A stretch of DNA of 12,207 nucleotides, from contig CALBUD010000037.1 of assembly GCA_937968065.1 (NCBI GenBank), positions 1-12,207 on the forward strand, read 5' to 3'. The notes beneath the pieces are model-generated. The model searched no databases and was not told the DNA's origin. It saw nothing but the letters and a program-made list of their open reading frames with translations. Origin of the DNA: Candidatus Iainarchaeum sp. Lineage in GTDB: Archaea > Iainarchaeota > Iainarchaeia > Iainarchaeales > CSSED10-239. A program made the translations under genes and the position numbers. Positions 1 through 12,207 of the stretch are shown here, piece by piece (within the stretch, counting starts at the first letter, position 1; the number at the start of each line of letters is the position of its first letter).

Positions 1-24
1 TAAAAAGGATGTTATTTTTGAAAT

Positions 25-2319
25 TTAGAAGGTAATTTTTGAAGCTGAATCGTTTTCTTTATCTCTTTCTATTATATATTTATTAGCATTTACTGTTTCT
101 AAAAGATTGTTATCATGAGTTACTATAAATATTTGATCTACAAGGTCTGGTAGTTCTTCTTCTAAAACCTCTGATAATGCTTTTATTGATTTTTCATCTA
201 AATTATGTGTTGGCTCATCTAAAATTAAAAGACCTAATTTTTTAGTTAAAATTAAAGAAATTGCAATTCTTATTGATAAAGATGCGCACGCTCTTTCTCC
301 ACCACTTAAAAAACCTTCTACTTTTATCCAATCATTTTTTAAAGTTAAAACTTCTAAAATATAGTCATTATTTGCATTTAATCTTGCTGAAAGATAATCT
401 TTATATGGATATATTTTTGGCCAAATTATAGATAATGCTTCATTTATGTTATCAATTAGATATTTTCTTAATTGTAATTGACTAGAATCAATTGCTTTTA
501 AAAAATAAGACAAATCTTGTTTTTTAAAATTTATGTTTTGAAGATTTAAAGAGAGATTTTCTTTTTGTTTATTTAATAGTTGATAATTGTTTATTTGTTT
601 TCTTGTGTTTTCTAAAGAAAAAGAATTTGTTTTAAAAGATTCTTTTAAAGAATTAAAATTAGAATCTAAATTTTTGTGTTCTGCAAGAATATTAAGATAA
701 GCTTCTTCATTATAGTTTATTAAATCAAGCTCTTTTTTTAAAATTGTTTTTTTATTTAAAAAACCATCTTTTAATTTTTTATTTTTTAAAAAATCTTCTT
801 TTTTTCTTAAAATTTCTTTTTTTTCTAAAATATTTTTTTCATAAAAAGATAAATCTTTTAATTTAGGCATATTATTAATTTCTTTATTGAAGTCAGATTG
901 TTCGTTTTCATAATTTTTAATGTTTTTAATGATTGAATCTATATCTTGCTGTATTTTTTGGTTTTTTAAATGTAGGTTTTCTTGTACCTCTAGATTTTGT
1001 AAATCTTTATTTAACAATAATATTTCTTGTTTTAAGTTATTTTTATTTTTTAAAAGCTCTTCTAAATTATTTGTTTTATCCAATAATAATTTTTCTAAGT
1101 TTTCTTTTGAAAAAGAAGTATTACATACAGGGCAGTTACTAAAGCCTTTTTTAATTTCAACTAATGATTTATTAAAATCATTTTCTAAAGAAATTAAAGA
1201 TATTTCTTTTTCTTTTAAAAAAGTTATCTTATTTATAATTTCTTCTTTTTTTGTTTTTAAACTTTCAAAAGATATTTCAATTAGTGCCTTTTCTTTTTCT
1301 AATAAATTTATTTTTTCTTTATTTTCTAAAATGTTTTTATTATAGAAAGATACTTTATTTTCAAGAGATTTTTTTAAAATTTCTAATTTTTTATTTTCTT
1401 CTTGTTTTTCTTTAAATTCTTTTTCTAAAAATGATAGTTTCTCTTTTTCTGCAAAAATATCTTCCTGAGAAGTATTTATAATTTCTGTATCAGTTGTTTT
1501 TAATAGTTCTTCTTCAATTTCTTTTAATCTTAAAAAAACTAAATTATATTCTGATTTTAATGAATCATATTTTTCTTTAATTTCTTTTTTTTCTTTAAGT
1601 TTTAATGAAGTTTGAGTTATTTTTTCGTCTTGATTTTTAATTTCTTTTTCTAAAATATTAATTTTTTCTAATAATTCTTTTTCAATTTTTAAAAGTTCAG
1701 ATAAATCAAAAGAAGTTAACTGATTATTTATTTGATTTAAAAGAGATTGATTTTTTTCAATTTCAAAATTTAAAGCAGAATCTATTTTTTTAGTATTGCT
1801 TTTAATTTCTTCAAAATGAGAAATGCCAAAAAGATCATCGAATTGTTCTTTTCTTTTTGAAGGAATTATTTTTAAAAAATAATCAATTTCATTTTGTTGA
1901 GAGTAAACTACCTTTATAAAAAGATTATAATCAATACCTAAAAGATTTGAAATAAATTCATCTACATCTGTTTTTTTAGGCCCCTTTATTAATTTGTTAT
2001 CCAGATAGACTTTTGCAGAATTGGCTTTATTTCCAAAATAAACTTCTCTTTCTATTAAATAAATTTTTTCATCTTGTTCAAGTTCTAAAATAACTTTAAA
2101 ATATTCTTTTTTATTTGGTTTAAACATTATAGTTTCATCTAAAGTTATTTTTCTAGTTGAAAGAGTTGGAAATGTGCCATAAAGAGCATAACAGATTGCA
2201 TCAACAATGCTTGACTTACCAGAACCAATTATACCTAAAAGTATATTAGTTCCTTTCTTAAAAGAAAGTTTTGAATCAAGGTGGGTTTTCCAATTTTCAA
2301 GATAAATAGATTTTATCAT
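25..2319 (-). CDS. rad50: Rad50 DNA double-strand-break repair ATPase (SMC-like, zinc-hook coiled coil)
   Basis: Listed ORF is 25..2361. I place the start at the internal ATG at 2319 (MIKSIYLENWK...), because Rad50/SbcC proteins begin with this strand just before the Walker A loop (GIIGSGKSS). Other motifs: Q-loop YSQQNE, long K/E/L/N-rich coiled coil, central CPVC zinc hook (nt 1123-1134, about residue 396 of 764), ABC signature LSGGERACASL, Walker B LLILDEPTHNLD, H-loop IVTHD. Confidence 0.9.
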   Translation of the reverse strand: MIKSIYLENWKTHLDSKLSFKKGTNILLGIIGSGKSSIVDAICYALYGTFPTLSTRKITLDETIMFKPNKKEYFKVILELEQDEKIYLIEREVYFGNKANSAKVYLDNKLIKGPKKTDVDEFISNLLGIDYNLFIKVVYSQQNEIDYFLKIIPSKRKEQFDDLFGISHFEEIKSNTKKIDSALNFEIEKNQSLLNQINNQLTSFDLSELLKIEKELLEKINILEKEIKNQDEKITQTSLKLKEKKEIKEKYDSLKSEYNLVFLRLKEIEEELLKTTDTEIINTSQEDIFAEKEKLSFLEKEFKEKQEENKKLEILKKSLENKVSFYNKNILENKEKINLLEKEKALIEISFESLKTKKEEIINKITFLKEKEISLISLENDFNKSLVEIKKGFSNCPVCNTSFSKENLEKLLLDKTNNLEELLKNKNNLKQEILLLNKDLQNLEVQENLHLKNQKIQQDIDSIIKNIKNYENEQSDFNKEINNMPKLKDLSFYEKNILEKKEILRKKEDFLKNKKLKDGFLNKKTILKKELDLINYNEEAYLNILAEHKNLDSNFNSLKESFKTNSFSLENTRKQINNYQLLNKQKENLSLNLQNINFKKQDLSYFLKAIDSSQLQLRKYLIDNINEALSIIWPKIYPYKDYLSARLNANNDYILEVLTLKNDWIKVEGFLSGGERACASLSIRIAISLILTKKLGLLILDEPTHNLDEKSIKALSEVLEEELPDLVDQIFIVTHDNNLLETVNANKYIIERDKENDSASKITF

Positions 2320-2408
2320 AAGTATATAATTAATAGATAAAAACAAATAAAAAGAGAACAAACAAAAGGTTTAAATAAATATAGAAGCTATAAATTATTT
2401 GATAAACT

Positions 2409-2600
2409 ATGCATGATTTAAAAAGAATCTTAAAAGAAGAAAAAGCACAAATATCTGCTGAAATGATTATTTTAATTGCTGCAATAATTGCAATAGTTCT
2501 TGTTGTTGTAACTCAACTTCAAAAAACAACAACAAAAGCAAATAAAACTGTTGACAAAAAAGCAGATGATGTTTTTAAGCAGATTGAAAAAATAAATTAA
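2409..2600 (+). CDS. Short class III signal peptide pilin (DUF361/UPF0333-type, QxSxExxxL motif)
   Basis: 63 aa. A charged leader MHDLKRILKEEKA is followed by QISAEMIIL (Q+1, S+3, E+5, L+9) and a roughly 20-residue hydrophobic helix, then a short polar tail. This size and motif match the short EppA-processed pilins of methanococci. A consensus TATA (TTTAAATA, 2370-2377) lies about 30 nt upstream. Confidence 0.75.
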   Translation: MHDLKRILKEEKAQISAEMIILIAAIIAIVLVVVTQLQKTTTKANKTVDKKADDVFKQIEKIN

Positions 2601-2614
2601 AGAAGTAATCTTCT

Positions 2615-3010
2615 GTGAATCAAAAAGCACAAGTTAGTTTAGAATATATATTGATTGCACTCGCTATTGTCGTGGTTCTTTCATTAATTATTATGCAAGC
2701 AACTATTCTTTATTCTAAAAATATAAATATTATTGATAATAGAGAGCTTAAAAATACTTTTGAAAAAATTCAAGCAAATTTAGATATTATAGAACTTTTA
2801 GAAAATTATATAGAAGAAATAAATGTATATCCTGAAAAAACTTGGTATTTTGAAAAAATTAATGAAAAAGAAATAAAAATATTTAATGAAAATAAAGAAT
2901 ATTTAATAAATAGTAATAAACCTATTATTTTAAATTTTAGAGAAATAAAAAAAGAAGAAATAATAATTATTAAAAAAGAAAATAATAAGATATATATTGA
3001 ATTAAAATGA
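2615..3010 (+). CDS. Pilin-like protein with class III signal peptide (DUF361-type)
   Basis: GTG start at 2615. The N-terminus MNQKA|QVSLEYILIALAIVVVLSLII repeats the QxSxE pattern of the upstream gene. The rest is a 100-aa N/K/E/I-rich domain with no recognisable motif. Confidence 0.6.
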   Translation: MNQKAQVSLEYILIALAIVVVLSLIIMQATILYSKNINIIDNRELKNTFEKIQANLDIIELLENYIEEINVYPEKTWYFEKINEKEIKIFNENKEYLINSNKPIILNFREIKKEEIIIIKKENNKIYIELK

Positions 3011-3525
3011 ACTTAAATAACTTTTTATCAAAAATTTTATTTATTGGTATAACTATACATGAAATTGCACATGCTTTTGCATGCATTATTCTTGGTGTAA
3101 AAATAAGAAAAGTTAAACTATTAAGTTTTACAGACGGATATGTGGTGCATGATGAGTCAAGATCTTATAAAAATATCATAATCTCTATCTTTCCTTTTTT
3201 TTTTAATATTTTAGTTGCTTTTTTATGTATACTGTTATTAAAAAAAGAGCTTTTAATCATATATAAAGTAATAATTGCATGGTTTGCTATATCAGCTTTG
3301 TTTTTCTCAATACCTTCAAGACAAGATGCAAATAATGTGTTTGCATCTATTAAAAAAAGCTATAGATGGAATCAATCTTTATTAAAATGGCTATATAAGA
3401 TCATATTATTACCATTAACTTTATTTATTTTAATCCTTTCTTGGTTATTTAAAGTATTAGATCAGTCTTTTTTAACAAGATTAGTATTAATTGCCATTTG
3501 GGTTTATGTATTAGTTATTTTTTAA
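3007..3525 (+). CDS. Small polytopic membrane zinc-metalloprotease-like protein (HExxH; M50/site-2-protease-like or DUF3267-like)
   Basis: 172 aa with 4-5 predicted TM helices by eye. HEIAH (nt 3058-3072, residues 18-22) sits in TM1 and is followed by ACIILGVKIRKVKLLSF.DG, resembling the HExxH..G.k....l.p.GG start of M50 proteases. A later IPSRQDANNV segment is a possible degenerate PxxLDG third-ligand motif. The start overlaps the upstream stop as ATGA (3007-3010). Confidence 0.6.
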   Translation: MNLNNFLSKILFIGITIHEIAHAFACIILGVKIRKVKLLSFTDGYVVHDESRSYKNIIISIFPFFFNILVAFLCILLLKKELLIIYKVIIAWFAISALFFSIPSRQDANNVFASIKKSYRWNQSLLKWLYKIILLPLTLFILILSWLFKVLDQSFLTRLVLIAIWVYVLVIF

Positions 3526-3552
3526 AAAATATAGTATTTTAATACTTATCGA

Positions 3553-3578
3553 TTTATATAATATATTATAAGGGGGAG
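3553..3578 (+). promoter_or_regulatory. Consensus archaeal TATA box (TTTATATA, 3553-3560) and G-rich Shine-Dalgarno-like GGGGGAG (3572-3578) upstream of PCNA
   Basis: TTTATATA matches the TTTAWATA consensus. GGGGGAG ends 8 nt before the ATG at 3587. A start site about 25 nt downstream of this TATA would fall after the SD, so the SD may serve read-through transcripts from the upstream operon and the TATA a leaderless transcript. This cannot be resolved from sequence. Confidence 0.4.
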
Positions 3579-3586
3579 ATTTAATT

Positions 3587-4339
3587 ATGATTAAATTAAT
3601 ATTAAAAGATGTAAAAGAATTTCAAAAAAGCATAGATGCTATTGGAGTTTTAATAAATGAAGGTTTATTTACAATAGATTCTGAAAAAATGTATTTAAGA
3701 GCAACAGACCCTGGACAGATAAGTCTTGTTGATTTTATTATGCCAAAAGATGCTTTTGAACAATTTTTAGTAGATATAAAAGAAAATGAAAAAAATGTAA
3801 CTTTTGGAATAAATATTAATAATCTTTTACAAATATTAGCTCACTCCTCAGCAGATGATAAACTTAGTTTAGAGATAAAAGATGATAAATCATTTATATT
3901 AATTGAACTTATTGGAAAATCAAAAAGAAGTTTCCATATACCTTTAATTGATGTTTCTGAACAAGAACAACCACTTCCAAAAATACAGTTTGATGTAACA
4001 ATACAAATTTCTTCAGATCAATTACTTTCTGGTATTAAAGATGCTAGTCTTTTTAGTTCACATATAACTTTAAAAGTTGAGAACAATAGATTGTTTTTAG
4101 AAACACAAAGTAGTAAAGGAAAATTTAAACAAGAAATAGAACAAGATAAAAATAATTTAGTTATTTCTGGAAGTAAAGCAAAAGCAATGTATACTTTAGA
4201 TTATCTTCAGAATATGATTAAAAATGCAAAAAGTATTATTACTTTAAAACTTAAAGATGATATGCCTTTAGAATTAAATTATACTATAGGATCTTCAGCA
4301 ATAAGATATTTTTTAGCTCCTAGAGTAGATAACGAATAG
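3587..4339 (+). CDS. pcn: DNA polymerase sliding clamp PCNA
   Basis: 250 aa and collinear with archaeal PCNA as I recall it: ...YLRATDPGQISLVDF..., ...FHIPLIDVSEQEQPLP..., ...IKDASLFSSHITLKV..., and the C-terminal IRYFLAPRVDNE (compare Pyrococcus LTFLLAPRVEE). Confidence 0.95.
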   Translation: MIKLILKDVKEFQKSIDAIGVLINEGLFTIDSEKMYLRATDPGQISLVDFIMPKDAFEQFLVDIKENEKNVTFGININNLLQILAHSSADDKLSLEIKDDKSFILIELIGKSKRSFHIPLIDVSEQEQPLPKIQFDVTIQISSDQLLSGIKDASLFSSHITLKVENNRLFLETQSSKGKFKQEIEQDKNNLVISGSKAKAMYTLDYLQNMIKNAKSIITLKLKDDMPLELNYTIGSSAIRYFLAPRVDNE

Positions 4340-4372
4340 TTTTTATTTAAAAACTATTTTTTCTTCTTTTTT
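4337..4372 (+). terminator. Hairpin plus oligo-T tract between convergent PCNA and orc1/cdc6
   Basis: TAGTTTTTAttTAAAAACTA (4337-4356) has 9-nt arms that are perfect reverse complements. It starts on the PCNA stop codon and is followed by T6-C-TT-C-T8. Archaeal RNAP terminates at oligo-T tracts. Confidence 0.5.
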
Positions 4373-5461
4373 TTATAAAAGTTCTTTATTAAAATTAAAA
4401 ATAACTACTCTTGAACCGCCTTTTCCTTTGCCTGTTGTTTTTAAAGAAATAAAACCTAATTTTTCAAATTTTGTAAGATATCTTCTAATAGTTCTTTCTG
4501 GTATTTTTGATTTACTGTATATTTCAGTTGTTGAGGTTTCATTTTTAAGAGAATATAAAAAATTAAATTCTTCTTTTGATAAAGAAGATATTTTTTCATT
4601 AATTTTAATAGAATCTATTAAATGAGAAGAAGAAAGTAAAATTTCTTTAGTTATTTTTAAATTTCCTTTTCTATCTGATTCTTTTGCAGATTTATATAAA
4701 AGATCTATTGCAATTCTAGCATCTCCTCCTCTAACCGCAGCATATCCAGAGATATATCCTATTAAGTCTTCTGAAATCGAATCTTTTATTAAACCATATT
4801 CTATTCTTTCTTTTAAAATTTTTTTTAAATCTTGAGAAGTGTATTTTTTAAATTCTAAACTTTTTAAAGCTAAAGAACTTTGAGTTCTTAAATCTAAATT
4901 AAAAATAAATTCTTTATTATTTGTAATTAATATTAATGTAAAAAATTTTTGTTTTTCAGAAAATCTTGAAAGATCATATAAAAGAGTTGAAGCATCTGTG
5001 TTGTTTAATTTATCAATTTCATCTAAAATTAAAACTGTATAAAAGTTTGATTTTGAATAAAGTTCTTTTATTCTTTGCCAAATTTCATCTACAGCCAAAC
5101 CTCTTCTTGGAAGAATTGCTCCAAAAAAAGAAGAGACTGTTGATAAGATAGAGTGTCTTGTGTTTTCTTGAATACAATTTATATATAAGGGTTTTACTTT
5201 CATAGAGTATTCTGAAAGCTCCTTTAGAACAAAATTAGAAATTAATGTTTTCCCTGTTCCTGGAGGGCCATAAACTAAAAAATTTTCTGCTTTTTTGTTA
5301 TTTGTTAAAGGTTTTAAAGAAAAAGATAATTCTTTTATTTCAGAATCTCTTGAATAAATGTTTGTAGGAAGATATTCTGGATAGAAAACTTGTTCATTTA
5401 CAAATATTGATTTATCTATATTTTTTATATCTGAAAAAATATTTTTTTTTGAAATAGGCAT
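4373..5461 (-). CDS. cdc6: Orc1/Cdc6 replication initiator (AAA+ with C-terminal winged helix)
   Basis: 362 aa. N-terminal F.PEYLP...R..E...L pattern, Walker A YGPPGTGKT, Walker B LILDEIDKL, sensor region ITNN, GGDARIAIDLL (the typical GDAR box of Orc1/Cdc6), and a C-terminal winged-helix-like region (TIRRYLTKFEKLGFI). Confidence 0.93.
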   Translation of the reverse strand: MPISKKNIFSDIKNIDKSIFVNEQVFYPEYLPTNIYSRDSEIKELSFSLKPLTNNKKAENFLVYGPPGTGKTLISNFVLKELSEYSMKVKPLYINCIQENTRHSILSTVSSFFGAILPRRGLAVDEIWQRIKELYSKSNFYTVLILDEIDKLNNTDASTLLYDLSRFSEKQKFFTLILITNNKEFIFNLDLRTQSSLALKSLEFKKYTSQDLKKILKERIEYGLIKDSISEDLIGYISGYAAVRGGDARIAIDLLYKSAKESDRKGNLKITKEILLSSSHLIDSIKINEKISSLSKEEFNFLYSLKNETSTTEIYSKSKIPERTIRRYLTKFEKLGFISLKTTGKGKGGSRVVIFNFNKELL

Positions 5462-5502
5462 AAATCTATAATGTAGGGTTTAATTTAAAAAGATTGTTTT
5501 TT

Positions 5503-5519
5503 CTCGGCCACGAGGGGGG
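5503..5519. promoter_or_regulatory. Candidate origin-recognition-box-like element: dyad CTCG-GCCA-CGAG followed by a G-run
   Basis: This is the only GC-rich island in the window (ctcggccacgagggggg). It lies 42-60 nt upstream of the orc1/cdc6 ATG, just distal to a TATA-like TTTTTAAATT on the minus strand. The dyad-plus-G-string layout resembles archaeal ORB elements, but only one copy is present. Confidence 0.3.
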
Positions 5520-5822
5520 TCTAAAAAAGAACCTAAGTTATAAAGACATATTTATTTTACAATTAAGTTTTTTTAAAAAATATAAATGGTGATAAAATAT
5601 GCAAATAATATATAGAAGAGAACTTTCAAGATTTCAAACCACTTTTTTAAATAAAGTTAAAAACACTTTATTAAAAAGAATGGAGATTGGGTATATGACA
5701 AAACCTCATAATTATATGCTTATAGATATTCTAAGTGAAATTGATTCTAGGAAATGTTCATAATAGTTGAAATTATTAAAAATAATAGATATATATACTT
5801 TATAGCTCTATAATATACATAT

Positions 5823-6323
5823 ATGGCAATAAACCAAAAGGCCTTTGCATCTATAATTGTACTTTTGTTTTTATTATTTTTTTCATTTATTATTCTCGAG
5901 AATAAGAGAACAGACATTTCTGATTTTATTATTATTAAGCAGGCTGAAACTAAAAAAGAGAGCATTTATTTAAATTTTGAAACAAACATTAAAAATACTT
6001 TAAATAATTGTGAAGAAGATCCTTTAATAAATAATCTTGAAGTTATTAAAGAGGCTAATAATTTTATAAATAATAGTGACTCTAATTTTTTTATTAAAAA
6101 TATTATTTCTCAAAAAGAAGAAGAAGTTAATATAACATATTTAACTGAAATAATCAAAGTTATTGTATATAAACCTTCAAGAAATATAGTTGTTAAAGAA
6201 GTACATATAACAAACGGATTTTTAAAAAATAAAGTTTTAGGATATACCCTAAATACTAGTAATTACAAAACCACTTTTTTATTTCCAGAAAATTATAGTT
6301 TAAAAAAGGTGATTTTTTGTTAA
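5823..6323 (+). CDS. Pilin-like / class III signal peptide-like membrane-anchored protein, function unknown
   Basis: 166 aa. MAINQKA|FASIIVLLFLLFFSFIIL gives a short basic leader, a small residue, then a roughly 20-aa hydrophobic helix. The rest is N/K/I-rich with 2 Cys. The TATA-like ATATATAC (5791-5798) is spaced for a leaderless transcript. Confidence 0.5.
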   Translation: MAINQKAFASIIVLLFLLFFSFIILENKRTDISDFIIIKQAETKKESIYLNFETNIKNTLNNCEEDPLINNLEVIKEANNFINNSDSNFFIKNIISQKEEEVNITYLTEIIKVIVYKPSRNIVVKEVHITNGFLKNKVLGYTLNTSNYKTTFLFPENYSLKKVIFC

Positions 6324-6559
6324 ATAAAAAAGGAGTGGTATCTATTGAGTTTATTTTTTCATTATTAATTATAATTGTAATTTTGTATTTATTAATCCTT
6401 GTTAACTTAAATTTTAAAAATAAGTTATCTGAAGAAATAAATTATGAAGAATATAATTTTGAAGTTTGTTTTATAAAAGAAATAATTCTCAAAAATAATA
6501 ATGGAGAAATATTAAATGATTTCTGCAAAATCAAAAAAAGGACAAATAATTATAATTGA
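6317..6559 (+). CDS. Small pilin-like protein (KKG|VVSIE class III signal peptide)
   Basis: 80 aa with a TTG start at 6317, preceded by SD AGGTGAT (6307-6313). MLNKKG|VVSIEFIFSLLIIIVILYLLILV has S+3 and E+5 as in the DUF361 motif. Overlaps the upstream gene by 7 nt. Confidence 0.55.
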   Translation: MLNKKGVVSIEFIFSLLIIIVILYLLILVNLNFKNKLSEEINYEEYNFEVCFIKEIILKNNNGEILNDFCKIKKRTNNYN

Positions 6560-6929
6560 TATTTTATTATTTTTAATAATAATTTTATTAATTATTTCAA
6601 TACAAACAAAAATAATTAGAAACTATAAAGAAAATTTATCTTTTCAAGAAAAAGAAATTAATTTTTTAAAAGAAGATTTTTTAATAGAAAATTACTTGCT
6701 TGATTGTAATTACTTAGGTTATTTAGATAAAGATACTAAAAAATGTTATAAAAACAAAATAGAAATTAAAAACATTGATAAAATAGATTACTCAATTTTT
6801 TGTAAATTAAAAATAAATGAAAATATAATTTTTTATATTGAAAATAAAAATAATAAAAAAATATATAAAAGAGCAGCTGTTTTTGAAGACAAATTTACTA
6901 TATTAGAGGTTGAGTTTTGTGAAAAATAA
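6516..6929 (+). CDS. Small pilin-like protein (KKG|QIIIID class III signal peptide)
   Basis: 137 aa. MISAKSKKG|QIIIIDILLFLIIILLIISI. GGAG (6503-6506) lies 9 nt upstream of the ATG. Contains 4 Cys. Overlaps the upstream ORF by 44 nt. Confidence 0.55.
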   Translation: MISAKSKKGQIIIIDILLFLIIILLIISIQTKIIRNYKENLSFQEKEINFLKEDFLIENYLLDCNYLGYLDKDTKKCYKNKIEIKNIDKIDYSIFCKLKINENIIFYIENKNNKKIYKRAAVFEDKFTILEVEFCEK

Positions 6930-7281
6930 AGGAATCATTTTTACAATTGACGGAATTATAGCACTTACATTTATAGCTTTATTTTCAATGATTTTATTTG
7001 TGCCAACCTATGACAACACAAAAGAAATTGAAAAAATTTTAATTAATAACAGAATTTCAGATCTTTTAATAACTGCCCAATTACTTGAAATTGAAAACTC
7101 AAATATTTTAGAACAAAAATTTCAATTACTTTTAGAAGATAAATCAGGATTTATTATTATTAATAATAAAAAAATAGAAATTAATAACAGCCATGAAAAA
7201 ACAAGATTAATTTCACAAAACATAAGATATATTAATAGTTCTAATAAAGAAATATATATTGAAATAGGAGTGTATTATTAA
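6919..7281 (+). CDS. Small pilin-like protein (KNKG|IIFTID class III signal peptide)
   Basis: The ORF track starts at TTG 6910. I prefer GTG 6919 (MKNKG|IIFTIDGIIALTFIALFSMILFV) because GAGGT (6906-6910) is then 8 nt upstream. Either start overlaps the upstream gene. Confidence 0.5.
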   Translation: MKNKGIIFTIDGIIALTFIALFSMILFVPTYDNTKEIEKILINNRISDLLITAQLLEIENSNILEQKFQLLLEDKSGFIIINNKKIEINNSHEKTRLISQNIRYINSSNKEIYIEIGVYY

Positions 7282-8012
7282 TGTTTTATATTGTTGGTAT
7301 TGGTCTTGTTAAAGAACAATTGACTTTAGAAGCCTTAAATGCTATTAAAAAATCAGAAATGGTTTATTTAGATAATTATACAAACATACTTTCACAAGGA
7401 GACGTTATTGATCTTGAAAAAATAATAAATAAAAAAATTAAATTACTTTCAAGAAAAGAACTTGAACAAGAAAAAGAATTTTTGAAAGAAGATTCAGTTC
7501 TTTTAGTTATTGGAAATCCTTTATCTGCAACCACACACTATTCTTTAATTGAAGATTTAAACGAAAGAAAAATAAATTATAAAATCCTTCCAGGAATTTC
7601 TATATTTAACTATAGAGCCTCTTGTGGTTTATTTGAATATAAATTTGGAAAAACAGTTTCAATTGTATATCCTGAAAAAAATTATTTTCCAAAAAGCTTT
7701 TATGAAACTATAATAGATAATTTAAAAATAAATGCACACACTCTTTGTTTACTAGATATAAAAGTTTCAGAAAATAGATATATGTCTGTTTATGAAGCGT
7801 GTGAAATTTTAGAAAAAATAGACTCTGATAAAATATTAGAAAATAAATGGTGTATATTATTTTCAAAAATGGGTTCTTTAAATCAAAAAATAATTTCATT
7901 TAAATTTAAAGAGTATAAAAAATTAATTGAAAATGAAAAACCACAAAGCCTAATTATTTGCTCAGATTTAAATGAATTTGAAAAAGTGAGTATACATGAA
8001 TATAGAATGTAA
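7281..8012 (+). CDS. dphB: Diphthine synthase (Dph5/DphB, SAM-dependent methyltransferase modifying EF-2)
   Basis: Collinear with Pyrococcus DphB as I recall it: MFYIVGIGL...LEALNAIKKSE.VYLDNYT, GNPLSATTH (usually GDPxxATTH), YKFGKTVSIVYPE.NYFP.S.Y..I..N, HTLCLLDIK. AGGAG lies about 10 nt upstream. The start overlaps the upstream stop (TAATG). Confidence 0.93.
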   Translation: MFYIVGIGLVKEQLTLEALNAIKKSEMVYLDNYTNILSQGDVIDLEKIINKKIKLLSRKELEQEKEFLKEDSVLLVIGNPLSATTHYSLIEDLNERKINYKILPGISIFNYRASCGLFEYKFGKTVSIVYPEKNYFPKSFYETIIDNLKINAHTLCLLDIKVSENRYMSVYEACEILEKIDSDKILENKWCILFSKMGSLNQKIISFKFKEYKKLIENEKPQSLIICSDLNEFEKVSIHEYRM

Positions 8013-8283
8013 AAAATATTGTGAGAAATATAGAAAAATTCTAGAAAAAGCAATAAAAACAATAAAAATAAACATAAAAAACGAATCTTTTTTAAAAGAT
8101 GTTTCTAAAGATTATCTTGATATGGCTAAAAATTATTTATCTGATGGAAAGTTTTTAGAAAATAAAAAAGATTATGCAAGAGCACTAGCATCTTACTCAT
8201 ATGCCTATGGATGGATAGATGCAGGAGTTAGAATTGGTTTATTTTATGGAATTGATAATAAAATGTTTACTGTGTACAAATAA
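7996..8283 (+). CDS. DUF357-like small archaeal protein
   Basis: 95 aa, helical. The C-terminal ARALASYSYAYGWIDAGVRIGL matches my recollection of the conserved A.a..YA.GWlDAg.rlG block of the archaea-specific DUF357 family. Overlaps the dphB 3' end by 17 nt. Confidence 0.55.
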   Translation: MNIECKKYCEKYRKILEKAIKTIKINIKNESFLKDVSKDYLDMAKNYLSDGKFLENKKDYARALASYSYAYGWIDAGVRIGLFYGIDNKMFTVYK

Positions 8284-8285
8284 AT

Positions 8286-8792
8286 GTGATTAAAATGAAA
8301 GGAATTTTAAAAAACAGATTTATTGAAATCTATAGCAACAATTTAAAATCTCAATTAATAAACAAAGGATTTGGAAATAAACAAGACAATTATTTAGAAA
8401 TAGATTTTTTTGAAGGGCTTTTTCTTCTTGAAAAAAATAAAATGAAAATATATCTCGATAATAAAATAATTTTAAAAAAAGACTTTATTAGTTATTCTGA
8501 AAAAAAAATAAAAAATTTCAAAGAAAAATATATTGTTTATAAAGATTTTAAAGAAAAAGGCTATATAATTAAAGATGGTGCTATTTTTGGATTTGATTTT
8601 AGAATTTATGAAGGAAAAACTAAAAAACACGAACACACCAAATATGTTGTAGATGTTAAAAAAACACATAAAGATGAGATGTCACAGATAATCAAATCAG
8701 AAAGACTTGCAAACAGTATTAATGCAGAATATGTTATTGCAATTATTGATATGGATCAAAAAATAATAAAAATAAAAATAAAAAGAATTTAA
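8286..8792 (+). CDS. endA: tRNA-splicing endonuclease (tRNA-intron lyase) subunit
   Basis: Aligns by eye to M. jannaschii EndA. YIVYKDFKEKGYIIKDGAIFGFDFRIYEG...HEHTKYVV...RLANSINAEYVIAIID corresponds to YLVYKDLRTRGYIVKTGLKYGADFRLYERG...KEHSVYLV...RVAHSVRKKLLIAIVD. GTG start at 8286, with an alternative ATG at 8295. Confidence 0.85.
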   Translation: MIKMKGILKNRFIEIYSNNLKSQLINKGFGNKQDNYLEIDFFEGLFLLEKNKMKIYLDNKIILKKDFISYSEKKIKNFKEKYIVYKDFKEKGYIIKDGAIFGFDFRIYEGKTKKHEHTKYVVDVKKTHKDEMSQIIKSERLANSINAEYVIAIIDMDQKIIKIKIKRI

Positions 8793-9232
8793 GAACATCT
8801 TGTTTCCCAATAATTAATAGGACACATAGTGTTTCTTATAGTTAATGTTATTGGAGATTTACCTTCATAATCTTCAATTACAAAAAAATCAGATTCTCCT
8901 ATTAAAAGACCTCTTGAGTCTAAAACATCGATGTTTGTCAAATCAATTATATTATCTGCATCTTTTAAAACAACATTAAAATTATAATCTGGTTTAAAAT
9001 TTACTTTTCCAGAATTTACAATACTTACTTGGAATTCATTTTCTAAATTATCATAATCACAAGAAATAAAACTTAAATAAATATTTGTACAATCTTTATC
9101 AATTGCGTTATCAGCTTCAGTTGTATTTTTAGTTATAAAATTAGATCCCCAAGACAAGATAATTGCAATTAATGCTAAAGAAACCACAATTAAAAGAATT
9201 GTTGCAATTATTGGGCTTATTGCTTTTTTCAT
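8789..9232 (-). CDS. Archaeal type IV pilin (archaellin-N-terminal-type class III signal peptide), paralog 1
   Basis: 147 aa. MKKA|ISPIIATILLIVVSLALIAIILSWG matches the A.SPVIATvLLi archaeal pilin/archaellin N-terminal domain. Has 4 Cys, ending CP-x8-CS. Confidence 0.85.
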   Translation of the reverse strand: MKKAISPIIATILLIVVSLALIAIILSWGSNFITKNTTEADNAIDKDCTNIYLSFISCDYDNLENEFQVSIVNSGKVNFKPDYNFNVVLKDADNIIDLTNIDVLDSRGLLIGESDFFVIEDYEGKSPITLTIRNTMCPINYWETRCS

Positions 9233-9257
9233 AAATTTTCACAAGTTTATTATTATT

Positions 9258-9295
9258 AAAAAAAGAAAAGAAATCTTTTTTTAAAAAAAGATTTC
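9258..9295 (-). terminator. Perfect 26-bp palindrome followed by a T-tract downstream of the middle pilin gene
   Basis: GAAATCTTTTTTTAAAAAAAGATTTC (9270-9295) is its own reverse complement. On the minus strand it is followed by TTTTCTTTTTTT (9269-9258). It lies 13 nt after the stop of the 9308..9790 gene. Confidence 0.55.
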
Positions 9296-9307
9296 AATTA
9301 TTTCTAT

Positions 9308-9790
9308 TTAGTTACAATTTGTTTTTGTAGCAACTGCATCTGATGGACAATAACTGGAAATTATTTTAACATCAAATCTAGATGGGTTTGTTGTACCAGG
9401 AAGATCTGCTTGAGCAATACTTACTTGGTGCATTTGTCCAGGAGTTAAATCAGAAGCAAAATCAGCTCCATAGTCACTTAAATTACTATTTAATTCACTT
9501 TCAGAATCTGTAAGGTTTGTTAAGTGAACTAAGAAATCATCTCCTGAAGAGATTGTTTTAGATCCAATGTTTTCTATATAAAATGTTAAATTTCCGTCTG
9601 CATCAACAGAACAGTTAGTTATTTGTACAGCTGAACCCATACATTCTGCATTCACAATATCACTAGTGTCACTTAAACTACTAGTTGTGAATGATTTTCC
9701 CCAAGCAACAACAATTGCAATTAACGCAACTGCAACAACAATTAAAAGAATAGTTGCTATTAACGGAGATATTGCTTTTTTCATTTTCAT
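9308..9790 (-). CDS. Archaeal type IV pilin, paralog 2 (candidate major pilin)
   Basis: 160 aa. MKMKKA|ISPLIATILLIVVAVALIAIVVAWG with an S/T/D/G/A-rich body and 4 Cys, ending CP-x10-CN. SD AGGTGAT (9802-9796) lies 5 nt upstream of the ATG. An alternative ATG is at 9784. Confidence 0.85.
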   Translation of the reverse strand: MKMKKAISPLIATILLIVVAVALIAIVVAWGKSFTTSSLSDTSDIVNAECMGSAVQITNCSVDADGNLTFYIENIGSKTISSGDDFLVHLTNLTDSESELNSNLSDYGADFASDLTPGQMHQVSIAQADLPGTTNPSRFDVKIISSYCPSDAVATKTNCN

Positions 9791-9827
9791 TTTTTATCAC
9801 CTTATTTAATTCATAATATCTTTTTTA

Positions 9828-10298
9828 TTAATTACATCTTGATACAAATGATAATTTATCAGGACAATTAACAACATGAACTTGAACTCTTTTTAAAGGA
9901 GTTTCAAGAGCATCAAAATCTTCATTTTCATTTAATAATGAATCTAAAGACATTGCATTTCCAATAAAGTTTGGACTTATTGAAGTACTTGCTATTTGAT
10001 TATCAGCAGCAATAACTGTTACAATTAAGTTTTGATCAATAGTTATTGTTGATCTATCAAAAACAAACAAACCACTAAACCCTGTTTCAGAATTATAACT
10101 ACATCCTGAATCAATATATATATTGACATTACTACAATCAATCCAGTCAGAAGATGTTTCTGAAACACTTGTTGTTGTATCTCTAAAATTTTGAGAAGAC
10201 CAAGAATATAATATACCTGCTAAAGATAAAGCAACAGCTACTAAAAGAATTGTTGCAATTAATGGAGATAATGCTTTTTTTTTATTTTTTTGAAACAT
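9828..10298 (-). CDS. Archaeal type IV pilin, paralog 3
   Basis: 156 aa. MFQKNKKKA|LSPLIATILLVAVALSLAGILYSW. Has 4 Cys, ending CP-x9-CN. Confidence 0.85.
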   Translation of the reverse strand: MFQKNKKKALSPLIATILLVAVALSLAGILYSWSSQNFRDTTTSVSETSSDWIDCSNVNIYIDSGCSYNSETGFSGLFVFDRSTITIDQNLIVTVIAADNQIASTSISPNFIGNAMSLDSLLNENEDFDALETPLKRVQVHVVNCPDKLSFVSRCN

Positions 10299-10343
10299 AC
10301 CTAATTTTTCTTTTTATTTTATATTATATTCTTAAATTTTATA

Positions 10344-10374
10344 TTAATATATAAACTATAAGATATATAAACCT
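10344..10374 (-). promoter_or_regulatory. Tandem TATA-box motifs upstream of the pilin genes
   Basis: The minus strand reads AGGTTTATATAT-CTTAT-AGTTTATATAT. That gives two copies of the consensus TTTATATA (10371-10364 and 10355-10348), 50-66 nt upstream of the ATG at 10298. Confidence 0.4.
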
Positions 10375-10409
10375 ATCTTCTTAAATAAACAAACCTTATT
10401 TTTAAAAAA

Positions 10410-11261
10410 TCACAAAAATATTGCTGAAACTAAAACATATAATGGTACTGAAACACCAACTAAAATTATTGAGTGTCTTACACCAGCAATGGCATTGTTT
10501 TCTGAAATTAAACCAATTGTTGGTCCTGCAAATAAACCTTGAATAACTATTAAATATAAGAAATATTTATTAAAATTTACATCAGACATTCCTGAAGATG
10601 CTTCTGCTCCATCTCCACTTAGGGAAATAGTACTTGAACCTAACATTGGAAGAAAGACTATTTGAATTATTAAAATAATTGCAATAAAAACAAAGAACAT
10701 AAAATAACTTGAAAAGACTGTAGAAAAAGTTTTTGATTTTCTTTCATCAACCATATCATTTAATGTTTTAACATAATCTGAAATTGAAGCAAATATTTTA
10801 ATAATATTTCCACCAACTTTATTTGTTTCTGAGATGATTTGAGTAACTTGTTTAAAGACAGGACTATCAATTTCGCCAAAAACTTCATTTAAAGCAACAT
10901 CAAAAGGAATTCCTATTTTTATTTGTGCAGCAACTCTTTTTATTGGAACATTAAGATGACCATAATCGTGTTTTGAAGCAACCTCAACAGCAGTTACAAT
11001 ATTCATACCACTTTGTAAAAGATCTTTTAAATCATCTAAAAAAACATATAAATTTTTTTCATAAGATTTAATTCTTGCAGTATATAATCTAGATGCAAGA
11101 CCTATTGATAAAAGAAATGGAAATATTGAAAAAATTAAATATTTAGTATTCATTAATAAAACAAAAAAGATTATTGAACCTACAAGACCATAAACTATAT
11201 AGTCTACAAAATATCTTTGTTTTTCAGATAAATTAATACCCAATTCTTTTTTTAAATCCAT
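10410..11261 (-). CDS. Type IV pilus platform protein, T2SS-F domain, equivalent to the C-terminal half of FlaJ/PilC (TadC/EpdK-like)
   Basis: 283 aa. N-terminal TM helices, then a cytoplasmic helical T2SSF-like block FLDDLKDLLQSGMNIVTAVEVASKHDYGHL...IKIGIPFDVALNEVF...ISETNKVGGNI, then C-terminal TM helices. Confidence 0.85.
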   Translation of the reverse strand: MDLKKELGINLSEKQRYFVDYIVYGLVGSIIFFVLLMNTKYLIFSIFPFLLSIGLASRLYTARIKSYEKNLYVFLDDLKDLLQSGMNIVTAVEVASKHDYGHLNVPIKRVAAQIKIGIPFDVALNEVFGEIDSPVFKQVTQIISETNKVGGNIIKIFASISDYVKTLNDMVDERKSKTFSTVFSSYFMFFVFIAIILIIQIVFLPMLGSSTISLSGDGAEASSGMSDVNFNKYFLYLIVIQGLFAGPTIGLISENNAIAGVRHSIILVGVSVPLYVLVSAIFL

Positions 11262-11267
11262 TTTTTA

Positions 11268-12137
11268 TCAACCACTAACTAAGTTTAAAATTGCAATAAA
11301 TCCAATATTAATAATTGGAACTAAAAGAAAAACACCAATTTGTAAAACTGTACCTATACCTAACCCTGCAATTCCACCACCAACCATTCCTAGAAGCATA
11401 ATTCCAGAAAATAAAAATAATGGTCCTGCAACAACAATTGCAGAATAAATATCACCAAATGTTTCTGCTTTTTGATTTTGGTTGTTTAATAATAAATTAT
11501 ATTGAAATCTTGCATGTTCTGCTTTTTTTTTCATAAACTCTGGTAAAGAACCACCTGCTTCTATGCTTGATTTTAATTCTAATAAAAATTTTTTAAGTTC
11601 AAAAGAAGGTGTTTTTCTTGCAGCAATATCAATTGCTTCTAAAAGAGAAATACCTAGAACATTTACATAATATAAAATTTTTGAAAATTCTTTATCTAAA
11701 TATTGACTTTTATCTTTAACGGTTTTTGTTGAAAAAATTGAAATTGGAGGGGCTCCTGATTCTGCAACACTTGACATTCCGATAATTGCTAAAGGAAGAG
11801 TATTTTTTATGTTTGAAACTTTAGAGCCTATTAATAAATAAGGGTTAACTATACTATAACCAATAAATGCAATAAAAATAGATAGAGATGCAATAATTAC
11901 TAGCTTTAAACCAATTACTTCTGGAACTAAAATACTTGCAACAAAACCAAATAATAAAAATAATAAAAAAATAAATACAGCAAAAAATATTTTTTTTGAA
12001 AAATAAAAATCAATATCTTCAGTTATGTCTGCTTGATCTAAAGCTTCTTCGAAATCATCTGAACGTAAGTTTCTAGTAATGGGTATAAATAAACTATAAA
12101 GTTTTTCTTCAAAACTTTTTTTCTTTTTTGGAGTCAT
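11268..12137 (-). CDS. Type IV pilus platform protein, T2SS-F domain, equivalent to the N-terminal half of FlaJ/PilC (TadB/EpdJ-like)
   Basis: 289 aa. LPLAIIGMSSVAESGAPPISIF...LGISLLEAIDIAARKTPSFELKKFLLELKSSIEAGGSLPEFM matches the tPS...fl..l...i.sGG.l..f signature of the first FlaJ repeat. Flanked by TM helices. Confidence 0.85.
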   Translation of the reverse strand: MTPKKKKSFEEKLYSLFIPITRNLRSDDFEEALDQADITEDIDFYFSKKIFFAVFIFLLFLLFGFVASILVPEVIGLKLVIIASLSIFIAFIGYSIVNPYLLIGSKVSNIKNTLPLAIIGMSSVAESGAPPISIFSTKTVKDKSQYLDKEFSKILYYVNVLGISLLEAIDIAARKTPSFELKKFLLELKSSIEAGGSLPEFMKKKAEHARFQYNLLLNNQNQKAETFGDIYSAIVVAGPLFLFSGIMLLGMVGGGIAGLGIGTVLQIGVFLLVPIINIGFIAILNLVSG

Positions 12138-12139
12138 AC

Positions 12140-12207
12140 TTAAATATATTTATTATTTTTAATAAAACTTTTTACATCCTTGTCAAATTTATCATACATC
12201 AAAGAAC
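12140..12207 (-). CDS. 3' end (21 codons) of an upstream ORF running off the window, possibly the pilus assembly ATPase by synteny only
   Basis: The minus strand reads ...SLMYDKFDKDVKSFIKNNKYI-TAA. The stop (12142-12140) ends 2 nt before the ATG at 12137. No motif is visible in 21 residues. ATPase identity is a guess from the usual ATPase-platform gene order. Confidence 0.3.
   Translation of the reverse strand, partial: SLMYDKFDKDVKSFIKNNKYI

Follow-up and report, generated by a model that had tools for sequence, protein, structure and literature searches.

A candidate minimal S2P-clan protease encoded behind two class III signal proteins in a clade of Iainarchaeota, and its possible substrates

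What might a putative intramembrane zinc protease act upon, when its gene directly follows two genes for pilin-like proteins? The question is raised by three consecutive genes on a contig of Candidatus Iainarchaeum sp., contained in the 12,207-nt stretch of DNA which was analysed as a whole and is referred to here as the window. All three are located on the forward strand: pilin1 (2409..2600, 63 aa, with the N-terminus MHDLKRILKEEKA/QISAEMIIL), pilin2 (2615..3010, 131 aa, with a GTG start and the N-terminus MNQKA/QVSLEYILI, the slash marking the end of the leader) and the protease gene (3007..3525, 172 aa), whose ATG start overlaps the TGA of pilin2 in an ATGA at 3007..3010 on the same strand. 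The open reading frames, the class III motifs and the overlap were found exactly as described in the initial annotation of this DNA.

The rad50 gene is divergent from pilin1, and the region between them spans roughly 89 nt. It includes a TATA-like A/T box, tttaaataaatata (2370..2383, forward strand), about 26-39 nt upstream of the pilin1 ATG, which can be regarded at most as a candidate archaeal promoter, because such boxes are frequent in a genome of 22% GC. The surroundings of the triad are a replication/translation gene neighbourhood. Two TadC/T2SSF genes are found about 7 kb away, on the opposite strand, and neither a pilus ATPase gene nor an A24 peptidase gene was detected in the 12,207 nt of the window. 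Overlaps are also present elsewhere in the window: a pilin-like ORF overlaps the diphthine synthase (Dph5) gene by 1 nt, and the latter overlaps a DUF357 gene by 17 nt. Since unrelated genes overlap as well, the ATGA is weak evidence of functional coupling; of the co-translation initially proposed for pilin2 and the protease, the overlap itself stands, while its value as a sign of coupling is slight.

The two upstream proteins had been described as class III signal (type IV pilin-like) proteins of the kind with Q at +1, and both the Pfam searches and the motif agree. Pilin1 scores 26.7 bits against the Pfam Class_IIIsignal model, above the cut-off of 23.7; pilin2 (22.5 bits against the same model, PF04021) remains just under it, with the full motif present, and matches to PF04021 are recorded for its orthologs at two other loci (L005 and L082). 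The six-frame translation contains two occurrences of the pattern [KR][GA]QxSxE, versus 0.005 expected, and none of 200 Markov simulations reached two. Pilin1 begins with a charged leader of 13 aa; past the predicted cleavage site KA/Q (E at +5) come about 22 aa of hydrophobic helix and a tail of 27 aa. The 47 homologs found are named "class III signal peptide-containing protein" or UPF0333; judged by its sequence, pilin1 is a class III signal protein of the UPF0333/EpdE kind.

Pilin2 has a leader of only 5 aa and a helix at its N-terminus, is rich in beta structure in its C-terminal part, and is probably a minor pilin-like subunit. An AlphaFold2 model, obtained from the single sequence, features a long N-terminal helix followed by 7 strands, at moderate confidence (pLDDT 70). 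A fold search of the PDB with this model produced no meaningful match, so that only the motif at the N-terminus and the arrangement of helix and sheet suggest a pilin fold.

The third gene product is a candidate minimal intramembrane zinc metalloprotease of the S2P clan (M50B/DUF3267-like). It matches Peptidase_M50B (PF13398) with 28.5 bits against a cut-off of 26, a small margin which concerns residues 13-102 only, while the scores for DUF3267 (PF11667, 20.1 bits) and Peptidase_M50 (PF02163, 14.8 bits) are below the respective cut-offs of 27.1 and 27.2. Among 43 relatives, DUF3267 is matched by 34, M50B by 27 and M50 by 12 (E<=0.01 for the DUF3267 and M50 counts), and one family member, at locus L018, reaches a DUF3267 score of 30.4. 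No match was found in NCBIfam for the protease, and only weak, sub-threshold ones for the pilin-like proteins. The protein is not a member of the A24 family, as it has neither a Pfam Peptidase_A24 match nor a GxGD in its sequence, although a comparable function is conceivable.

Three motifs are of note along the sequence. HEIAH (3058..3072, forward strand; H18, E19 and H22, within helix 12-29) would supply two zinc ligands and the catalytic Glu. It is invariant in the alignments A1, A2 and A4, and HExxH is found in 173 of 175 proteins, a set of 26 close homologs to which the 149 best new matches of the HMM search were added. By itself, the single HExxH of the window (0.16 expected by chance) is not significant. 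For PFFFN (3193..3207, forward strand; P63 to N67, within helix 54-78), the profile alignment, as we read it, suggests a positional match to the S2P motif "GPxxN/S"; P63 never varies in A2 or A4, nor does N67 within the clade. PSRQD (3313..3327, forward strand; P103, S104 and D107, at the junction of helices 84-99 and 105-118) contains the predicted third zinc ligand, an Asp located 89 residues past H18, and the preceding Pro.

Across 43 diverse relatives, G14, H18, E19, H22, P63, P103, S104 and D107 are all invariant. The third-ligand segment, at first only guessed as a PxxxDA (here PSRQDA), is thereby borne out, as is the conservation of the HExxH and of the downstream Asp across the family alignments. 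In the profile alignment, the FPSxxD of the protease is aligned with the FPMDG of mjS2P, with a local motif DxxN rather than DG. The initial description of an HExxH membrane protein resembling M50 and site-2 proteases is upheld as well. The further suggestion of an undescribed component does not hold as such: the protein belongs to a large family, and the NCBI name is already "M50 family metallopeptidase". Moreover, processing of a single-helix precursor from its own operon has meanwhile been demonstrated for a related DUF3267 protease (PMC13252029).

The AlphaFold2 model of the protease is a confident one (pLDDT 92.3, pTM 0.85), with helices at residues 12-29, 54-78, 84-99, 105-118, 125-133, 135-151 and 155-171 and a beta-hairpin at 33-48, a layout which fits the 4-5 transmembrane segments, with HExxH in the first, expected from the sequence. 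By Foldseek, the top PDB match is mjS2P (3b4r_B; probability 0.94, TM-score 0.46, weak E-value of 0.23), the next match having a probability of 0.28; in BFVD the top match is a phage SpoIVFB-like protein (probability 0.98, TM-score 0.41, weak E-value of 0.024). The two independent libraries thus agree in ranking an S2P-family protein first, well ahead of the runner-up, though at weak scores. When the family profile was compared with PDB sequences, 3b4r was again the top match (E 0.011, over 153 profile positions). If the positively charged loops are cytoplasmic, the modelled HExxH and Asp site would face the cytoplasmic ends of the helices.

The gene neighbourhoods were then compared across the family. 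In one clade of Iainarchaeota (DPANN), pilin1, pilin2 and the protease gene are kept together in 19 of the 19 loci examined: class III ORFs are found immediately upstream in all 15 loci reached through the protease, window included, and the same triad recurs at each of the 4 loci to which the most divergent homologs of pilin1 led. The gap between pilin2 and the protease gene varies from -4 to +15 nt across orthologous loci, though Rad50 has diverged to about 45% identity. Both flanks change: downstream of the triad, the clade loci carry PCNA, Rpo6, a 313-aa or a 298-aa gene, or His_Phos_1, and upstream a 182-aa gene is inserted at one locus (L082). Throughout the 19 loci, which span Rad50 identities down to about 45%, breakpoints are found on either side of the triad and never inside it, and a protease gene follows every pilin1 homolog whose context was read. 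Clade-wide identity is 59-86% for pilin1, versus 44-62% for Rad50.

Outside the clade, no adjacent co-oriented class III gene was found with a loose FlaFind-like rule in 46 distant loci (234 ORFs within 2.5 kb), and a stricter QxSxE pattern led to the same conclusion. The scan of related loci was carried out on a 14-sequence subset of the protease alignment. The linkage to class III signal genes, put forward from the window, thus holds for one Iainarchaeota clade and fails in the wider family. The nearest homolog outside the clade (41% identity) follows an HTH gene, and the neighbours differ by lineage (DnaK/GrpE, Zip/TfoX, tpiA, HTH, Wzy_C). A CPR-type bacterial subfamily has a pairing of its own: at 14 loci, a LytR_C protein that spans the membrane once is encoded directly upstream of the protease gene, and the two genes overlap. 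The neighbours of a family member at an Asgard locus include aIF2alpha, Nop10, Gins51 and PriS; a PriS-Gins-aIF2alpha gene cluster has been described (PMC2643942).

We tentatively favour, as the best reading, an operon-encoded pair of substrate and protease. The three genes would form one clade-specific operon, encoding in order an EpdE/UPF0333-like pilin, a second pilin-like protein and a minimal S2P-clan protease, presumably co-transcribed. The protease, if catalytically active, would most likely cut single-pass membrane proteins with the N-terminus inside, at or near the cytoplasmic face, and its likeliest clients would be the two class III signal proteins of the same transcript; the cut could be the removal of a leader, or serve turnover or quality control of unassembled pilin. 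Since its gene always follows theirs in this clade, the pilin-like proteins are the best current guess for its substrate. The pair is favoured because Pfam matches, invariant motifs and a confident model identify its parts, because linkage and tight spacing persist while both flanks change, and because there are parallels in the clan. Besides the CPR proteases that follow LytR_C genes, these include TmcP, a DUF3267 leader peptidase of the TMcin RiPP pathway of Staphylococcus aureus, which cleaves the N-terminal leader off TmcA, a precursor with one helix that is integrated in the membrane and whose gene shares the operon of the protease (bioRxiv 2026 preprint, PMC13252029).

Several observations weaken the pair, and its main rival is nearly as likely: a general minimal S2P-like membrane protease, whose task might be the quality control of membrane proteins or the cleavage of other substrates, may simply have been inherited in its gene order, with no role specific to pilins. 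With 811 clusters at 50% identity, from DPANN, Asgard, CPR and other bacteria, the family has many members and a wide taxonomic range; it has different neighbours in each lineage and shows no pilin linkage beyond the clade. Synteny is generally high in the clade, where upstream Rad50 is kept almost as well as the triad, and the pilin-like ORF and the diphthine synthase gene mentioned above, overlapped like the triad genes and functionally unrelated, are equally conserved. Because the Asgard member lies in the same replication/translation neighbourhood, the position of the protease gene may predate its association with pilins. The weak E-values and the TM-scores of 0.41-0.46 in the fold searches also count against the pair. 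On the other hand, a gene merely carried along is at odds with a triad never broken in 19 loci despite breakpoints on both sides, and with a protease gene after each pilin1 homolog of known context; TmcP and the LytR_C pairing in CPR suggest that the family tends to adjoin single-pass clients.

A more specific role, in which the protease would act as a metal-dependent prepilin peptidase and remove the KA/Q leaders of both co-encoded proteins in place of EppA, is unlikely. TmcP provides a precedent in the clan for cutting off an N-terminal leader directly ahead of a transmembrane helix, the modelled site would be near the cytoplasmic helix ends, where the scissile bond of prepilins sits, and a few archaea with pilus ATPases, two nanoarchaea included, have no recognisable A24 peptidase (PMC4858521). 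Against these points, every class III signal peptidase characterised so far belongs to the A24 aspartyl enzymes (PMC4858521), and the window contains at least seven further class III-like genes, none of which adjoins a metalloprotease gene, so that an A24 enzyme is expected elsewhere in the genome. The literature searched on DPANN prepilin peptidases contained no statement on an A24 peptidase of Iainarchaeota.

The vicinity of a small single-helix protein and a DUF3267-like protease, as in tmcA/tmcP, also recalls a TMcin-like RiPP/bacteriocin cluster, with pilin1 as precursor, the protease as maturase and no pilus involved. Such a cluster is most improbable here, and was rejected for want of a Cys pair and a transporter: no Cys at all is present in pilin1 or pilin2, and none of the features of the TMcin cluster (Cys-pair precursor, TmcBC ABC transporter, TmcD, TmcE escort) was found in the window, no gene for an ABC transporter, a disulfide-forming enzyme or a 2-helix escort being nearby. 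The N-termini fit the class III signal model rather than a leader of 45 aa, and the very high conservation of pilin1 suits a structural subunit.

A natural substrate is known for no archaeal S2P (2022 review, PMC9263693), and the conserved triad offers a concrete substrate hypothesis for a minimal one. If the protease acts on the pilins, a new processing or turnover step would be added to archaeal type IV pilus biology, and the principle of TmcP and TmcA, minimal S2Ps encoded beside single-helix clients, would extend to archaea. Were it the leader peptidase, it would be a zinc-dependent functional replacement of the aspartyl EppA, and the first natural substrate for an archaeal enzyme of the S2P clan would be at hand. 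If instead it is a protease with no role in pilins, the locus warns that, in compact DPANN genomes, overlap and kept order need not mean shared function.

Compared with known systems, the upstream genes resemble the Epd pilins of Methanococcus maripaludis, short UPF0333/Class_IIIsignal proteins with Q at +1 and E at +5 (PMC3875500; PMC4858521), and here too several minor pilin-like genes and TadC-like platform genes are nearby; the pilin-linked peptidase of that system, however, is EppA, a di-aspartyl A24 enzyme. The survey of Makarova et al. (2016) reports, as peptidases of archaeal pilus loci, only A24 enzymes and transglutaminase-like surface peptidases (PMC4858521). This agrees with the initial remark that no pilus locus has been described with a zinc intramembrane protease: no such locus, and no link between pili and metalloproteases, was found in the literature searched on S2P/M50B proteases, Iainarchaeota pili and DPANN prepilin peptidases.

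Like mjS2P of Methanocaldococcus jannaschii (PDB 3B4R; MEROPS M50, clan MM), the protease carries its HExxH within a transmembrane helix, with a beta-hairpin next in sequence. Its second helix contains a Pro, a Pro...Asp motif is present for the third ligand and, in our own reading of the alignment, two C-terminal helices lie where S2Ps have the gating helices TM5/TM6. It differs in its size of only 172 aa, in having no equivalent of mjS2P TM1 and no PDZ or CBS domain, and in the motif PSxxDxxN, in place of PxDG.

From TmcP it differs in more respects. TmcP has 4 helices, whereas the window protease has two further C-terminal ones and is under the DUF3267 cut-off; TmcP needs the escort TmcE, and the triad has no escort gene; the partners here are class III signal pilin-like proteins, without a Cys pair or an ABC transporter, and the host is an archaeon rather than a Gram-positive bacterium. 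In both cases, the operon that encodes a small membrane protein with a single helix also encodes a minimal S2P-clan protease. Furthermore, the HExxH-to-Asp spacing is 90 residues in TmcP (H68...D158), whose H68A/D158A double mutant is inactive, versus 89 in the window protease, and 3B4R, the top PDB match here, is the only PDB fold match of TmcP (PMC13252029).

Three consecutive genes on the forward strand were identified by ORF calls and Pfam scans as the initial annotation had described them: pilin1 (2409-2600, 63 aa, N-terminus MHDLKRILKEEKA/QISAEMIIL...), pilin2 (2615-3010, 131 aa, start GTG, N-terminus MNQKA/QVSLEYILI...) and a protease gene (3007-3525, 172 aa), the ATG of which overlaps the TGA of pilin2 (ATGA). 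The contig is archaeal, with a GC content of 22%, and its nearest relatives are Candidatus Iainarchaeum and Candidatus Forterrea multitransposorum (DPANN, Diapherotrites/Iainarchaeota group). With the Pfam Class_IIIsignal model, pilin1 scored 26.7 bits and pilin2 22.5 bits, marginally under the cut-off of 23.7; the protease scored 28.5 bits with Peptidase_M50B, slightly over the cut-off of 26, and was sub-threshold with DUF3267 (20.1) and Peptidase_M50 (14.8). The class III motif was observed twice, against 0.005 expected by chance, and HExxH once, against 0.16; the latter is meaningful only because it is conserved by the family.

The triad formed by these genes is preceded by the divergently transcribed Rad50 gene and followed by PCNA and Cdc6. 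The longest Rad50 ORF starts at TTG 2361; its conserved N-terminus (MIKSIYLENW...) suggests ATG 2319 as the true start (2319-2361, reverse strand), which would leave about 89 nt of intergenic sequence common to Rad50 and pilin1. Around the triad, the window also holds a second cluster of four consecutive, mutually overlapping pilin-like ORFs (5823-7281, forward strand; 166, 80, 137 and 123 aa), with class III-like hydrophobic N-termini and no significant Pfam match for any of the four. This block is kept in related loci together with the diphthine synthase (Dph5), DUF357 and tRNA endonuclease (EndA) genes. On the reverse strand (8789-12137) lie three paralogous pilin/archaellin-like genes with a common N-terminus, KKAISPxIATILLIVV, all three with a Cys within the last 3 residues; two TadC/T2SSF platform genes follow. 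The set resembles a second pilus system of another type, the ATPase of which would lie beyond the contig end.

Close homologs of the 172-aa protein number 26, all at least 47% identical. Against 1.84 billion cluster representatives, a profile search retrieved 811 relatives with E<=1e-3, of which 199 reached E<=1e-10, mostly of 160-200 aa; a bacterial subfamily of 250-260 aa lies directly downstream of triosephosphate isomerase (metagenome loci L044, L054, L061, L066), apparently in a housekeeping context. Among 43 diverse members, sharing 23-56% identity with the window protease, G14, H18, E19, H22, P63, P103, S104 and D107 are invariant and N110 nearly so, which defines the family signature FPGxxxHExxH ... 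P ... FPSxxDxxN. Both HExxH and the downstream Asp are thus conserved, and the 'PxxxDA' segment, previously only guessed, is borne out. Single-sequence Pfam scans of the same members matched DUF3267 in 34, Peptidase_M50B in 27 and Peptidase_M50 in 12, and some already carry the NCBI name 'M50 family metallopeptidase'; the protein belongs to a known superfamily and is not a new kind of enzyme. An aspartyl prepilin peptidase (A24) was ruled out, as the protein has neither a GxGD motif nor a Pfam A24 match.

A confident AlphaFold2 model, built from 35 sequences (pLDDT 92.3, pTM 0.85), places HExxH in helix 12-29, followed by a beta-hairpin (33-48), helix 54-78 carrying P63, helix 84-99 ending at PS, helix 105-118 beginning at D107, and further helices at 125-133, 135-151 and 155-171. 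The top PDB fold match is 3B4R, the site-2 protease (S2P) from Methanocaldococcus jannaschii, with probability 0.94 and TM 0.46 (next match, 0.28); the top viral-model match is a SpoIVFB-like protease (probability 0.98). The family profile matches the 3B4R sequence with E 0.011 over 153 positions, aligning FPSxxD with the S2P ligand motif FPMDG. Taken together, these three independent comparisons point to a predicted minimal S2P-clan core, devoid of PDZ or CBS domains; each score by itself is weak.

The expected linkage to class III genes was found within one Iainarchaeota clade, where two such ORFs lie directly upstream and co-oriented in all 15 loci found via the protease, window included. 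In the reverse search, the most divergent pilin1 homologs found (59-61 aa, 65-69% identical) were also in pilin1-pilin2-protease triads. Judged by identities to the window proteins, the clade is not shallow: 44-62% for Rad50, 45-78% for the protease, down to 31% for pilin2 and 59-86% for pilin1. Pilin1 (homologs P0197-P0243) is better conserved than Rad50 or the protease, which fits a major structural subunit; its homolog P0204, labelled 'Clostridia bacterium' at NCBI, probably comes from a mis-binned contig. The pilin2-protease gap ranges from -4 to +15 nt. No breakpoint falls within the triad in the loci compared, while both flanks change: downstream lie PCNA, Rpo6, an inserted 313-aa gene, a 298-aa gene on the opposite strand or a His_Phos_1 gene, and in locus L082 a 182-aa gene is inserted between Rad50 and pilin1. 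In locus L005 (1-5318), the block made up of the pilin-like ORFs, Dph5, DUF357 and EndA has relocated to the opposite side of Rad50, and Cdc6 is followed there by PriS-Gins-aIF2alpha; the triad, PCNA and Cdc6 keep their arrangement.

Outside the clade the linkage does not hold. The 46 loci with distant relatives hold 234 ORFs at most 2.5 kb away from the protease gene, and no class III gene among them is adjacent and co-oriented; only five weak FlaFind-like matches occur, none so placed. The nearest out-clade homolog (41% identity) follows an HTH regulator, and other DPANN members have unrelated contexts. The ATGA overlap behind the proposed translational coupling weighs little, because unrelated genes in the window overlap too: the last of the four pilin-like ORFs shares 1 nt with the start of diphthine synthase, the latter 17 nt with DUF357, and 2 nt separate DUF357 from the tRNA endonuclease gene. 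These pairs are likewise conserved across the clade. The parts are as first annotated. Their linkage is genuine, though restricted to a single clade, and could reflect gene order retained by descent. The main rival, a housekeeping protease merely sharing a transcript with the pilins, is a serious possibility, somewhat short of an even chance.

The triad is part of an archaeal gene neighbourhood that Berthon et al. described (PMC2643942), PCNA-PriS-Gins and aIF2alpha-Nop10, the order in loci L001 and L003 being aIF2alpha-Gins51-PriS-x-Rad50, triad, PCNA. A Promethearchaeota (Asgard) contig (JAHLWH010000200.1; L016, 2687-6630) carries a clear family member (78 bits with the family HMM, motif SPSNAD) divergent from aIF2alpha-Nop10 and adjoining Gins51 and PriS; pilin genes are absent from the locus. 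This single case suggests that the protease gene may long have belonged to the neighbourhood, with the pilin genes arriving beside it later.

The substrates of S2P-clan enzymes are single-pass proteins with a cytoplasmic N-terminus, whose transmembrane helices they cleave. Going by established S2P biology, pilin1 and pilin2 would have exactly this topology, and pilin1, of which only some 27 residues project from the membrane, would not have to be trimmed beforehand. In a CPR-type bacterial subfamily (HExxH...PSxxD; metagenome loci L023-L042 and L056), the protease gene sits immediately behind a LytR_C gene, which it overlaps, in 14 loci, in the order LexA, LytR_C, protease, PCC-domain protein, DUF3048 (e.g. 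L024, 3472-6949). The LytR_C protein is a single-pass membrane protein and a candidate substrate, so that this is another lineage-specific pairing like that of the triad. S2P biology, this pairing and the TmcP precedent below favour an operon-encoded substrate-protease pair, which we hold tentatively, at just under an even chance. Within it, leader removal seems less likely than turnover of unassembled pilin or its quality control. That the protease is a metal-dependent prepilin peptidase is improbable, since the window holds at least seven further genes of class III-like type that do not adjoin it, so that the genome presumably has an A24 peptidase too.

The census of archaeal type IV pili by Makarova et al. 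(PMC4858521) contains only A24 and transglutaminase-like surface peptidases, and no pilin-metalloprotease association; literature searches found no pilus-metalloprotease link, and according to a 2022 review (PMC9263693) it is not known what archaeal S2P homologs target. A TMcin cluster was rejected, since the locus contains neither a Cys pair nor a transporter nor an escort gene. A dedicated pilin protease is a testable hypothesis, which now has experimental precedent in bacteria: TmcP, a DUF3267 S2P-clan protease described in a June 2026 preprint, strips a 45-residue N-terminal leader off TmcA, a membrane-integrated single-helix precursor from the same operon, and mutation of both H68 and D158 to alanine abolishes cleavage (PMC13252029). 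The sole PDB fold match of TmcP is 3B4R, also matched by the window protease, and its H68-D158 spacing of 90 residues compares with 89 in the latter (PMC13252029).

Follow-up and report, generated by a model that had tools for sequence, protein, structure and literature searches.

Among the described systems closest to the locus analyzed here are the PilA-type adhesion pili of euryarchaeal clade 2 (System 2), exemplified by Haloferax volcanii PilB3-PilC3 with PilA1-6 and by the A. fulgidus GspE-type loci. In Makarova 2016 (PMC4858521), many euryarchaeal loci of clade 2 were reported to carry two tadC-like genes, and the same was found for clade 4B, there alongside PilA pilins; the study also described ATPase/TadC modules whose partner pilins are encoded in trans. 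The Epd pilus of Methanococcus maripaludis (System 1) employs the EpdJ/EpdK platforms, the EpdL ATPase, the EppA peptidase and the short EpdE pilin, and the bacterial Tad/Flp systems (TadA/CpaF, TadB, TadC) likewise use a platform of two single-domain T2SSF proteins. Sivabalasarma and Albers (2026) noted a pair of platform genes both for System 1 and for a subset of DPANN 4A loci, and conserved type IV pilus loci of DPANN (cluster 2) were described by Hamm et al. 2024 (PMC11291902); Iainarchaeota are mentioned in neither study. A split platform base is thus already known from other archaea and is not new here.

We analyzed a window of 12,207 nucleotides, which comprises an entire contig and comes from an organism related to Ca. 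Forterrea multitransposorum (Iainarchaeota, DPANN). The host archaeon is tiny and probably symbiotic, with a 22% GC genome. The minus strand of positions 8789-12207 carries, in this order, a platform N-half gene, a platform C-half gene, pilin 3, pilin 2 and pilin 1. These five genes, as originally predicted, are real: they pass the T2SSF and TIGR02537 cutoffs, all five ORFs are intact in ∼30 genomes, and the order GTPase, N-half, C-half, pilin 3, pilin 2, pilin 1 is kept in these genomes down to 56% identity and, therefore, the five genes are not chance ORFs. No competing plus-strand ORFs of at least 50 aa, tRNA or Rfam matches were found at the locus. Within the neighborhood, conservation is highest for the platform genes (80-84% identity, versus 59-71% for the housekeeping neighbors). 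We consider it likely that the locus encodes the platform and the pilins of a conventional archaeal type IV pilus, whose ATPase and prepilin peptidase would be encoded in trans.

The N-half gene (11268..12137, minus strand) encodes a 289-aa polytopic membrane protein with a single T2SSF domain of the FlaJ/TadC family. The protein matched the Pfam T2SSF model with 39.1 bits (E = 8.6e-10; cutoff 25.2), aligned to positions 10-241 of 555 of an ArlJ model and is 80% identical to its Ca. Forterrea ortholog. The C-half gene (10410..11261, minus strand), which starts 6 nt past the N-half stop codon, encodes a 283-aa single-domain T2SSF protein that matched the Pfam model with 62.2 bits (E = 6e-17; cutoff 25.2) and aligned to ArlJ positions 190-383 of 465. 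In hhalign comparisons with a bacterial Tad locus, the C-half matched the TadB-position gene with a probability of 97% (E = 6e-11), versus 2% for the TadC-position gene. The C-half is therefore TadB-like, and the order N-half then TadB-like half is the reverse of the TadB then TadC order of Tad. The two halves also matched each other (hhalign probability 95%), indicating that they are paralogous, and they are collinear with P0308, a 641-aa relative in which two such domains are fused; the N-half corresponds to its N-terminal domain. An unsplit protein in sister genomes would have spoken against the original prediction; no sister genome has one, all 65 C-half homologs being 164-293 aa in length. 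Single-domain proteins also form the majority of the 150 best representative C-half relatives, and this, with the split platforms of euryarchaeal clade 2, of 4B/4A and of DPANN, shows that two single-domain genes are not a hallmark of Tad and Epd only.

All three adjacent pilins pass TIGR02537, the archaellin/type IV pilin N-terminal domain model (cutoff 20 bits). Pilin 3 (9828..10298, minus strand; 156 aa), which has the class III signal peptide KKKA|LSPLIATILL and four conserved Cys, scored 35.9 bits, with a weak UpsA match (4.9e-8); it is 72% identical to its Forterrea ortholog, and its orthologous group is kept in relatives. Pilin 2 (9308..9790, minus strand; 160 aa; KKA|ISPLIATILL) is preceded by a GGTGA ribosome-binding site and scored 26.8 bits; its match to Arch_flagellin (4e-5, 24.4 bits) lies below the cutoff of 29.5. 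It is the fastest-evolving of the three paralogs, with 54% identity to the Forterrea ortholog, and in some relatives is present in 2-3 copies by duplication. An AF2 model of pilin 2, of low confidence (pLDDT 66), contains an N-terminal helix and a beta-sandwich, for which the best Foldseek matches were S. acidocaldarius FlaG/FlaF and archaellins, with generic Ig-like domains also among the matches. Pilin 1 (8789..9232, minus strand; 147 aa; KKA|ISPIIATILL), the 3′ end of which overlaps convergently with the end of a tRNA-splicing endonuclease gene, scored 24.5 bits (Pilin_N, 0.01). Across relatives, neither the signal-peptide motif nor any of the four Cys varies. The KKA|IS and KKA|LS sites agree with the tabulated PibD-type sites of UpsA (KAIS) and Aap (RALS) (PMC4371748), in keeping with the archaellin-like N-termini originally noted. 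Each of the three paralogs forms an old orthologous group that is conserved separately, and specialization into major and accessory/tip subunits is more likely than interchangeability.

The window encodes neither a secretion ATPase (T2SSE) nor an A24 prepilin peptidase, and no close relative has one within 10 kb of the locus. An ORF tail at the contig end had been read as possibly the ATPase. However, the 70-nt stretch 12138..12207 (minus strand) has only 21 open codons, in 12143-12205 (SLMYDKFDKDVKSFIKNNKYI*), and aligns, TATA-like block (∼12168-12181) included, to the conserved intergenic spacer that precedes the N-half in loci L011-L013; it is a non-coding promoter region of the N-half gene. 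We also considered it as the end of the GTPase found upstream in relatives, but the MMR_HSR1+TGS C-terminus gave no match. This DRG-type GTPase (MMR_HSR1+TGS), or else a divergent unknown ORF, occupies the upstream position in the ∼30 syntenic relatives. Thus, the split-platform type IV filament module with three pilin paralogs stands as predicted, and the upstream ATPase does not. A motif scan and protein searches for the ATPase of the Forterrea-like clade returned sister-clade ATPases only, and no KaiC-like, TadZ-like, FlaH or EppA/TadV genes are found nearby.

In sister Iainarchaeota (37-42% identity), a T2SSE ATPase gene directly precedes the same split pair, in the order ATPase, N-half, C-half, and this linkage is ancestral. 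These loci also hold homologous four-Cys PilA-type pilins, among them pilin 1 homologs with the same four-Cys pattern, together with genes resembling minor pilins and genes for large fn3 surface proteins. The closest relatives of the sister-lineage ATPase are A. fulgidus GspE and FlaI, GspE being nearer than FlaI and CpaF far (307-439 bits to A. fulgidus GspE vs 126-195 to CpaF), and the protein carries a long extension at its N terminus and matches PilB3_C weakly. By sequence it appears closest to A. fulgidus GspE/PilB3-type enzymes, not to Tad CpaF. For Ca. Forterrea itself, the complete genome was reported with a “secretion-related ATPase” (PMC5905446). It is unusual for the platform and the ATPase of archaeal type IV pili to be uncoupled, and this counts against a conventional pilus. 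Because the ATPase lies outside the locus in the Forterrea-like clade, the system would probably go undetected by locus-based tools.

If the locus serves a conventional pilus, the two adjacent T2SSF proteins, collinear with the N- and C-terminal domains of FlaJ/PilC, would jointly stand in for that two-domain platform. The pilins would be synthesized with class III signal peptides, as preproteins that an A24-family prepilin peptidase encoded elsewhere cuts after KK-A. Their hydrophobic N-terminal helices would then be pulled from the membrane at the platform and polymerized into a filament, with extraction and polymerization powered by a VirB11/GspE-type hexameric ATPase encoded elsewhere in the lineage, and the two conserved Cys pairs probably stabilize the beta-sandwich head domain. 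Such a filament would likely mediate adhesion, either to surfaces or to a host cell, host attachment being a plausible role.

Among known systems, the locus resembles clade 2/System 2 in its several paralogous PilA/Pilin_N-type pilins with PibD-type cleavage sites and in that pilins there can sit apart from the ATPase/TadC module; the sister-lineage ATPase, with its extension and PilB3_C match, likewise seems closest to A. fulgidus GspE (2OAP). The locus differs from clade 2/System 2 in having an invariably split platform, in belonging to a DPANN Iainarchaeote, and in that the platform stays beside the pilins and the ATPase is set apart, whereas the usual arrangement is ATPase with TadC. The DPANN host is shared with the two-platform 4A loci of Sivabalasarma and Albers (2026) and the cluster 2 loci of Hamm et al. 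2024 (PMC11291902), and two sister Iainarchaeota loci (L006 and L036) show a similarly minimal set of ATPase, two platforms, pilin and large adhesin-like protein. In contrast, the coiled-coil attachment proteins of the Hamm et al. loci are not seen here, and the ATPase of the Forterrea-like clade is not in the locus.

Further pilin-like genes lie on the plus strand of the window. A trio at 2409..3525 consists of a short Flp/EpdE-like pilin of 63 aa (KAQ|ISAEM), a protein of 131 aa with KAQ|VSLEY, and a membrane protein that is M50B-like and has HExxH (PF04021 Class_IIIsignal, 5.2e-6 and 1.1e-4; Flp1_like, 3e-3; Peptidase_M50B, 1.5e-6); it is kept in L004, L012, L014, L016 and L026, and may be linked to the split platform. 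Four overlapping small ORFs (166, 80, 137 and 123 aa) at 5823..7281 have class-III-like N-termini (KG|VVSIEF, KKGQ|IIIID, NKG|IIFTID), and their position is kept in all Group A loci. Because a Pfam search of these ORFs gave no match, we infer their association with the pilus, of whose neighborhood they are probably the minor-pilin set. The statement that QxSxE-type pilins are lacking thus holds within 8789-12207 but not for the window, which has KAQ|ISAEM, KAQ|VSLEY and KG|VVSIEF at 2409-3010 and 5823-7281.

These genes bear on an alternative that we regard as rather unlikely, namely, in line with the Tad/Epd-like assignment originally made, an Epd-like (System 1), Tad-related pilus with the QxSxE/Flp-like pilin at 2409-2600 as the major subunit and the three PilA-type pilins as accessory subunits or as a second filament type of the same machine. 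Two single-domain platform genes are the Epd/Tad architecture (PMC6668835), a 2026 preprint reports that DPANN have System 1, the C-half clearly resembles TadB, and the window shares with Epd a conserved ∼60-aa pilin that has no globular domain, further proteins with Q+1 class III signal peptides, and pilin genes scattered over several loci; the Q+1 sites agree with the Epd processing sites RAQI and KGQV (PMC4371748). However, split platforms are also known outside System 1, the order of the halves is reversed relative to Tad, and sister loci place the ATPase before the platforms, whereas in Epd the ATPase follows them (PMC6668835). That ATPase has much lower scores against CpaF than against archaeal enzymes, is nearer GspE/FlaI, and carries the extension and PilB3_C match that are System 2 features. 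The pilins adjoining the platform are PibD-type with a globular domain, unlike those of Epd, and the same PilA type sits with the ATPase in sister loci. The EppA, FlaH and KaiC-like genes not found nearby are a further difference from Epd, and the locus departs from Tad in having no Flp-only pilin set, TadV, TadZ, secretin or TadE/F/G.

A degenerate or reduced archaellum locus, with a split FlaJ/ArlJ and archaellins, is implied by several “flagellar protein FlaJ” source annotations; JGI names the homologs FlaJ, ArlJ models are the best NCBIfam matches, and pilin 2 combines its weak Arch_flagellin match with a FlaF/FlaG-like fold. The ArlJ scores, however, are 59-73 bits against cutoffs of 400-550, Arch_flagellin falls short of its cutoff, and the subunits, 147-160 aa long, contain Cys pairs. 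With ArlH, ArlI, ArlF, ArlG, ArlCDE and ArlX all absent from the window and from the 20-kb relatives, and the sister-lineage ATPase nearer GspE than FlaI, an archaellum is extremely improbable. A relic or repurposed module that lost its ATPase neighbor and builds no pilus, being a short pseudopilus, a bindosome-like surface anchor or a decaying locus, is consistent with the lack of a linked ATPase throughout the Forterrea-like clade, with weak matches of pilin 2 to the bindosome proteins BasA/BasC (E = 0.04-0.8) and with the functionalized type IV filament machineries proposed in the 2026 preprint. Yet the bindosome matches lie far under cutoff, the Forterrea genome has its reported secretion-related ATPase, and intact ORFs, platform genes conserved beyond adjacent housekeeping genes, and invariant signal-peptide and Cys motifs all make decay or repurposing highly unlikely.

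Two further non-coding elements lie within the likely pilus module. The 111-nt spacer between platform and pilins (10299..10409, minus strand) contains two TTTATATA-type elements and may be a separate pilin promoter, for which such elements are weak evidence in a 22% GC genome. Directly past the pilin 2 stop codon, a hairpin (9258..9295, minus strand; −10.6 kcal/mol, z = −2.4 versus shuffles in RNA folding), whose A/T stem of 11 bp (9270-9295) precedes a T-run (9258-9269), looks like a terminator.

Our analyses confirmed that the five ORFs of the original prediction are present on the minus strand at 8789-12207, within a window that is AT-rich (~22% GC) and constitutes a complete contig of 12,207 bp; exact look-ups of the two platform proteins gave no match. 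The N-half platform gene (11268-12137, minus strand) encodes 289 aa, and the C-half gene (10410-11261, minus strand), whose start lies 6 nt past the N-half stop, encodes 283 aa. Both products match PF00482 above its cutoff of 25.2 bits, with 39.1 bits and 62.2 bits, respectively, and both genes thus supply the T2SSF (FlaJ/TadC/PilC) membrane platform of the Archaeal-T4P system; a PDB sequence search with the two halves returned marginal PilC matches only. Pilin 3 (9828-10298), pilin 2 (9308-9790) and pilin 1 (8789-9232), all on the minus strand, score above cutoff with TIGR02537, the archaellin/type IV pilin N-terminal domain, and each has the class III signal peptide and hydrophobic N-terminal helix of an Archaeal-T4P subunit. 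No tRNA, Rfam family or competing ORF was found in the module region, and a sigma-70 promoter scan was uninformative (25 sites versus 24.9 expected). The module belongs to a DPANN archaeon and constitutes the platform-and-pilin part of a conventional archaeal type IV pilus, and the source labels "FlaJ" and "TadC" are misleading for its platform genes.

Among named genomes, the closest is that of Ca. Forterrea multitransposorum (Iainarchaeota, DPANN), a complete chromosome in which the C-half is 84% identical. The platform genes are the best conserved of the neighborhood, with 80-84% identity to Forterrea compared to 59-71% for the housekeeping neighbors, which argues that the system is functional. 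A strongly conserved type IV pilus has thus been retained in a minimal-genome, probably symbiotic DPANN lineage, the Forterrea-like Iainarchaeota, and for this reason the pilus may reasonably be considered a candidate for attachment to surfaces or to a host; by the precedent of Nanoarchaeota, Nanohaloarchaeota and Saccharibacteria, a role in host attachment would be plausible. In the Forterrea-like clade, the module is set among housekeeping genes, beside a probable replication origin and downstream of a DRG-type GTPase gene. Pilin 1 and the tRNA endonuclease gene converge, with 3′ ends overlapping by 4 nt (8789-8792), leaving no space for a terminator between them.

The stretch upstream of the N-half (12138-12207) had been read as an ORF tail, possibly that of the ATPase. 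It contains only 21 open codons, and its 70 nt align with a conserved non-coding spacer in the closest genomes, including a TATA-like block. In relatives, the next upstream gene encodes a GTPase with MMR_HSR1 and TGS domains (DRG-type). The tail is not the end of this gene either, as the 21 codons do not correspond to the C-terminus of the GTPase. Taken together, these data indicate that the stretch is not a gene end, and certainly not that of an ATPase. Between the GTPase and N-half genes, a divergent Lys-rich ORF of 219-245 aa with no Pfam match (L001, L003, L011 and L025; about 8277-9014, minus strand) is confined to the closest Forterrea-like genomes.

All 65 of the platform protein homologs found are 164-293 aa in length. 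Hence, no sister genome carries an unsplit platform gene; the presence of such genes, with platform halves clustering inside ordinary FlaJ/PilC, is what the original prediction had named as evidence against itself. A GTDB scan combined with local annotation separated the related loci into two groups. Gene order is rigid in the first group, which comprises ~30 loci with 56-100% identity and includes the window. A run of GTPase, N-half, C-half, pilin 3, pilin 2 (one to three copies) and pilin 1 is followed by tRNA endonuclease, DUF357, diphthine synthase and four minor-pilin-like ORFs encoded on the opposite strand; cdc6 comes next, on the forward strand, and beyond it lie, again on the opposite strand, the genes for PCNA, an M50B-like protein and class III proteins of 131 aa and 63 aa. 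The second group (37-42% identity) consists of other Ca. Iainarchaeum MAGs, locus L006 and loci recovered by a motif scan, and in most of its loci the ATPase gene is followed by the N-half and then the C-half. Two loci deviate: in L045 the N-half overlaps the ATPase start, and L046 is truncated at the end of the ATPase. These more distant loci encode PilA-type pilins homologous to pilins 1 and 2, with the same four-Cys pattern, a few kilobases upstream, as well as minor-pilin-like genes (KGQ/KAQ sites) and large fn3 surface proteins. Comparison of the two arrangements indicates that the split platform is ancestral in Iainarchaeota, with ATPase linkage lost in the Forterrea-like clade and kept in its sisters. 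The tRNA-splicing endonuclease gene is convergent with a pilin gene in two settings (L044 150-4725; L046 1061-7709; window 8286-9232), namely the Forterrea-like loci, which lack the ATPase, and some of the ATPase-linked loci, where the pair is followed by the ATPase and N-half genes. Hence, the pilus-endonuclease neighborhood predates the rearrangement that removed the ATPase.

The VirB11/GspE-family ATPase of Archaeal-T4P, normally encoded beside the platform gene, is absent from the locus and adjacent in sister Iainarchaeota; specifically, no T2SSE ATPase was found in the window, nor in the surrounding 10 kb of ~30 close relatives. Nor was an A24-family class III signal peptidase (PibD/FlaK/EppA) found in the window or in 20-kb flanks. 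An M50-like ORF upstream in relatives was considered as the prepilin peptidase and rejected, as it is a true Peptidase_M50. We infer that the ATPase and prepilin peptidase of the module are encoded elsewhere. The Forterrea genome paper reports "a secretion-related ATPase" containing assembly-confounding repeats (PMC5905446), and an ATPase encoded in trans is therefore likely in the Forterrea-like clade. A protein search with the sister ATPase of L006 did not find it, giving seven matches swamped by low-complexity words, and a core-alignment search yielded 7,957 near-equidistant DPANN ATPases, none assignable to the clade and none (0 of 7,957) with the Iainarchaeota-specific GFGPPD motif. Scanning metagenome DNA for WLPxxxRxGFGPPD recovered 10 loci, 8 with an ATPase; in six of the eight the platform genes come immediately after the ATPase, one locus is truncated at the ATPase end, and L045 differs. 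Locus-based detection tools that require an ATPase beside the platform would miss the system in the Forterrea-like clade. We regard as rather doubtful the stronger proposal that the module of this clade has become permanently uncoupled from its assembly ATPase, with an N-half then TadB-like order opposite to that of Tad; if true, the clade would be a natural case of a platform recruiting a distantly encoded, possibly shared, ATPase.

The module had been described as Tad/Epd-like. Indeed, Epd and Tad have two contiguous single-domain T2SSF platform genes, as does the window (PMC6668835), and this part of the description stands. The feature is not exclusive to them: many euryarchaeal loci of clade 2 contain two tadC-like genes, as does clade 4B, there alongside PilA pilins (Makarova et al. 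2016, PMC4858521), and two platform genes are described in System 1, DPANN included, and in some DPANN 4A loci (2026 preprint). Single-domain relatives are likewise common, as most of the best 150 of 6,900 representatives in an exhaustive profile search for platform relatives are 260-340 aa; one of five checked proteins >500 aa, the fused 641-aa P0308, has two T2SSF domains, collinear with N-half and C-half. In a profile comparison with one bacterial Tad locus, the C-half matched the TadB-position gene with a probability of 97% (E = 6e-11) versus 2% for the TadC-position gene, and the N-half was ambiguous between the two. The C-half result agrees with the resemblance of TadB to the C-terminal platform domain (Denise et al.). 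Bacterial Tad is ordered TadA, TadB (C-domain-like), TadC (N-domain-like), whereas the module has its TadB-like half second and so runs in the opposite order. None of the remaining bacterial Tad genes (Flp pilin, TadV, TadZ and secretin) accompanies the module, which places it outside that system. If the split is independent of the Epd/Tad fission, platform fission has occurred more than once. The reversed halves and the loss of ATPase linkage in one clade but not its sisters are of specialist interest only.

Epd, or System 1, would fit the platform and a 63-aa KAQ/ISAEM protein encoded 6 kb from the module. Its major pilin is short, without a globular domain, has Q at +1 and is processed by a dedicated EppA, whereas the three module pilins are 147-160 aa with A followed by I or L at the cleavage site; EppA was not found in the window or 20-kb flanks. 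The System 1 ATPase belongs to clade 1, sister to TadA/CpaF, and has a second ATPase, FlaH/KaiC-like or TadZ-like, as its neighbor; the ATPase-bearing sister loci contain no gene resembling FlaH or TadZ. The sister-lineage ATPases score 307-439 bits to Archaeoglobus fulgidus GspE (2OAP), 243-340 to FlaI and, lowest, 126-195 to CpaF. They have a 250-450-aa N-terminal extension and a weak PilB3_C match, and an extended N-terminal region has been assigned to System 2 (2026 preprint). By profile comparison, the subtype appears System 1/4A-like when judged by the platform and System 2-like when judged by the ATPase and pilins. An archaellum is disfavored by ArlJ models at 24-73 bits versus cutoffs of 400-570, Arch_flagellin at 24.4 versus 29.5, ArlF and ArlG at 18-20 versus 110, and no Arl accessory genes in the flanks of relatives. 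The Iainarchaeota pilus ATPases are 700-900 aa, with low-complexity or coiled-coil extensions (L006 5809-8529; L029-L043), and carry a lineage-specific insertion, NWLPQV[AS]RxGFGPPD, absent in the other DPANN ATPases retrieved.

The three pilins share 28-33% pairwise identity, or 17-26% outside the N-terminal helix, and each represents a separate orthologous group that is conserved throughout the clade. A KK[AG][ILV]SP[LI]IATILL motif and four Cys residues are invariant in them across the clade. Their cleavage context matches PibD-type sites (UpsA KAIS, Aap RALS), unlike Epd sites (RAQI, KGQV). Pilin 2 is the fastest evolving, with 54% identity to Forterrea versus 72% for pilin 3; its gene is preceded by a GGTGA ribosome-binding site, and a hairpin and T-run come after it. 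Pilin 2 was modeled by AF2 at low confidence (pLDDT 66) as an N-terminal helix and β-sandwich, with Sulfolobus acidocaldarius FlaG/FlaF and archaellins as best fold matches.

The original prediction described a locus mixing features of two lineages. PilA-type and Q+1 proteins do coexist, and QxSxE-type proteins are encoded in the window itself, at 2409-3525 and 5823-7281, yet the mixture looks like the normal make-up of the lineage's pilus system and not a chimera of two lineages, because ATPase-retaining sister loci also combine PilA-type and Q+1 genes. Within 2409-3525 (plus strand) are genes for the 63-aa Flp/EpdE-like short pilin (KAQ/ISAEM; Class_IIIsignal 5e-6, Flp1_like 3e-3), a 131-aa KAQ/VSLEY protein and, beside the latter, an M50B-like HExxH polytopic membrane protein; the three genes are found together also in L004, L012, L014, L016 and L026. 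In the Methanococcus maripaludis transformation Tn-screen list (PMC10133366), a "Peptidase family M50" gene appears beside epd genes, and any link would be speculative. Four overlapping small ORFs of 166, 80, 137 and 123 aa (5823-7281, plus strand), with class-III-like N-termini and no Pfam match, keep their position in every Forterrea-like locus and probably constitute a minor-pilin operon. Between them and the main pilin genes lie three housekeeping genes, which share the strand of the small ORFs.

A 360-bp spacer (5462-5822) separates cdc6 from the minor-pilin-like ORFs and is probably a replication-origin region. It contains a unique GC-rich island, TCGGCCACGAGGGGGGTC, at 5504-5521, for which 0 chance matches are expected at 22% GC. 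The other related loci do not share this exact motif, which is matched once more, in L047, an unrelated high-GC locus. The complete Forterrea chromosome is linearized inside the equivalent spacer, and L011 ends ~390 bp past the gene for the 166-aa minor-pilin-like protein. The spacer also holds a 54-aa ORF (5599-5763, plus strand) with no family match, at the position of which a small ORF of 56-64 aa is called in L001, L004 and L009.

Follow-up and report, generated by a model that had tools for sequence, protein, structure and literature searches.

What are three short genes that follow one another on a contig of Candidatus Iainarchaeum, a tiny DPANN archaeon (Iainarchaeota), that share an almost invariant N-terminus and four cysteines, and that differ so strongly in between? 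A sequence-only reading of the stretch analysed here (12,207 nucleotides, which we call the window) took these genes, P1, P2 and P3, for pilin paralogs in which local disulfides staple a hypervariable core, as expected of adhesins under diversifying selection. Our analysis confirms the observation and supports the interpretation in part: the locus is an ordinary archaeal type IV filament locus with a structural twist. We consider it probable that P1-P3 are ancient paralogous type IV pilin-like proteins, encoded downstream of a split platform, that carry a clamp joining the first cysteine to the third (C1-C3) and the second to the fourth (C2-C4) and that are assembled as a filament.

All three open reading frames were recovered (Table 1). 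Their translated N-termini are KKAISPIIATILL, KKAISPLIATILL and KKALSPLIATILL for P1, P2 and P3 respectively, with KKA[IL]SP[IL]IATILL in common. Each has the marks of a class III signal peptide, that is a short basic leader, [KR]-[GA] followed by the cleavage site, and a hydrophobic stretch of about 20 or more residues, the motif reading KKA and then, after the predicted cut, ISPIIATILLIVV or similar. Moreover, the corresponding model TIGR02537 (arch_flag_Nterm, the archaellin/type IV pilin N-terminal domain) scores 24.5, 26.8 and 35.9 bits with P1, P2 and P3, above its cut-off of 20 bits, and these three scores, together with the adjoining platform genes of a type IV filament, bear out the pilin identity. 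Further profile matches are weak and all below cut-offs, namely UpsA (NCBIfam, 26-33 bits against 130), Pilin_N (Pfam PF07790, P1 only, 17.1 against 25.2) and Arch_flagellin. A sequence search of solved structures likewise gave only weak matches confined to the N-terminus, the best being the flagellar-like type IV pilin 8fk7 of P. calidifontis (E 9.5e-4).

The AF2 models of P2 (pLDDT 87.6; helix 8-42 and seven strands) and P3 (pLDDT 83.7; helix 12-56, then the strands of a beta-sandwich) both consist of a long N-terminal helix and a seven- to eight-strand sandwich, and P1 can be assigned the same long helix and beta-rich domain through its profile match to P2. When only the globular parts are compared, profile against profile, P1 and P2 match with 99.4% probability (E 7e-22), P1 and P3 with 94.8%, and P2 and P3 with 68.6%. 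With the P2 model, Foldseek returns FlaG/FlaF soluble domains as top matches (E 5e-5 to 3e-4, TMt 0.52-0.68), and with the P3 model weak FN3/Ig matches only, none below E 0.08. P1, P2 and P3 are archaeal type IV pilin-like proteins with a class III signal peptide, a hydrophobic helix and a predicted Ig/FN3-like beta-sandwich.

Table 1. Positions of the pilin-like genes, their parts and the neighbouring elements within the window
Feature	Position	Strand	Description
Platform protein, first half (T2SSF)	11268..12137	(-)	Pfam T2SSF E 8.6e-10, 39.1 bits vs cut-off 25.2; N-terminal half of FlaJ/PilC
Platform protein, second half (T2SSF)	10410..11261	(-)	Pfam T2SSF E 6e-17, 62.2 bits vs cut-off 25.2; C-terminal half of FlaJ/PilC
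Conserved block AAGAAGATAGGTTTATATATCTTATAG	10356..10382	(-)	Upstream of P3; TATA-box-like TTTATATA at 10364-10371
P3	9828..10298	(-)	ORF, 156 aa, pilin-like; first in array
P3 5' segment	10168..10283	(-)	116-nt repeat, third copy, 64% identical to P1 copy
P3 Cys codons	10134-10136, 10101-10103, 9864-9866, 9834-9836	(-)	
Shine-Dalgarno-like AAGGTGAT	9796..9803	(-)	5 nt upstream of P2 start codon
P2	9308..9790	(-)	ORF, 160 aa, pilin-like; candidate major subunit
P2 5' segment	9669..9784	(-)	116-nt repeat, second copy, 72% identical to P1 copy
P2 Cys codons	9641-9643, 9611-9613, 9347-9349, 9314-9316	(-)	
Palindrome GAAATCTTTTTTT/AAAAAAAGATTTC with T-run	9258..9295	(-)	Perfect; just after P2 stop codon
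P1	8789..9232	(-)	ORF, 147 aa, pilin-like; last in array
P1 5' segment (class III signal peptide and hydrophobic helix)	9117..9232	(-)	116-nt repeat, reference copy
P1 Cys codons	9089-9091, 9059-9061, 8822-8824, 8795-8797	(-)	
Flp/EpdE-like short pilin	2409-2600		63 aa; Q at +1, no globular domain

Immediately upstream of P3, on the same strand, stand two genes with one T2SSF domain each, an arrangement kept in related genomes. The ArlJ match of the first spans model positions 10-241 of 555, and the ArlJ and UpsF matches of the second are confined to the C-terminal halves of those models. Archaeal TFF 'system 1', which occurs in methanogens and DPANN, is recognised by such a two-gene platform (bioRxiv 10.64898/2026.04.22.720090). 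Neither a secretion ATPase nor an A24-type prepilin peptidase was found in the 12.2-kb window or in the ~8-kb flanks of the locus in three related genomes (labelled L001, L002 and L004); since a DRG-like GTPase lies upstream of the platform genes in the syntenic loci, the machinery is incomplete as seen in the window and these flanks. Elsewhere in the window there are no tRNAs, and a search for replication-origin repeats in the spacer upstream of Cdc6 (5462-5822) gave nothing convincing.

Are the cores hypervariable? The order platform-platform-P3-P2(x1-3)-P1, with one-to-one orthologues, recurs in about 18 Iainarchaeota genomes. P3 and P1 are always single-copy (P1 has 147 aa in close relatives and 146-159 aa over all arrays surveyed), and P2 occurs in one to three copies per relative. 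The related organisms come from groundwater and subsurface metagenomes. Orthologue identities in three related genomes are 72/56/72% for P3, 63/48/60% for P1 and 52/43/53% for P2, and, in the same genomes, 72/53/72% for the neighbouring diphthine synthase and 63/55/60% for EndA. P3, the most conserved of the three paralogs, is thus on a par with its housekeeping neighbours Dph5 and Cdc6, while P2 is the fastest-evolving gene of the block. By the Nei-Gojobori method, applied by gene and by region, dN/dS lies between 0.07 and 0.44 for whole genes and between 0.14 and 0.68 for the cores only, and never exceeds 1; of these values only those of L007/L004 and L001/L006/L007 are reliable, because dS is saturated in more distant pairs. 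In the closest pair of genomes the cores are 95-98% identical with an omega of about 0.15. The proposal of a hypervariable core under diversifying selection is contradicted by these identities, seen beside those of housekeeping neighbours, and by dN/dS below 1. The cores had also been called unalignable by eye, which is fair at an identity of about 20% (28-33% over the whole proteins), but they do align by profile-profile comparison, and judged by their profiles the cores of P1, P2 and P3 are homologous despite their divergence. As far as sequences can tell, P1-P3 are old, conserved paralogs under purifying selection and not a hypervariable adhesin system.

The 5' ends of P1-P3 belong to one 116-nt direct-repeat family. 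Counted over 47 nt from the KK codons, 40 positions agree between P2 and P3, exactly as estimated by hand before, 39 between P1 and P2, and 38 between P1 and P3; the 18-nt run ATTGCAACAATTCTTTTA reported for P1 and P3 is indeed common to them, the exact shared run being longer at 20 nt. Could such ends seed recombination, as was suggested? Among P1, P2 and P3 gene conversion is not detectable: in seven genomes their 96-nt 5' segments cluster by paralog type rather than by genome, and at third positions they are 0.54 identical when taken from one genome and 0.50-0.52 when taken from different genomes. The duplicated P2-type genes of three related genomes, on the other hand, have homogenised 5' ends, with a dS of 0.08-0.13 there against 1.2-1.4 in the core (Fisher p 2e-6 to 6e-5) and a 5' identity of 0.92-0.94 within against 0.76-0.78 between genomes. 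The suggestion therefore fails for the three genes of the window and holds for the P2-type duplicates of the relatives, in which 5' gene conversion would be a way for pilin copies to retain an assembly-competent helix while their cores drift.

The four-cysteine frame, by comparison, stands as it was described. Each protein has exactly four cysteines, at residues 48/58/137/146 in P1, 50/60/148/159 in P2 and 55/66/145/155 in P3, laid out as C1-x9/10-C2, then 78, 87 and 78 residues in P1, P2 and P3, then C3-x8-10-C4, one further residue and the stop codon, so that cysteine makes up 2.5-2.7% of P1-P3 as against 0.66% of the other 15 proteins of the window. All four are invariant in the 42 homologues of P2; the 66 aligned homologues of P3 (of 70 found) never lack C1, C2 or C3, and at least 90% of them have C4; P1 orthologues have four in 17 of 17 genomes; and every complete P1-, P2- or P3-type gene of the roughly 18 related genomes keeps four. 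Such a pattern is far beyond chance. We found no description of this frame in the literature on Forterrea, Diapherotrites or DPANN pilins with conserved cysteines.

Which cysteines would pair with which? The pairing first proposed, C1 with C2 and C3 with C4, is contradicted both by the way cysteines are lost together and by the models. No homologue aligned to the P2 profile keeps only C1 and C2, and none keeps only C3 and C4, whereas among two-cysteine homologues three 50%-identity representatives keep exactly C1 and C3, and a fourth has C1 and a C3-like C-terminal cysteine outside the cover of the profile alignment. In a related Aenigmarchaeota subfamily C1 and C3 are both kept in 117 of 117 proteins, 111 of which have no other cysteine. 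In the AF2 models of P2 and P3, moreover, an extended strand runs between C1 and C2 and another between C3 and C4; C2 and C4 themselves are placed inside these strands or where they end, and so apart from C1 and C3. These co-loss patterns and the secondary-structure strings of the models, rather than interatomic distances, make pairing C1-C3 and C2-C4 likely in preference to C1-C2 and C3-C4. We also considered matched spacing as a sign of a strand ladder: the C2-C1 and C4-C3 spacings agree within one residue in P1-P3 and within two to three across Iainarchaeota. We treat this match as weak, because Woesearchaeota-like relatives break it (12 against 17-20, or 17-18 against 13-16).

How might such proteins be built and put to use? 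In the explanation that we favour, each prepilin has a short lysine-rich leader that a class III signal peptidase would probably remove after KKA, and the mature hydrophobic helix ([IL]SP[IL]IATILL...) would pack into the core of a filament, which would account for its near invariance. The outside of the filament would be made up of the C-terminal domains, each of about 110 residues and predicted to fold as an Ig/FN3-like beta-sandwich like that of archaellin, FlaF and FlaG. Two disulfides, both non-local, are the most likely arrangement of the four cysteines. C1 is predicted to precede the first strand and C2 to sit inside that strand segment or directly behind it, according to the paralog; C3 is predicted ahead of the last strand or where it begins, and C4 where it ends. 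Through these bonds the first and last strands would be fastened to each other at either end, and an edge of the sandwich would be closed. An old triplication, with a separate conserved role for each copy, would explain the differences between the cores.

As for these roles, P2 is our best candidate for the major, surface-exposed subunit, a suggestion drawn from the Shine-Dalgarno-like AAGGTGAT before it, the hairpin and T-run after it, its variable copy number, its fast evolution, and its four N-x-S/T sequons, the most per Asn. P3 and P1 are then probably specialised or minor subunits. The AAGGTGAT element is conserved before P2 in the window and three related genomes (L001, L007, L002). The palindrome behind P2 is a candidate terminator-like or 3'-end-stabilising hairpin: a hairpin with a T-run occurs at the same place in all six genomes tested, with differing stem sequences. 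Four of these give z-scores of -3.8 to -4.3, L001 gives -2.0, and the window -1.4, which is not significant. Upstream of P3 the block AAGAAGATAGGTTTATATATCTTATAG is near-identical in the window, L001 and L007 within a spacer that differs, and may be an archaeal promoter for P3-P2. A scan for sigma-70 promoters and bacterial terminators, uninformative because the host is an archaeon, gave a single 'terminator' match, inside the P2 coding sequence. Alternatively, the role of major subunit in a system-1 pilus could truly belong to the Flp/EpdE-like short pilin of the window.

Several other explanations have to be set against this one. That local staples C1-C2 and C3-C4 frame a core under diversifying selection, with conserved 5' ends mediating recombination among the three genes, is consistent with much that is real, namely the frame itself, the conserved ends around divergent cores, the pace of P2 within the block and the homogenised 5' ends of the relatives' P2-type duplicates. 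We nevertheless regard it as improbable, and as largely refuted for the window, given orthologues in fixed order, a P3 as conserved as housekeeping genes, the low core dN/dS, cores homologous by profile, 5' segments that sort by paralog type, the absence of homologues with only a local pair set beside the invariant C1 and C3 of the Aenigmarchaeota, and the strands that part the supposed partners in the models. Could the cysteines instead bind metal, or stay free thiols in an anoxic habitat? The formation of extracellular disulfides cannot be taken for granted in the anoxic groundwater that related organisms inhabit; the description of Ca. Forterrea likewise came from an anoxic aquifer, and the groundwater and subsurface origin of the relatives agrees with such a reading. 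Yet cysteine counts are even throughout P1-, P2- and P3-type proteins, at four or, in two copies (L017 and L018), six, the extra ones coming as a pair; the spacing differs from the CxxC type usual for metal knuckles; a subfamily invariant for C1 and C3 offers two thiols, which make a poor metal site; and a single four-cysteine site is implausible because in the models an extended strand of about 10 residues has C1/C3 at one end and C2/C4 at the other. We give metal or free thiols very little credence.

A different kind of doubt concerns polymerisation. FlaF and FlaG are not filament subunits, and since they are the best structural matches, one or more of P1-P3 could be a non-polymerising, membrane-anchored protein, a FlaF/FlaG-like pseudo-periplasmic stator or envelope anchor. 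The matches in question are the soluble domains of S. acidocaldarius FlaG and FlaF, found with the P2 model; weak profile matches to ArlG (E 4.5e-4) and ArlF (E 2.8e-3), the JGI name 'FlaG/FlaF family' for some homologues, and the unusual conservation of P3 with its distinct, more polar helix (nonpolar fraction 0.57 over 35 residues) point the same way. The likeness of fold cannot discriminate, because FlaF, FlaG, archaellins and pilins share it; against an anchor stand bit scores of 20.2 (ArlG) and 17.8 (ArlF) where the cut-off is 110, a canonical class III motif above the TIGR02537 cut-off in all three proteins, and a neighbourhood, in the window and the syntenic loci, from which FlaH, FlaI, FlaX and FlaCDE are absent. 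We think an anchor unlikely. Still less would we expect P1-P3 to be archaellins and the locus a reduced archaellum for swimming, a reading with hardly any probability. P2 does match Pfam Arch_flagellin over residues 7-145 (E 4e-5), the platform halves match ArlJ/FlaJ models best, and the closest solved relative is a 'flagellar-like' pilin. However, the Arch_flagellin score of P2 is 24.4 against a gathering score of 29.5 (PF01917) and P1 and P3 are unmatched, the platform halves reach no more than 59 and 73 bits with ArlJ models whose cut-offs are 400-550, P1-P3 have 147-160 aa where archaellins usually have 200 or more, and FlaH, FlaI, FlaF, FlaG and FlaX genes are absent from the window and the flanks of the syntenic loci.

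What could a filament of pilin-like P1-P3 mean for its owner? DPANN archaea rely on physical host contact, and to our knowledge their surface filaments are almost uncharacterised. The locus is a phylum-wide pilin module, with a split platform, one conserved P3, one to three fast-evolving P2 and one P1, and it supplies both a structural prediction (C1-C3 and C2-C4 closing an Ig-like edge) and, in P2, a protein that may be the major subunit. Real disulfides would require of these anaerobic minimal cells some means of oxidising thiols outside the cell. More speculatively, and rather doubtfully, P3, the P2 copies and P1 might form a DPANN-specific three-component filament for host attachment, clamped by its double disulfides, whose P2-type subunits diversify by duplication and 5' gene conversion. 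Were this so, the exposed core could be changed like a cassette with assembly competence retained, and minimal, mostly anaerobic symbionts would have an extracytoplasmic oxidative-folding route that is as yet unknown.

How does the locus compare with known systems? With bacterial type IVa pilins, and the pilE/pilS genes of Neisseria, there is an analogy of conserved helix, variable surface domain, C-terminal cysteine pair and gene conversion between copies. However, homology does not extend to the globular domains, the D-region disulfide of the bacterial pilins is a local one near the C-terminus where the pairs of P1-P3 are probably non-local, from first to last strand, and the P1-P3 locus has neither silent cassettes nor evidence of diversifying selection. 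The FlaF/FlaG (ArlF/ArlG) stator structures of Sulfolobus acidocaldarius (PDB 4p94, 5tuh, 6pbk) share with P1-P3 an N-terminal membrane helix followed by a beta-sandwich and match the globular domain of P2 best, but identity is 15-17%, the context is not that of an archaellum operon, and P1-P3 carry a canonical class III cleavage motif and four conserved cysteines.

A further comparison is with the Epd-like pili of Methanococcus maripaludis, the TFF 'system 1' that is also present in DPANN (bioRxiv 10.64898/2026.04.22.720090; Makarova et al. 2016). The locus resembles them in its two-gene platform, its many different pilins, its DPANN lineage and the short Flp/EpdE-like pilin in the same region, and differs in that no ATPase and no dedicated EppA/EpdA-type peptidase adjoins P1-P3 and that these have I/L at +1 and an S-P N-terminus instead of the Q+1 of the Epd type. 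Assignment to system 1, as against 4A, is putative.

Finally, the archaeal type IV pilins that we compared (Sulfolobales Aap/Ups, Haloferax PilA1-6, and those of Pyrobaculum arsenaticum and calidifontis; PDB 8fk7, 8fj5 and 6w8u-type) likewise have a class III signal peptide, a hydrophobic N-terminal helix and a small beta-sandwich domain, and several pilin paralogs in one locus with a linked platform protein, although sequence similarity to P1-P3 is essentially N-terminal only. Pyrobaculum pilins also carry an intramolecular disulfide, which in P. arsenaticum (Cys80-Cys139) ties a C-terminal extension to the domain and has been read as an adaptation for thermostability (PMC7347861, PMC10334743). 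Where they have one cysteine pair, P1-P3 have two conserved ones, and, unlike Pyrobaculum, the P1-P3 family belongs to mesophilic-looking DPANN lineages of groundwater.

Our analysis indicates that P1, P2 and P3, three ORFs lying in tandem in this AT-rich window (G+C about 18-29%), are pilin paralogs belonging to the archaeal type IV pilins. All three score above the curated cut-off of 20 bits for NCBIfam TIGR02537 ('archaellin/type IV pilin N-terminal domain'), with 24.5 bits for P1, 26.8 for P2 and 35.9 for P3; matches among the three genes to UpsA, Pilin_N, Arch_flagellin and ArlG/ArlF are all sub-threshold. By P2 profile the best solved relative is the Pyrobaculum calidifontis 'flagellar-like' type IV pilin 8fk7 (E 9.5e-4), and the archaeal pilins 8rey, 8gi2, 5kyh and 9myg score weakly. 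The proteins begin with KKAISPIIATILL, KKAISPLIATILL and KKALSPLIATILL, and each has exactly four cysteines (C1 to C4 from the N-terminus), at 48/58/137/146 in P1, 50/60/148/159 in P2 and 55/66/145/155 in P3. The layout is C1-x9/10-C2, a core of 78 (P1), 87 (P2) or 78 (P3) residues, C3-x8-10-C4, one residue and the stop codon. Cysteine content is 2.5-2.7% in P1-P3 versus 0.66% in the rest of the window, which is fourfold higher. The common N-terminus and four-Cys layout noted in the sequence-only reading are thus confirmed by the ORFs and Cys positions, and its view of the genes as pilin paralogs with a conserved frame by the TIGR02537 scores and by the complete genes of about 18 genomes, which keep the cysteines.

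Coordinates of the features discussed, in the window and in related genome loci
Locus	Positions	Strand	Feature	Remark
Window	2409-2600	plus	Short pilin, 63 aa, EpdE/Flp-like	Q+1 class III signal peptide, without globular domain
Window	2615-3010	plus	Class III protein, 131 aa	
Window	3007-3525	plus	M50B-like HExxH membrane protein	
Window	5823-6323	plus	Small ORF, class III-like N-terminus	one of four overlapping
Window	6317-6559	plus	Small ORF, class III-like N-terminus	one of four overlapping
Window	6516-6929	plus	Small ORF, class III-like N-terminus	one of four overlapping
Window	6910-7281	plus	Small ORF, class III-like N-terminus	one of four overlapping
Window	8789-9232	minus	P1, pilin-like ORF, 147 aa	ORF call
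Window	9258-9295	minus	Hairpin and T-run	directly 3' of P2 stop codon
Window	9308-9790	minus	P2, pilin-like ORF, 160 aa	ORF call
Window	9828-10298	minus	P3, pilin-like ORF, 156 aa	ORF call
Window	10356-10382	minus	Conserved block containing TTTATATA	upstream of P3
Window	10410-11261	minus	T2SSF gene, matches C-terminal half of FlaJ/ArlJ-type platform proteins	one T2SSF domain
Window	11268-12137	minus	T2SSF gene, matches N-terminal half of FlaJ/ArlJ-type platform proteins	one T2SSF domain
L017	7038-7526 / 7558-8031		P2-type adjacent duplicates	
L018	7022-7477 / 7496-7954		P2-type adjacent duplicates	
L022	6499-6978 / 7003-7476		P2-type adjacent duplicates	

The MAGs that supplied the homologues bear the names Candidatus Iainarchaeum, 'ainarchaeum' and Ca. 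Forterrea multitransposorum and fall within Candidatus Iainarchaeota (kingdom Nanobdellati, formerly DPANN). Three contigs, of 671 kb, 688 kb and 36 kb, were compared with the window, and for at least 10 kb their genes follow the same order: T2SSF, T2SSF, P3, P2, P1, EndA (convergent), DUF357, diphthine synthase, four small class III-like ORFs, Cdc6 and PCNA. When 24 loci were scanned by HMM, about 18 Iainarchaeota genomes proved to have this array, with one P3-type, one to three P2-type and one P1-type gene per genome, and the complete array genes there always have four cysteines, or six in two cases, the two extra ones being a shared pair of positions. A three-gene array of four-Cys pilins with wider Cys spacing occurs on L025, a Woesearchaeota contig. 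The array of L024, from a MAG labelled Methanosarcinales, is nearly identical to it (162, 176 and 172 aa in both, four cysteines each), which suggests for L024 either mis-binning of a DPANN contig or DNA of an associated symbiont. In the window, P1 shares 4 nt (8789-8792) with the convergent plus-strand gene for the tRNA-splicing endonuclease EndA, the palindrome TTAA being common to both stop codons; the overlap recurs in the related loci L001 and L004 and is not present in L002.

Which cysteines pair was tested indirectly, by co-loss of cysteines among homologues and by strand geometry in predicted models. The sequence-only reading had proposed local staples, C1-C2 and C3-C4. A P2-profile search of 1.84 billion representatives returned 1827 matches, 143 of them at E <=1e-10, and all gathered homologues of 120-200 aa were aligned to the P2 profile. 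The four cysteines are complete in 61 homologues, and a further 16 have four with the last trimmed from the alignment; none in this alignment has only C1 and C2 or only C3 and C4. Exactly C1 and C3 are present in three representatives (P0136, P0192 and P0185), while another two-Cys homologue, P0140, has C1 and a C-terminal cysteine positioned like C3, outside alignment coverage. P0126 has C1, C3 and one odd cysteine, and P0164 has a similar three-Cys layout, judged by position. Sequence context confirms the assignment: x-G-A comes after C1, and after C3, which stands about 11-13 residues from the end, comes P or a polar residue. C1-C3 is a self-standing pair, because all 117 of the 117 proteins in a large Aenigmarchaeota subfamily (search seeded with P0136) keep both, and 111 have no other cysteine. 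C2 and C4 are either both present or both absent.

How would such pairs be arranged in the fold? The AlphaFold2 model of P2, with 42 P2 homologues as input, is confident (pLDDT 87.6) and has seven strands after a helix at 8-42; in the PDB it comes closest to the soluble domains of FlaG and FlaF from S. acidocaldarius (E 5e-5 to 3e-4), and after these to generic Ig-like sandwiches. The model of P3, built from 66 homologues (pLDDT 83.7), follows this plan too, with only a weak likeness to FN3/Ig domains. The P2 model puts C1 five residues ahead of the first strand (54-61) and C2 inside that strand, and C3 five residues ahead of the last strand, which spans 152-158 and ends with C4; in the P3 model the last strand (145-152) opens with C3, and C4 follows three residues beyond its end. 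An extended strand of 6-8 residues spans roughly 20-27 Å, which is incompatible with bonding between C3 and C4 and makes it unlikely between C1 and C2. Sandwiches of the Ig/FN3 type have parallel first and last strands at one edge, which would put C1 beside C3 at one end and C2 beside C4 at the other. Co-loss patterns and strand geometry together thus favour two non-local disulfides, C1-C3 and C2-C4, which probably clamp the first and last strands, over the local staples, neither of which is kept alone in any aligned homologue and whose partners are separated by a strand in the models.

The core had also been described as hypervariable, a description that our comparisons do not sustain. Identity to the orthologues in L001, L002 and L004 is 72, 56 and 72% for P3, against 72, 53 and 72% for diphthine synthase and 71, 57 and 72% for Cdc6, so that in this three-genome comparison the conservation of P3 equals that of housekeeping genes. 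P1 (63, 48 and 60%) is comparable to EndA (63, 55 and 60%), and only P2 (52, 43 and 53%) changes faster, at a rate like that of the small pilin-like ORFs nearby. Whole-gene dN/dS is 0.07-0.44, inside the range of neighbour genes; for the core only (C2 to C3) it is 0.14-0.68, and in the closest genome pair, L007/L004 (identity 95-98%), 0.14-0.16. Profile-profile comparison built from the globular parts alone relates P1 to P2 with a probability of 99.4% (E 7e-22), P1 to P3 with 94.8% (E 5e-8) and P2 to P3 with 68.6% (E 5e-5), at about 20% identity. The cores are homologous, anciently diverged and under purifying selection; they are not being diversified, and their differences arise from an ancient triplication rather than from ongoing diversification.

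The 5' ends of P1, P2 and P3 make up one 116-nt direct-repeat family (64-72% identity). The nucleotide similarity remarked on earlier is real, at 38-40 of 47 positions between paralogs, and the 18-nt run common to P1 and P3 belongs to an identical run of 20 nt. The suggestion that these ends seed recombination or gene conversion finds no signal among P1, P2 and P3 and holds for P2-type duplicates of relatives. Across seven genomes, the 96-nt 5' segments of P1, P2 and P3 group with others of their own paralog type, with a third-position identity of 0.54 within a genome versus 0.50-0.52 between genomes, and the similarity in the window is due to selection on the helix and AT-biased codon usage. 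In the adjacent P2-type duplicates of L017, L018 and L022, on the other hand, dS is 0.08-0.13 in the first 34-36 codons versus 1.2-1.4 in the core (Fisher p 2e-6 to 6e-5), and the homogenised 5' stretch reaches about 105-180 nt from the start codon. L017 and L018 have orthologous six-Cys copies, each with the extra Cys pair, and yet over the first ~60 codons the duplicates are 92-94% identical within a genome and only 76-78% between genomes. The 5' end of these duplicates undergoes concerted evolution by gene conversion, which is seen solely among them.

Besides the conserved block upstream of P3, AAGGTGAT lies ahead of P2 in four genomes. The hairpin and T-run occur at the same P2 site in six of six genomes (window, L001, L002, L006, L007 and L014) with unrelated stem sequences, the structure being kept and the sequence not. 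The z-score versus shuffles is -3.8 to -4.3 in four genomes, -2.0 in L001 and -1.4 in the window, so that the hairpin is significant in four of the six and not in the window itself. Sequons per Asn number 0.29 in P2, 0.16 in P3 and 0.11 in P1. The block, AAGGTGAT and the hairpin, together with a variable copy number and the fastest evolution and highest sequon density of the three, make P2 the best candidate for an abundant, exposed subunit; P3 and P1 may then be specialised subunits.

A second pilin-like cluster in the window, on the plus strand, comprises the short pilin, the class III protein and the M50B-like protein, a trio syntenic in L001 and L002. The short pilin is classed as EpdE/Flp-like because of its matches to PF04021 (26.7 bits versus a cut-off of 23.7) and, weakly, Flp1_like, and a system-1 (Epd-like) pilus could have this protein as its real major subunit. 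The four small ORFs lying between Cdc6 and diphthine synthase (N-termini NQKA/F.., NKKG/VVSIE.., KSKKG/QII.. and KNKG/IIFTID..) look like a minor-pilin set; they have no significant Pfam or NCBIfam match, and their synteny is conserved at 31-59% identity. Given these other class III-type genes, we do not assign P1-P3 to one filament. The searches also found many metagenome proteins of 300-1100 aa (P0076-P0191) with only the KKA-ISPLIATILL-type N-terminus in common (profile positions ~3-50), probably adhesin-like proteins displayed via the same pilin-type signal.

Both T2SSF genes lie directly upstream of the pilin array on the same strand, and since they match the two halves of FlaJ/ArlJ-type proteins, the platform is split. 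Neither a secretion ATPase nor an A24 prepilin peptidase was found in the window or flanking the syntenic loci. Upstream of the split platform genes, L001, L002 and L004 carry a DRG-type GTPase (MMR_HSR1 + TGS) and a methyltransferase, without an ATPase; in these reduced genomes pilus genes are dispersed among replication/translation genes (Rad50, PCNA, Cdc6, Dph5, EndA). We found no description of a conserved double Cys clamp in the literature searched; in Pyrobaculum pilins, single intramolecular disulfides are documented (PMC7347861; PMC10334743). A two-gene platform is a mark of 'system 1' (Epd-like), of methanogens and DPANN (2026 preprint, bioRxiv 10.64898/2026.04.22.720090), and in the same classification of archaeal type IV filament loci this trait also appears in some DPANN 4A systems.
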